A stretch of 54,411 nucleotides of DNA from a virus. Taxonomy: Duplodnaviria > Caudoviricetes. The translations under genes were made by a program, and so were the position numbers. Positions 1 through 54,411 of the stretch are shown here, piece after piece (positions within the stretch are counted from its first letter, which is position 1; the number at the start of each line of letters is the position of its first letter). Where the stretch lies: IMG/VR virus record IMGVR_UViG_3300032329_000297, positions 1-54,411 of that record. The stretch is one strand, 5' to 3'. The notes under the pieces were generated by a model, which saw only the letters and a program-made list of their open reading frames with translations, was not told the DNA's origin and ran no database searches.

Positions 1-101
1 GACGGCAAACGGGACGATGATTCTTAAAGGAGGGTCATCGTCTGCGACCGGCGTTGGAGTTACTTTCCCCGCAACACAATCGTCATCGTCTGACGTCAAT
101 A
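1..101. repeat. Terminal direct repeat (circular assembly overlap), identical to 54311-54411
   Basis: Exact 101-nt match between the two ends; an ORF reads through the junction in frame. Confidence 0.97.
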
Positions 102-502
102 CGCTGGATGATTACGAAGAAGGTACTTGGACGCCAAGCATTGGCGGGACTGCAACTTATAACTCTCGATGGGGGTCATACACCAAAGTCGGAAGGATTG
201 TCACTTGTCAATTTTGGGTTAGCGTAAATGCGATTGGAACAGGATCTGCAACCACAATTACTGGGTTGCCGTTTACAATAAACAACCCAACTTATGCAAA
301 TGACACAAGTGGTGGACCAGTTACTTATTTTGCAAGTTCTGTAACATCTGTTTATACGTTAAATATTAGGGGGACTGCGGGGGCTGCATCTGTATTTTTC
401 TCTGGTACTACCGCAGCATCTACCACAATCAACAACTCTGTTTCGGTGTTTCAAAACTCCGCAGCTATTCAAGCGTCAATTATTTACGAAACCGCAACTT
501 AA
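1..502 (+). CDS. Tail fibre/receptor-binding protein, 3' part (C-terminal domain of the 53709 ORF)
   Basis: NTLDDYEEGTWTP...GSYTKVGRIV motif typical of fibre C-terminal domains. Confidence 0.85.
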   Translation, partial: TANGTMILKGGSSSATGVGVTFPATQSSSSDVNTLDDYEEGTWTPSIGGTATYNSRWGSYTKVGRIVTCQFWVSVNAIGTGSATTITGLPFTINNPTYANDTSGGPVTYFASSVTSVYTLNIRGTAGAASVFFSGTTAASTTINNSVSVFQNSAAIQASIIYETAT

Positions 503-540
503 CTACACCGGATTAGTGTAGTCAGACACAAGGATTTATT

Positions 541-771
541 ATGCTTACGAAAGAAGTTAAGGTCGATCAAGTCACCGTCACGGAAAACGGCATTGTGTTA
601 TTCCGTGAGGCTACGCGCATCCTTGAGGATGGCGTGGAATTGTCCAAGACCTACCACCGTTCAAGCCTGACTCCCGGTCAAGACATCAGCGCAGTACCTG
701 CAAACGTGCAAGCAATTTGCAATGTTGCGTGGACTCCTGAAGTTGTTGCGGCGTACCAAGCACAGGCATAA
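541..771 (+). CDS. Small conserved fibre-associated protein (putative chaperone)
   Basis: RBS AAGGA; follows the fibre gene; YHR...P and VAWTPEVV motifs. Confidence 0.7.
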   Translation: MLTKEVKVDQVTVTENGIVLFREATRILEDGVELSKTYHRSSLTPGQDISAVPANVQAICNVAWTPEVVAAYQAQA

Positions 772-774
772 ATA

Positions 775-1089
775 ATGGCTGCTGTAATTTTATCCGGTGA
801 TACCTCCGGGACGGTATCGTTAGGTGCGCCGGCAATAGCGGGGACGCAAGCGTATACCCTGCCAACCGGATACCCAGCGACTAGCGGCTACGCGCTGACC
901 AGCACGACTGGCGGGGTGATGAGTTGGGCTGCCTCTGGTGGCAATCCGATTCTTGAATCGCAAATTGTTATCAGCCAGAACTATTCGCTGAGTAGCAACA
1001 CAAACGGGTTTAGTGTTGGGCCGGTGTCAGTGGCGACCGGATTCGCAGTAACTGTCGGTACGGGCCAGACTTGGCTTGTTTCTCAATAA
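775..1089 (+). CDS. Short fibre-module protein
   Basis: N-half resembles the 53709 ORF; C-half resembles the C-terminus of the 51999 ORF. Confidence 0.7.
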   Translation: MAAVILSGDTSGTVSLGAPAIAGTQAYTLPTGYPATSGYALTSTTGGVMSWAASGGNPILESQIVISQNYSLSSNTNGFSVGPVSVATGFAVTVGTGQTWLVSQ

Positions 1090-1099
1090 GGATTTAGAG

Positions 1100-1528
1100 A
1101 TGAGTTCAATCAAACTTCAGGGCAATGCCAGCAACACTGGCATCTCGGTTTTGCAGTCGGCCAATACCGCAAGCACGCTTACCCAGACGCTGCCATCTAC
1201 TGATGCGGTAACGCTTGGCTACCTCAACGCTCCACCGGTTGGGACCAAGACGGCCAGCTACACTCTAGCGGTTGGCGACGTTGGCAAGTACGTCCAACTT
1301 GGAACGTCCGGTGCGATTGTGATTCCAACGTCTACGTTTAGCGACGGTGACTTGATCACGATCTACAACAACACCTCGTCAACGGCGACAATTACTTGTT
1401 CTGCGCCAACGGCTTACATTGCTGGGTCAAATACAACCGTAACGTCGGCCACGCTTGCGATTCGCGGTGTTTGCACGGTTCTGTTTAGTTCTGCCACCAC
1501 TTGCGTCTTGACGGGCAACGTGTCATGA
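1100..1528 (+). CDS. Virion fibre-associated protein
   Basis: ATG 1100 after AAGGA; T/S-rich beta-type sequence. Confidence 0.65.
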   Translation: MSSIKLQGNASNTGISVLQSANTASTLTQTLPSTDAVTLGYLNAPPVGTKTASYTLAVGDVGKYVQLGTSGAIVIPTSTFSDGDLITIYNNTSSTATITCSAPTAYIAGSNTTVTSATLAIRGVCTVLFSSATTCVLTGNVS

Positions 1529-2433
1529 GTGGGATTATGTTGGCTGTGTTGGGTGGAAAGGGCGCTTTGCCTGTACCAACATCTATTCAATATCTTGTTG
1601 TTGCTGGCGGCGCAGCGGGTGGAAGTAGTATTGGCGGCGGCGGTGGCGCAGGTGGTCTTAAAACCGCCTCTGGTTATTCTGTTGTAACTTCAACTTCTTA
1701 CACAGTCACAGTTGGCGGCGGTGGGTCTGGAGTAACTAGCAACGTAGGAAATGCAGGAAGTGTTTCAAGTTGGAACACTAGTGCCGTTGGAAGCGGAGCA
1801 AAAATTGAATGCCTTGGTGGTACCGGAGGTGGTAATTACACCGGAACATCTGGTGTTGCCGGTGGTTCTAGGGGTGGTTCTGGAGGCGGTGGCGGCGCAT
1901 CAGAAAATGGAACTGCCGCAAGTGGTGGAACTGGAACATCTGGACAAGGTAACAATGGCGGTAATGGCGCTGGAAACCTTAGCGCTGGATATGAAGCAGG
2001 AGGCGGTGGAGGTTCTGGAGGGGCTGGCGGCAATGCCGTATCAAGCGTGTCTGCGGGCGCTGGTGGAGCCGGAACTTCATCGTCAATAAGTGGATCTTCT
2101 TTGTTTTATGCAGGCGGTGGTGGTGGAGCCTCTAATAACGGTGGAGTTGCTGGCGCTGGTGGATCAAGTGTAGGAGGTGCGGGTGGCGCAGGAGCAGGAT
2201 CAACCGGAGGTACTGGAACCACTACTGGAGGAACTGGGTCTGCAAACACCGGAAGCGGTGGCGGTGGCGGTGGATTTAGTGGAACTGCTGGATCTGGAGC
2301 GACTGGAATTGTGATCATTTCTTATCCATCTACGTTTGCTGCTGCGGCGTCAACGACCGGATCTCCAACAATTACTGTTTCTGGAGGAAATCGTATTTAC
2401 TCTTGGACCGGGAACGGTTCAATTACTTGGTGA
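1525..2433 (+). CDS. Glycine-rich tail fibre/spike protein
   Basis: YLVVAGG.GG...GGGGAGG and GSGATGIVIISY motifs; ATG 1525 overlaps the previous stop. Confidence 0.8.
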   Translation: MSGIMLAVLGGKGALPVPTSIQYLVVAGGAAGGSSIGGGGGAGGLKTASGYSVVTSTSYTVTVGGGGSGVTSNVGNAGSVSSWNTSAVGSGAKIECLGGTGGGNYTGTSGVAGGSRGGSGGGGGASENGTAASGGTGTSGQGNNGGNGAGNLSAGYEAGGGGGSGGAGGNAVSSVSAGAGGAGTSSSISGSSLFYAGGGGGASNNGGVAGAGGSSVGGAGGAGAGSTGGTGTTTGGTGSANTGSGGGGGGFSGTAGSGATGIVIISYPSTFAAAASTTGSPTITVSGGNRIYSWTGNGSITW

Positions 2434-2438
2434 AAGAA

Positions 2439-2804
2439 ATGGCCCATTTCGCTAAACTCGATGAAAACAATGTTGTAATTCAGGTGAATTCCGTTCACAA
2501 CAATGAACTGCTGCAAGATGGCGTTGAAAGTGAAACAAAAGGAATTCAGTTTCTTATTGACTGGTCTGGTGGGTACACCAATTGGAAACAGACCAGTTAC
2601 AACGGCAATTTTCGCAAGAATTACGCTGGCATAGGGTTTACTTACGACTCAACCCGTGATGCTTTTATAGAACCACAGCCGTTTCCGTCTTGGGTTCTCA
2701 ACGAAGATACTTGCAGGTGGGATGCTCCAACGCCAATGCCCACTGATGATCAACCGTATCGGTGGGACGAACCAACAACCTCTTGGGTGGTGATCAATGG
2801 ATAA
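2439..2804 (+). CDS. Conserved partner of glycine-rich fibres (MAHFA...FRKNYAGIG family)
   Basis: Characteristic WKQTSYN-FRKNYAGIG-YD-DAFI-P-PFPSW motif. Confidence 0.75.
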   Translation: MAHFAKLDENNVVIQVNSVHNNELLQDGVESETKGIQFLIDWSGGYTNWKQTSYNGNFRKNYAGIGFTYDSTRDAFIEPQPFPSWVLNEDTCRWDAPTPMPTDDQPYRWDEPTTSWVVING

Positions 2805-2937
2805 GGCAAACCTATCAATCAATCTGCTCAACGCCATCCTGCAGTATCTTGGCCAACGCCCTTACGTTGAGGTTGTTGGTTTGATCAAGGCGATTGAGAA
2901 AGAAGCCCAAGCCCAACCGGAGCCCGAGAATGGCTGA
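2797..2937 (+). CDS. Hypothetical 46-aa protein (LQYLGQRPYVEV family)
   Basis: Translated by hand; overlaps both neighbours. Confidence 0.6.
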   Translation: MDKANLSINLLNAILQYLGQRPYVEVVGLIKAIEKEAQAQPEPENG

Positions 2938-3103
2938 AAAATGGATTCAGAAGGCCGTGAAGCACCCCGGAGCACTCCGGGAGTCCCTTCATGTACCAAT
3001 GGGTAAGAACATCCCAGCCAAGGCCCTGAACAAGGCTGCCAAGGCACCCGGCAAACTTGGCCAACGTGCGCGGTTTGCCAAGACCCTGCGAGGCTTTGAT
3101 TGA
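2930..3103 (+). CDS. Small basic conserved phage protein (MAEKWIQKAVKHPGAL...)
   Basis: ATG 2930; K/R-rich, 57 aa. Confidence 0.7.
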   Translation: MAEKWIQKAVKHPGALRESLHVPMGKNIPAKALNKAAKAPGKLGQRARFAKTLRGFD

Positions 3104-3104
3104 G

Positions 3105-3320
3105 ATGGCCGACGTTCACGAATTGGCCTCAGAGACAGACAAGCGATTGAGTGTTCATGAGGCGGTATGCGCAAGCCGTTACGAAAACATTCAAAAACGG
3201 TTTGACGATGGTTCCAAGCGCATGGCAAGGATTGAGCACACCTTGTATGTGGTGATCGCTGCGGTGCTGTTTGGCCCCGGCGTAGCGGCTGAGTTTGTCA
3301 AAAAGATGTTTGGGCTATGA
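3105..3320 (+). CDS. Coiled-coil protein with C-terminal TM helix (XhlA/holin-like)
   Basis: HEAVCASRY motif, hydrophobic C-terminus, lysis region. Confidence 0.6.
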   Translation: MADVHELASETDKRLSVHEAVCASRYENIQKRFDDGSKRMARIEHTLYVVIAAVLFGPGVAAEFVKKMFGL

Positions 3321-3628
3321 CTGAAAAATTGGAGGCCAAGTCGCAGTTGATCGAGAAGACTGCGTTTGCGGTGCTTCCAATTTTGTTCACTTGTGTCGTC
3401 TATCTAATGTCGTCATTGGATAAACTTAGCCACGACGTGACTGTGCTTAATGCCAAGATCAGTTTGGTGGTCACTTCAGACAACAAACAGGCAGCAAATT
3501 CAGGGGCAGAACTTGCGCGGGAAAAGTTGCGGCAGGATATGGAAAAAGAAATCCAGCACAACCGCGACATGATTCATGAAAACCAAAGGCACATCAGCAT
3601 TATTGAAGACCGCATGGCGAGGAAGTGA
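3317..3628 (+). CDS. Membrane-anchored coiled-coil protein, lysis region
   Basis: N-terminal TM helix followed by coiled coil. Confidence 0.6.
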   Translation: MTEKLEAKSQLIEKTAFAVLPILFTCVVYLMSSLDKLSHDVTVLNAKISLVVTSDNKQAANSGAELAREKLRQDMEKEIQHNRDMIHENQRHISIIEDRMARK

Positions 3629-3789
3629 TGGATGTCATTGATCATTTGCTTCGTTTTTGGCCGGTCTTTGCTGGGATGATTACTGTTGTGATTGTTCTTG
3701 CGCAGCACCATCAGCGTACTGCCGTACTGGAAGAAAAGGTCAAAATGCTCTTTGACTTGTACAACAAGATGAAAGACAAGAATGGCTGA
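3628..3789 (+). CDS. Small single-TM protein (53 aa)
   Basis: Translated by hand: MDVIDHLLRFWPVFAGMITVVIVLAQ...LEEKVK; coupled to both neighbours. Confidence 0.6.
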   Translation: MDVIDHLLRFWPVFAGMITVVIVLAQHHQRTAVLEEKVKMLFDLYNKMKDKNG

Positions 3790-4294
3790 CTTCAATCCCG
3801 CGTTTGAAAAGATGATCCACGATGAAGGTGGGTTCCAACTGACCAACATACCGGGCGACCGGGGAGGACAGACATATGCCGGAATCGCAAGAAACGCAAA
3901 CCCCAACTGGGCTGGCTGGGCTTTGGTTGACCGTCAAGAAATGGGCGGATCACTTACATCTATGGTTCGGGAGTTTTATCGCCTCAATTATTGGGACCGC
4001 ATTAGGGGCAATGAGATCGCTGACCAGCAAATTGCGGAAACCATCTTCAACTTCGGGGTCAACGCCGGAATAGGGTTGGCCATCAAACTGGCTCAGGTTG
4101 TTGCAGGAGCGGTCCCAGATGGCGGCATGGGACCAAAGACGATTGAGTTACTCAATCGCAGCACGGCGAAGGGTTTCATAGCCTCCTACGCCCTTGCCAA
4201 GATCACCCGGTACGCAGAGATCTGCAACCGAAACAGGGACCAATCCAAGTTTTTGCTGGGTTGGATTAACCGCACCCTGAAAGGACTTGCGTAA
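3782..4294 (+). CDS. Endolysin, glycoside hydrolase family 108 with peptidoglycan-binding C-terminus
   Basis: EGG...DRGGQTYAGI catalytic motif; FLLGWINR C-terminus. Confidence 0.92.
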   Translation: MADFNPAFEKMIHDEGGFQLTNIPGDRGGQTYAGIARNANPNWAGWALVDRQEMGGSLTSMVREFYRLNYWDRIRGNEIADQQIAETIFNFGVNAGIGLAIKLAQVVAGAVPDGGMGPKTIELLNRSTAKGFIASYALAKITRYAEICNRNRDQSKFLLGWINRTLKGLA

Positions 4295-4731
4295 TGGACC
4301 TGATTGGCATTGGGAGCATCATTGAAGGTGTTGGCAAGATCGCCGGTGATTTGGTCACGACGGACAAGGAAAGGCTCCAGATGGATCTGGAGAACCGGAA
4401 ACTGGACTTGGAAGAGAAGAAGATCGACCAAGCCACCGACCTTGCTCAAGTTGAGATCAACAAGATTGAAGCCGGTTCATCTAGCTTATTTGTCGCTGGT
4501 TGGCGTCCTGCTGTGGGTTGGGTTGGGGTTTTGGGTTTGGCTTACCAATTTCTTGGCTACCCTTTGATGCAATGGCTGTGGTCTTTTCTGCAGGGCGTCG
4601 ATATAATTCCCAAAGGGCTCCAGCCGCCACCTGACCTGCAGACTGATCAATTGATGGTTTTGCTCTCGGGTCTTCTTGGCTTTGGCGGCATGAGAAGTTT
4701 TGAGAAGCACAAAGGGGTCGCAGCAAAATGA
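4294..4731 (+). CDS. Holin (3TM, GTA-release type)
   Basis: SLFVAGWRPAVGW and LLGFGGMRSFEK motifs. Confidence 0.88.
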   Translation: MDLIGIGSIIEGVGKIAGDLVTTDKERLQMDLENRKLDLEEKKIDQATDLAQVEINKIEAGSSSLFVAGWRPAVGWVGVLGLAYQFLGYPLMQWLWSFLQGVDIIPKGLQPPPDLQTDQLMVLLSGLLGFGGMRSFEKHKGVAAK

Positions 4732-5363
4732 CAGTTGCTAGCGTTATGACGTATTCGTCACTGGTTGACGACATTGCGACCTACCTTGAGCGCAACGACA
4801 CGGCCACTCTGGACAAGATTCCGCAGTTCATCATGTTTGCGGAACAGGTAATTGCGTCGGAGATTAAATTCCTTGGAAACCTGACGGTGGCCAACGGGAC
4901 TATGACGGCCAACAATCCAATTCTGGACAAGCCTGCACGGTGGCGTAAGACCGTATCGTTCAACGTCACCACAGGCGGGGAGCGGATCCCGGTGTTCTTG
5001 CGTAAGTACGAGTACGTCCGGGAATATTGGCCAGATGACACCAAGACCGGTGTGCCTGCGTTTTACTGCGACTACGACTACACCCACTGGCTGGTGGCTC
5101 CTACCCCTGCGACCAACTACTCGTTTCAGGTTCTGTACTACGAGCGCAACCAGCCGTTGGATTCAACCAATCAGTCCAACTGGTTTACGCAGTACGCGCC
5201 TCAAGCGTTGCTTTACGGAAGCCTGCTGCAAGCCATGCCGTTCCTCAAGAACGACGAGAGAATCCCGGTGTGGCAGTCGATGTACGACAAGTCGATCGCC
5301 CTACTCAAGGAAGAGGATCTGACGCGGGTTGGTGACCGTCAAACCTTGGTGAAAGACTCATGA
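4728..5363 (+). CDS. Head-tail adaptor protein
   Basis: MTYSSL...IPQFIMFAE...P+LLYGSLLQA.PFLK pattern; position. Confidence 0.7.
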   Translation: MTVASVMTYSSLVDDIATYLERNDTATLDKIPQFIMFAEQVIASEIKFLGNLTVANGTMTANNPILDKPARWRKTVSFNVTTGGERIPVFLRKYEYVREYWPDDTKTGVPAFYCDYDYTHWLVAPTPATNYSFQVLYYERNQPLDSTNQSNWFTQYAPQALLYGSLLQAMPFLKNDERIPVWQSMYDKSIALLKEEDLTRVGDRQTLVKDS

Positions 5364-6667
5364 GTTACAACAGCCCATTTACGGGTAACGTCATCCAGCC
5401 AACGGATGTTGCTTACGCATCCTATGCGCTAACGTCAACGACCGGTTCGCTTCAACTCCAGTGGCCGCTCAACGGTAACGACACTGCGTATGTTGCCGCG
5501 AGGGTGATGCAGGTTAGCACAACCAGCACGGCCTATGAGTTGTGGATGCCGCCTGCTGATCAGGTGTCTGTGGGTCAGGATGCACTGATCTACAACACCG
5601 GCACAGTCAAACTCAACATCAAGAGTTACGGCGGCCTGACGTCAATTTGTACGGTTGACACAAGTAGTTCCGGTAACGGTTCGGCGCAGTACATCTTCAT
5701 CACTGCAAACGCCAACAACTCAGGGACGTGGGGCGTCATAGCGTTTGGGTCATCAACGACTGCCGCGAGCGCTGTGTCGCTTGCCGGCGCCGGTCTGACG
5801 CCAATCTCAACGACTTTGAATGCTGCTTACCCTGCGGCTGCGATCTCCACCGGCATTACGTTCAGTTCTGCCGATCGTGCGGTTGCAAATTTTTGGGCCG
5901 GTGGTAGTGGGTCGGCGACTCTGCCTTCGGCTGCTTCTCTAGGCAACAACTGGTTCATGCTGTTCCGCAACAACGGGACAGGAACGTACACGATCAACTG
6001 TACGGGTTCTGACCAGATTGACGGGGCATCAAACAAACAATTCAATCCGGATGAATCGGCAATCATTGTCTGTTCAGGAACCCGGTTCTTTACGGTTGGG
6101 TACGGGCAGTCAAGTTCGTTCTTTTTCAATATTCTTGTCAAGACGGTCACGGCCGGGGCTTATTCACTCACGTCTTCGCAGTGCGCGAACATCATTCAAG
6201 AGTTTGTTAGCCCATCCGGTGGGTTGACGGGAAACGTCACCGTCACTTATCCGCCAATCGTCAACCTGTACGTCATCAGTAACCAGACGACGCCTAATGG
6301 CTACACGCTAACGGTTACGACTGGAATCACTGGTGGAGCGACTGCAACAATTCCGGCAAACGCTCAGGCCACTTTGGTTTGCGACGGAACAAACTTCTTC
6401 AACGCAAACACCGTACAGTCTGGCGGTACAACGTTTAGCATCGTTGACGGCACGGTAAGCGGACCAGCAATCTACTTCGGCAGCGAACCGACCACAGGTA
6501 TTTATCATCCGGGGTCGGGTGAATTTGGGGTCTCTGTGCTTGGTGTGAAACGCCTTGATGTGACGACCACCGGGATTGCCGTGACGGGCACTGGAGCGTT
6601 CTCAGGGGCTGTTTCAGGCACTACTGGAACGTTCACCTCTGGCGTCTCTGGCGGCACGTTCCCATGA
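5360..6667 (+). CDS. Tail/fibre-attachment structural protein
   Basis: Long T/S/G-rich ORF ending in SGGTFP. Confidence 0.65.
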   Translation: MSYNSPFTGNVIQPTDVAYASYALTSTTGSLQLQWPLNGNDTAYVAARVMQVSTTSTAYELWMPPADQVSVGQDALIYNTGTVKLNIKSYGGLTSICTVDTSSSGNGSAQYIFITANANNSGTWGVIAFGSSTTAASAVSLAGAGLTPISTTLNAAYPAAAISTGITFSSADRAVANFWAGGSGSATLPSAASLGNNWFMLFRNNGTGTYTINCTGSDQIDGASNKQFNPDESAIIVCSGTRFFTVGYGQSSSFFFNILVKTVTAGAYSLTSSQCANIIQEFVSPSGGLTGNVTVTYPPIVNLYVISNQTTPNGYTLTVTTGITGGATATIPANAQATLVCDGTNFFNANTVQSGGTTFSIVDGTVSGPAIYFGSEPTTGIYHPGSGEFGVSVLGVKRLDVTTTGIAVTGTGAFSGAVSGTTGTFTSGVSGGTFP

Positions 6668-8667
6668 CCGCAAAGGTCTTTTCGTTAGATACCAAGGCCG
6701 GTATACAGAGGGACGGTACGGTATTTGACATGAACTTCTACACCGCTGGGAAATGGGTTCGTTTCCAGCGCGGCCGTCCTCGGAAGATCCTCGGGTATTC
6801 GGTGATCTCGGCTCAAGTTCTTGGCCCTTCCAGAGGCGTTTGGGTTAATCCAAACAACGGGTACAACCAAGTCTATTCTGGTTACGCCAGCGGCCTGCAA
6901 GAATTGAGTATCAACAACGCCGGAGTGGGCGCCGGGGTGGTTGACATTACCCTGAACAACTTTACGGCAAGTTCCGCAAACCTTTGGCAGTTTGACGGGT
7001 TCTATGACGTTGGCGGATCTGGGGTTGGATCTATTTTGGCGCATCCCGGCCAGAACCTTGCGCAGATTGATTCAACGGTCAATACGCCGGTATTGATTGG
7101 AGACATCAACGGCACGACGCTTTCCCAGATTGGGACTTTTCAGAATACCGGCTCCTATCTCAACGGAACGACCTCGGTAACAATTCCGACAACCAATGCA
7201 TTGATTGGTGCGGGGCAGGTGGTTACCGGTACTGGTATTCCTTCAGGGACTACGGTTTCGTCAACCACGCTTGCCAATGGCGTTCTGACAACAGTAGCAG
7301 TAACTGGCACCGCCGGACAGTGCTCTTGTGTGAGCACCTCGGGTCTATTTGTTGGCCAGACAGTATCGGTGACCGGAACGAACACCGGGTCGGCCACGGG
7401 TATTACGTCGGGCGTAACGTACTATATCATCGCCACAAACTATTCAACGACGTTCACGCTTTCTGCGACTTCAGGTGGATCGGCAATCACGACGACGGCC
7501 GGGTCAACAACTGGTTTGATTTTTACAATCGGCAACTACCAAAAGGTAACGTTGTCGGCTGCAGCAACAACGAGTGGGATATCAACCCTGACGTTCAATA
7601 ACGGGGTCTCTGTTTCAGGCGGTGTGGTTACTCTGCACCCGTACATTTTTGTTTACGGCAACAACGGCTTGATCAAGAACTGCGCCGCCGGAAATGCTCA
7701 GGATTGGGTCTCAGTGGACGCTAACGAGACCAACGTAGCGACCAGCAAGATTGTGCAAGGGTTGCCTGTCAGGGGCGGCTCAAACGCTCCTTCTGGACTG
7801 TTTTGGAGCCTTGATAGTCTGATCCGGGTCTCCTATATTGGAGGCACTGGAACCCCGCCGCAGTATTGGCGGTATGACTTGATCAGCAGTCAGTCATCAA
7901 TTATGTCGAGCCAATCGGCAATTGAATACGACGGTGTTTACTACTGGTGCGGCGTTGACCGGTTCTTGTTGTACAACGGAACGGTCAAAGAAATTCCAAA
8001 CAATTTCAACCAGAACTACTTTTTTGACAACCTGAACTACGCCCAGCGGCAAAAGGTTTGGGTCAGCAAAGTTCCAAGGTACGGCGAGATCTGGTGGTTC
8101 TACCCCCGTGGTGATGCGACTGAATGCACGGATGCCATCATCTACAACGTGCGCGAGAACATTTGGTATGACGCGGGCGAGGCTGACGGGGCACGGCGAT
8201 CGGCAGGGTACTTCTCTCAAGTGTTTGCTCACCCGATCTGGGCCGGCTGGGATGCGTCTGATGGATACATCAAGGTGTGGCAGCACGAGATTGGGACGGA
8301 TGCAATTGACGGCAGGAACGCTTTGGCGGTGGACTCGTACTTTGAGACCAGTGACTTGGGTTGGGTTGCTGGGGGCCCTGCTGAACCCGCTATGATTGGG
8401 GAAAATCGCTGGTTGAGATTGGAGCGTGTGGAGCCTGACTTCATCCAATCTGAAGAGATGACGTTAGTGATTACCGGCCGACCGTTTGCGCAAAGCGACG
8501 ATGTTGATTCCAATCCTTATGTGTTTGGGCCAAACACTGGCAAGGTTGACATGAGGGAGCAGCGCCGGGAGATTAGATTGAAATTCAGATCTAACGTTGC
8601 AGGCGGGAATTATCAGTTAGGCAAAATTCTGTTGAGCGCAACGATCGGTGATGTGAGGCCGTACTAA
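6664..8667 (+). CDS. Tail nozzle/stabilisation protein (beta-propeller type) with inserted Thr-rich domains
   Basis: WVRF..GRP.K N-terminus; EIWWFYP...YN motif of podovirus nozzle proteins. Confidence 0.7.
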   Translation: MTAKVFSLDTKAGIQRDGTVFDMNFYTAGKWVRFQRGRPRKILGYSVISAQVLGPSRGVWVNPNNGYNQVYSGYASGLQELSINNAGVGAGVVDITLNNFTASSANLWQFDGFYDVGGSGVGSILAHPGQNLAQIDSTVNTPVLIGDINGTTLSQIGTFQNTGSYLNGTTSVTIPTTNALIGAGQVVTGTGIPSGTTVSSTTLANGVLTTVAVTGTAGQCSCVSTSGLFVGQTVSVTGTNTGSATGITSGVTYYIIATNYSTTFTLSATSGGSAITTTAGSTTGLIFTIGNYQKVTLSAAATTSGISTLTFNNGVSVSGGVVTLHPYIFVYGNNGLIKNCAAGNAQDWVSVDANETNVATSKIVQGLPVRGGSNAPSGLFWSLDSLIRVSYIGGTGTPPQYWRYDLISSQSSIMSSQSAIEYDGVYYWCGVDRFLLYNGTVKEIPNNFNQNYFFDNLNYAQRQKVWVSKVPRYGEIWWFYPRGDATECTDAIIYNVRENIWYDAGEADGARRSAGYFSQVFAHPIWAGWDASDGYIKVWQHEIGTDAIDGRNALAVDSYFETSDLGWVAGGPAEPAMIGENRWLRLERVEPDFIQSEEMTLVITGRPFAQSDDVDSNPYVFGPNTGKVDMREQRREIRLKFRSNVAGGNYQLGKILLSATIGDVRPY

Positions 8668-8915
8668 TGGCCCAACCACTGGTCTACGACCCGCGATATC
8701 ATACGTTTGAGTCTTGGGCCGCTTTGATGTGTGAGCAGTACGCTGCTCAGAACCTTGAGATTCCCAACGCAAGAACGGATTGGAAGACTTGGGGTAACGG
8801 AATCAAGGCAATTGATGTGTTCACCAACGAAGCCATTCCAAGCACAGACAGATATGACAACTGGTACGACTGGGCTGCTGCCTTGTTGGGATCGGTAAAC
8901 CCGGCGGCTGGCTAA
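8667..8915 (+). CDS. Hypothetical virion protein
   Basis: Translationally coupled ORF, W-rich. Confidence 0.6.
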   Translation: MAQPLVYDPRYHTFESWAALMCEQYAAQNLEIPNARTDWKTWGNGIKAIDVFTNEAIPSTDRYDNWYDWAAALLGSVNPAAG

Positions 8916-9160
8916 TGGAAACCAAAGAACTGATCAAGCAAACCAAGGACTTTATGAAGCAGCATCACTTGAATGCTGCGGAGATGAAACTTCTTGGCGA
9001 GTTGGCCGTTGACGCGATCGGCAACAACGAGGCTTACCAGCGGTTCCGTGAGACGGTGATTGAAGCCGGGTTCATGACCGATCAGGAACTCCCAGAAGAG
9101 AAGAATTACATGGTCCTGATGGCACTTGGGACCATGGGCGAACTGGCCGGAGAGAAGTAA
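8915..9160 (+). CDS. Hypothetical protein
   Basis: Coupled ORF. Confidence 0.6.
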   Translation: METKELIKQTKDFMKQHHLNAAEMKLLGELAVDAIGNNEAYQRFRETVIEAGFMTDQELPEEKNYMVLMALGTMGELAGEK

Positions 9161-12100
9161 TGGTAGCGGCAGTAGAACTTGATCCGGATGCTTTAGAGCA
9201 ACGAGAAGCCGCCAAAGCCGCACAGGCGGCCTACCTTGCCACGCCTGAAGGAAAGTTAGCCACGAGAGCGCAACAACTTTCTGGCGACTACGGCGATGTG
9301 AGGCAGGTTGACCCAAAGAATGTACCTGCAATCGAGGCTCTTCTCACGCAGATTGGAACCGAAAACGAAGCAACGAGGGCGATTGCCGCTACTCTTGCGC
9401 AGAAGTACGGGATTACTGACCTCAACGAAGTAGGAACAAGGCAGGGGACCAAGCAAGAATACGACCCCAATCAAGAAGCCTACGTCAATGTTCCGGCGAC
9501 TGAGTATTACAACAAGGTCACCAACGCGGCAATTCCACAGAACTTTGCCACTTACGATAATGGCAAGGCCACTTATTACTTTGGACTTGACACAACCAAA
9601 GACGGGAACCTGACGTTCAATCAACCTCAGCAGCCCAACCCGCGAGCCAGCGGAGAGTTCAAAGCAATTGCACTCCCCGCACTTGCGTTGGCCAGTCTGG
9701 CGTTTGATTGGTCTGGCCAGACGGGTTATGCCATCCTTGGCGCTGGAGATGCGGTTGCGGGGGCCGTAGCGGCCGGTGAGATGGCGGCATCAATATCTGC
9801 AGCCACCGGTATCACTGTCGGCGCCAATGCTATTGCAACCGGGATTGGCTCTGCGGCAGTTAACACTGCAACCACTTACGCTAGAACCGGAGACATTAAC
9901 ACCGCGCTTGCCACGGGGGCATCTTCTTTTGTCACGAGCGTCGGAAGTGCAGCAGCAGCAGGCACGGTTGGCGCTGCTTTAACTGCCGCAGACGTAAACC
10001 CAGCGCTGACTAATTATTTGTCTTCGGCAATTGCTGGGGCAACTGGCACTGCGTTGGCTGGCGGATCGGTTGACCTATCAAAGGTTGTCAATAGTGCATT
10101 GGCCACGGCGGCCAGCGTTGGGGTGACCAATGCTGCCACTCCCTACGTTGGCGCTGACGTAGCCAAAGGACTTGGCGCAGCCACCCAGACGTATATCACC
10201 ACTGGCAACACTGATGCTGCGATTCAAAACGGATTGTTCACCGGCGTTGGCTCTGCGCTCAAGGGCGCCTTGCAACCCAAGAAGTCTGACTATACCCAAG
10301 AGCAAATCAACAGCGGCAAGTACGATCAGGACCTGAAGAACTGGGCAACCATCAACCCAGAGTCTTCGCAGGCTGCCGGAATGGGTGAAACCGCCCAAAC
10401 ACCGATTGGGGCTACCAGCGCTGCCAATTACAACAAAACAGCGGGTGAATACACTTCAATTCTTAACGAACAAAATCAAAAAATCAATGAGTACAAAGGT
10501 TTTTATGAAAATCAATTTAAGCCGGTGTACGAGCAAGAAAAGTCGCTTGTCTCAAATATAAACGACAAAATAAATCTTTATAAAGATTACATTGCCAGAT
10601 GGAACGCAAACGACCCAGACGCGCCTCATTGGCGTGATGCGGCAAACAAACTTGCTCCAGAAATTCAAGCACTTAATTCGGAACTTGCCAACTTTCGCCA
10701 AGTCAATGCCCCGTTATATCAACAGCAACAAGAGTTATTTAGTGGAATTAAAGCATACGATCCAAAACTAAATGATCTGCAAACAACGCTTGATGCTCAA
10801 AGGCAACTCTTTCACACAGATCAAAGCACAACTGGCGTTGATGAAAACGGCGCACTGACGTACACGCCTGCTAGGTTTGACATTCAAAACCTCCCTCAAG
10901 TTGCATCTACTGGCAATTTGACTGGAATTGATTTTATTGATGAGCAGGGCGTTGCTCATGCAACTCTTCCACGAGTTGAGGTCACTGCAAGTTCAATTGA
11001 TAAGGCGTTTGAAAACGCACCAGACGTAATCAAGCAATTAATTGCCACCGGTGCTCAAGGGTTTGGCGAACAGATCACGACGTTTGCCAACGCTTACTCG
11101 GCGCTCACGGGCACTCCGTTTGGCAATGCTATGGCCAACATTGGCAACAACCTCAGCATCTGGGGCGCCAATCGAGACAGCACTGACCTAGCGGCACAAA
11201 CCAAAGCGTTCAACGCGGACCGTCAAAAGGCAGAGTCAATGCCTTGGTACGAGTCTCCCGGTTTTATTGTCAAGTCTGCAATGAAGAACCCGCTTGGGTT
11301 CATCTCTGAAGTTGGCAAAGAAAGAAGTCAAGAGATTGTGCCGGCGCTCGTTGGCGGGTTGGCTGCTGCTGCAGGCTTGTACTTTGGCGCTCCGATTGCC
11401 TCTGTTGCCGCGCTTGCTGCCGCCGGGTCTGCCCTGTCCGATGCGTTTGAGTCTTTCGGTTCTGGCGCAAAGGAAGCCTACGACGCTGCAATAAAGAAAG
11501 GGGCCACTGAACAGCAAGCCAGAAACACTGGAATCCTGAACGGAACCATTCATGCTTTGGTTACGGCGCCAACCGAATTCATTGCAGACAAGGCGCTGTT
11601 CAAAACCTACACAGACGGAATCACCAAAGGGCTCACTGGGCTGATCACTCAGTACGGCAGCGCAAACGTGCGCGAGATTGGTCAAGAGGTTCTTGAGACC
11701 TACGCTCAAGGGGTTTCCACTGCGTTGACTACCGGTCAACCAATTAACCTCAATGCTCTGACGGCGCAGGCGTGGACGGCCGGAATGGTCTCGTCTGGAA
11801 CTCATGCTGGCATGAGCACCGAGGGCGCCATCAAAGACGCGGTAGTGGCGAAAGACTTCAGCGGCAACAACGTCACGCTTGCTGAGATGACATCCGGGTC
11901 CAAGTTGGTTGACCCGAGCACGATGAGGGCTGACGCGGTGATTGGCACCGCGGCGAACGGAACAAAGCAAACCCTTGGCTATGCCATGGCGGCATCGAGA
12001 GATCTGGGGTTAACGACTCCAGAACTGTCGCAGTTCATGCCGGCGTCAATGCTGTCCAACGACCTTGTGATTGCCACGCTGCCGGGTGGCACCCCGGTAA

Positions 12101-14094
12101 CCATGGCCGACATGAGTCGGTTTGAGCAGACCGGTGGATCTCCGCAGACGTTCATGGAGAGCCTGTCAACCTCAAACCCGGTGGCGTTTGCAAACACCTA
12201 CGTCAGCCCGACTGCCTCGTCAACGGAAAGCCAGTTTCAGACCCAGACGTTCTTTGACAATTCGGTGGCCGCCAAAATCCAAGCAGGCGCAAGCCCTCTG
12301 GACGCCACCAAATCAACCTTGTCGTCGATGGGAATCCCTGCCAGTGGGGTTAACCTCACCGCACTGAGCCAGACGCTTGGAGGCCAGAACAATGCCGTAG
12401 CAGCGGTTACTACACCAACGACCGCACCGACGGGTGGAACTACAACCAGCCCCGCGGCAGGAGGAGCAACCACCCCCGCACCCGGCGGAACTACAACTAC
12501 GCCGGGCGGAACAACCGCAACACTTGGCGGAACAACGACCCCGGCTTCTGGTGGAACCACAACCGCGCCTGCAGGAACAACAACGACCCCTGTTTCCGGC
12601 GGCACAACAACGGCCGCAGGGACAACTACCCCTAGCGGAACGGCGACGACTACGCCGGTTTCTCAAAACACGATCGGTGCTGATGTAGCGGCAAACGCTA
12701 TCCGATCGGCTGGCATGGACCCGACGGGCATGACGCCGGCTCAGATGGATGATGCATTGGCCAAGATTGAGCCGGGTGCAAAGTTCACTGTAGTTCCAAC
12801 GGTCAGCGCAGCCACTGCGCCTACAACCACCGCGGCAATTACCGCTGCGACCGGAACAAACACTGCGGCAAATGCGGCAACAAATACGGCAGCCACGACC
12901 GGGGCAAACGCCGCAGCCAACGCCGCAACCAATGCCGCTAATAACGCTGCCACCGCTGTAACCACCGGGGTCAATCCTGCGGCGGCCACAGGCGCGGCGG
13001 TGACAACGGCCGTTAATAACGGTGCCAATACAAACACGGCCACTAACGCCGCGGTAACCGGTGCGGTGACTGCTGGGGCCAATCCAACTTCTGCTGTCAC
13101 TGGTGCCGTCAATGCAGCAACTGCAGCAGGCACCAATCCAACGACGGCAACCACGGTAGCAACTAACGCCGCCACAAACGCGGCAACCAACGTAGCGACC
13201 AACACGGCTGTCAATACCAACGTCAACACAAACGTCAACCCGAATGTCAATCCCAATGTAACAACCGGAGGAACAGCAACTAGTGCAAATGCACCACCTG
13301 CAACGGTTGCACCACCTGCAAGCGCCCCCCCGTCCAATGCAGCGCTTGACGCACTTCAGGCTCAGATTGCTGCGCAGAACAAGTTGATTGCGGACGAGGC
13401 TGCCAAAAAGAAGGCTGCTGACGATGAAGCCAACAGGGTTGCGTCGAACCAAAGAGCAATGCAGTTCCTTGCTCCTGCCGCCAAGCCTGCGTCATCAAAT
13501 AACGTGCTTCCGGCGGTGACGGCGTCTATAATTGGCGGTAAATCAGGGTTTGTTAGTCCGCTTGAAGCGTTTTCCAAAATGGTTCAAAAGGATCAATACA
13601 TCCCGCAACAGCAACAACAGCCCGAGGGGGCTCTCATGCAGGCTTCTCCTTACGCTTACGGAAAACAAACTGACTTAAACGAAATTTTTGGTCTCAATGA
13701 CCAACAAGATCAAGTTGAGCAGCAGGCCAAATCCGGAGGACTGATGACCCCTTTAATGGCCACCGGCGGGACTACCCGGTACGGAAAGTTTGCCGGGGGT
13801 GGGTTGAATGTGGTACACCATGCTGGGAAGATGAGGGTTGACTTCAGGAGCGGTGACGCCGTTACCGGAGCCGGAGACGGGCAGTCTGACGACATCCCTG
13901 CCATGCTTGCTGACGGAGAGTTTGTGATTCCTGCGGACGTTGTAGCGGCTCTTGGCAACGGTTCAACGAAGGCCGGGTCTGATGCCCTCTACGAGATGAT
14001 GCATTCGATCCGGGCCCGTGCTCGCAAGGGTCACCCCAAGTCATTGCCACCACCGGCCAAGTCGCCGCTGGACTACATTAGCAAAAGGAAGTAA
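9160..14094 (+). CDS. Large internal virion/ejection protein with low-complexity T/A/N region and C-terminal G.GDG.SD.IPAML.DGEFV domain
   Basis: 1644 aa; hydrophobic Ala/Gly segments; C-terminal domain resembles that of tape-measure/ejection proteins. Confidence 0.7.
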   Translation: MVAAVELDPDALEQREAAKAAQAAYLATPEGKLATRAQQLSGDYGDVRQVDPKNVPAIEALLTQIGTENEATRAIAATLAQKYGITDLNEVGTRQGTKQEYDPNQEAYVNVPATEYYNKVTNAAIPQNFATYDNGKATYYFGLDTTKDGNLTFNQPQQPNPRASGEFKAIALPALALASLAFDWSGQTGYAILGAGDAVAGAVAAGEMAASISAATGITVGANAIATGIGSAAVNTATTYARTGDINTALATGASSFVTSVGSAAAAGTVGAALTAADVNPALTNYLSSAIAGATGTALAGGSVDLSKVVNSALATAASVGVTNAATPYVGADVAKGLGAATQTYITTGNTDAAIQNGLFTGVGSALKGALQPKKSDYTQEQINSGKYDQDLKNWATINPESSQAAGMGETAQTPIGATSAANYNKTAGEYTSILNEQNQKINEYKGFYENQFKPVYEQEKSLVSNINDKINLYKDYIARWNANDPDAPHWRDAANKLAPEIQALNSELANFRQVNAPLYQQQQELFSGIKAYDPKLNDLQTTLDAQRQLFHTDQSTTGVDENGALTYTPARFDIQNLPQVASTGNLTGIDFIDEQGVAHATLPRVEVTASSIDKAFENAPDVIKQLIATGAQGFGEQITTFANAYSALTGTPFGNAMANIGNNLSIWGANRDSTDLAAQTKAFNADRQKAESMPWYESPGFIVKSAMKNPLGFISEVGKERSQEIVPALVGGLAAAAGLYFGAPIASVAALAAAGSALSDAFESFGSGAKEAYDAAIKKGATEQQARNTGILNGTIHALVTAPTEFIADKALFKTYTDGITKGLTGLITQYGSANVREIGQEVLETYAQGVSTALTTGQPINLNALTAQAWTAGMVSSGTHAGMSTEGAIKDAVVAKDFSGNNVTLAEMTSGSKLVDPSTMRADAVIGTAANGTKQTLGYAMAASRDLGLTTPELSQFMPASMLSNDLVIATLPGGTPVTMADMSRFEQTGGSPQTFMESLSTSNPVAFANTYVSPTASSTESQFQTQTFFDNSVAAKIQAGASPLDATKSTLSSMGIPASGVNLTALSQTLGGQNNAVAAVTTPTTAPTGGTTTSPAAGGATTPAPGGTTTTPGGTTATLGGTTTPASGGTTTAPAGTTTTPVSGGTTTAAGTTTPSGTATTTPVSQNTIGADVAANAIRSAGMDPTGMTPAQMDDALAKIEPGAKFTVVPTVSAATAPTTTAAITAATGTNTAANAATNTAATTGANAAANAATNAANNAATAVTTGVNPAAATGAAVTTAVNNGANTNTATNAAVTGAVTAGANPTSAVTGAVNAATAAGTNPTTATTVATNAATNAATNVATNTAVNTNVNTNVNPNVNPNVTTGGTATSANAPPATVAPPASAPPSNAALDALQAQIAAQNKLIADEAAKKKAADDEANRVASNQRAMQFLAPAAKPASSNNVLPAVTASIIGGKSGFVSPLEAFSKMVQKDQYIPQQQQQPEGALMQASPYAYGKQTDLNEIFGLNDQQDQVEQQAKSGGLMTPLMATGGTTRYGKFAGGGLNVVHHAGKMRVDFRSGDAVTGAGDGQSDDIPAMLADGEFVIPADVVAALGNGSTKAGSDALYEMMHSIRARARKGHPKSLPPPAKSPLDYISKRK

Positions 14095-14096
14095 TC

Positions 14097-15041
14097 ATGG
14101 GCTTCGCTCAAGGTGATCCGTTACCGGACGTAACTAAGACCACGACGACGGTCCAGAACGCGCCGTCTTGGTACACCGACGTAACCAAGGGACTGTCAAC
14201 CGCAGCAACAACTAACCTTGCTCGAACCGGGGCGCAATCGGTTGCCGGGCTAGATCCTCTTCAGACGAAGGGATATGGTCAAGTTGCCGGGGCTGCTGGG
14301 TCGTACGTTCCGGAATTGACAAATGCCGAGGCTACGGCTGCAGGAGCGGCTAAAGGTATTGATTACAGCAAAATTCAGGACTACATGGATCCGTATCGGA
14401 ACCAAGTGGTCAATGAAATGGCGCGGTTAGGAAACCAGAACTTCCAACGTAACGTCTTGCCGGGTTTGGCCGGACAGTTTGTTGGAACTGGTGGTCTTGG
14501 TAGTCAACGGTTTGCAAACGCCGCAGGACAGTCGGCAACGGACTTTCAATCAAACTTGCTAGGTCAACAAACTGGCGCTCTGTCCAAGGCTTACAGTGAC
14601 GCTGTGAACGCTGCCAAAGCCCAGTCGGAGTTGCAGAACAACGCCGCAATAACGCAGGGCAACCTTGCAAGCAAGGAACAAGAACTTGGCCTGACCGGCG
14701 CTGGTGCTCTAACGAAAGCCGGCGGGGAACTGCAGAAGTACCAGCAGAGCATCCTTGATGCACCGGCGCTCAATGCTAAGAATGCTTCTGATTTACTGCG
14801 TGGGTACACTTTGCCAACCGATCAAACCGTCAAGTTTGTTGGCCCTGACGCTGGCTCTTACAGTTCGTCTGATCTTTCAAACATTCTTGGCGTAGGTTCA
14901 CTTCTTGGTGGATTCAAAGATAAAAGCACTGGTAGTGATTTTATGAATTGGCTAGGCCAAAATGCCGGTTCCCTAAGCAAAGAAGCATTAGGTGGGTTGA
15001 AAAACATATTCAGCGGAAGCAACGGCACGCCTCCCATTTAA
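14097..15041 (+). CDS. Ejection/DNA-transfer (pilot-like) protein
   Basis: Q/A/G-rich; YMDPY..QV and GG.GS.R motifs. Confidence 0.65.
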   Translation: MGFAQGDPLPDVTKTTTTVQNAPSWYTDVTKGLSTAATTNLARTGAQSVAGLDPLQTKGYGQVAGAAGSYVPELTNAEATAAGAAKGIDYSKIQDYMDPYRNQVVNEMARLGNQNFQRNVLPGLAGQFVGTGGLGSQRFANAAGQSATDFQSNLLGQQTGALSKAYSDAVNAAKAQSELQNNAAITQGNLASKEQELGLTGAGALTKAGGELQKYQQSILDAPALNAKNASDLLRGYTLPTDQTVKFVGPDAGSYSSSDLSNILGVGSLLGGFKDKSTGSDFMNWLGQNAGSLSKEALGGLKNIFSGSNGTPPI

Positions 15042-15063
15042 TTGATTAAAACGGACAATTCAA

Positions 15064-16893
15064 ATGGCAGAACCAAAAGGCGGTCTTGGCTACATTGGGG
15101 ACAACCCCAAAGCCATTGAAGACTCAGAAGCCGCTCTTGAAAGACTATCTAAGGCTTTGGAGTCACGCGGGGGCGGTATGTTCGACCCCCAGATGTTGGC
15201 ATTGGCTGAAGGTTTTCTTGCGCCCACTCGCAGCGGTGGATTTGGTGAGTCGCTAGGTAATGCTGCCAATCGCCTGCGCCTTGCTCAAGAGTCACAAGGC
15301 AAACAAGAAATTGAAAACGCTCAAGCGCAACTTGGTTTGATCCAGCAAAAGGCTGCGCTTGAACAGCAGCGGTCGGCTGGTGCCGGGTATAAAACCCTTG
15401 AAGAAGAATATGGGTTACGTCCTAAGGCACCTCCCGTTGGCACTCCTATGGAGGCCCCAAAAGCAATTTCTGTTGGCCAGCCTGTTGTAGGTCAACCTGA
15501 ACCAGCAACGTCTTCTATGTTCAACATGGAGATTCCGTTTGCGACACCAGCGCCAGTGGACAAGGCCGCAATCATTGCGAAGAACAAGGCCGCCGGAGTT
15601 GTTAACCCTGCAATTACAAGGTTGGAAATTCAGAAAGCCGAGCGCGACAATATTGACATGAAGGAAGGTTTTATTCTTGACCGCAATACCGGCAAGATTC
15701 GGTTGATTCCAAAGTTTGGCGAGGAGGATGTTCAAACTTACATCCCCGCATTTGAGGGGTTTGGCGGTGGAAACTTGAAGGTCTCAAAGGGCCTCAAGAG
15801 CGCTATGGATTACGCTGCGCAGTCTGGCAGCCCAGCGTATTGGGATCTGGCCAAACTTGCGGTTAACGGCCCTCCTAAACCCTCAGCGCAGCAACCAGAA
15901 GTGCAGCGTGCGCCTGCAGGACCTACTGCTGCACCGGGCGTACCGTCACCCACTCAGGTCGGTGCCGTGCAAACTGCAGCGCCAATGAAGGTGGAGCCAC
16001 TGCCACCGATGGAAGGCGTCAAGGGTGCTGTGCCACCGCCTGCTGCGGCCGCTGCACCACCTGCTGCTCAACCTGCCGCTCCTCAAAGGCGCCAAACCAT
16101 CGAAGAGGCTGAGGCCGCAAAGGCACGGCGTGAGATGGAGTTGCGTCTTGAAGAAGAGCGTAAGAAGGGTGAGCAAAAGGGCAAGCAAGAGAGAAGCGAA
16201 ATTCGTCCGGCTGCTTTAGAGAAGCAGGCTACTGAACAAGAAATAAATGCTCGAAAAGAAATTGCCGACAACAGTAAAGAGGCAAATGACACAATTTCGT
16301 TTGCCAACCAGTTTAGAAAATACGCCGAGTTGCCCGGCGCAAATAAAATGTTTGGCATTTTGAATAATGAAAAAATTTCTTCTGGAATTGCTGAACTTGT
16401 TGCAACCGGCGTTGGTGTTACAGGATATACAATTGGCATACCTGCAATTGAAAATGTCATGCGCAAGGCAAACTTGACTCCGGCTGAACAAGCACAGTAC
16501 AGGAGTTTTTTGCAACTTACTACTCAGTTGCAGTTGCAGCAGGCCAAATACATGAAAGGTTCGGTTAGTAACTACGAACGCACAATTGTTGCTGATGCTG
16601 TAATTGGACCCCAAGATACGCCTGAATCAATTCGCATGAAAGCGGACATTATGGCTGCTCGCGCCCAGTTTGATCGTCAAGTCGCAAAAAGATTCAAAGA
16701 CTCAAAACAAGACGCTGCTGCGTTTTTGTCGTCTGATCAATATCTTAATGAAATGATTCCAACCTATCACGATCGCTTGGCTCGATTGATTGGTGGTGAA
16801 ACAAGGTTGCAATCAAAACCTCCGTCACAACCGAAAACTCCGGCGCAAGGTTCTACAATTCCTCGTGCTGACGCTTTAGCGGGGATCAAGTAA
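15064..16893 (+). CDS. Ejection/internal virion protein
   Basis: LAPTRSGGFGESLG motif; G.VSNYE C-terminal motif; position. Confidence 0.6.
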   Translation: MAEPKGGLGYIGDNPKAIEDSEAALERLSKALESRGGGMFDPQMLALAEGFLAPTRSGGFGESLGNAANRLRLAQESQGKQEIENAQAQLGLIQQKAALEQQRSAGAGYKTLEEEYGLRPKAPPVGTPMEAPKAISVGQPVVGQPEPATSSMFNMEIPFATPAPVDKAAIIAKNKAAGVVNPAITRLEIQKAERDNIDMKEGFILDRNTGKIRLIPKFGEEDVQTYIPAFEGFGGGNLKVSKGLKSAMDYAAQSGSPAYWDLAKLAVNGPPKPSAQQPEVQRAPAGPTAAPGVPSPTQVGAVQTAAPMKVEPLPPMEGVKGAVPPPAAAAAPPAAQPAAPQRRQTIEEAEAAKARREMELRLEEERKKGEQKGKQERSEIRPAALEKQATEQEINARKEIADNSKEANDTISFANQFRKYAELPGANKMFGILNNEKISSGIAELVATGVGVTGYTIGIPAIENVMRKANLTPAEQAQYRSFLQLTTQLQLQQAKYMKGSVSNYERTIVADAVIGPQDTPESIRMKADIMAARAQFDRQVAKRFKDSKQDAAAFLSSDQYLNEMIPTYHDRLARLIGGETRLQSKPPSQPKTPAQGSTIPRADALAGIK

Positions 16894-18197
16894 TGGACAA
16901 GATTGAAGAGTTGGGCCAGTGGCTCCTTGCCAACCAATCTAAGAAAGACTCTTCTGAGTTTCAAGACAAGGTTTCTGAGTACCGCCTGTTGAGGTTTCAG
17001 CAGAAGTACCAAGAGGCATCGCAACTTCCGGACGGCGATCGGAAGGCTATGATCCTTGATCGTCTGCGCACTGAGATAACCAATGCCGGCGGAACCCCGG
17101 AGTTGACTCAAGGTCCAATGGTTACGCAAACACCGGAAGAAGGTGACTTTGTAGAGGTTCCTGCACCGCCAGCACCTGCGGCACCCTCAGTAGATAGGTC
17201 AGGCGCTGACGCTGCTTCTCGTTTCCTGATGGGCGGAATCGGCGCTGGCGTAGGCACCGCAGCATCTACCGCAGGGATAGCCTCCAACGCCCTTGCAAAC
17301 CGTTCTGCGCGTGTCGCAGGGATGCAGGAAGAGGCAAGGATAGCCGCGCAGGCTAGGGCCGCTGCACAGGCCGCGCAAGCGGGTGGCGCCGCTCCTGATG
17401 TTGTTCTGGCTGCGCCGAGCGGCAGCATGGTTAGCCGGCCGAGTGCGCCTGCTGCACCGGGTGGAGCACCGGGTGGAACGCCAGCACTTGGAACTCCTCG
17501 TGGCCCGGCAATGACCCCTGCTGGCGGCACCGGGGTTGCGAACTATGGGCAGGCTTTTGGTTTGCCTGAAATCGAACGTAACCGCGCTCTGGACATGACC
17601 AAGAACGAGGGCGGGGTTCATGACTTAACGACCAAGCGGCGCGAGGCTCTGAACACGCTGAGGCAGTTTGCTCCGGAGTACCGAGAACTGCCGAGCGGGT
17701 TGATGGTCAATACCCGCAACGCTCGTGAGCGATTCGTTCAAAACCCACAAGGCGCATTACCCGCTCCTACTCCGGCGGCATTGCCAGCGCCTGAGATGGG
17801 TCCTGCGCCGATGGTTGATGTAGTTGAACCTACCCTCAAACCCGCGGCCCCCGCTCGTGCCTATACGCCGCCAAAGCCGGGCCCGTTGGATCAAGTTGCT
17901 GACCTTTACAAACGGTTGATGAACACGCCAATTGTAGAGGGCGCTGGCCGCGTCATGCGCCGGGTTGCGCCACCAATTGCTGCTGCCGGTGCTGGTCTGG
18001 ATTTGGCCGAGATTGAGCACGAGTTGCGCAAGGAAGCCGCGCAGCGTGACTACCTGAAGATGGCGCTGAAGGGCGCCGGTGTTGCTGGCGGTGCTCTGTC
18101 TTTGATCCCACACCCGGCAACCATTGCGATCGGTTCCGGGCTGGGACTTGGTGCTGCTGGTCTGGAGTATCTAAAGGATAAAGGCTACTTCGACTGA
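16893..18197 (+). CDS. Ejection/internal virion protein
   Basis: Ala/Pro-rich with hydrophobic Gly-zipper C-terminus; last gene of the late operon. Confidence 0.55.
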   Translation: MDKIEELGQWLLANQSKKDSSEFQDKVSEYRLLRFQQKYQEASQLPDGDRKAMILDRLRTEITNAGGTPELTQGPMVTQTPEEGDFVEVPAPPAPAAPSVDRSGADAASRFLMGGIGAGVGTAASTAGIASNALANRSARVAGMQEEARIAAQARAAAQAAQAGGAAPDVVLAAPSGSMVSRPSAPAAPGGAPGGTPALGTPRGPAMTPAGGTGVANYGQAFGLPEIERNRALDMTKNEGGVHDLTTKRREALNTLRQFAPEYRELPSGLMVNTRNARERFVQNPQGALPAPTPAALPAPEMGPAPMVDVVEPTLKPAAPARAYTPPKPGPLDQVADLYKRLMNTPIVEGAGRVMRRVAPPIAAAGAGLDLAEIEHELRKEAAQRDYLKMALKGAGVAGGALSLIPHPATIAIGSGLGLGAAGLEYLKDKGYFD

Positions 18198-18418
18198 AAG
18201 AGTTTGGGGATCTCTCCTCCCCTAGACCCTGCAGGAGCAGGTTCAGCCCGTGCGATCACGGGCTTTTTTTCGCTCTGAGCAATGACGTACTGCTCAACGA
18301 TCCGAGCAAACTCCAACACGTCAACGTATCCGTATACCCCGTTTGGATTGCGAGACTTGTCTGTGTAGAAATACAACTGCTTGATCGTAGCGTCGGTCAG
18401 GTAGGACTTACTTAGCAT
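18185..18418 (-). CDS. Hypothetical protein
   Basis: End of leftward operon; coupled. Confidence 0.6.
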   Translation of the reverse strand: MLSKSYLTDATIKQLYFYTDKSRNPNGVYGYVDVLEFARIVEQYVIAQSEKKPVIARAEPAPAGSRGGEIPKLFQSK

Positions 18419-18620
18419 TCTTGGATCTCCAGAGTTCCCAGCGCATTATGCTGCCCTGCACCATGCTGCGGTGGGCGGTGCCCTTGTAGGGGTTCAGATC
18501 GGATTCGAGGAAGTCCTCAACGAGGCTTTTGTTGGCCAAGAAGAACTCGTGCTGTTCCGCCGACTCTTGGTCAGGGAACATTTCGCCGTCTGAGGTTTGG
18601 AAAGCGGTGACTGTTTTCAT
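18408..18620 (-). CDS. Hypothetical protein (MKTVTAFQTSDG...)
   Basis: ATG 18620 overlaps the nuclease stop. Confidence 0.6.
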   Translation of the reverse strand: MKTVTAFQTSDGEMFPDQESAEQHEFFLANKSLVEDFLESDLNPYKGTAHRSMVQGSIMRWELWRSKNAK

Positions 18621-19363
18621 TGGTGGTTGTTTTTGAGTTGCCAAAATTCCAGCAGGCACAGGAACATATTCCAGCCCTTCTGGATCTCTTCCTCGGTCCA
18701 TTCCTTCAGGAAGACAGTGCCGGGATGGGTACGGGAAACGAAGAGATTTGCACATCTGGCTTGATGGACTCCAAGGCCAACCCGGTAGGCGGCCAACTGC
18801 ATAAGGTGTTCATCAAACCCGTCAACCTTGTCACCGGGTGCAAATTCTTTGGTTTTGATGTCAACCACCGCGGTTGGGCAGTGCAGGTCACACTTCCCGC
18901 CAAACCCAAGTTCATGGCCAAACGATCGCTCTGCAATCCACTCTTGCTCGCCAAAGGTGCTACGCAGTAGATCGTTGGTTGCCTTAACGTGATCAAAGTG
19001 CCGAGACAGCGGGCGACCGGTCCAGAAGTCCTCGATGGAGTTGTGAATGTCCGTCCCGGCATCTGCGGCGGCCTTCCCAAGTTCCTTTGAGTCAACTAAA
19101 ACTCGACTCACAAAAGACTCATCAGTTTCCCCTTCCTTGCGAGTGAGGGTAAGGGCACTCATCAGCACCTGCTTCTGCATCCAGAGGATTAGGGCGGGCT
19201 TGTTTGCGACGTTGAGTATTGTGGTGACACTGGGAACCAGATTGCGGCTCCTAGCGTCTCTGAGCGTGGTTGCACGCTGCCCGGTAGAACCCATCACGGT
19301 GTACATGGGCTCTCCTGATCGCGTGTACCAATGCTCACTGGTTTTTGCTTTGGCAACGATCAT
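18617..19363 (-). CDS. PD-(D/E)XK exonuclease (Cas4/RecB-like)
   Basis: PSVTTIL, GTDIH, E...GGKCD...DIKT, QLAAY motifs. Confidence 0.88.
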   Translation of the reverse strand: MIVAKAKTSEHWYTRSGEPMYTVMGSTGQRATTLRDARSRNLVPSVTTILNVANKPALILWMQKQVLMSALTLTRKEGETDESFVSRVLVDSKELGKAAADAGTDIHNSIEDFWTGRPLSRHFDHVKATNDLLRSTFGEQEWIAERSFGHELGFGGKCDLHCPTAVVDIKTKEFAPGDKVDGFDEHLMQLAAYRVGLGVHQARCANLFVSRTHPGTVFLKEWTEEEIQKGWNMFLCLLEFWQLKNNHQ

Positions 19364-19505
19364 GTTCCTTCCCTTTGTTTTCGCCCACGATCACGAACGG
19401 GTGGGCTGGTTTGTTTTGCTTGAGATGGCCCTCAATCCACTTGTTGAGGTTTTTCAGGTCCTTGTTGAAAAGGACCCTATCCTCTTTGTCGAGGACGTTC
19501 CTCAT
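19335..19505 (-). CDS. Hypothetical 56-aa protein
   Basis: Translated by hand (MRNVLDKEDR...); fills an operon gap. Confidence 0.5.
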   Translation of the reverse strand: MRNVLDKEDRVLFNKDLKNLNKWIEGHLKQNKPAHPFVIVGENKGKEHDRCQSKNQ

Positions 19506-19873
19506 TACTGATAACGAGCCTCAGCAAACCTGATCAACTCAATCAGGTCGCTGAACCGTGGGTTCTTGAACTGGGGCCGGTCCCAAACAAATGCGGCAAT
19601 CTCATCTATCGTCAACGGTCGCACCGACTCAGGTGGCGGTGGTGGCTCAAACCCGGTGGCCAGCCAATCATGGTCAACCTTGAGGTACTCAGCAGCCTGC
19701 AGGATCACATCGTAAGGAGGCAGTTTTTTGACCATCCTTGCGTTCTCGTAGTGGCCAACCATGGTTGGATGGCAACTCATAATGTAACTCAGTTGGTCTT
19801 GAGTTCTGTTTGCCTTGGCTCGCGCAATTTTAAGGCGTTTGCCAAAATCGATAAGGTTTTGTTTCGTAGTCAA
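19505..19873 (-). CDS. XRE-family HTH protein
   Basis: FGKRLK.AR...TQ.QL...YEN...V..DWLATG. Confidence 0.85.
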   Translation of the reverse strand: MTTKQNLIDFGKRLKIARAKANRTQDQLSYIMSCHPTMVGHYENARMVKKLPPYDVILQAAEYLKVDHDWLATGFEPPPPPESVRPLTIDEIAAFVWDRPQFKNPRFSDLIELIRFAEARYQ

Positions 19874-20052
19874 TTGAATTTACCCACAAATAAATAAGTA
19901 AGACGCTTCAGTAAAGGCTCTTTGTAGTTAAGCAACATGGTTTGAAGCATTTCCATGTCGTAACTCACCGCTCCGGTGAAGTGAGGTGGCTGGTAAAGCC
20001 GGCCAATATGCTCCGGACCCCAGTCTTTAACGATCTTTCCGTGCTCAATCAT
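19870..20052 (-). CDS. Hypothetical protein (IG..Y.P..DM..LQ..LL family)
   Basis: RBS GAGGAGG; coupled. Confidence 0.6.
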   Translation of the reverse strand: MIEHGKIVKDWGPEHIGRLYQPPHFTGAVSYDMEMLQTMLLNYKEPLLKRLTYLFVGKFN

Positions 20053-20194
20053 TGGACCTCCTCATGGCGAGGATGGTGTACCCAATCGACCAGACGCTGG
20101 CCATCATCATGATCTGGAGTTCCTCAGCAAACGCCGAGGCAACAACCAAAATAAACGAGGCAAGCGCTGCCCACTCTTCAATAGTTTCAGGCAT
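20045..20194 (-). CDS. Small membrane protein (49 aa)
   Basis: Translated by hand (MPETIEEWAALASFILVV...); RBS AAGGAG. Confidence 0.55.
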   Translation of the reverse strand: MPETIEEWAALASFILVVASAFAEELQIMMMASVWSIGYTILAMRRSND

Positions 20195-20231
20195 TTCAAT
20201 TCTCCTTCAAGGTTTCGCTGTAATGTTTTGG

Positions 20232-20858
20232 TCAAAATGGAATATCGTCATCCTGTACATCATTGTTCAACGAAGGGGAACGACCACGGCTTGCCCACTC
20301 AGGAGATCCTTGGATCTTTCCCTTAAGGTGATCTGAAAACGACTCAAACAACTCCATATCGGGGTTCTCAAGAGAGAAGATCCCAACAGCGTTGTGGTAC
20401 GGCGGCAGGCCGTTTTTCTTGACTACTGCAGGAACTGGAGTAATAGCGTTGACGTTTGAGTACGTCTTGCCATCGTTACCCTGAGTCTCAATGACACCCA
20501 ACATACACCAGACGCCTAGCAGGTTCTTGAGTTCAAATCCTTTCAGTTCTTCCGGCGTGAACGCCTTGCCGCGCCAAGTAATCAGGTCCTGACGCAGGCG
20601 TGCTTTTTCTCCCAACGACACGGTGTAGTTCTTCGAGATGGTCATTGGCTCGCCATCACGGGTGACCATTTCGTTACCGTCTTCGTCCGCCCCGTGAACT
20701 TCCCACTGGATCATCATCTTGCGTTGATGATTGATCTTGCCTTGGTAGTTGGTCTCCTGCGTGCCCAGATCAACGATCCGGTAGCAACGAGCCAAGTGGG
20801 TTCCCGGAGGTACGGGCTTAAACGAAGACCCTTCACTTGCTTTCACTATGAAACTCAT
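20232..20858 (-). CDS. Single-stranded DNA-binding protein (phage type)
   Basis: P.GTH.ARC..IVDLG N-terminus; acidic DDDIPF tail. Confidence 0.75.
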   Translation of the reverse strand: MSFIVKASEGSSFKPVPPGTHLARCYRIVDLGTQETNYQGKINHQRKMMIQWEVHGADEDGNEMVTRDGEPMTISKNYTVSLGEKARLRQDLITWRGKAFTPEELKGFELKNLLGVWCMLGVIETQGNDGKTYSNVNAITPVPAVVKKNGLPPYHNAVGIFSLENPDMELFESFSDHLKGKIQGSPEWASRGRSPSLNNDVQDDDIPF

Positions 20859-21054
20859 GGTTTTCCTTTATCGATGCGGATTGAAAGTTCACTATCTGCC
20901 GGGCTGCTGCTGCACAGAGCAAGGCCCAGTCTTCTTGGGTTGCAGTCCCTCGCTGAACCCTCCACGCGGCCCACTGTAGGTCGTGCTCCGTTATGTTGGC
21001 GTCATCAAGAATCTGCTGCAACGTGTCCATCACATCTCCCAGAAGAGTCATCAC
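20833..21054 (-). CDS. Hypothetical protein (start probably near 21030)
   Basis: First gene of the leftward operon. Confidence 0.5.
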   Translation of the reverse strand: MMTLLGDVMDTLQQILDDANITEHDLQWAAWRVQRGTATQEDWALLCAAAARQIVNFQSASIKENHEFHSESK

Positions 21055-21115
21055 TGTAACACCATCATTCTGAAGTTACAAGGTCAGTTGCACAGAATCC
21101 AAAACCGTGTAAGAT
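21053..21115. promoter_or_regulatory. Divergent sigma70-like promoters with an inverted-repeat operator
   Basis: Leftward TTGTAA(21081-76)-N17-TACAGT(21058-53); rightward TTGCAC(21088-93)-N16-TAAGAT(21110-15); inverted repeat TGTAAC...GTTACA. Confidence 0.65.
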
Positions 21116-21140
21116 GAAGTTTCACAACAGGGGAAAGCGA

Positions 21141-21344
21141 ATGACTCTACAAGACTACTTTTCAGACAAGGAGCACGGCGCGAAGGCAGCGCTGGCGCGG
21201 GATTTGGGCATCACGAAGACGTGGATGTCGATGGTCATCAACGGCCGCGTCACGCCATCAGCGACGTTGTGCCTTGAGATCGAACGGCGCACCGGCGTGC
21301 GTAGGGAGGTTCTACGGCCAGACTTGTTCGGAGAAATCCTGTGA
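21141..21344 (+). CDS. Cro/YdaS-like HTH regulator
   Basis: LARDLGIT...IER.TGV.R..LRPDLF motif. Confidence 0.85.
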   Translation: MTLQDYFSDKEHGAKAALARDLGITKTWMSMVINGRVTPSATLCLEIERRTGVRREVLRPDLFGEIL

Positions 21345-22063
21345 AGTGGTACAAATTCGCTGCTGCGGAGTACCAGATCAAGACGATCCATCTGTCGGAC
21401 GCTGAGGATCTGGCGTACCGCCGTTTGCTTGACATGGCCTACTTGAGCGAGAAGCCAATCCCGTTGGACTGCAACCTTGTATCCCGCCGGGTCAGGATCG
21501 ATCAGGACATCGTCGAGCAGGTGCTCAATGAGTTCTTTGAGAGGACCGAACAGGGCTTCCGCAATCGCCGGGTGGAGGAGGAAATTCAGGCCTACCAGAC
21601 CATCATTGACCGCAACCTGAAGGGCACAAAAGCAGCCGCAGAAAAGGCAGCAGAGCGTGCCGCGCAGGGGCTAAAAAGAAGGTCTCCACGAACCATAAAC
21701 GAACCATCAAGGAACCATGATGGTATCCATGAAGGAAGTGCCAAAAACGATACCGCGAACCTTGAAGGCATCCAGAATAAGAATAAGAATTCAATCCCCC
21801 CTACCCCCCTTGCGGGGGGCTTCGACCGCTTTTGGTCAGTCTGGCCAACGTCACCGAGGAAGGTGGGCAAGGCGTGGTGCGTGGGGTACTGGATCAAGAA
21901 CCAGTTGGACGAGAAAACGGACCAGATCGTGGCTCACGTCGAGTCCTTGAAAAACACGACCCAGTGGCTATCGGGATATGACCCCGCGCCCAAAACCTAC
22001 CTCAACCAACGTCGCTGGCTGGACGGCGATGCCCCAAAATCCCCTATGCGGAGGCTTGTATGA
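21341..22063 (+). CDS. Replication initiator (YdaU/DUF1376 family)
   Basis: HLS..EDLAYRRLLD..Y.E.P N-terminus; F..FW..WP and P.TYLNQRRW C-terminus. Confidence 0.85.
   Translation: MKWYKFAAAEYQIKTIHLSDAEDLAYRRLLDMAYLSEKPIPLDCNLVSRRVRIDQDIVEQVLNEFFERTEQGFRNRRVEEEIQAYQTIIDRNLKGTKAAAEKAAERAAQGLKRRSPRTINEPSRNHDGIHEGSAKNDTANLEGIQNKNKNSIPPTPLAGGFDRFWSVWPTSPRKVGKAWCVGYWIKNQLDEKTDQIVAHVESLKNTTQWLSGYDPAPKTYLNQRRWLDGDAPKSPMRRLV
21688..21820 (+). promoter_or_regulatory. Putative replication origin inside the initiator gene
   Basis: 11-bp iterons ACGAACCATAA/ACGAACCATCA/AGGAACCATGA/TGGTATCCATGA, then an AT-rich AGAATA repeat and a CCCCC/GGGGG hairpin; lambdoid-like layout. Confidence 0.65.
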
Positions 22064-22473
22064 GGTTTTCAGACCTTCTTGGTAGGGTAGATAAGGTCCG
22101 GGGTAAGAACGGCCGTTATACGGCCTCCTGTCCGGCTCACGAAGACAAGAGTCCATCGTTGGCTTTGCGTGAACTTGACGATGGCCGGATCCTCATCCAC
22201 TGCTTTGGCGGGTGCTCAACAGATGCGGTGCTGGGAGCGATCGGGTTGGAACTTACCGACCTATTCCCGGAGAAGCTGGAGTCCGCCCACGCTCCCATCC
22301 GTAACCCGTTTTCGGCGGCTGACCTCTTGCGGATCATCCACATGGAGACCCTGATTGTGAACCTCTGCGCTGAGGATCTCAGTCGCGGGATATCGATCAC
22401 ACACTCCGATCGTGAGCGGCTCAAACTGGCCACAGAACGCATTTCAGAAGCAGCGAGGTACGCAAATGTCTGA
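22060..22473 (+). CDS. Primase zinc-binding domain protein (CHC2-like)
   Basis: CPAHED..PSL...HCFGGC motif. Confidence 0.8.
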   Translation: MRFSDLLGRVDKVRGKNGRYTASCPAHEDKSPSLALRELDDGRILIHCFGGCSTDAVLGAIGLELTDLFPEKLESAHAPIRNPFSAADLLRIIHMETLIVNLCAEDLSRGISITHSDRERLKLATERISEAARYANV

Positions 22474-23449
22474 CATCGAGAAAAGGGCGCAGGCGCTCGA
22501 CGAGGCACGCCGGGTTCGCCTAGTGAAGTCCGGTGACATTGACGTAGATCGCTACGCCAAGCCGAGCGAGATCAGCCAGCAGGTCAAAGAAGCCAGCGAG
22601 TGGTTGTTGGAGATTGCGCAGGATTATGAGTCGCCAGATCGCACGCCAAAGGTTTACCTGCCGTGGGAGAAGACCAAGGACAAGTTTGGGTTCCGACCCG
22701 GCGAGGTGACGATCTACGCCGGCTCAAATGGAGGTGGTAAGTCTCTGGCCACCGGGCAGATTGCGTTGGGTCTCATCCAGCAGAACCAAAAAGTTTGCAT
22801 CGCCAGTTTTGAGATGAAGCCTAAGCGAACGTTGGGTCGGATGCTACGGCAATTTGCCGGGTTCAACCTTGATGGTCCGGGGTTTGATCACCTTGAGAAG
22901 GTCACTCGATCGATTGTGGACTTTGGCATTTGGTCTGACGGTTATCTGTGGCTTTACGACCAACAGGGTTCGGTTAACGCCCGGCAGGTTGTGGCCATGA
23001 CCCGGTACTGCGCGGTCGAGTTGGGGATACAGCACGTCTTCATCGACAGCCTGATGAAGTGCGTATCCGCGGAGGACGCTTACAACGAGCAGAAAGGGTT
23101 CGTCGATGAACTTTGCGCAGTGGCCAGAGATCACAACATCCACGTTCATCTGGTGCATCACATTCGTAAGGCATCAAGCGAAGAGGTGATGCCCAACAAA
23201 TTTGACATCAAAGGCACGGGCAGCATCACCGATCAAGTGGACAACGTATTCCTGTGGTGGAGGAATAAGAAGAAGGAGCACCAACTACAGGCCAACGATA
23301 CGGTCGATGTGCTGGCACCGGACGCAATCATGATGTGTGAGAAACAGAGGAACGGAGAGGACGAGTCGTGGTTTTCAATGTTCTACGACAAAGAGTCTCA
23401 GCAATTCACAGAAATTAATAACGCAGGAGCAATGAAATGGTCGAGATAA
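22466..23449 (+). CDS. dnaB: DnaB-like SF4 replicative helicase
   Basis: Walker A GSNGGGKS; FEM; IDSL; HIRK; KGTGSI; KQRNG. Confidence 0.9.
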   Translation: MSDIEKRAQALDEARRVRLVKSGDIDVDRYAKPSEISQQVKEASEWLLEIAQDYESPDRTPKVYLPWEKTKDKFGFRPGEVTIYAGSNGGGKSLATGQIALGLIQQNQKVCIASFEMKPKRTLGRMLRQFAGFNLDGPGFDHLEKVTRSIVDFGIWSDGYLWLYDQQGSVNARQVVAMTRYCAVELGIQHVFIDSLMKCVSAEDAYNEQKGFVDELCAVARDHNIHVHLVHHIRKASSEEVMPNKFDIKGTGSITDQVDNVFLWWRNKKKEHQLQANDTVDVLAPDAIMMCEKQRNGEDESWFSMFYDKESQQFTEINNAGAMKWSR

Positions 23450-23781
23450 CGTTACCGTGGCCACCAAGCCTCAATACCTATTGGCGCAACTTTCAGGGTC
23501 GGATGATTTTGTCGGAGAAAGGCCGGATATACCGACAATCAGTAATGGAGCAGTGCCTGCTGCAGCGGGTGGATACGTTTACTGGTCCGATTAAAATGGA
23601 GATCGTAGCGTTCCGCCCGGACAACAGAAAGCGCGATCTTGATAATTTGCTAAAGGCCGCATTAGACGGAATGGCAAAGGCCCTTGTTTATGAGGACGAC
23701 TCGCAGATCCGGGACTTGCGTATCAGGTGGGCGGACACGATCGGTGGAATGTTGAAAATCAAAATTGAGGTAATACAGTGA
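23437..23781 (+). CDS. rusA: RusA Holliday junction resolvase
   Basis: LPWPPS.N; PD.RKRDLDN..KA..D; DDSQI. Confidence 0.92.
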   Translation: MVEITLPWPPSLNTYWRNFQGRMILSEKGRIYRQSVMEQCLLQRVDTFTGPIKMEIVAFRPDNRKRDLDNLLKAALDGMAKALVYEDDSQIRDLRIRWADTIGGMLKIKIEVIQ

Positions 23782-24104
23782 AGCACGACCCAAACGAAGC
23801 GATCGAGTACATCTTCAGGTTTGGCAAGGCATATGCCAAGGCCAAGGCCGAGCGGACCTACATTGAGGAGTACCGCAAGTCTCTCAAGGCAATCCTGATG
23901 AAGCGCAGCATTGAGATGGCGGTCAACGCTCAGGAGCGGGATGCGTATTCCAATTCAGAGTACATTGAACTTCTCAAGGGGCTCAGGGCGGCCGTTGAGA
24001 CTGAAGAAGAGATAAGGTGGGGTTTAGTGGCGGCGCAAGCCAGAATCGACGTGTGGCGCAGCCAAGAGGCATCAGCACGTCAAGAAGTGAGGGCAACGAT
24101 ATGA
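23778..24104 (+). CDS. Conserved helical phage protein
   Basis: Coupled ORF; QERDAY...IDVWRS. Confidence 0.65.
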   Translation: MKHDPNEAIEYIFRFGKAYAKAKAERTYIEEYRKSLKAILMKRSIEMAVNAQERDAYSNSEYIELLKGLRAAVETEEEIRWGLVAAQARIDVWRSQEASARQEVRATI

Positions 24105-24292
24105 ACAAGCAGAAATCGTGGCGAGATTGGTGGGCAATCGTTCACGGCAAGAACACACCGGCTGGGTCGTACAACCCTCTCGAAGGGCATATGTGGGAGT
24201 CGTGGTCTGCGGGCTGGGATGCGGCACAGAAGGAAAAGGTCTGTTGTAACGGCAACTGCAATCAAGGACGAGAATGCCCAGCGAGGGATTGA
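24101..24292 (+). CDS. Hypothetical protein with C-terminal CNQGRECPAR motif
   Basis: ATG 24101 coupled. Confidence 0.6.
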   Translation: MNKQKSWRDWWAIVHGKNTPAGSYNPLEGHMWESWSAGWDAAQKEKVCCNGNCNQGRECPARD

Positions 24293-24441
24293 AGCCGGCC
24301 CCGGCCAACTGTCAGCAGTGCCGGGTCAGGCTGGCAGTTCATAAAGTACCGACGCAGAAGGGCGACACCTTCCGTTGGAAATGTAAAACTTGTTTTGAGA
24401 GGAGCGCATCAAGTGGATTCAAAGACAAAGCAATTGGATGA
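24289..24441 (+). CDS. Small zinc-finger protein (CQQC...CKTC)
   Basis: Translated by hand from TTG 24289. Confidence 0.45.
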   Translation: MKPAPANCQQCRVRLAVHKVPTQKGDTFRWKCKTCFERSASSGFKDKAIG

Positions 24442-24649
24442 AATTATCGAGATGGCGCGGGAGGCTGGGATTCCGGGGGCGTGGGACTTAAATTGGTTTG
24501 ACCCATATCTTGAACGCTTTGCTGCGCTTGTCGCCGCGCATGAGAGGGAGGAGTGCGCCAAGTTGTGTGACCTCCATGTTGGTATTTGGATTATCCCTGC
24601 CGGACCTGCTCAGTGCGCCGCCGCTATTAGAAGAAGGGGAGTTAAATGA
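24413..24649 (+). CDS. Hypothetical protein (IIEMAREAG...LERFAALV family)
   Basis: Recurrent small-protein motif of nin-like regions. Confidence 0.65.
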   Translation: MDSKTKQLDEIIEMAREAGIPGAWDLNWFDPYLERFAALVAAHEREECAKLCDLHVGIWIIPAGPAQCAAAIRRRGVK

Positions 24650-24744
24650 CAATCGTTGATTTCTTAGAATCCCATTTCTGGGCTTTGTGGTGGTTGGTCG
24701 TTTGGGCTTTTATTTGTATTGCAGGACGGGAGATCAAAAAATGA
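24646..24744 (+). CDS. Tiny W-rich membrane peptide (32 aa)
   Basis: ATGA-coupled at both ends; RBS GGGGAG. Confidence 0.45.
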   Translation: MTIVDFLESHFWALWWLVVWAFICIAGREIKK

Positions 24745-24938
24745 CTGACTACGAACGCGGGTTTGAGCATGGCAAAGCAGCCGCAATACAAAGGATTCAT
24801 TTAGAAACTTTGCTGGCGCAACCAGCGCCTGTTCAAGTGTCACCGTTGGAGTTTGTGACGGCGGTACTTGAGAAAGAGCACTTGGTTGGCAAACCACTTA
24901 TATGGGCGCTATGGCCCAACGAGGAGAAGAACACATGA
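24741..24938 (+). CDS. Hypothetical protein
   Basis: ATG 24741 after GGAG. Confidence 0.55.
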   Translation: MTDYERGFEHGKAAAIQRIHLETLLAQPAPVQVSPLEFVTAVLEKEHLVGKPLIWALWPNEEKNT

Positions 24939-25234
24939 TGTACGGATTTAGCACCGAGTCCAACGGTATAGAAGAACACCCAATTGAATTCACAAGCCAT
25001 GTGATGGTTGGGGCCAATCCAGATACTGCGCATGGGGGTTGGGACACTGAGCATGAAGCGGCGTGGTTCTTTGCAAAGCACATGGAGGAAGTGCTTAAAG
25101 ACGCGCAAGGCAAACTGCTGTTTGTTCGCCGTTCGCCTGTGCTTGAATGCCATCACTCGTTCGACAGAGACAAACCTATTTACGCCATGATTGGCAGGTT
25201 TTCAATTGGTCAACTTAAGGAGAAGAACACATGA
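24935..25234 (+). CDS. Hypothetical protein
   Basis: RBS GAGGAG; coupled. Confidence 0.6.
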   Translation: MMYGFSTESNGIEEHPIEFTSHVMVGANPDTAHGGWDTEHEAAWFFAKHMEEVLKDAQGKLLFVRRSPVLECHHSFDRDKPIYAMIGRFSIGQLKEKNT

Positions 25235-25425
25235 GGTGGCTTTTGCTTTGCCTTCCCCTGTTTGGATGCGGACCAACCTGTACAGAGCAAGGCGGCAAAG
25301 TGGTTCAAAAAGGGGAATACTATGTGTGGCAATGGATTGATATGCAGAAGGGGATTGGTTATATGCAACCGTACCCAAACTATGTTTGTGTAAAGGAGAA
25401 AACAAATGAAACCGTACGCAACTGA
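25231..25425 (+). CDS. Small lipoprotein
   Basis: Signal peptide MRWLLLCLPLFG|C with lipobox. Confidence 0.65.
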   Translation: MRWLLLCLPLFGCGPTCTEQGGKVVQKGEYYVWQWIDMQKGIGYMQPYPNYVCVKEKTNETVRN

Positions 25426-25612
25426 AGTTGAATTCCTGCGGGATGAAGTGGAGAAGTGCCACGCATAGATGCACTCACAGATTGAGACTCTCAAACTGCT
25501 AATGGAAGCCCACTTAAAGTTGAAACAAAAGAATGAAGCAGACGCGGCTGATGCGTACCAGAAAGGCTGGGATGACGCAATGCTTCGCAATAGTTTGGAG
25601 AAAAACACATGA
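25406..25612 (+). pseudogene. ORF interrupted by an in-frame TAG at 25466-25468
   Basis: Strong RBS AAGGAG, 20 codons, TAG, then 47 more in-frame codons to a coupled TGA. Confidence 0.5.
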
Positions 25613-25893
25613 GAGAACTTGTACTTGACATCATCCGGTCGCGTGGCGAGATGGCCACAATCGACATCAAGATGCCCAACGTGAACCGCAGGACTCTGTC
25701 GAGTTGCCTGATCCGCCTATGCGACGCAGGCGTACTGCGTAGGCGATCGGTGGAAGGCCCCCGCGGGGAAATGTGGATGTATAGCATCGTTGACGACACC
25801 GGCCCGTACCTGCGTGGAGAGCCGGACTACGCTTATTTTTTACGAACCTTGGGGAAGACAAATGAATCCGAATGTGTCGCAAGTGATTACTGA
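25609..25893 (+). CDS. Winged-helix-like hypothetical protein
   Basis: Helix-turn-helix-like spacing, L.RL.D.G.L.R. Confidence 0.5.
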   Translation: MRELVLDIIRSRGEMATIDIKMPNVNRRTLSSCLIRLCDAGVLRRRSVEGPRGEMWMYSIVDDTGPYLRGEPDYAYFLRTLGKTNESECVASDY

Positions 25894-26026
25894 GATCTTG
25901 ATCATGGCCAGACAACTGCAGGAGGTAAGTGCTAGTAGCGGGAAGGAGAAGGAGATTTTTGAGGGCCTGTTCCGGATCGGTCAGGCGGCCTACGCCGGGA
26001 TGTCGGAAATTAAGCGTGACAAGTGA
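25862..26026 (+). CDS. Hypothetical protein
   Basis: ATG 25862 after GGGGAAG. Confidence 0.45.
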   Translation: MNPNVSQVITEILIMARQLQEVSASSGKEKEIFEGLFRIGQAAYAGMSEIKRDK

Positions 26027-26297
26027 GGAGAAGCGCCACCTGAACAGGGTGGCATCCCTCGGTTGTATGGTGTGCCGCAGGCTCCACGGCCCCCATGATC
26101 CGGGGCCTGTAGAGATACACCACAAACGGGCCGGCACGGGGGCTGGCAGGCGCTCCAGTCACTTCGATGCGTTCGGTCTGTGCATAGAGCACCACCGAGG
26201 GAATACGGGCGTACACGGGCTGGGAACCAAGGGGTTCGTAAAACACTACGGGTTCGATGAGGCTGATCTGCTGCAGGACGTGCGCGATCTTCTGTAG
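26016..26297 (+). CDS. Ref-like (RecA-dependent) HNH-type nuclease
   Basis: HL.RVA.LGC.VC...EIHH.R.G.G...LC.EHHRG.TG.HG. Confidence 0.82.
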   Translation: MTSEEKRHLNRVASLGCMVCRRLHGPHDPGPVEIHHKRAGTGAGRRSSHFDAFGLCIEHHRGNTGVHGLGTKGFVKHYGFDEADLLQDVRDLL

Positions 26298-26312
26298 GTG
26301 TTTTCCATACAT

Positions 26313-26363
26313 CTAAAACATTTTCGCAAATTGTTTGCACAGAAATATTTTCTGTGGCAATAT
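26313..26363 (+). promoter_or_regulatory. Early promoter module 1
   Basis: CTAAAACATTTT UP-like tract; TTGCAC(26335)-N17-TGn-CAATAT(26358). Confidence 0.7.
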
Positions 26364-26411
26364 TCGTTCATGCGCTGCACGTCGCAGCGTTCTACAGCGA
26401 AGGAAGTGACC

Positions 26412-26699
26412 ATGAACCAAGCAGACCTCAAACTGAACCAAGCAGATCAACTCGGCCTTCTGTTGGCCCAGATCGCTGACCTGCAGGCGCAGGCTGACCA
26501 GATCAAGGATGCGCTGAAAGATGACGCATCAGCAGGTGGCGCCAAGGTTGTCGAGGGCGAGTTGTACAAGGCGACCTACTCCGAGTCCAACCGCACCACC
26601 TTCGACTCCAAGTCTTTCATTAAGGAGTTCGGGCAGGACCTCTACAACAAGTACACCAAAGTGTCTGCGGTCTTCTCGATCCGCGTCACCAGCCGCTAA
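26412..26699 (+). CDS. Conserved early coiled-coil protein
   Basis: ATG 26412 after ACAGCGAAGGA; D.LG.L.AQIA.L...IKDAL..G..Y.AT. Confidence 0.7.
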   Translation: MNQADLKLNQADQLGLLLAQIADLQAQADQIKDALKDDASAGGAKVVEGELYKATYSESNRTTFDSKSFIKEFGQDLYNKYTKVSAVFSIRVTSR

Positions 26700-26711
26700 T
26701 CAGGAGCCAGC

Positions 26712-26918
26712 ATGAGCAAGACACTTAACAATCTGTTGGCCAAACGCGACTGGATTGCACACATTGACGATGAGCGGTCAGAAGGCAACAGCATCATCGT
26801 GACCTTAAAGCCTGATTGGTTTTTTGTCCTAGAGAACCGCGGCGGAGTGCGTGGTTTTGACAATGTCCAAGAAGCAGAAGAAGGCACCCGCAAAGGTGCT
26901 GTGTACAAAACAAAATAA
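26712..26918 (+). CDS. Early hypothetical protein
   Basis: RBS AGGAG. Confidence 0.65.
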   Translation: MSKTLNNLLAKRDWIAHIDDERSEGNSIIVTLKPDWFFVLENRGGVRGFDNVQEAEEGTRKGAVYKTK

Positions 26919-26962
26919 ACCAACCGCCCCCTACGGGGGGCACCACAGCGAAGGAGCAAACC

Positions 26963-27148
26963 ATGATCAATCTCGATATCCACCAAGTCGAAAGCATTGA
27001 AGTAGTAAGCCGGGTTTTCGATAAGTTCAACGTCTACGAATTTGCCTTCACGGACAAAGACGGCCGCCGGGTAACAGTGAAGGCGTTCACTCAGGGGCAG
27101 GAGCCATTGCATATCCAGCGTATGCCGAAGGAAGACCACCGCAAGTAA
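26963..27148 (+). CDS. Early hypothetical protein
   Basis: Follows hairpin repeat plus RBS. Confidence 0.65.
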   Translation: MINLDIHQVESIEVVSRVFDKFNVYEFAFTDKDGRRVTVKAFTQGQEPLHIQRMPKEDHRK

Positions 27149-27189
27149 TTTTCAACCGCCCCTACGGGGGCACCACAGAGGAGGCCATT

Positions 27190-27468
27190 ATGGCAACGTA
27201 CGCAGAACTTAAAGCGCAGGCCGAGGCGCTGATCAAGCAGGCTCAAGAAGCACGCAAGCAGGAAAACCGGGAACTCATCATTGAGTTGCGCGAAGTAATT
27301 CGCGAGAACGGAATCACTGCAGAGCAGTTGGGGTTTGCCTCGGCAGGCAAGGGAAGCCGTGCAAAGGTCCCGGCAAAGTACCGGGATCCGCTATCGGGGA
27401 AGACGTGGTCAGGCCGCGGACGCACCCCGCTGTGGCTCGACGGCCCACGGGAGGCATATGCCATATGA
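27190..27468 (+). CDS. hns: H-NS family nucleoid protein (Bv3F-like)
   Basis: N-terminal coiled coil; C-terminal PAKYRDP.SG.TWSGRGR.P.W signature. Confidence 0.93.
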   Translation: MATYAELKAQAEALIKQAQEARKQENRELIIELREVIRENGITAEQLGFASAGKGSRAKVPAKYRDPLSGKTWSGRGRTPLWLDGPREAYAI

Positions 27469-27626
27469 AGAGTGAATACCACTACGGGATGGACGCGGGT
27501 GAGGCCCTGATCATTGCTGAGATTGAGAGGCTTGCTGGCGGGGCAGAGACCCCAGAAGAGCAGGCCATCCTGATCAGTCTGCTCAACCACCTGACCATCA
27601 AGTATCCAGAGCCGGAGTCAGTCTAA
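27465..27626 (+). CDS. Hypothetical protein
   Basis: ATG 27465 coupled to the H-NS stop. Confidence 0.55.
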   Translation: MKSEYHYGMDAGEALIIAEIERLAGGAETPEEQAILISLLNHLTIKYPEPESV

Positions 27627-27673
27627 AAATATTTTTACCAAAAGGGGTTGCGAGCCCCTTTTTTGTGTATACT
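27623..27673 (+). promoter_or_regulatory. Terminator/promoter module 2
   Basis: CTAAAAATATTTTTACCAAA, hairpin AAAAGGGG...CCCCTTTT plus T-run, TATACT at 27668. Confidence 0.6.
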
Positions 27674-27717
27674 GACTTCACTGCACTACAGCAGCAACAG
27701 CGAATCAGGAGCGAACC

Positions 27718-27954
27718 ATGAACTACGACAACCTCTACGACGTAAGCGCCGAGTCCCCCTTCAGCGCAGGCTTCGATGACTTCCCTGCCACCGAGGACAA
27801 CAAGACCTACCTCGTCGAGCAGTTTGTGACCTACCAAAACGCAGTGGCGTTCGAGGGCATGAGCATTGAGTGGCTGGCCAAGCAGATCGGTTTCGATGCT
27901 GACTACTGGGCCACCGAGTTTGTAGCTGACGAACTCGAAGAACTTCTGAAGTAA
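27718..27954 (+). CDS. Acidic early protein
   Basis: About 17 D/E versus 3 K in 78 aa; RBS AGGAG. Confidence 0.65.
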   Translation: MNYDNLYDVSAESPFSAGFDDFPATEDNKTYLVEQFVTYQNAVAFEGMSIEWLAKQIGFDADYWATEFVADELEELLK

Positions 27955-27994
27955 ACCCAACGGCCCCTACGGGGGCCTCTACAGCGAGGTAACA

Positions 27995-28198
27995 GTGAAC
28001 TACATCAACAAACTACAACGTGACCGCGGCGAGGCCACAGAGCGCGTTCTGGCCATGAAAGACCGGATCGAGGAACTCCGGGCCCACCTGCAGAGCAGCA
28101 AGTTCGGACCGCAGGCGGACGGCAGCCGCGGGGATTGGATGAGCACCACAGACATTCAGCGCTGGCTGCGCTACATCGAGGAGGAGCCTGATGCGTAA
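27995..28198 (+). CDS. Early hypothetical protein
   Basis: Follows hairpin repeat plus ACAGCGAGGT. Confidence 0.6.
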   Translation: MNYINKLQRDRGEATERVLAMKDRIEELRAHLQSSKFGPQADGSRGDWMSTTDIQRWLRYIEEEPDA

Positions 28199-28373
28199 GC
28201 GTAACCCGGTAGTCCGGGACCTGATCCAGCGGCCTCCACGAGGGGCCGGTAAGCACCGCGATCGTCGCAGTGAGGTGCAAAAAAGAGACGCTGATCGAGA
28301 AACTAAAAATATTTTTTCCAAAACCCCGCACAAGGGGTTTTTTTGTGCCAATATCTGTCTGCGGTCACTTTGA
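28191..28373 (+). CDS. Small basic protein (RNPV..DL...GAGKH.D motif)
   Basis: RBS GAGGAG; its 3' end runs through promoter module 3. Confidence 0.5.
   Translation: MRKRNPVVRDLIQRPPRGAGKHRDRRSEVQKRDADRETKNIFSKTPHKGFFCANICLRSL
28303..28354 (+). promoter_or_regulatory. Terminator/promoter module 3
   Basis: CTAAAAATATTTTTTCCAAA, hairpin AAAACCCC...GGGGTTTT, TGn-CAATAT at 28349. Confidence 0.6.
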
Positions 28374-28401
28374 TCGTAACCAAAAGTGAAGGGAAGAGAA
28401 T

Positions 28402-28701
28402 ATGAGAGCGATCACCAAAGCAGCGCTGGCCATCCCTGAGATGGAGTACGCCTTCGAGATCATCTGCGCGGACTCCCGCAAGGAGCCGGACGAGTTCACC
28501 GATCAGGAGATCGTGGACGAAGCAGAGTACCGACTGTCCTGTTTCTTCGAGTCTGGCCATGACAACGACGAGGCTCGGCGGGGCGAGTTCGGTAAAGAGG
28601 AGAAGGCTGCAGCCCTGAAGAATGTCCGAATGATTAAGGCGTTCCTGAAGAAGTACAAAACCGCGGACGGCCGATACAGCAGTTGGGTCAAGAACATCTA
28701 A
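28402..28701 (+). CDS. Early hypothetical protein
   Basis: RBS GAAGGGAAG; 99 aa. Confidence 0.65.
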   Translation: MRAITKAALAIPEMEYAFEIICADSRKEPDEFTDQEIVDEAEYRLSCFFESGHDNDEARRGEFGKEEKAAALKNVRMIKAFLKKYKTADGRYSSWVKNI

Positions 28702-28721
28702 ACCCGGGGGGTAACCCCCCT

Positions 28722-28775
28722 CTAAAAATATTTTTACCAAAGGGGTTGCAAGGCCCCTTTTTTTTCGATTATTAT
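28722..28775 (+). promoter_or_regulatory. Terminator/promoter module 4
   Basis: CTAAAAATATTTTTACCAAA, hairpin AAAGGGG...CCCCTTT, TTGCAA(28746)-N18-TATTAT(28770). Confidence 0.65.
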
Positions 28776-28820
28776 TTGTCTACGGTCACTGATGACCGCA
28801 ACACAGCGAAGGAGAAGAGA

Positions 28821-29075
28821 ATGGAATACGGCGAAATCACAACGACGTTCTTGGGCAGCGGCAAGTTTGACTACAAGGGCCGCGAGATCGGTTACTCGGT
28901 AGTGTTCCGCGACAACGGCACCGACTTCCGGTGCTACGTTCAGAACACCCGCAAGTGGGGCGGCATCTGGTACGAGTTCGGTGTGAAGCAGCGCAGCCGA
29001 TCGTTCGAGTCGCAAGAGGCTGCAACCAACTGGGGATACAAGACCGCCAAAGAGCGACTATCCAAGGTGAAGTAA
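28821..29075 (+). CDS. Early hypothetical protein
   Basis: ATG 28821 after ACAGCGAAGGAG. Confidence 0.65.
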   Translation: MEYGEITTTFLGSGKFDYKGREIGYSVVFRDNGTDFRCYVQNTRKWGGIWYEFGVKQRSRSFESQEAATNWGYKTAKERLSKVK

Positions 29076-29078
29076 GAG

Positions 29079-29099
29079 AGGCCCTCCGGGGCCTTTTTT
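29079..29099 (+). terminator. Rho-independent terminator ending the early array
   Basis: AGGCCC-TCCG-GGGCCT followed by a T-run. Confidence 0.75.
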
Positions 29100-29107
29100 G
29101 TTGTCTA

Positions 29108-29173
29108 ACGAACCAACAAGGAACCATCATGGATCCATCTTGGTTCCAACATGGTTCCAATAAGGTTCTGGCA
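29108..29173 (+). repeat. Six 11-bp iteron-like repeats upstream of terS
   Basis: ACGAACCAACA AGGAACCATCA TGGATCCATCT TGGTTCCAACA TGGTTCCAATA AGGTTCTGGCA. Confidence 0.8.
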
Positions 29174-29226
29174 GTCAAACAAAAAAGCCTGTAAAATCAA
29201 GGCTTCACCGCAACGAGACTGAAAAT

Positions 29227-29868
29227 ATGTCGGACGCGACGAAAAAACCACGCAAATCCAAGGCGATCACGCCAACGCAAGCCGCCAAGATCGAGGGCGC
29301 ATTCGAGGCCGCAATGGCCGCTAAACGGGCGCAGGAGGCCGCGCAAGCCGCGGGAGAGCCTCAGATACCAACCACGCCGCAAAAGACCACTGGAAGGCCG
29401 TCTAAGTACAGTTCCGCGATAGCGCAGGAGATCTGCGAAGGACTGGCTGAAGGGATTCCATTGAGAGAGATCTGCCGCCGGGATCATATGCCTGAGTGGC
29501 GGACTGTTTACGATTGGATGCGGCGCGACGAGGCGCTTTCCACAGCGATCGCGCACGCACGCGACATTGGCTACGACAAGATGGCCGAGGAGTGCCTGCA
29601 GATAGCGGACACGCCTATGTGGGGCCAGAAGCAGGTCATGACGGATCAGGGCACCGCGACGACCACTGAGGATATGCTGGGCCACCGCAAGTTGCAGATC
29701 GAGACCCGGCTCAAGTTGCTGGCCAAGTTCAACCCCAAGAAGTACGGCGACCGGGCGATCCTTGCCGGTGACGCGGACAACCCCTTGCAGATCAACGTAC
29801 AGGCGACTGAGATGTTCGATAGCATCCTCAAGAACGCTGAGATGACGAGGCAGATCGATGTGGAATGA
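29227..29868 (+). CDS. terS: Terminase small subunit (Sf6-like)
   Basis: GRPSKY...EIC..LA.G..LR.IC...MP...TV..W; RKLQI.TR..LL.K..PKKYG. Confidence 0.88.
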   Translation: MSDATKKPRKSKAITPTQAAKIEGAFEAAMAAKRAQEAAQAAGEPQIPTTPQKTTGRPSKYSSAIAQEICEGLAEGIPLREICRRDHMPEWRTVYDWMRRDEALSTAIAHARDIGYDKMAEECLQIADTPMWGQKQVMTDQGTATTTEDMLGHRKLQIETRLKLLAKFNPKKYGDRAILAGDADNPLQINVQATEMFDSILKNAEMTRQIDVE

Positions 29869-30106
29869 GGCGCAGGCTGAGGCCGCCAAGAACAAGTGGG
29901 GGATTGCCGGGCTCTGTATTCAGAAGTCGGAGTGCGTTTCATGGGATCCGCTTGACTTCGGCTATCGGGTGGTGATCAGGGCGCCGATTCGTGCTTTCTG
30001 TGAGCCAGAGATTGTGGCAAAGGTTCAGGATCGGCTGTCTGAGTTTGTTCAGAAGCCGGTTTCTTTGGGCGTCATTGTGGAGTGCGCTCCCATTTCTGCC
30101 CCATGA
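29858..30106 (+). CDS. Hypothetical protein between the terminase genes
   Basis: Overlaps the terS stop. Confidence 0.45.
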   Translation: MWNEAQAEAAKNKWGIAGLCIQKSECVSWDPLDFGYRVVIRAPIRAFCEPEIVAKVQDRLSEFVQKPVSLGVIVECAPISAP

Positions 30107-30155
30107 TTGGGGTTCAAAGTGGGAAATTGTCTCGATCGCTCGCCGGCCAGTATCA

Positions 30156-31616
30156 ATGAAAGTGGGAAATGCCCCTAAAAGTGGGGGAAAATTGCCCCCT
30201 GACGTGGTCGAGATCCTCAAGGACCCCGAAACCAAGCGCAAGTTCCTGACGCTGCCGGTCGAGCAGCAGGTGGCGTGGGCATGGCGCATGAGGTGGCTTC
30301 AGCAGGCGCATAGGCACCAGATCCTACCCGCGGGTGATTGGTGGTCAGTCTGGCTGCTATTGGCCGGCAGGGGCGCTGGGAAGACTCGTACAGCGGCGGA
30401 GCAGATCGGATGGTGGGCACATACCCAGCCGGGGACGCGGTGGCTTGTAGCGGCTCCCACGAGCAGTGACGTGCGCTCGACTTGCTTCGAGGGGGATTCC
30501 GGGCTGCTGACGGTCATCCCGCAAACGCTGATCGCGGACTACAACAAAGCGCTGCACGAACTCAAACTAACGTCGGGCTCGCTGATCAAGGGCATCCCCG
30601 CGTCGGAGCCCGAGCGCTTCCGCGGTCCGCAGTTCCACGGTGGCTGGTGCGACGAACTCGCGGCATGGGAATACTTGCAGGAGGCGTGGGATCAGATTCA
30701 ATTTGGGGTCCGACTGGGCAAGCAGACGCGGATCATCTGCACCACTACGCCGCGGCCAAAGGACCTGATCATTGACCTGATCGGCCGGGACGGGGACGAC
30801 GTAGCGGTGACCACGGCATCGACGTACACCAACCTCGACAACCTGTCGGCGAACTTCCGCAAGCAGATCCTGCAGTACGAAGGGACGACGTTAGGCAGGC
30901 AGGAGATCTACGCAGAGATCATCGACCCGGAGGAGGCCGGGATCGTCAAGCGCGATATGTTCAAACTCTGGCCGGCCGGCAAGGAGTTCCCCAAGTTCGA
31001 GTACATCATCCAAAGTTATGACTGCGCAAACACCGACAAGACGGTCAACGACCCAACGGCGCAGATTACGTTCGGGGTGTTCAAACCGCTCGACGGCCCG
31101 ATGGCCGCGATGGTGATCGATTGCTGGCAAGACCGGCTGCAGTACCCGGATCTGCGCCCGAAGGTCATCGAGGAGTACGAGGCGGTGTTCGGCGAGGGCA
31201 AAGAGAAGAAGCGCGTGGACCTGATCCTCGTCGAGGACAAATCCTCCGGCATCAGTCTGATTCAAGACCTGCAGAGGGCGCACCTTCCGGTCCGGGCGTA
31301 CAACCCCGGCAACGCAGATAAGACGCAGCGCCTGAACATCGTGTCGAACATCATTGCTCGTGGCCGGGTATGGATACCTGAGAGCGATCGCCGCAAGGGG
31401 TTCGTCAAGGACTGGGCAGAAGGGTTCGTATCGCAGATCTGCTCATTCCCCGCGTCTACCCATGACGATTACGTTGACGCTTGCACGCAGGCTTTGAGGT
31501 ACCTTCGGGACAGCGGGTGGCTAGACATTGACCCGCCACCCCCGGAGGACTGGGACGAGGATGATTACGTTGACACCGGAAGATCACGCCGGGTTACCAA
31601 TCCGTATGCGCAATGA
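30156..31616 (+). CDS. terL: Terminase large subunit (start approximate)
   Basis: AGRGAGKT Walker A; RGPQFH..WCDE Walker B; TTTP; QSYD, VED and HDDYVD nuclease motifs. Confidence 0.95.
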   Translation: MKVGNAPKSGGKLPPDVVEILKDPETKRKFLTLPVEQQVAWAWRMRWLQQAHRHQILPAGDWWSVWLLLAGRGAGKTRTAAEQIGWWAHTQPGTRWLVAAPTSSDVRSTCFEGDSGLLTVIPQTLIADYNKALHELKLTSGSLIKGIPASEPERFRGPQFHGGWCDELAAWEYLQEAWDQIQFGVRLGKQTRIICTTTPRPKDLIIDLIGRDGDDVAVTTASTYTNLDNLSANFRKQILQYEGTTLGRQEIYAEIIDPEEAGIVKRDMFKLWPAGKEFPKFEYIIQSYDCANTDKTVNDPTAQITFGVFKPLDGPMAAMVIDCWQDRLQYPDLRPKVIEEYEAVFGEGKEKKRVDLILVEDKSSGISLIQDLQRAHLPVRAYNPGNADKTQRLNIVSNIIARGRVWIPESDRRKGFVKDWAEGFVSQICSFPASTHDDYVDACTQALRYLRDSGWLDIDPPPPEDWDEDDYVDTGRSRRVTNPYAQ

Positions 31617-31756
31617 CTTTAAAGACTTGGCCAAGGGCTTTAAAGACTTGACCCAAGCCTTTGGATGCTCTGAAACCCTTGCTGCGCCTAGTGCAACGCG
31701 ACGAGGCAGTGCAATGCACCAAGCCCTTGCCAAGCCCTTGGCTTTAAAGACTTGGC
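31617..31756. repeat. Direct and inverted repeat cluster after terL
   Basis: CTTTAAAGACTTG at 31617, 31638 and 31742; CCAAGCCCTTG at 31719 and 31730; GCCAAGGGCTT/AAGCCCTTGGC inverted pair. Confidence 0.7.
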
Positions 31757-31837
31757 ACAACAAACCTGTCACAAGGGTTTAGGGATGGGCGGGTAAAATC
31801 CCCTCCGGGCGATGTGCCCGACTCGAAGGAGGTGATC

Positions 31838-32143
31838 ATGGTGGGCGGATTCTTTGATGGTGACGAGAAGTCACTGGCCACAGTGGCCGAGCGTATTGAG
31901 TTTGAGGCGGAGCACAATGTCTCTGAGTATTCGGAGAAGACCATTGAGTTGTTCCAACTGACGGTCAGCCTGTTGCGTTGCACTGGCGACATGGTCAAGC
32001 GTATTGACTATCTCCTGAACGGGGATGAGGACGAGGACACGTTTCTCGCCATTTGGGCTGATCGTTTTGGCGTTGACGAGTCCGAGGACGGTGAGGATGC
32101 TGAGGGCGAGGATGTTGCGGAAGATGAGCAGACTGAAGACTAA
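31838..32143 (+). CDS. Very acidic hypothetical protein
   Basis: ATG 31838 after GGAGGTG; RIDYLL.GD..E.TF motif; D/E-rich tail. Confidence 0.7.
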   Translation: MVGGFFDGDEKSLATVAERIEFEAEHNVSEYSEKTIELFQLTVSLLRCTGDMVKRIDYLLNGDEDEDTFLAIWADRFGVDESEDGEDAEGEDVAEDEQTED

Positions 32144-33108
32144 AGTTTGCTGACGTCGATGAGTTGACCCCGGAAGTCCAGTATCCCTTCGGAGTGCTTC
32201 CGGGCAATCTCTGGCCAAAGTAGTTGGCTGTTTTGAATTGTTAGTACCGCAAACCCGGATCGCCAATTGGCGGGGTTGTCTTCCATGTAATCGTTGAACT
32301 GCGGGCCGTCAGTGTCTGCCAACGTACCGGTATCAACGCCCCATCTGGTGCCGTTGTAGTCATCGAATGGCGTGACTTTCAGGGAATGGAGGTGCCCGGT
32401 GACGATGGATGTCCCGGCATTGACGGTGTTGTTGTGGGTGGCGTGGATGCCGTTCTTGTATCGGTGCTTGATCACAAGGGTGGGAGTTGGCCAGCAGGTC
32501 CAGCAGGGATGCCACTTAGGGAAGTGCTCCTTTAGGGTCAATCCTTGAACGCCCTCAAATTCGGGCACAAACTGGCTTAGGCGCGATTCAAACCGGGCGT
32601 CATGGTTACCTAGAGGCCAGATCAATTGCGTGTGATGGCGGGCCTTATGGCAGGCGTCCTCGATCTCTTTCATGGCCTCAACGCAGGCGGCAAGTTCTTG
32701 CTTAACGTTTGGGCGCTGTTGCCATTGCGACCTCGGGTATCTGCTGATCGCGGCTCCATCGAATATGTCTCCGTTGGCCACGACCATGATTGGCTTGAGT
32801 TTTTTGATGGCCCAGAGGAGGCCTTTGAAGGCGGTAGTGCGGATGCCCGGCCAGAAGTGGGCGTCAGAGAAGACAAGGATGATGCCTTCGGTTACGCCGC
32901 CGTGGTGTCTGGCTTTGACAAGGTGAAGTTTGGTCTCAACGTATGGAACGCGAGACTCAATGGCAATTAAGGGTAGTTTGCGTCTTTTTTCAACGGACCT
33001 ACGTCTTGCGTAGATGTTTCGGACGGCGATGCCGGTTTCTTCGGCTATCTTCTGGGGGCTCTGAAGCCGCTCCCAGAGTTCAATGAACTGGTCGTCGGTC
33101 AGTATCAT
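32140..33108 (-). CDS. Calcineurin-like metallophosphoesterase with N-terminal HTH
   Basis: SDAH, NGDIFD, GNHD, KH and GHLH motifs. Confidence 0.88.
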   Translation of the reverse strand: MILTDDQFIELWERLQSPQKIAEETGIAVRNIYARRRSVEKRRKLPLIAIESRVPYVETKLHLVKARHHGGVTEGIILVFSDAHFWPGIRTTAFKGLLWAIKKLKPIMVVANGDIFDGAAISRYPRSQWQQRPNVKQELAACVEAMKEIEDACHKARHHTQLIWPLGNHDARFESRLSQFVPEFEGVQGLTLKEHFPKWHPCWTCWPTPTLVIKHRYKNGIHATHNNTVNAGTSIVTGHLHSLKVTPFDDYNGTRWGVDTGTLADTDGPQFNDYMEDNPANWRSGFAVLTIQNSQLLWPEIARKHSEGILDFRGQLIDVSKL

Positions 33109-33183
33109 AGCGTGCCCATATGTTGTGCAGCCCGCTTGATATCAGAGTATTGTTACGGCGTCTAGCATTAACGGGAGGTAGGT

Positions 33184-33336
33184 ATGCCAAGTGACGAATT
33201 GCAGGGGTACTGCACAAACTGCAAGAAGTTGTTCAAGGTGAAGTGGTCAGAAACGATCTGCCCTGAGTGCGAGCACAAACCAATGAAGGAAGTGCTTGAC
33301 TTCCCTGAGGAAGATGGGCTATCGTTGCAAGCGTGA
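33184..33336 (+). CDS. Small zinc-ribbon protein (CTNC...CPEC, 50 aa)
   Basis: Translated by hand; RBS GGGAGG. Confidence 0.55.
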   Translation: MPSDELQGYCTNCKKLFKVKWSETICPECEHKPMKEVLDFPEEDGLSLQA

Positions 33337-33355
33337 GGAGTGGAACACCTTGCAA
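33296..33355 (+). promoter_or_regulatory. Promoter and a1/b1-type target hairpin for the antisense RNA
   Basis: TTGACT-N18-TATCGT; stem TTGCAAG/CTTGCAA presenting TGAGGA-GTGGAAC. Confidence 0.65.
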
Positions 33356-33359
33356 TGAG

Positions 33360-33452
33360 AGCCGTTAAGCCTGATCCCGACCCCGTATGGGGTTCCTCAA
33401 AGGTCACAAGCCTTTGTGTGGTTCCACCGGGGTCAGACTTAACGGCTTTTTT
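33360..33452 (+). ncRNA. C4/CI-like antisense RNA
   Basis: Long stem 33360-79/33428-47; hairpins ACCCC-GTAT-GGGGT and CACAA-GCCT-TTGTG; single-stranded TCCTCA and GTTCCAC complementary to upstream TGAGGA and GTGGAAC; T-run after. Confidence 0.75.
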
Positions 33453-33722
33453 GCGTTCTGCGCCTGACCCTTGCCATGCGGTACGTCGGTGGTGGCATTG
33501 AATAACCCCGTTACACGAGCGAGCCAGAGCGGGGGCGGTGGGCGAAGTCTAGAGCCGGGTGGTTGAAACAAGTCTGGACAGCGTGAGCGATAACAGACCC
33601 ATGTTGTCGGAGCGCAGGCGAACTTTAGTCCTCTGGCTACGGTAAGGCTGCGCTTTGCTCCTCCATCCCCATGCCTACTTATACATAATCACAAGTATAT
33701 GATATATAAAGAGAATATATAG

Positions 33723-33917
33723 ATGATATATGATGGTGAGGTTGTTTTTGTGGGAGGGCGGACTTGCCCTTGCGGTGGGCAGATCAGCCGGGGTCCGTTG
33801 AAGGGTGGACGGGAAAGGTGGAAGTGTCGGGCTTGCGGAAGGTATGAGGTGATGTATGGTTTACCTAGTGAGCCCGAGCCGGAAGGGGACCGCGGCGCAC
33901 ATCTGGTGGAGCAATGA
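33723..33917 (+). CDS. Small zinc-ribbon protein (CPCGG...CRACG)
   Basis: Two Cys pairs. Confidence 0.5.
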   Translation: MIYDGEVVFVGGRTCPCGGQISRGPLKGGRERWKCRACGRYEVMYGLPSEPEPEGDRGAHLVEQ

Positions 33918-34050
33918 CACGGTGTGCCGTTTGTTCTCTACTGGCGGAATGCAGGAGCGCGATCGGATGCTAACGGCCGATTCGATGGGCCGGCGGTTGT
34001 GTCATATGTGCGCCCAAAACGCAAAGAAGGTTTGGCGGTTTCGCGTATAG
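33856..34050 (+). CDS. Small Cys/His protein (AHIW...DT.C...CHMC)
   Basis: RBS GAGGTG. Confidence 0.55.
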   Translation: MVYLVSPSRKGTAAHIWWSNDTVCRLFSTGGMQERDRMLTADSMGRRLCHMCAQNAKKVWRFRV

Positions 34051-34058
34051 TTTGCGTT

Positions 34059-34148
34059 CCAAGACGCATGGGGATTGATGCCGGGTAACCGGGACGAGTT
34101 GACGCAGTAAGTCGAAATGTACTGAACGTCAGTCCTCATCCGTGTTGG
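34059..34148 (+). ncRNA. Putative structured RNA with long closing stem, GNRA hairpin and pseudoknot
   Basis: 34059-80 pairs with 34127-48; CCGG-GTAA-CCGG; TTGAC/GTCGA plus CAGTA/TACTG. Confidence 0.55.
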
Positions 34149-34206
34149 TAGTGACTTGACAGCCTAGGCGCGATATGATGGCGGGTAATCTGCAAAGGAA
34201 ACAGAT

Positions 34207-36495
34207 ATGCCCGGCAACCCGGTACGGCGTAAGCCAGCCCAAGAAACTGACCTGAGCGCAATACCCGGACATCTGACGCCGGAAGAAAGCAAGGCGCAAG
34301 CGCGGCAGGAGAAAGCCGCGATGCAAGCGTACCTTGCGACGATGCCCAAGGGCGATGTTCTGGATGCAATCCGGACTCCGTTTAACGTCATGGGCAATTC
34401 CATGGTCGGGCTTGGCGCTGAGATGCTTGGCAAGGGCAAGGACTTTGAGAAGTACGCTTATATGCCCAAGACGCAGGCGGAGATGAAAGCGCTTGAGGCC
34501 ATGATGGCGGTGATGGGTCCGGGCATGGACCTGATGGACTACCTCAAGATTCCACCGATCGGGCCGGGGCTTCCAACGCTCGCCAGCGCAATGCATGGCG
34601 TTGATACTGCAGCGACAAGGCTAACGGCCCAACAGGCTGCGAGAGCGGCTGCAAACGCCGGGCAGGCGGCAAAGACGGCGGTTAAGGATGTAGCGACCAG
34701 TGACGCTGCATACAACTTAGCGAACAAGGTTGCCACGGCAGCCGGCGCTGCGCCCAAGCAGATCATGATGGGTGAGAATTCTAAGACGTGGAACCACGGC
34801 AACGCCGCGTTAGCGAAGCATATGGAACTACAGGGAGAAAACCCGGAAGCAATTTGGAAAGCGACCGGGACGTTCCGAGGCCCTGACGACCTCTGGAGAC
34901 AAGAGATTCCTGACCTAAACATGAAGTACAGCGCCAGCCCAGTCAGGAGCAGGCAGTACGAGATCGACAGGAAAAGGTACGGTCAAGCCATAGACAAAGC
35001 AACGACACAAGACGAATTACAGGCTGCTCAAAAGTATTACGAAAAACAAAGGAAAAACAATTCCTTAAATTTTATTGGAAAAGCGCAGGAGTTTGTTGAT
35101 CACCCAGAGTTGTTTCAAGCGTATCCAGAACTTGCCAATTACGCGTTCAGAGAATTGGAGCCAACGCACAAAAAATTTACTGCACCTGAAAATGTTTACG
35201 GGTTTTATTCTCCGGGGCGGCAAAGTATTACAGTAAACACTGACGCGCCATTCAAACGGTCAACCGCGTTGCATGAACTGCAACACGCAATCCAAGAGAT
35301 TGAAGGATGGCAAGGCGGGTCAAGCCCTCAAGAAATGGCCGCCAGACTGGCGGATCGAAACATAGCCAAGACCAGAGAGGCGGATCTTCTCCAGTCAATT
35401 CAAAATATGCAAAAAACATTGCCGCCTTCTGCTAACAATTTAATTTTGACTGAAGGGCAAAAGTTAAAAAACATTCAAGACTTTCTAAACAAAACAAAAC
35501 AACTCGAAGGCGAAACCGATCCATACGACGCTTATCGCAAGGTTTCTGGCGAAGAAGAGGCCCGAATGATTCAGGCAAGGCGCGATTACCCGGAAGAAAA
35601 ACTAACGGAGCGCCATCCATTTTTAGATTACGAAGCCCCTCCGTCAACTCACATTACCGAGTTTGCTGGCGGGGGTGAGGTTCACATGGGCGGCGGTGGA
35701 AGGGTTGGCATTCTTGGCGCCATGGAAAGAACCGCGGCAAGGGGAATGGAACGCGCAATGCAGGGGGCGCTTCCGCAAGTAAACCGCATTGATATGCACT
35801 ACAAGGACGTTGGCAAGCGCGTGCCTGAGTTAACGGAAGCGGCCCAGAGGGTGGCGAGGGGCGAGGCTACGGCGGCCGATTACGACACGGTGGTGAACAA
35901 ATTCAAGCCGGTAACGCCCTACTCGTTTGTGCCTGCGCCGGCAACGACTGAAGATGCTATGAGAGCGCTCAACAAGACCAAGCGCCTGATGTACGGCAAG
36001 ACTAACGAGATCCAGCCGGGAGAGATTGCGGACTTGCGGCTAGACATTCCTTCGTATCAGAACCATGGGGTATGGATCAACTCAATCCACCGAGACAAAC
36101 AGCCTACGGTGTACGGATCTTATTCGTCGGTAAAGAACGCTCGGATGTTCGGTGCTCCGGACAGAGCGTTCAGGGTAGCGACCGGCGAGGCGCAGAAGGG
36201 TCCATGGGCAACGATCAGCGGCGAGTGGAATCCAATGGATGAGGCCACCGCGGTGAAGAACGCCCAGCAGTATCTGACGCACGAGGACTGGCGTCAGGTT
36301 GGGTACGACCCGGAGCGGCACGGTTATTTCTACGATCGCCATACGATGGAGCCGGTTACCGGCGCCGAGGAAGTGTTGCAAATTGGACCGCTAGTGTTGG
36401 CCAAGAAACCAATTTATGGCGTAAAGGCGGAACAAAAGTTTGCAGAGGGCGGGGTTACAATTGACGAATTCCTCAAACGGATGAAGGAAAAGTAA
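34207..36495 (+). CDS. Polyvalent-type protein: LPD23-like zincin metallopeptidase domain plus a second unknown domain
   Basis: W..TG.FRG.D..WR.EI.D, HPELF.AYP.L, LHELQHAIQ..EG...G, GE.EAR....R; domains separated by FAGGG. Confidence 0.75.
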   Translation: MPGNPVRRKPAQETDLSAIPGHLTPEESKAQARQEKAAMQAYLATMPKGDVLDAIRTPFNVMGNSMVGLGAEMLGKGKDFEKYAYMPKTQAEMKALEAMMAVMGPGMDLMDYLKIPPIGPGLPTLASAMHGVDTAATRLTAQQAARAAANAGQAAKTAVKDVATSDAAYNLANKVATAAGAAPKQIMMGENSKTWNHGNAALAKHMELQGENPEAIWKATGTFRGPDDLWRQEIPDLNMKYSASPVRSRQYEIDRKRYGQAIDKATTQDELQAAQKYYEKQRKNNSLNFIGKAQEFVDHPELFQAYPELANYAFRELEPTHKKFTAPENVYGFYSPGRQSITVNTDAPFKRSTALHELQHAIQEIEGWQGGSSPQEMAARLADRNIAKTREADLLQSIQNMQKTLPPSANNLILTEGQKLKNIQDFLNKTKQLEGETDPYDAYRKVSGEEEARMIQARRDYPEEKLTERHPFLDYEAPPSTHITEFAGGGEVHMGGGGRVGILGAMERTAARGMERAMQGALPQVNRIDMHYKDVGKRVPELTEAAQRVARGEATAADYDTVVNKFKPVTPYSFVPAPATTEDAMRALNKTKRLMYGKTNEIQPGEIADLRLDIPSYQNHGVWINSIHRDKQPTVYGSYSSVKNARMFGAPDRAFRVATGEAQKGPWATISGEWNPMDEATAVKNAQQYLTHEDWRQVGYDPERHGYFYDRHTMEPVTGAEEVLQIGPLVLAKKPIYGVKAEQKFAEGGVTIDEFLKRMKEK

Positions 36496-38909
36496 TGGCT
36501 TTCAAAGAAGCAGCCAAAGCGCTCTTGTTTGGCCCGGCACAAAAATCCGAGGCCAAGATGATGAAACTGGCTGCGGAGGCTGCAGCAAAAGCAGCGGCAG
36601 CAGATGCCAAAGCCGCGGAACAAGCGGCGCTTGCCAGAACGGCCGACCAGATCCAATCATCTTTGACGGCGGCCGGCTCCCCGCAAGGCAAGGCTCAAAC
36701 GCAAGCGCTGCGGCTGGCCAATGCCAAAGTTCAATCTGGCGAGCCAGAACTGCGCGGCGCCCTACGCCCGGCCAACACGCCGGTGCGCGGTCAGACCGGC
36801 CGGGAACTGAAGCAGGCTCAAAAGAGCCAACTGAGTGAACAACAACAAGAAAAGTTGGATGTTCTGTCTCGGCAGTACCCAACCTTTGGTGAATCGGCGC
36901 AGTTTATGACCCCGCAGGAAATCGGCAAGGTAATTGCCAATCCTGAAGGCGTTAAAGAGATGAACCGCCTGCTGGATATCCTGCCACGGGCAAGTGAGTT
37001 GGCCAGCGTGGCAAAAGCAGGGGAAGCCAAGAAGGGCTGGTATCGGGCAAGCACGCAGGCGTTGATGGACGTGTTCGGCGCGGACGCTCCGCGGTTTGCG
37101 TCATTGCTGGCGGCTATGTCACCGCAGACATCCGTCGAGATGAACTTGCTCAACGCGCTGAACACTTGGAAGAACTGGACTGCAGCCGGCCGCCCCAAAG
37201 ACCCAAGGGCGATCAACGAGATCATGGGCCGCAGCGTGTTGGGCAACAAGGGCGAAGAATCTGTGCTGGACGCATGGAAGAACAACGCCCACCGCGCACT
37301 GATAGCGGACGATCCATCGAAAGTGACGTTGTCCGGGCCGAAGGTTGACTCGTTTTATCGGAACCTTGCTGATGACGTTTATCGGGTAACAAATGACGCA
37401 TGGATGGCCAACGGGCTAGGCGTCAACCAAGGGCTGTTTAGCGGCTCTCCAACGGCCATTCAGATCGCCCGTGGAGATCCGGGCCTGACGCCGGGTTATG
37501 TCGGCACCAGCGCCCGTTTACGCGAGGCTGGGCAGCAAGCAAATATGTTCCCGGCTGAGGCGCAAGAAACCACTTGGTCGCTTTTCAAACCGCTCTACGA
37601 GTTGCAAGAAGAAACCGGTCTGCCGGCGCGGGAAATTCTGCAGCGTGGATTGTTGACGCCTGAATCTATTCGGGGCACGCCAGACTTTTCGACGTTGTTG
37701 CGCGATCCGCGGTACGGCAGCATTCTTGAAGAAGCCGGATATGGCCAACAGTTGGAACGGATGCGTCCGCATCAATGGGGCGATCCTCGGATGGATCTGT
37801 CGCTTGACGAGCAACGCGATCTTGACCGGGCGGCGGAGCGGCTAGAGAGGCTCAAGTCTGGCCGGGAAAGGGAAAGCCGGGGCAAAGTGTTTGCAATGCC
37901 TGAAGAGCGACCGGAGAATGTTTTTGGGTTTGCAACCCCTGAGTACATTCCGGGGTATGGAACCGGGCATTTGGGAAGCCTGATTGAAGCACCGTATGGT
38001 TCGCGGCAGAACTTTAGTTCTCGGGCGTCAACGGCGTTTAAGGACGTTGAAGGTCGGGACGTATTGCACGGTGCTTTAGGACTCAAAGGTCTGAAAACGC
38101 GAGGGATGCAAGGCGCGTTCCGGCCGTCCGGCGATGTTCCGTTTGCTGGCGGCTACCTTGGCGGAGAGTCAAGGGCCGGCCGGAAGCCAGTTGAAAGCCA
38201 ACCGGGATTTGCGCTTGGGTTTGAAACTCCAGTGACGCAAGATCTAGATATTCCGGCGTCAATCAAAAACAAGGTGATGGCCGCGGAGGCTCTTCGAGGA
38301 CTAACAACCTTTCAGTTAGGTTCTCCGTATAACGTGCAAATTCCAAACAAACGGGGCAAAAGTTTTTTTGTTCCTTTGGAAGGAAAAGCGGACAGAGAGC
38401 GCATGGCATTGTCTGCAGCCCTTCAAGGGGACGATTCGGCGTTGGCGGATACCGGGTATGGAACTGCATTTTTGAACTTTACCGGCAAGTCTCTTCCCGA
38501 AAAAGAACGAATGCTCATTGCCAATCGTCTTGGCGGACAGGACTACATCCCGACTAAAAACGTAAGTGATTACGTTGATTATTCAACCGAACTTTTGGGC
38601 CCCCAAGGAAGCGGGGCTGCAACAAGAAAAATGCTCGGTTATGTGAACAAACTTCCTGCTGCAGATCAAGCGGCGTTGAGTCAAGCAGCAATGGCCCCTG
38701 CAGAAGAACTGTATAGTTTGTTTGAATCCACAGCAAAATCCAAAGGCGATCAAACGCGAAGCGATCTAATGAATCTTCTTCGCGTGTTGGGGTCACGAGG
38801 CATCCCCGGTGTTGCCGCTGGTCTTGCTGCAGGCGAAGCGTTCCCCGCAGAGGAGACTAAGAAGACCGGCGGACTCGCGGCCCTGCAAAATAGGAGGGCC
38901 CCATACTGA
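36495..38909 (+). CDS. Polyvalent-type protein with a putative HhH-glycosylase-like domain (WY...A.SP...N...GPK..F..N...T.D.W)
   Basis: GWY, LAAMSPQ, LSGPKVDSFYRNL, VTNDAWM, AQETTW motifs. Confidence 0.55.
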   Translation: MAFKEAAKALLFGPAQKSEAKMMKLAAEAAAKAAAADAKAAEQAALARTADQIQSSLTAAGSPQGKAQTQALRLANAKVQSGEPELRGALRPANTPVRGQTGRELKQAQKSQLSEQQQEKLDVLSRQYPTFGESAQFMTPQEIGKVIANPEGVKEMNRLLDILPRASELASVAKAGEAKKGWYRASTQALMDVFGADAPRFASLLAAMSPQTSVEMNLLNALNTWKNWTAAGRPKDPRAINEIMGRSVLGNKGEESVLDAWKNNAHRALIADDPSKVTLSGPKVDSFYRNLADDVYRVTNDAWMANGLGVNQGLFSGSPTAIQIARGDPGLTPGYVGTSARLREAGQQANMFPAEAQETTWSLFKPLYELQEETGLPAREILQRGLLTPESIRGTPDFSTLLRDPRYGSILEEAGYGQQLERMRPHQWGDPRMDLSLDEQRDLDRAAERLERLKSGRERESRGKVFAMPEERPENVFGFATPEYIPGYGTGHLGSLIEAPYGSRQNFSSRASTAFKDVEGRDVLHGALGLKGLKTRGMQGAFRPSGDVPFAGGYLGGESRAGRKPVESQPGFALGFETPVTQDLDIPASIKNKVMAAEALRGLTTFQLGSPYNVQIPNKRGKSFFVPLEGKADRERMALSAALQGDDSALADTGYGTAFLNFTGKSLPEKERMLIANRLGGQDYIPTKNVSDYVDYSTELLGPQGSGAATRKMLGYVNKLPAADQAALSQAAMAPAEELYSLFESTAKSKGDQTRSDLMNLLRVLGSRGIPGVAAGLAAGEAFPAEETKKTGGLAALQNRRAPY

Positions 38910-39075
38910 GGGCCTTTCGGGCGCGTTCTAGTGCGTCGGTTGGCGGGTCCACCCAACCAACACGATAAAACACGCCTGCGACCCGTTGGCCATCTTCTTG
39001 GGTGTAACGAACGTGAATGAAATCCCCGTCATCTTCCCAGTAGGTAACTTTTGCTTTTCGTTCCTTGTTTTCCAT
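38857..39075 (-). CDS. Small antisense-strand protein convergent with the 36495 gene
   Basis: ATG 39075 after GGAG; TGn-TATATT -10 upstream; fills the only gap in the operon. Confidence 0.55.
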   Translation of the reverse strand: MENKERKAKVTYWEDDGDFIHVRYTQEDGQRVAGVFYRVGWVDPPTDALERARKALSMGPSYFAGPRVRRSS

Positions 39076-39132
39076 GATTCTCTCCAGTAACACATGATTT
39101 GTGTGCTGAAAATATAACACGGACTTACACAG

Positions 39133-41676
39133 ATGGCCACCGAGTTCCCGATTGATCCCGAATACAACAGGTTTGTTGACGGCGAACCGCAGGACGCTGG
39201 CGCTGAAGAGCCCGGCGAAGAGATGAACCTTGAAGGTTCAGAGATTGAGGAACTGCCTGACGGGTCTGCTGTAGTAACTCTGCAGACAGAAGGTCCGCTA
39301 GATAACGAGGACTTCTACCAGAACCTCGCGGACAGTGCGGACTTCGACTTCATCGAACTTGACGGGATTGCCCTGCAATACATTGAGTATGCAGAGAAGG
39401 ACAAAGAGGCCCGGAAGGAGCGCGACAAGCAGTACGAGGATGGCATCCGGCGCACTGGCTTGGGTAATGACGCACCCGGCGGGGCCAATTTCAACGGTGC
39501 AAGCAAGGTAGTCCACCCGGCAATGGCCGAGGCTTGCGTTGATTTTGCTGCGCGGTCCATCAAGGAGATGTTCCCGCCTGACGGTCCGACCAAGACCAAG
39601 ATTTTGGGCGACGTTGACGACGAGAAAACCAAGTCGGCCGAGCGCAAAGTTGAGTTCATGAACTGGCAGTTGACTGACCAGATTGAAGAATTTAGGGATG
39701 AGCAGGAGCAGATGCTCACGCAGTTGCCTTTAGGCGGCAGCCAGTACATCAAACTCTGGTACGACGAGAAAAAGAAGCGCCCGTGCGCTGAGTTTCTGCC
39801 AATTGACAACGTCCTAATCCCGTTTGCGGCCGGAAATTTCTATACGGCCCAACGAGTTACGGAAGTTCACGACATTTCCGACTACGAATTCAAGAACCGT
39901 GTGCGTTCTGGACTGTACCGGGACGTGGATTTTGTCAAAACTAGCATTGAGCCGGAGCAGACGGGGCCGCAAAAGGCCACCGACAAGATTGAGGGCAAGC
40001 GTTCTGGCGACAACGAAGACGGAATCCGGCGTGTATACCATGTCTACACATGGTTGGAACTGGATGATGACCCCTACACCAAGGGTGAGAGTGCTCCGTA
40101 CATCCTGATGATTGACGACCAGAACACTGAGGTGATTGGTCTGTACCGCAACTGGGAGGAAGGCGATGAAACAATGGCCAAACTCGACTGGATTGCGGAG
40201 TTTAAGTTTATCCCGTGGCGAGGCGCTTATGCTGTTGGGCTGCCTCATCTTATTGGTGGTCTATCTGCTGCTCTTACAGGGTCTCTGAGAGCCCTTCTGG
40301 ACACCGCGCACATTAGTAACGCAGCCACGATGCTGAAACTGAAGGGTGCAAAAGTCTCGGGGCAGTCGCAGCAGGTTGAAGTCACGCAGGTTAACGAGAT
40401 TGAAGCAGCGCCGGGGGTGGATGACATCCGCAAACTGGCCATGCCGATGCCGTTCAACCCGCCGAGCCCGGTTTTGTTTGAGTTGTTGCAGTGGCTGACG
40501 CTGCAGGCCAAGGGTGTAATCACCACCGCGGAAGAAAAGATTGCGGATGTTAACTCCAACACGCCTGTTGGGACCACTCAGGCGTTGATTGAGCAGGGCG
40601 CGGCTGTTTTCTCGGCCATTCACGCCCGTTTGCATGAGTCGCAGGGCAAAGTTCTCAAGATTCTCAGCCGAATCAATCGTTGGTATCTCGACGACATGAG
40701 GAAAGGCGAGATTGTTGAGGATTTAGAGATCCGGCGTGAGGATTTTGCCCGGATGACGGACGTGGTGCCGGTTTCTGACCCGCATATCTTCTCGGAAACC
40801 CAGCGGATGGCCCAAACGCAGGCCGTCATGTCTCTGATGGAGAAGAATCCGGACCTATTTAACCGCCGGGCGGTGCTGCAGCGCTTCTTGAAGCAAATCA
40901 AGGTGCCGGGCATCAACGAACTGATGACGGAAGTGCCATCGCCGGAAAAAGCGGACGCGGCAACGGAGAATGTGGCCATGACGATCGGTCAGGCAGCGTT
41001 TGCGTTCCCTGAGCAGGACCATCTAGCGCACATTCAGGCGCATTTGGACTTTGCCAAGGACCCAGTGCTAGGGCAGAACCCGTTAATCGCTCCTGCGTTC
41101 ATTCCCAAGGCCATGGACCACGTCAAACAGCACTTGACGCTGTGGTACTTGAACCGGATGAACGGGTACGTTGAAAAGGCAATGGGCAAAAAGCCTGAAG
41201 ACTATGACGACGTGCAGGATCCCAAGACCATGGACAAGTTGTACGGGGTTGCTTCGCAGCACGTCACCATGGACACCCAGCAGACGTTCCAAGGAATTAT
41301 GCAGGTTGTTCAGCAAATGGTTGAGGCGCAGCAGCAGTACAAGCCCAAGCCTGAAATGGACGCCGCGGATCAAGTGCTGATGCAGACCTCTATGGCCGAG
41401 ACGCAGCGCCGGGCGCAGCGCGATCAGGCCGAGATGCAACTGAAGGGTCAGGAGTCCAGTGCAAAATTGCAAATGGAGATGGCCAAGTTGCAGCAGAAAC
41501 AAGCCATGGACATGGAAGAGATGCAGTTGCGTCTGGCCATTGCCACTGGCGACATGAACATGAAGGAGCGCATTGAGTCGGCCCGTTTGACGCGGGACGC
41601 AGCAAGGCTCTCTCATGACCGCGAGAAGACCGCTTTTGAGTTAGTCAACCAAGGAGGCCAGTATGGCTACCAGTGA
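39133..41676 (+). CDS. Portal protein
   Basis: GAS.V.HP...EA...F.AR..KE.FP..GP; F.PW...Y..GL.HL.GG; PVGTT.AL.EQG..V.SAIH.RLH. Confidence 0.9.
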   Translation: MATEFPIDPEYNRFVDGEPQDAGAEEPGEEMNLEGSEIEELPDGSAVVTLQTEGPLDNEDFYQNLADSADFDFIELDGIALQYIEYAEKDKEARKERDKQYEDGIRRTGLGNDAPGGANFNGASKVVHPAMAEACVDFAARSIKEMFPPDGPTKTKILGDVDDEKTKSAERKVEFMNWQLTDQIEEFRDEQEQMLTQLPLGGSQYIKLWYDEKKKRPCAEFLPIDNVLIPFAAGNFYTAQRVTEVHDISDYEFKNRVRSGLYRDVDFVKTSIEPEQTGPQKATDKIEGKRSGDNEDGIRRVYHVYTWLELDDDPYTKGESAPYILMIDDQNTEVIGLYRNWEEGDETMAKLDWIAEFKFIPWRGAYAVGLPHLIGGLSAALTGSLRALLDTAHISNAATMLKLKGAKVSGQSQQVEVTQVNEIEAAPGVDDIRKLAMPMPFNPPSPVLFELLQWLTLQAKGVITTAEEKIADVNSNTPVGTTQALIEQGAAVFSAIHARLHESQGKVLKILSRINRWYLDDMRKGEIVEDLEIRREDFARMTDVVPVSDPHIFSETQRMAQTQAVMSLMEKNPDLFNRRAVLQRFLKQIKVPGINELMTEVPSPEKADAATENVAMTIGQAAFAFPEQDHLAHIQAHLDFAKDPVLGQNPLIAPAFIPKAMDHVKQHLTLWYLNRMNGYVEKAMGKKPEDYDDVQDPKTMDKLYGVASQHVTMDTQQTFQGIMQVVQQMVEAQQQYKPKPEMDAADQVLMQTSMAETQRRAQRDQAEMQLKGQESSAKLQMEMAKLQQKQAMDMEEMQLRLAIATGDMNMKERIESARLTRDAARLSHDREKTAFELVNQGGQYGYQ

Positions 41677-41794
41677 TGCAGAGCAGAAGGGACCAATGGT
41701 TCCGCAACACAAGCGCATGGCAGCAGGCGCTCCCGTAAACAACCAACCAGCACAGAAAGAGGGCGGACTATCGCAAGCAAAACCTAAGAAATGA
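41663..41794 (+). CDS. Small basic 43-aa protein
   Basis: Translated by hand (MATSDAEQKG..VPQHKRMA.G...QKEGGL..KPKK); RBS AAGGAGG. Confidence 0.6.
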   Translation: MATSDAEQKGPMVPQHKRMAAGAPVNNQPAQKEGGLSQAKPKK

Positions 41795-41970
41795 GAACGC
41801 TGGCGGACCTAATTGGCGGAATCAAGTCAAAGCAGTTTGAAATTGCTGCGTCCCTTGCTGCTGGAAATGCGGTGAACTGGGAGGCTTATATCCGTATGGT
41901 TGGGCACCATGCCGGGCTGCAAGAAGCCCTTGAAATCCTTAACTCCTTGATGGAAGAAGACGATGAGTAA
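41791..41970 (+). CDS. Conserved 59-aa protein preceding GroES
   Basis: Translated by hand; L..G....WE.Y..MVG...GL; coupled. Confidence 0.65.
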   Translation: MRTLADLIGGIKSKQFEIAASLAAGNAVNWEAYIRMVGHHAGLQEALEILNSLMEEDDE

Positions 41971-42394
41971 CCCAGAAGCGCTGAAAGAAAGCGCTGAGTT
42001 GGCTTGGGCGTTTCCAAGCGTTGACCCCGGTGCCAAGCCTCTTGGCGGACGGATCCTTGTGCAACTGCGCCGGACTAAGAAGAAGACTTCTGGCTCCGGC
42101 ATCATTTTGGTTGAAGAGACCAAAGAAACTGAGAAGTGGCAGAACATGGTGGCCAAGGTCATTCATGTCGGGCCGCTGGCGTTTAAACACCGCGACACAA
42201 TGCAATCATGGCCGGAAGGCTCATGGTGTGAGCCCGGTGACTTTATTCGCGTTCCCAAGTGGGGTGGCGATCGCTGGGAAGTTGCTGTTCCGAGTGAGCC
42301 TGATGAAGACCCGGCGTTGTTTGCCGTCTTCAATGATCACGAGATGATTGCCAAAGTGACGGGCGATCCTTTGACCATGAAGGCTTACCTATGA
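41963..42394 (+). CDS. groES: Co-chaperonin GroES
   Basis: KPLG.RILV...KT.SGIIL...V..VGP...WC..GD...ND.E.IA. Confidence 0.88.
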   Translation: MSNPEALKESAELAWAFPSVDPGAKPLGGRILVQLRRTKKKTSGSGIILVEETKETEKWQNMVAKVIHVGPLAFKHRDTMQSWPEGSWCEPGDFIRVPKWGGDRWEVAVPSEPDEDPALFAVFNDHEMIAKVTGDPLTMKAYL

Positions 42395-43323
42395 GCGAAG
42401 ATCAGAAACCCGATCACCTCGAAGTCACCGAGGAACAAGACGGTTCGGCTTCGGTTGAACTGCCCGATAACATTGAGAACCCTCAGATCGAGGCCAGAGA
42501 CGCGCAGGACGCCGATGGTGATGTAGACCACCCGGATGATTCTGATGCGGTCAGAGAGGCCCGCAGGAACCGGCGTAGGGCTAAGAAGGACTACATCAAG
42601 CGCACCAACGAGGAAAAAGACTCCCGGTTGACTCACCTGCAGCGGCAGAACCAAGAGTTGATGGAGCGTTTGGCAGTAGTTGAGCGCAAGTCCTATGCGT
42701 CTGACTTGGCGCGGCTTGACAAGGCCATGGAGGATGAAGAACTCCGGTTGAATTACGCCACGGCCAAGATGCGCGAGGCGACGGACAGTGCTAACGGTGC
42801 AGCGTTTACCCAAGCGCAGCAAATGTGGTACGACTCCAAGCGCAAGATTGAAGCGATGGAGCAGTTCAAACACCGTGCTGTATCCGCGGGCGACAAAGAA
42901 GAAGGCGCAGCCAATCCGCAATTGGTCCGACAGGCCAATAAGTGGATGGAGCGCAATTCTTGGTATGACCCCAAGGGCGGTGATGAGGATTCTCAAATCG
43001 CCAAAGTGATTGACAATAGGCTTGCTGAAGAAGGGTATGACCCATCTTCAAGCGATTATTGGGAAGAACTTGATAGTCGCTTGCAAAAACGACTCCCTCA
43101 TCTGTACAATCAACGTAGTAGTGAACCAACAAGGAGCAGACCTAGAAGCGTGGTAACTGGAACGGGTAGGGAAACGGGTAGAGCCTCTGGGGGCAACACC
43201 TTTGTTCTTGATCCGGAGCAGGTGCGTGCGATGAAGGACGCGGGACTTTGGGATGATCCAGAGAAACGTGCCCGGATGATCAAACGCTACGCAGCAGAAG
43301 CCAAACTTAATAGGAATGCTTGA
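42391..43323 (+). CDS. Capsid scaffolding protein
   Basis: Acidic N-terminus, coiled coil, W..RN.W and Y.EELD.RL motifs; position. Confidence 0.75.
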   Translation: MSEDQKPDHLEVTEEQDGSASVELPDNIENPQIEARDAQDADGDVDHPDDSDAVREARRNRRRAKKDYIKRTNEEKDSRLTHLQRQNQELMERLAVVERKSYASDLARLDKAMEDEELRLNYATAKMREATDSANGAAFTQAQQMWYDSKRKIEAMEQFKHRAVSAGDKEEGAANPQLVRQANKWMERNSWYDPKGGDEDSQIAKVIDNRLAEEGYDPSSSDYWEELDSRLQKRLPHLYNQRSSEPTRSRPRSVVTGTGRETGRASGGNTFVLDPEQVRAMKDAGLWDDPEKRARMIKRYAAEAKLNRNA

Positions 43324-43324
43324 A

Positions 43325-43867
43325 ATGGACTCACGACTTAAAAAATCTCTCAGCGCCGGTGGACGCGAAACTCGCGCAAGCGAGGACGCAGAACGCGGAC
43401 CTGTTGAAGAGAAGTTCATGACCGCGCAGGAACGTCGCAGGATGTGGAGCGAGGAGTGGACACAAAGTGCGCTGCCAAAGGTTCCGGAGATTCCGGGATG
43501 GCACCTTTGCTGGCTATCGACGACCAACAGTTACGACAGTATTGATAAGCGGATCAGACTTGGGTACGTTCCCGTGAAAGCGGATGAGTTGCCGGGGTTT
43601 GACAATTACCGTGTAAAGGCTGGCGAGGACACGGGTTTCATTGCTTGCAACGAGATGCGTCTGTACAAACTCCCTATGGATTTGTATCAGGACATTATGT
43701 TGCAAATGCACCATGAGATGCCCAACGACGAGTCGGACAAGATCCGGTTACAAGTTGAGAATCTTCAGGGTGCGCGTGACAGTTCAGGCAGAAGTCTGGG
43801 CAAGGTCGAAGGCGAAGGCTTTGGCGAATTGGACCGAACTGTTAGAACGCCGGTATTTTCCGGTTAA
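43325..43867 (+). CDS. Conserved head-module protein
   Basis: LP..P...GW...W...R..GY.PV; position before the capsid genes. Confidence 0.7.
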   Translation: MDSRLKKSLSAGGRETRASEDAERGPVEEKFMTAQERRRMWSEEWTQSALPKVPEIPGWHLCWLSTTNSYDSIDKRIRLGYVPVKADELPGFDNYRVKAGEDTGFIACNEMRLYKLPMDLYQDIMLQMHHEMPNDESDKIRLQVENLQGARDSSGRSLGKVEGEGFGELDRTVRTPVFSG

Positions 43868-43882
43868 CAAAGGAGTTTTGCT

Positions 43883-44455
43883 ATGTCAGCAACAAACGCT
43901 CCGTTCGGCTTGCGCCCCTCGTTCCACCCGTCTGGTCTGGATCGGGCTATCGCGCTCGCTAACGGTATCGCCAGTGGTTATTCCACGGGCATTCTCAAGG
44001 GGCAACCAGTTGCCCTGAACACGTCCGGCAACATCATTGCCGCAACGGCTGGCAGCGCCTATCAGGGTGCTTTTGCTGGTCACGAGTGGACTGACGTTTC
44101 TGGCCGCCGCCAAATCAGCAACCAGTGGGTCGCAAGCACGGCCTACACGACCGGTTCTGAAGTCACCTACTACTACTCAGATCCAGCGATTGTCTATGAC
44201 ATTCAGGCTGACGGTAGTTTGGCTCAAACCTCAATTGGTGATCAGGCTAACTTCTCCAACATCGCTGCTGGCTCGACCACCACTGGTCTGTCGCAATGCA
44301 CCATTTCGACCAGTCTTGCTGGTTCGGGTGCTGTTGGCGATCTGCGGATCATCAATCTTTCCCCCGGCGTTGATAATGCTTGGGGCGATGCGTACACGGT
44401 TGTTCAGGTTCAAGTGAGCCGCAGCCAGTACGTTGCAACCATCAACGCATTCTAA
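43883..44455 (+). CDS. Capsid decoration/cement protein
   Basis: NAPFGLRP...G.F.G...DP...Y.IQ; directly upstream of the MCP. Confidence 0.7.
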   Translation: MSATNAPFGLRPSFHPSGLDRAIALANGIASGYSTGILKGQPVALNTSGNIIAATAGSAYQGAFAGHEWTDVSGRRQISNQWVASTAYTTGSEVTYYYSDPAIVYDIQADGSLAQTSIGDQANFSNIAAGSTTTGLSQCTISTSLAGSGAVGDLRIINLSPGVDNAWGDAYTVVQVQVSRSQYVATINAF

Positions 44456-44468
44456 GGAGGGGTAAGTC

Positions 44469-45383
44469 ATGGCAGCCCCAATGCGCAGTACGGACTTCCG
44501 TTCGATTGTTGAGCCAATCCTCAACGAGTGTTTCGACGGAGTCTATGACCAACGTACCGATGAATGGTCGCGGGTTTTCCGCGAGCAGACCGGTATCCCC
44601 CGCAACTACCACGAAGAGCCCGTCCTGTACGGTTTCGGCGCCGCACCTCAACTGCCAGACGGAACTCCGGTTTCGTACCAGCAGGGTGGTGTTCTGTTCC
44701 TCCAGCGCTATGTCTACAACGTGTATGGCCTTGCCTTCGCGTTGACGAAAGTGCTGGTTGAGGACGGCGACCATATCCGTATCGGTAACGTCTACGCTCG
44801 TCACCTTGCTCAGTCGCTGATTGAGACCAAAGAGACGTTGTCGGCAAACGTGCTCAACCGTGCGTTCAACAGTTCGTATGTCGGTGGCGACGGCGTCAGC
44901 CTGATCAACACCGCTCACCCGATCGTGAACGGTTCGTTCAGCAACCAACTGGCCACCGCAGCCAACCTGTCGCAGACCTCGCTTGAGCAGATGCTCATCC
45001 AGATCCGTCAGGCTGTGGACAACAACGGCAAGAAAATTCGTCTGGTTCCACGTCAACTGGTGGTTGCACCGGGCAACGTGTTCCAAGCCGAGGTTCTGCT
45101 GAAGTCTGTTCTGCGCACCGGCACGGCAAACAACGACCTGAACCCCATCAAGTCCATTGGCTTGCTGGACGAGGGCGCCGCTGTTCTGTCGCGTCTGACC
45201 AATGCCAGCGCATGGTGGGTTCAGACTGATGCTCCTGAAGGTATGAAGTTGCTGATGCGTCGCAAACTCGAAAAGACCATGGAAGGTGATTTCGAGACCG
45301 ACTCTATGCGCTACAAGGCCACCGAGCGTTATCAGGTGGGCTGGACCGATCCGCGTGCCCTGTACGGTACGCCGGGCGTCTAA
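44469..45383 (+). CDS. Major capsid protein (Mu gpT-like, HK97 fold)
   Basis: EE..L.GFG.A; L..S...TKE...ANVLN; GGDGVSL..TAHP; EGDFET...RYKA.ERY..GW.DPR. Confidence 0.92.
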   Translation: MAAPMRSTDFRSIVEPILNECFDGVYDQRTDEWSRVFREQTGIPRNYHEEPVLYGFGAAPQLPDGTPVSYQQGGVLFLQRYVYNVYGLAFALTKVLVEDGDHIRIGNVYARHLAQSLIETKETLSANVLNRAFNSSYVGGDGVSLINTAHPIVNGSFSNQLATAANLSQTSLEQMLIQIRQAVDNNGKKIRLVPRQLVVAPGNVFQAEVLLKSVLRTGTANNDLNPIKSIGLLDEGAAVLSRLTNASAWWVQTDAPEGMKLLMRRKLEKTMEGDFETDSMRYKATERYQVGWTDPRALYGTPGV

Positions 45384-45386
45384 GCC

Positions 45387-45419
45387 GGTGGGGGGCTAAT
45401 CACCCCCCGTTTTGTTTTT
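45387..45419 (+). terminator. Terminator after the MCP
   Basis: GGGGGG...CCCCCC stem plus T-run. Confidence 0.7.
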
Positions 45420-45448
45420 GGTTGGTCAAACTTTTCAAGGAGCAGACC

Positions 45449-46432
45449 ATGCCTCAGTTTTCCGATGACCTGTTTTTGGGTCCAGCACAGACTTATATGG
45501 GTACGGGTATTCGTCCGTACACCACGACCGCTACCGGTGGCACCGGTGGTGTTTCTTCATCGACATTGCAAATCACCGCGCTCAATCAAGGCGCTCCGAT
45601 TGCGTTAGGGATGTTTGTTGACGGCACGTCCGTTACAGACGGTACCTACATCACGGCGTTTGGAACGGGCACTGGCAGCACTGGCACCTACACGCTCAAT
45701 CAAGCGATCAATATTGCCAATACGACCGCGCTAACCATGCACGGCAATATTGCGTTTGACGATCCTTCGCCAATGGATTTGGGTATCGGTCCTCTTGGCC
45801 GTATTTATGTCTGGGATGTGATCCCGCAGGCCAAGGTTGCAAACAACCTCGCAACGGCTCAGTCACCTACCAGCGCGTTCACGCTGACCGCTGGTACGTC
45901 GGTTAAGTCGGTAACGCTCAAGGACGGTTCGACCGGTTACGCGCTGGATCTGCCGCGTGCTCTGATCATCACGATCGGAACTGGCACGATTACCAACCGC
46001 AACATTACGATCTCGGGTTTTGACTACTACGGTCAAGCAATGAGCGAAGTGATTGCGACGGGTACGACGCAGTCCACGACTGTGAGCGGCAAAAAGGCGT
46101 TCTACATTGTCACCTCGATTACTACTTCTGGTGCGGTTGGCGGCACGGTGGCGGTTGGAACGACTGACATTCTTGGTCTGCCGGTTCGGGTGTTCAACGT
46201 GGCCTACATTGCCAGCGTCAAGTCCAACAGCACGTTGGCTCAGGATGCCGGTACGTTTGTCGCGGCAGACACTGCAACGGCTACAACGACCACTGGCGAC
46301 GTTCGCGGCACTTATGTTCCTGCAACGGCTTCGGACGGTATCGTTCGCACCGTGATGGGAATCTTGTTGCCCGGTATTGCAGTCGGTCCCAATGCAACCC
46401 GAGTTGGCGCCCTCGGCGTCACGCAAGCCTAA
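45449..46432 (+). CDS. Virion structural/decoration protein
   Basis: ATG 45449 after AAGGAG; PR.L...G.DYYGQ.M.E...GKKAF motif. Confidence 0.7.
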   Translation: MPQFSDDLFLGPAQTYMGTGIRPYTTTATGGTGGVSSSTLQITALNQGAPIALGMFVDGTSVTDGTYITAFGTGTGSTGTYTLNQAINIANTTALTMHGNIAFDDPSPMDLGIGPLGRIYVWDVIPQAKVANNLATAQSPTSAFTLTAGTSVKSVTLKDGSTGYALDLPRALIITIGTGTITNRNITISGFDYYGQAMSEVIATGTTQSTTVSGKKAFYIVTSITTSGAVGGTVAVGTTDILGLPVRVFNVAYIASVKSNSTLAQDAGTFVAADTATATTTTGDVRGTYVPATASDGIVRTVMGILLPGIAVGPNATRVGALGVTQA

Positions 46433-46443
46433 AGGAGGCTGAA

Positions 46444-47466
46444 ATGGGTGAATTTCGTCCAATGGTCAAGATGGAGACCACAGAGCCCTCCATCGAACTA
46501 AAGTTGAAGAAAGGCGGCAAGGTTGCCAAGAAAATGGCGGACGGCGGTATGCCGATGGGTGCAACGGTTGGCATTCCGCGTGGTGGCATGACTGGCGGTA
46601 CGCCTCCATCGATGCCAGCGCTCGCCGCACGTCGCCGGGCTATGAAGGCTATGGGTGCTGCTCAGTCGGCTCCTGTAGGCCGCGCAGCATCGATGATGGG
46701 TATGAAGGAAGGCGGCAAGTCTGATATGGCGCAAGACAAGGCCATGATCAAGAAAGCCTTCAAGCAGCACGACGCTCAGGAGCACAAGGGCGGCAAGGGC
46801 ACGAGCCTGAAACTGAAGAAGGGTGGAAAGTACGCTACCGGCGGCGCAATCCCCTCTGAATCAATTTCTGGCTCGCCTGCGACGACCATTGTTGATACTG
46901 CCAAGGCTGACAACGCCCCTGCTAACACGGGTGGTGTGCGTAACGGTAACGCTGGCGGCTTCAAGAAGGGCGGCATGATGAAGTGCGCCACGGGCGGAGC
47001 AATTCCGTCTGAGACGACTTCCGGGTCTTACGACAAGACCGAGATGCACTCCTCAAAGCCTGACAACGCGCCTGCCAAGGACGGCAGCGTGAAAAAAGGT
47101 AATGCTGGTGGGTACGCTACGGGCGGCGTCATGAAAGCCAACAACGGTGGATACCGTAAGGGCGGTGCTGCAAAAAAGTTTGCTGAGGGCGGCCGCGTTC
47201 AAAACGACGGCGGTCCGGAGCAGATGCCACAGGGACGCAAGCCTGCATCTCCTGCGGTAGCAATTTCGATGCTCTCTGGCACCTACAAAAAGGGTGGCAG
47301 AGTAGCGCCGAACAACAAAGCACTGCAAGCAGACTACGATGCTGACAATGCGCCTGCTGTGAAAGAAGCAAAGGTGGATACGCGGTTGAAGTACGGTCCT
47401 GATACCTATCAGGGCCAAACGATTCCTGCCATGCCAGTGATGAAAAAACGCGGCGGACGTTGTTAA
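46444..47466 (+). CDS. Basic low-complexity protein with about 12 double-glycine motifs
   Basis: LKKGG, MADGG, MKEGG, YATGG, FKKGG, CATGG, YRKGG, FAEGG, YKKGG, KKRGG. Confidence 0.8.
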   Translation: MGEFRPMVKMETTEPSIELKLKKGGKVAKKMADGGMPMGATVGIPRGGMTGGTPPSMPALAARRRAMKAMGAAQSAPVGRAASMMGMKEGGKSDMAQDKAMIKKAFKQHDAQEHKGGKGTSLKLKKGGKYATGGAIPSESISGSPATTIVDTAKADNAPANTGGVRNGNAGGFKKGGMMKCATGGAIPSETTSGSYDKTEMHSSKPDNAPAKDGSVKKGNAGGYATGGVMKANNGGYRKGGAAKKFAEGGRVQNDGGPEQMPQGRKPASPAVAISMLSGTYKKGGRVAPNNKALQADYDADNAPAVKEAKVDTRLKYGPDTYQGQTIPAMPVMKKRGGRC

Positions 47467-47469
47467 AAT

Positions 47470-47494
47470 GGACGGGGGCTTCGGCCCCTGTCTT
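47470..47494 (+). terminator. UUCG hairpin (terminator or processing site)
   Basis: GACGGGGG-CTTCGG-CCCCTGTC. Confidence 0.55.
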
Positions 47495-47508
47495 CATTGG
47501 AGGTTAGG

Positions 47509-48309
47509 ATGAGTAATGGAATTGTTGCTTCAGTTACCCGTGCTGGAGCATATGAGCCGTTTGAATTACAAGTGTCTCGTGGCCAAATCATGGGCCACAG
47601 CACAACAAATATTTTTGCATACGGAACTACTCCTGCCACAGCAGGAACGTTTAGAACCGTGTGGGAAAATATGGGGTCAACAGACTATGTGTTCCCCACA
47701 TCTGCATCTACAATGAATTTGGTTAGTACGGTTGCAGGAGATACCGCAACCATCACTATCACTGGACTGGATGCCAGTTACAACTTAATTTCTGAAAGTT
47801 TGGTTTTGAACGGAACAACCAATGTTCCAACAACCAAATCATATTTTCGCATTAACAACATATCAGTGTCGGTTGGTTCGGCAACCAACCCGACTGGCGT
47901 AATCACATTGTCGGTTAGTTCAACTGTTTACGCACAAATCAACACACAAGTTGTCAACGGGGTAACCAGTAGTATTGGCACATCACAAATGGCCGTGTAT
48001 ACGGTGCCAAATGGCTATACTTTTTACGGTTACAGGTATGGTGCGTATTCATCCTTTAACGGTAACACGGCTAACTACACAACATACAGAGCGTTGAGCA
48101 ATACTTCTTCTGGCGTGCAAAAAGTTATTGTTCAGACTCCGTATAACACAACATACGAAGTACAAAGACACTTCCCATTCGCATACCCTTCTGGGACAGA
48201 TTTAAGATTTCAAGTTGCAAGCAGCGCCGCAACAGCCGCAGTAGTAAGCATTAACATTGGCGGTGTTTTGATAGAAAACAACAACAATGTTGTTGGTTCT
48301 GGTACTTAA
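47509..48309 (+). CDS. Putative virion protein (AT-richer gene)
   Basis: ATG 47509 after GGAGG; GLD..Y....E...LNG...F.RIN...YTVP.G motifs. Confidence 0.65.
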   Translation: MSNGIVASVTRAGAYEPFELQVSRGQIMGHSTTNIFAYGTTPATAGTFRTVWENMGSTDYVFPTSASTMNLVSTVAGDTATITITGLDASYNLISESLVLNGTTNVPTTKSYFRINNISVSVGSATNPTGVITLSVSSTVYAQINTQVVNGVTSSIGTSQMAVYTVPNGYTFYGYRYGAYSSFNGNTANYTTYRALSNTSSGVQKVIVQTPYNTTYEVQRHFPFAYPSGTDLRFQVASSAATAAVVSINIGGVLIENNNNVVGSGT

Positions 48310-48311
48310 TC

Positions 48312-48827
48312 ATGCCAAGCAAGTCACCAGCCCAGCACCGCCTGATGGAGGCGGTTGCCCACAATCCAAAATTTGCCAAGAAAGTTGGCATTCCTACGTC
48401 GGTTGGGAAGGACTTTGCAGCGGCTGACAAAGGCATGAAGGGCGGCGGCTTGTATGCCAATATCAATGCCAAACGTGAGCGGATAGCCGAAGGCAGTAAC
48501 GAGAAGATGCGCAAACCCGGATCACCGGGCGCACCGACTGCATCAGCGTTCAAGGAATCAGCTAAGACTGCAAAGATGAAAGATGGCGGCCCAAGTCTTG
48601 CAATTGGCCGGGGTGAGAAATTGCCTGCGGATCAAGGCGCAGGGCTTACGGCAAAGGGCAGAGCAAAGTACAATAGCGAGACTGGGTCTCATCTCAAGGC
48701 ACCGCAACCCCAAGGTGGGGCACGGCGTGATTCGTTCTGTGCCCGTATGGGTCCGGTGGCGGAAAAGAGCGAGACGGGAAGCAGGTCTCGGGCCTCAATG
48801 AAGCGTTGGAACTGTCCGGGGTGGTAA
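48312..48827 (+). CDS. Basic three-module fusion protein (C-terminal module DUF6321-like)
   Basis: MPS.S..Q..LM.A.AH / GLYANI.AKR.RI / GLT.KGRA.YN...R.SFCARM modules joined by MKGGG and MKDGG. Confidence 0.75.
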   Translation: MPSKSPAQHRLMEAVAHNPKFAKKVGIPTSVGKDFAAADKGMKGGGLYANINAKRERIAEGSNEKMRKPGSPGAPTASAFKESAKTAKMKDGGPSLAIGRGEKLPADQGAGLTAKGRAKYNSETGSHLKAPQPQGGARRDSFCARMGPVAEKSETGSRSRASMKRWNCPGW

Positions 48828-49886
48828 GTGGCTTATTCAGGCACAGTTGGCACGACGGTAATCAATGTTCAGCAGTTAATCGACCACGGCGCACGTCGGG
48901 CCGGTAAACTTGCTGAAGAACTCACGTCAGAGCAGGTAACGTCTGCCCGTGAATCACTGTTCTTTCTTTTGTCCAACCTAATCAACATTGGGATTCAATA
49001 TTGGGCGATCAGCAAGAAAGTGTACGGCATGAAGGCCGACCAATACATCTACGACCTTCCTGTTGGCGGAAACGACGTGCTCCAAGCGCTGTACCGCAAG
49101 ATGGCAAGGCCAACTGGCTCGTACTCTTCAAGCGCTGGTGGCGTAACCGAAAACGCTTTTGACGGCAACATCAATACGATTTGCACTCAGACCACCGCTG
49201 GCGGGAACATATCGGTCAACTATGGATCAACGAATCCAATCTATATTGGGTCTATCGGCGTCCTGCCGGGCGTTTCTGGCACGTTCAATGTGGTATTTGA
49301 GTGCTCCTCTGACGGCAGTACATGGACCACGATCGCCGCTCCCGGATCAACTGTCTGGGTTGACAACGAATGGCTCTGGTACGACATCGATCCGGGCTAC
49401 ACGGTCCCGTACTATCGGATCCGGGCAATCAGCGGCACGTTGAGCCTGCGGGAGTTGTTCTTCGGTAATAACTCGACCGAAATCACGATGGCCCGGCTTA
49501 ACCGGGATGACTACACCAACCTGCCAAACAAGAACTTTACGGCCAACCAACCGTTCCAGTTTTGGTTCAATCGGACCATCCCGCAGTCCAAGATGTACCT
49601 GTGGCCGGTTCCAAGCGATCCGTTTGTGCAAATGACGGTTTGGTACTCGCGGCAGATTGACGATGTTGGCGCCCTGACGGACGAGTTGGAAGTGCCGCAG
49701 CGCTGGTACGAAGCCACGATCATGATGCTGGCTCACCGCATGAGCCTAGAGTTGCCGGGTGTGTCATTGGAGCGTGTTCAGTACCTTGAAGGGCAGGCTG
49801 AGAAATACTTGGCATTGGCCGAGTCGGAAGAGCGCGACAAGTCGCCAATTTACTTTGCCCCGAACATCAGCGTGTACACCCGGTAA
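48828..49886 (+). CDS. Head-tail connector with inserted discoidin-like domain
   Basis: SAR.SL...L.N.G...W N-terminus; R.DY..LPNK...P...LWP.P C-terminus; AFDGN..T...W..YYR insertion. Confidence 0.7.
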   Translation: MAYSGTVGTTVINVQQLIDHGARRAGKLAEELTSEQVTSARESLFFLLSNLINIGIQYWAISKKVYGMKADQYIYDLPVGGNDVLQALYRKMARPTGSYSSSAGGVTENAFDGNINTICTQTTAGGNISVNYGSTNPIYIGSIGVLPGVSGTFNVVFECSSDGSTWTTIAAPGSTVWVDNEWLWYDIDPGYTVPYYRIRAISGTLSLRELFFGNNSTEITMARLNRDDYTNLPNKNFTANQPFQFWFNRTIPQSKMYLWPVPSDPFVQMTVWYSRQIDDVGALTDELEVPQRWYEATIMMLAHRMSLELPGVSLERVQYLEGQAEKYLALAESEERDKSPIYFAPNISVYTR

Positions 49887-50239
49887 TGCCACGCTTCCTT
49901 GACACTCGTGGTTACTCTGACATTGCAATTGCGGTATGCGACCGCTGCAAGATGAAGTACCCACATTCGGTGTTGCGGCCGGATCCAAACTTTCCGGGCC
50001 TGCAGGTTTGCGATACCGGGTGCGCTGATCAATTTGACCCGTATCGGTTACCCGCAAGAAAGACTGAGCGGATTACAATCAGGTTCCCGCGTCCTGACGT
50101 GAGCGTGGCCGCAAACGATGATTACCTGTTGACCGAGGGCAGCAATCAATTTCAGATCTCGACGGAAGGCAATACGCAGACGCCAACCCTCACCGGGAAT
50201 GAAGACACAATTGCGCCCAGCCCACCGAGCCAAGAGTAA
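49886..50239 (+). CDS. Conserved Cys-motif neck-region protein
   Basis: CDRC...GL.VC..C.D..DP...PRPD. Confidence 0.65.
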   Translation: MPRFLDTRGYSDIAIAVCDRCKMKYPHSVLRPDPNFPGLQVCDTGCADQFDPYRLPARKTERITIRFPRPDVSVAANDDYLLTEGSNQFQISTEGNTQTPTLTGNEDTIAPSPPSQE

Positions 50240-51999
50240 TGTCAGCACAAGTTACGATCACCCAACTGCCAGCCGCCGGGACCATTACTGGAACCGAGTT
50301 GGTTCCGATCGTGCAGAATGGTCAGACAGTACGGACAACTACCGGCGCGATATCGTCGGCTGGCACGCTTACTCAATCTTTTCTGACGGTTACGACAGAG
50401 CCAAGCCTTGTCAATTCACGGGCGTTAGCAAGTGGCACCGGGGTCCAATTAGTAAACACCGGTTCAACCCTTCAGATCAACCTTAACGGGGCTTCTGGAA
50501 GCCTTGAAGGGGCTGGCACAGGGGTTGTTGTCAAGAACTCAGGAACGACGGTTGTAGCGCGAAGCATAGCGGTTTCTGGCAACGGAATCTCAATTGCAAA
50601 TGGCAGTGGAGTTTCTGGCAACCCAACGGTTTCTCTGACGGGTAATGTGCTGGCGTTGGCCGGGGTCAGTGCTAACGGGTTGCTGACAATAACCACCGCC
50701 GGTGCAGTTGGTGCCACTTCAATTGCTGGGACAACCAACCAGACGACGGTTACCAACGGTGATGCGGTTTCCGGTGCTCCTACGGTTGGATTGGCGGACA
50801 ACGTAGTTTTGCCGGGAACCGCAAGTGCAACCCTGCCGATCGGAACAACCGCAAACCGTCCGGTCTCGCCGGTCAACGGAATGGTGCGGTACAACTCCAC
50901 AACCACAGGATTTGAGGGGTACTCCGGAGGCGCATGGGGTGCAATCGGTGGCGGCGGGACGGTAAGTAGCATCACCGCCGGGACTGGATTGTCTGGCGGC
51001 ACGATCACAACCTCGGGCACGATTGCAATCAATGCGACTGGGGTAACGGCCGGGACCTACACTTACCCGACCCTTGCGATCAATTCGCAGGGACAAGTTA
51101 CGTCAGCGGCCAACGGAACGGCGCCTATCACGTCAGTTTCCGGAACTGCAGGTGCCATTACTGCAACCGGGTCTCCGGCGGTAACGCTGAACCTTGCAAC
51201 CGCCTTGGCGTTTTCCGGGAAGACTATTTCTGATGGTGCGTACACGGGCGCAACCATCGACAACAGCCCGATTGGTAGCACGACTCCATCAACGGGCGCG
51301 TTCACGACAATTGCAGCCACAAGCGGGACGGTACTGAATCCGCCGACTGCTGCAACCAGCATCACCAACAAAAGTTACGTTGACTCTGTTGCGGTTGGAC
51401 TGAAGTACCACGCGGCCTGTCAGTTGGCCACGACTGCTGCTCTTCCATCTTGCACTTACAGCAACGGATCGGCAGGAGTTGGGGCAACGCTAACGGCAAC
51501 GGCCAATGCTGCTCTGACGGTGGATTCTGTTGCGGTAACGGTTGGCCAGCGGATCCTTGTTAAGAATCAAGTCGCTGGATTGCAGAACGGTGTGTATGAC
51601 GTTACCCAGACTGGTTCTGGTGCTGCGCCATTCATTCTGACACGGTCGACTGACTACAATACCGGCGGCACTGCGTACAATCAGGTCAACACCGGTGATT
51701 ATTTGTTTGTTCAGTTGGGCACAACCAACGCAAACAGTTCATGGGTTCAGACAACGCTGCAGCCAATCACGATTGGCACAACCGCTCTGGTCTTTACTCA
51801 GTTCTCAGCCGGCGCCACGACTTACACGGCCGGCACCGGACTGACACTTTCGGTCAATCAATTCAGCATTACCAACACCGGAGTTACTTCCGGAACGTAT
51901 GGTTCTGGGGCTATAATTCCGGTGTTTGCGGTAAATGCGCAAGGCCAGTTGACTAGCGTAACCAATACGGCAATCGTAGTTTCTGGGGGTACGTTCTAA
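50239..51999 (+). CDS. Tail fibre protein
   Basis: I.QLP.A N-terminus; RILVKNQ...NG.Y...LTR..D and GTT...F.QF domain; ends SGGTF. Confidence 0.8.
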
Positions 52000-53699
52000 T
52001 GGCTCAAACGGGCTACACGCCAATTTCCCTGTACTACAGCAGTACAGCAAGCGCTACGCCGTCTACCGGAAATTTGACCAACGGTGAGTTGGCCATCAAC
52101 ATTACTGATGGCAAGCTGTTCTACAAAGACAACTCTGGTGTTGTTCAGGTCATTGGCACCAAGGGCGGCGTTGGATCGTCCTCAACAACTCAAGTTCTAT
52201 ATAACAGTTCTGGCGCTGTTGTCGGATCCGCCAATCTTACGTTTGATGGCACCAAACTAACAGTCGGTGGCCTGAACAACTCGGCCCTGACGGCGTCGCA
52301 GGCGGTTTTTACTGATGGTTCCAAGAACCTCGTAAGCAACGCCATTACCGGTACGGGCAACGTGGTGATGTCCACCAGCCCAACGCTAGTTACTCCCGTT
52401 TTGGGAACTCCCACAAGCGTCACGCTGACCAATGCAACGGGATTGCCGATCTCTACCGGCCTCTCTGGGCTTGGGACTGGGGTTGCGACCGCGCTTGGAA
52501 TTAACGTCGGAACCGCGGGGGCATTTGTAGTTAACGGCGGTGCGTTGGGTACTCCAAGTTCTGGCACCTTGACGAATGCCACCGGATTGCCACTGACCAC
52601 CGGCGTTACGGGTCAATTGCCGATTGCTAATGGCGGTACTGGCCAAGCAACTGCATCTGCTGCATTTAATGCGCTGTCCCCGATTACGACGACGGGCGAC
52701 CTGATCATTGGTAACGGCACCAACAGCGCTACACGGCTTGCAATTGGTACGAATGGATATGTATTAACGTCTAACGGTACTACTGCCTCTTGGGCGGCTT
52801 CTACGGGCGGTGTAACGTCATTTACGACCAGCCTGTCTGGGTTGACACCGAACACTGCTACCACCGGCGCTATCACTCTGGCTGGAACCCTTGGGGCTAC
52901 GAGCGGCGGTACAAGCCAATCGACGTACACAACCGGCGATATTTTGTATGCGTCGGCTTCAAATACGCTATCCAAACTTGCGATTGGAACGAGCGGTCAG
53001 GTTCTGACAATTTCCGGCGGTGTCCCGGCGTGGGGTGCAGCGGCGGCGGCAGGCGTCACAACAATCTCGTTTGGATCAACCGGACTGACACCAAGCACTG
53101 CAACATCCGGCGCGGTGACGGTGGCTGGAACGCTCGCGGTGGCCAACGGCGGAACTGGAGTAACGAGCAGCACGGGTTCTGGCAACAATGTGTTGTCAAC
53201 CAGTCCAACTCTGGTTACTCCCATTTTGGGAACACCGACTAGCATCACGTTAACGAACGCAACCGGCTTGCCAGTTTCAACTGGTATTTCTGGTTTGGGA
53301 ACCGGCGTTGCAAGTGCGCTCGCGGTCAACGTCGGAACTGCCGGATCTCCGTTGGTCAACGGCGGGGTATTAGGTACGCCATCAAGCGGTACGCTGACGA
53401 ATGCAACTGGCTTGCCGCTGACTACGGGCGTTACCGGAAACCTGCCGGTTACAAACCTCAACAGCGGAACCTCTGCATCAAGCACGACGTTTTGGAGGGG
53501 CGACGGCACTTGGGCGACTCCCGCTGGTGGATCTTCTAGCCCGTTGGTTGAATCCCAAACTTTGATAACATCAAGTTATTCTTTGGCCGCAAACAAAAAC
53601 GCAATGAGCTTTGGTACGACTACAATTGCTCCCGGCGTTTCGGTTACGATTGCACCACTTGACAAGTGGGTGATCACTACATATTTCGGCGTTTTCTAA
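51999..53699 (+). CDS. Tail fibre protein with internal duplication
   Basis: GELAIN..DGKLF N-terminal adaptor domain; repeated LP..NGGTG and TLTNATGLP motifs. Confidence 0.8.
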
Positions 53700-53708
53700 G
53701 GAAAATTC

Positions 53709-54411
53709 ATGGCCTCAACTATTAACGCAACGACCAATGGAATAGTCAATATTGGGGATTCGGTTGCGACCCTTGCCTTGCAAACGGGTGGTACGACCGC
53801 GGTTGCAATTGATACGGCTCAGATCGTTACTCTTTCCAAGAGTCTGGCGTTGTTGGGTTCTACTTCTGGGTCCGTTTCGATTGCTGCACCGGCAGTAGCA
53901 GGCACTCAGTCTTATACACTCCCCACGGCGGTTCCTGCGGTCAACGGCTACGCTTTAACCAGTACGACCGCTGGTGTGATGAGTTGGGCTAGTGCAGGCT
54001 CAAGTCAATGGACAACCAGCGGTTCTAATATTTACTACACGACCGGAAGTGTAGGGATTGGAACAACTTCTCCGGCGGTGACTTTTGAAGTTGACGCTAC
54101 ATCTGGCGAGGCTTTGAGGGTTGCGGCTACCGGCGCAAACCAAAGCATTTATTCAAGATATATTGCTGGATCTCCAAACGTTGGCAACCTTTATGTTGGC
54201 GTGGATAGTGCCGCTGGCGCTGTAAGCGGGGTCTCTGCCGCTGGGTTAATGTGGCAGAACGGAAATTCTTCGCTGGCGTTTGGAACAAATAACGCATTGG
54301 CGATGACATTGACGGCAAACGGGACGATGATTCTTAAAGGAGGGTCATCGTCTGCGACCGGCGTTGGAGTTACTTTCCCCGCAACACAATCGTCATCGTC
54401 TGACGTCAATA
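53709..54411 (+). CDS. Tail fibre/receptor-binding protein, 5' part; continues across the junction to stop at 502 (about 367 aa)
   Basis: ATG 53709 after AAGGAAAA (MASTINATTNG...). 54327 (= position 17) is in frame. Contains the GSVGIGTTSP fibre motif. Missed by the ORF track. Confidence 0.85.
   Translation, partial: MASTINATTNGIVNIGDSVATLALQTGGTTAVAIDTAQIVTLSKSLALLGSTSGSVSIAAPAVAGTQSYTLPTAVPAVNGYALTSTTAGVMSWASAGSSQWTTSGSNIYYTTGSVGIGTTSPAVTFEVDATSGEALRVAATGANQSIYSRYIAGSPNVGNLYVGVDSAAGAVSGVSAAGLMWQNGNSSLAFGTNNALAMTLTANGTMILKGGSSSATGVGVTFPATQSSSSDVN
54311..54411. repeat. Terminal direct repeat copy (circular overlap)
   Basis: Identical to 1-101. Confidence 0.97.

Follow-up and report, generated by a model that had tools for sequence, protein, structure and literature searches.

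Positions 33296–33452 of the DNA analysed here (the window, a stretch of 54,411 nucleotides from a virus of the Caudoviricetes) are a self-contained small-RNA gene whose product belongs to an RNA class absent from Rfam 15. Comparison with relatives establishes the RNA gene, all five of its helices, and a co-varying pairing between the loop of a leader hairpin and a 7-nt junction of the cloverleaf that follows it. We tentatively read this RNA, with confidence a little short of even, as a new antisense RNA of C4/CI-like type that is directed at its own leader and would probably gate read-through of its own terminator; within that reading, we infer the pairing in trans, the effect on termination, and the direction of that effect.

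C4 and CI, the textbook antisense immunity RNAs of temperate enterobacterial elements, are linked there to operons for antirepressors or replication. Here, over 90 distinct copies of uncultured phage origin repeat their fold plan and their pairing of a junction with a loop, in carriers for which neither an integrase nor an antirepressor nor a downstream target was found. If our reading is correct, the C4/CI design would be a general, portable control module rather than a peculiarity of P1 and P4.

Promoter, predicted transcript and fold

The initial annotation had described this locus as a complete C4/CI-type RNA switch, and every motif that it placed there, from TTGACT through the terminal T-run, is indeed present in the sequence at its position. 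The gene opens with a sigma-70-type promoter, TTGACT-N18-TATCGT, which a promoter scan also lists (9/12 matches) and which overlaps the 3' end of a zinc-ribbon ORF (33184–33336, 50 aa). A strict TTGACN-N16–19-TAnnnT pattern is found in 84 of the 102 distinct upstream regions of relatives, unrelated genomic contexts included. Judging from the promoter spacing, transcription probably starts near 33331–33333, and the transcript is predicted to span roughly 120–125 nt, from the host-type promoter to a stem followed by a U-run. The 13-mer TGAGGAGTGGAAC has a single occurrence in the 54-kb genome at 0–1 mismatch. The features are as follows, including the conserved module that lies behind the RNA.

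33296–33325 (+), sigma-70-type promoter: -35 box TTGACT at 33296–33301, 18-nt spacer, -10 box TATCGT at 33320–33325
33334–33351 (+), leader hairpin P0: stem of GAGG (33335–33338) with CCUU (33348–33351), assigned by homology
33359–33379 (+), 5' strand of the long stem: 11 bp, a C/A mismatch (33370/33437), then 9 bp
33380–33393 (+), hairpin 1: ACCCC-GUAU-GGGGU, with no linker to the long stem
33394–33416 (+), a' (UCCUCA, 33394–33399) and hairpin 2 (33398–33416, loop CACAA)
33421–33427 (+), junction 7-mer GUUCCAC, the complement of 33340–33346
33428–33452 (+), 3' strand of the long stem (33428–33436 and 33438–33448) and U-run (33447–33452)
33457–33674 (+), second conserved non-coding module ("type 1"), directly after the U-run

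RNAfold predicts for 33320–33455 a 5' hairpin followed by a long-stem cloverleaf with two inner hairpins, at -65.5 kcal/mol compared to a shuffle mean of -40.3 (z = -7.13), and 0/200 shuffles folded as well. Because the folded span begins within the -10 box, the outer 10-bp leader stem (33322–33331/33349–33358) is probably not transcribed in full. The resulting layout is a 20-bp closing stem around two adjacent hairpins, with all of the unpaired junction bases on the 3' side. Across copies, each of the 20 pairs of the long stem is 99.5–99.7% paired, with two-sided changes at 6 pairs, and hairpin 1 has 93.5–96.4% of its cells paired, with AU-to-GC changes; in hairpin 2, both the stem and the loop (4–7 nt) vary between relatives. 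Paired cells make up 98.6% of the structure in 49 distinct viral copies, where 0/500 shuffles reach the covariation score, and 99.0% in a second, independent set of 55 distinct copies from metagenomes. In both sets, the long stem, hairpin 1, and the leader–junction helix co-vary. Three of the 74 metagenome pattern matches fail the model, one of them on a 198-kb contig.

The missing Rfam match is the one observation in keeping with the view that no functional RNA is encoded here, only a chance hairpin-rich spacer or the mere terminator of neighbouring genes. That view is refuted by the covariation, with compensatory changes in five helices among 94 distinct copies; the promoter, moreover, is conserved, and the upstream gene lies on the opposite strand. 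The probability that we leave to it is negligible.

The 3' strand of the long stem and the U-run look like an intrinsic terminator, with a GCCG/CGGC stem base followed by six U, and a T-run of at least 6 directly follows the stem in 56/56 distinct copies. This predicted terminator (33428–33452) was not listed by a simple terminator scan because that scan accepts only loops of 3–8 nt. Eight RNA-labelled sequencing runs contain a small share of the words of the locus, and contigs from 4 runs (4 studies) cover 33404–33674, where contigs cannot reveal transcript ends and DNA carry-over is possible. Contigs of three runs bridge the U-run, from libraries that possibly contain DNA. Some bridging contigs of this kind have other hairpin-2 variants at their loose ends.

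Pairing between the leader loop and the junction

The loop of P0 carries GUGGAAC (33340–33346), and the junction 7-mer GUUCCAC immediately precedes the long stem's 3' strand; these were the b1 and b' of the initial annotation, which held that they pair. Covariation between junction and target across relatives bears this out: the two are perfect complements in 92 of the 94 distinct full-length copies, through eight co-varying classes, against 14/7276 in a cross-class control. A pattern search with the junction left unconstrained returned seven loci, 7/7 of which carry a new b' with a matching b1, and the compensated new pairs are GUGAGAG/CUCUCAC, GUGAGAA/UUCUCAC, and GUGACAG/CUGUCAC. The loop–junction duplex comprises 7–9 bp (-9 to -11 kcal/mol). 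When the leader is folded alone, the 7-mer lies in a hairpin loop in 40/56 distinct copies, and the 3-bp combinations that close the leader hairpin are of 13 different, co-varying types. Covariation this clean is unusual, and an eight-class, co-varying long-range helix outside Rfam 15 thus offers a ready case for compensatory-mutation experiments.

The other pair in the original claim, UGAGGA (33334–33339, a1) with UCCUCA (a'), did not survive the comparison. Contiguous Watson–Crick a1:a' pairs beside the b helix number 0 bp in 24 of the 94 distinct copies, 1 bp in 45, 2 bp in 1, 3 bp in 20, 4 bp in 1, and 6 bp in 3, the last being of the window's type only; mismatched partners give 73%, 22%, 0.9%, 2.6%, and 0.7% at 0 to 4 bp, respectively. 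By homology, both halves lie within local stems rather than being unpaired partners, UGAGGA being mostly the 5' strand of the P0 stem. Since the loop of hairpin 2 is so short, the new RNA lacks the second recognition loop that C4 has. We propose from the sequence that the antisense site comprises the 7-nt junction plus 0–3 bases (6 in the window) across hairpin 2. The only conserved partner of the junction is the leader-hairpin loop at the 5' end of the same transcript, the counterpart of the a1b1 element in P1.

Because both partners lie on one short transcript, the covariation is equally compatible with a purely intramolecular fold. The pairing would then be a long-range pseudoknot belonging to the RNA's own structure, with a trans job elsewhere, a plain terminator, and the next module as separate cargo, and it agrees with such a fold that both partners are always found within one unit of ~125 nt. 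In relatives of the L089 type, however, whose leader hairpin has 5 bp and whose linker has 2 nt, the loop would meet the junction, which lies 20 bp further up the stem, only after opening of the lower stem or of the hairpin. We rate the pseudoknot as rather unlikely. Its possible jobs would be protein binding (host or phage), countering defence, or pairing with host mRNA.

Each molecule has one loop and one matching junction that seem ill-placed for pairing in cis, an arrangement that would also suit head-to-tail dimers or rings, in which the leader loop docks into the junction of the next molecule. The length and stability of the duplex fit such docking, and there is a precedent in the RNA-only multimers reported for GOLLD, ROOL, and OLE (bioRxiv 10.1101/2024.12.08.627333). 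Yet the RNA is small and has a single interface pair, and ordinary compensatory drift explains the eight pairing classes equally well; we consider multimers improbable.

Relation to C4, CI and other known RNAs

Set against the P1 record and the Rfam alignment, the claim of a C4-type architecture holds up. In P1 C4, the long stem is built of 7+10 bp and the two hairpins, of 5 bp each, are adjacent; its 7-nt 3' junction, CUGUCAA, pairs with the UUGACAG that an upstream 4-bp hairpin presents in its loop. The new RNA shares with C4 of P1 and P7 (RF01695; in clan CL00128 with RF03163) the long stem, the two adjacent hairpins, and the 3'-side junction bases, as well as a 7-nt junction complementary to the 7-nt loop of a small upstream hairpin on the same transcript. 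The order of promoter, target hairpin, and cloverleaf is the same in both, and in both the pairing bases change between relatives while the scaffold is constant. A small hairpin with a loop complementary to a C4-type junction is also what characterizes c4-a1b1 (RF03163). In its fold plan, the new RNA probably resembles P4 CI RNA as well.

The new RNA also differs from C4. The b' loop has 12 nt in C4 but hairpin 2 of the new RNA has a loop of 4–7 nt, and C4 uses separate a and b sites whereas the new RNA has one contiguous target, no second separate complementary site of the b1/b2 type being seen in it. The new RNA comes without an a2/b2 target, without icd or ant genes, and in carriers without integrase or antirepressor; it ends in a U-run terminator, whereas C4 has a CCACC-type tail inside a longer mRNA. 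C4 is reported to be released by RNase P processing at the 5' end of its long stem, for which a GGW start is given, compared to GAGAGCC in the new RNA (PMC5320573, PMC5499578).

Covariance models of the known families do not recognize the new RNA. Across the whole window there were 0 matches to C4 at the Rfam gathering score (RF01695, 45 bits), and the C4, c4-a1b1, and isrK models found nothing in 1.2 kb and 146 nt of the locus even at E<=10, so that the Infernal comparison with C4 and c4-a1b1, proposed in the initial annotation as a check, went against it. The C4 model likewise matched 0/14 candidates at E<=10. The only Rfam matches at E<=10 on the 1.2 kb and 146 nt were of miRNA type and were rejected as chance. 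With the same tool, P1 as a positive control scored 68.8 bits with the C4 model and 51 bits with c4-a1b1, and the isrK model (RF01394) matched the P1 a1b1 region at 35 bits. Run on 1 kb of P1 immI, a model built from the new RNA scores highest on P1 c4 and aligns the helices in register, albeit weakly (9.5 bits, E roughly 0.03). Given that nothing in Rfam matches at E<=10, kinship with C4 is unproven, and the resemblance may be convergent.

P4 CI RNA pairs upstream and downstream of itself and thereby causes transcription termination (PMC4825925). The new RNA resembles it in being an untranslated leader RNA that is complementary to a site upstream of it within one transcription unit, and the action of P4 CI on termination, not translation, is the mechanism that we would propose here (PMC4825925). 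P4 has the downstream seqC besides the upstream seqA, whereas the new RNA has its upstream site and, in 58 loci, no downstream site; P4 CI, furthermore, controls replication genes in the lysogen. In contrast to both P1 and P4, the regulator's own closing stem in the new RNA would double as the terminator. In the Salmonella Gifsy-1 prophage, STnc1160 is proposed to modulate the IsrK terminator (PMC4825925), and as described there the locus combines a1b1-type hairpins, a Rho-independent terminator, and a complementary processed RNA downstream, a combination similar to the new locus. Its order is target, terminator, and then C4-like RNA, whereas in the new locus the C4-like RNA would itself be the terminator, and the isrK model (RF01394) has no match in the window. 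The c4-2 motif, described in a comparative genomics study as a likely distant c4 homologue (Weinberg et al. 2017, PMC5737381), sets a precedent for divergent C4-like classes, but no Rfam family of any name matches the new RNA.

Carriers, downstream modules and a possible gate at the terminator

The initial annotation saw no repressor in this phage, which is wrong: an XRE-type HTH gene (19505–19873, minus strand) and a Cro/YdaS-like gene (21114–21344) meet at a divergent junction. It was right that antirepressor and integrase are missing, as integrase, serine recombinase, ANT, and Bro-N domains were each found in 0/5 genomes (the window and 4 near-complete relatives), and PHROGs gave no integrase among the 30 ORFs of at least 90 aa between 17 and 29075. 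In integrase-less phages, C4/CI-type control would have no lysogeny to guard.

Its statement that no clear downstream a2/b2 target is present also stands: no conserved 6- or 7-mer copy was found within 3 kb downstream in 58 loci, and in the window genome no 7-mer copy lies at any gene start when positions are compared with the ORF lists. The GCGGAAG box of the commonest downstream module was considered as a target and rejected; it stays constant while the junction class changes and is therefore not a specific target.

Copies of the RNA were also sought in other collections. When 33150–33720 was compared as DNA with the INPHARED phage collection, no match was obtained, and no copy was found in one genome per species of 185,579 species. 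The sole match among the latter, in an Acidobacteriaceae MAG, is a chance one: an ORF of 453 aa encloses it, and the model rejects it.

These results bear on P1-type immunity, in which a C4 homologue would repress an antirepressor/kil operon and so maintain a (plasmid) prophage. Such a role would suit the C4-like layout and the pair of XRE-type and Cro/YdaS-type HTH genes, and in one copy GUGACAG/CUGUCAC differs from P1 a1/a' by a single base per strand. We nonetheless regard it as very improbable, because there is no a2/b2 target, none of the sought domains (tyrosine integrase among them) occurs in the five near-complete genomes, the PHROGs search was equally negative, the species survey yielded no copy, and the region after the RNA is non-coding, not an icd-like gene. 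The earlier suggestion of RNA-based immunity or late-gene timing is not supported.

The RNA forms a movable cassette whose genomic surroundings vary among relatives. The polyvalent/head operon, which it had been seen to precede, is not its specific place; the cassette also occurs before TerS/TerL or in an early region by a primase-like gene and a tRNA. With a neighbouring metallophosphoesterase gene as a synteny anchor, the RNA was present in only 19/81 sources; more distant metallophosphoesterase loci have other genes at its spot, and 0/50 of their whole records contain it. Given these differing contexts, a free-standing trans-acting RNA fits as well as a cis gate. A cassette that moves between contexts, often beside tRNA genes or non-coding RNAs, and brings a near-consensus promoter of its own would suit the pseudoknot, as would the lack of any Rfam C4-clan match and of another conserved target, both within 3 kb downstream in the 58 loci and in the window genome.

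A conserved non-coding module directly follows the C4-like RNA nearly always across relatives, and the second RNA that the initial annotation had noted after the switch corresponds to such a module. In the window this is type 1, which belongs to the second-largest downstream cluster (21/99 distinct); its first ~120 nt are 89–96% identical in 8 further listed loci, and three loci match it at 88–90% over ~340 nt. It has stops in all three sense frames, and its fold in the window is no better than shuffles (z +0.17). The module of one relative (L083) likewise folds no better than shuffles (z -0.42), and Rfam has no match in either of these two modules. For the commonest downstream module, MAFFT alignment of 13 copies with local RNAalifold gave almost no consensus structure. 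In 8/50 of the relatives' records, as well as in GenBank MW202545, the RNA is directly followed by RF02932 (Betaproteobacteria-1) at 97–107 bits. By eye, the window module has a similar three-hairpin layout and a GGUGG(G)CGAAG linker, but RF02932 does not match it (threshold 49.4 bits; the only match in the window is an unrelated one of 7.6 bits at 40104), and Betaproteobacteria-1 is a neighbour of the RNA, not the RNA itself. A literature search gave no paper about this motif, which is described, with c4-a1b1 and c4-2, in the supplements of Weinberg 2010/2017; these may already note a neighbouring RNA. The orphan family and two unnamed modules thereby gain a fixed upstream partner and a phage context, a first handle on their possible roles.

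The next module, with its start defined by the RF02932 matches, begins 4–13 nt past the U-run, and no promoter was seen by eye in this gap, so that read-through or processing is needed; the apparent need for some read-through argues against a pseudoknot in front of a plain terminator. Because the RNA stands directly 5' of a conserved non-coding module and then genes, we propose for the antisense reading that the pairing gates read-through of the terminator. In the nascent chain, pairing of leader and junction would sterically hinder closure of the lower stem, and polymerase would read on. The finished RNA would build up and bind new leaders in trans; with these leaders occupied, termination would be restored. 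Overall, this would be antisense-dependent termination like that of P4 CI, acting as a dosage feedback. The steric part follows from arithmetic, in which about 59 A of stem would have to be spanned by leader linkers of 2–12 nt.

A more specific form of this reading appears possible but doubtful to us, namely a minimal, self-addressed riboregulator of integrase-less phages. Its ~125-nt RNA would unite antisense, target, and terminator, sense its own concentration by the loop–junction pairing, and so set the flow of transcription into an exchangeable non-coding cargo RNA and the genes that follow. Betaproteobacteria-1 and two or more unnamed classes would then be the cargo RNAs. In the window itself, ARAGORN detected no tRNA; in relatives, the cassette often lies beside tRNA genes and other non-coding RNAs.

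The RNA gene and its loop-junction pairing

The record under study is complete (54,411 bp, with direct terminal repeats), and sequence checks located all of the motifs from which the initial annotation had proposed an antisense RNA switch of the C4/CI type:

33296-33301, + strand: -35 box TTGACT, 18-nt spacer to the -10 box
33320-33325, + strand: -10 box TATCGT
33334-33339, + strand: TGAGGA
33340-33346, + strand: leader 7-mer GTGGAAC
33394-33399, + strand: TCCTCA
33421-33427, + strand: junction 7-mer GTTCCAC
33447-33452, + strand: six T (U-run)

RNAfold predicted for 33320-33455 a 5' hairpin followed by a long-stem cloverleaf with two inner hairpins, at -65.5 kcal/mol (z = -7.13; 0 of 200 shuffles as stable). 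Transcription should start near 33331-33333, judging by promoter spacing; since the fold begins within the -10 box, the outer 10-bp leader stem is probably not all RNA. The promoter lies in the last codons of a 50-aa zinc-ribbon ORF (33184-33336; CxxC...CxxC) whose stop codon is the TGA of TGAGGA. Of the 57 other loci compared, only 4 gave a tblastn match to this ORF, and 18 aligned copies lack it; relative to these it represents an insertion of ~104 nt. Metatranscriptome contigs from three runs span the U-run, contigs being unable to prove a transcript.

Relatives were collected through the divergent neighbor of the RNA, a metallophosphoesterase with 589 IMG/VR relatives, from which 80 loci were kept for comparison. 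The RNA was found beside this gene by nhmmer in 18 loci, and a covariance model built from the window and those 18 copies detected it in 19 of 81 metallophosphoesterase-anchored sources and yielded no copy when run on the full records of 50 phages at greater distance. Pattern scans with a fixed junction yielded 57 IMG/VR loci (58/58 sources confirmed by the model, the window included), a free junction gave 64 loci (seven new, all seven confirmed), and metagenomes contributed 74, of which 71 were confirmed. The sole pattern match in a bacterial genome collection was dismissed as chance.

Among 49 distinct viral copies, pairing amounts to 99.5% in the 20-bp long stem (six pairs changed on both sides), 93.5% in hairpin 1, and 99.7% in the leader-junction helix; the covariation score was reached by 0 of 500 shuffles, and pairing fell to 33-55% when partners were slid. 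In 55 distinct metagenome copies, retrieved with a pattern that left the junction unfixed, pairing in the leader-junction helix reaches 98.7%, and at three of its seven pairs both bases have changed (GC 39/AU 13/GU 1; AU 39/GC 13; AU 20/GC 19/CG 7/UA 6/GU 1). Pooling gave 96 distinct sequences, 94 with a full leader, and in 92 of these 94 all seven junction bases have Watson-Crick partners in the leader, the remaining two having one G-U pair or one mismatch. Junction and partner co-vary across eight leader classes (GUGGAAG, GUGGAAA, GUGGAAC, GUGGAAU, GUGAGAG, GUGAGAA, GUAGAAG, and GUGACAG), and a leader holds the complement of another class in only 14 of 7276 cross-class pairings. Leaders folded on their own placed the 7-mer in the loop of a hairpin, usually a 6-nt loop, in 40 of 56 distinct copies, and 13 different 3-bp combinations close that loop. 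At least six T stand at the 3' end in 56/56 distinct copies, and a strict promoter (TTGACN-N16-19-TAnnnT) precedes 84 of 102, the other 18 being mostly near variants as judged by eye. These comparisons establish a promoter-to-terminator RNA gene with five co-varying helices and specific loop-junction pairing.

The second pair of the initial annotation, a1/a' (UGAGGA/UCCUCA), survived only in part: its 6 bp form in the window's type (3 of 94 copies), with 0-4 bp elsewhere. Pairing between the bases 5' of the loop 7-mer and those 3' of hairpin 1 extends over 0 bp in 24 copies, 1 bp in 45, 2 bp in one, 3 bp in 20, and 4 bp in one (n = 94), against 73%, 22%, 0.9%, 2.6%, and 0.7% for 0 to 4 bp in a mismatched-partner control; on these counts, the short a1:a' extension is real and the 6-bp form is a lineage peculiarity. 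By homology, the window's GAGG forms the 5' strand of the small stem in the leader, and its UCC the base of hairpin 2. Were both helices formed, hairpin 1 and the upper part of the long stem would join the two intermolecular helices in a four-way junction without unpaired bases, on the connectivity as we read it.

Comparison with P1 C4 and a possible mode of action

Phage P1 (AF234172) served as positive control, scoring 68.8 bits with the Rfam C4 model, 51 bits with c4-a1b1, and 35 bits with isrK, at positions coinciding with the annotated c4, a1, and b1 sites. Its sequence and the Rfam structure line give a 7+10-bp stem and two adjacent 5-bp hairpins, the second with a 12-nt loop complementary to b2, followed by a 7-nt 3' junction, CUGUCAA, complementary to a UUGACAG that occupies the loop of an upstream 4-bp hairpin (a1) and recurs downstream (a2). 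The present RNA shares this fold plan and junction-to-loop recognition, what the initial annotation called the b pair being the a pair of P1, but differs in its small hairpin 2 loop and in ending on a U-run.

The C4-type architecture stands for fold plan and pairing, and not for family match or target. Infernal searches with the Rfam C4 and c4-a1b1 models matched the P1 control and not the RNA; no Rfam family matched it at gathering score, no C4-clan model matched at E<=10 in 1.2 kb or in 146 nt, none of 14 candidates reached E<=10, and Rfam 15 has no family for it. Conversely, the RNA's own model, run with filters off against 1 kb of P1 immI, found c4 as its best match with helices in register, at a weak 9.5 bits (rough E-value 0.03). 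Given the missing Rfam match and this low reverse score, the RNA is classed as working like C4 and not as a member of RF01695. The initial annotation's failure to see a clear a2/b2 target was borne out, no copy being present within 3 kb downstream in 58 loci; that the RNA is a true P1-type immunity element, despite the shared fold plan, appears highly improbable. In one relative (L151, 791-907), the pair GUGACAG/CUGUCAC is one base per strand away from the P1 a1/a' pair UUGACAG/CUGUCAA, a resemblance that could be accidental or a remnant of shared ancestry.

The leader would lie at the foot of the ~20-bp stem and the junction at its top, and where the leader hairpin has 5 bp and the linker 2 nt, loop and junction should be unable to meet in one fully folded molecule. 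Pairing would therefore act between molecules or on the nascent chain. Set against this geometry, the main rival, in which the fold is intramolecular only and the RNA serves some other function in trans, seems rather unlikely. The loop-junction duplex (7-9 bp, -9 to -11 kcal/mol) could also join molecules head to tail into multimers, which we consider quite improbable. On the nascent chain, pairing would precede closure of the lower stem, the terminator proper; such cis pairing would slow terminator closure and let transcription continue into the cargo module and the genes that follow, and accumulated RNA would bind new leaders in trans and restore termination. We tentatively propose, as a reading with slightly less than even chances, that the RNA runs this feedback loop, in which cis pairing gives read-through and trans RNA gives termination. 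According to PMC4825925, P4 CI is reported to follow the same logic, which has also been put forward for STnc1160 acting on the terminator of IsrK; the present scheme shares it.

Conserved modules downstream of the U-run

Sequences following the RNA were compared in 130 loci with at least 200 nt 3' of it (99 distinct sequences). Conserved clusters begin right after the U-run and comprise 59, 21 (the window's type), 10, 4, 2, 1, 1, and 1 of the 99. Modules of several loci are:

33457-33674: downstream module, window
6130-6247: downstream module, relative L086
357-474: downstream module, relative L128
6404-6521, - strand: downstream module, relative L116
3150-3420, - strand: commonest module, relative L083 (also L093, L110, L133, L147, and others)

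In nearly all loci, a conserved non-coding module begins 4-13 nt past the U-run. The orphan Rfam family Betaproteobacteria-1 (RF02932) makes up the cluster of 10 and was found, at that distance and with 97-107 bits, in 8 of 50 relatives' records; two Betaproteobacteria-1 loci carry an RNA of the window's own type. The module of MW202545 groups with the RF02932-positive cluster and was read as Betaproteobacteria-1 by eye. Literature searches, the supplements of two Weinberg surveys excepted, brought up work on C4, CI, and IsrK but nothing on this RNA or its partnering with Betaproteobacteria-1. The window's module is not matched by RF02932 and folds no better than shuffles; to the eye it shows a comparable arrangement of three hairpins with a GGUGG(G)CGAAG linker, and its first ~120 nt are 89-96% identical in eight further loci among the matches listed. 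The commonest module (59/99) starts GCCGUACUCCGCACGAnAGCAAG, continues with a variable hairpin and then GCGCGGAAGGAAA, and is longer than 240 nt. Every one of its sense frames is broken by stops, no Rfam family matches it, and its hairpins co-vary on inspection by eye; we regard it as a probable structured RNA not described before. Stops occur in all three sense frames within the first 240 nt in 17/17 module sequences examined. No promoter was seen by eye between the U-run and the modules, so that these must depend on either read-through or processing.

Genomic placement and lysogeny genes

The initial annotation had seen no repressor, and one candidate pair is in fact present:

19505-19873, - strand: XRE-type HTH gene, 122 aa (HTH_31, HTH_3)
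21114-21344, + strand: Cro/YdaS-like HTH gene, 76 aa, flanking the divergent junction with the XRE gene

The pair precedes primosomal, primase-helicase, and RusA genes and is arranged like the lambda switch, in a genome in which no integrase was found. The reported lack of antirepressor and integrase was upheld, tyrosine integrase, serine recombinase, ANT, and Bro-N domains each being found in 0/5 genomes (the window and four relatives at least 93% complete); PHROGs likewise gave no integrase in 30 scanned ORFs of at least 90 aa in 17-29075 of the window. Four large ORFs remained without a Pfam or PHROG hit at the cutoffs applied: 5360-6667 (435 aa), 9160-14094 (1644 aa), 14097-15041 (314 aa), and 15064-16893 (609 aa).

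Upstream of the RNA, the window carries TerS, TerL, an acidic ORF, and a minus-strand phosphoesterase; downstream of it come genes for a 64-aa zinc-ribbon ORF, a polyvalent protein with LPD23, and a protein with DUF7178. Elsewhere the cassette lies directly after TerL or, in relative L088, before TerS and TerL, and ~25 RNA loci share none of the 12 window neighbor proteins compared. In GenBank record MW202545.1 it lies in an early region, with a primase-like gene on one side and a 2OG oxygenase gene on the other. Within 5652-6160 of that record, two annotated hypothetical CDS (5882-6109 and 5652-5888) overlie the RNA (92.5 bits with the covariance model) and the next module, and are likely wrong calls. 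Just upstream of the RNA's promoter in this genome is what we take to be a tRNA 3' end (T-arm, CCA), and in relative L113 a tRNA (10092-10164, - strand) lies 62 nt upstream of the RNA, which tends to occur where non-coding RNA genes cluster. Caulobacter phage GB2A has a tRNA-Val (5329-5402) right after TerL, the RNA's spot in some relatives. The closest cultured TerL proteins are those of Caulobacter phages (39% identity). Several relatives (L125, L085, L094, and L106) match TerL in two to three pieces 1-2 kb apart, and that of GB2A is interrupted by a methyltransferase gene; such splitting suggests inserted elements in the terminase gene.
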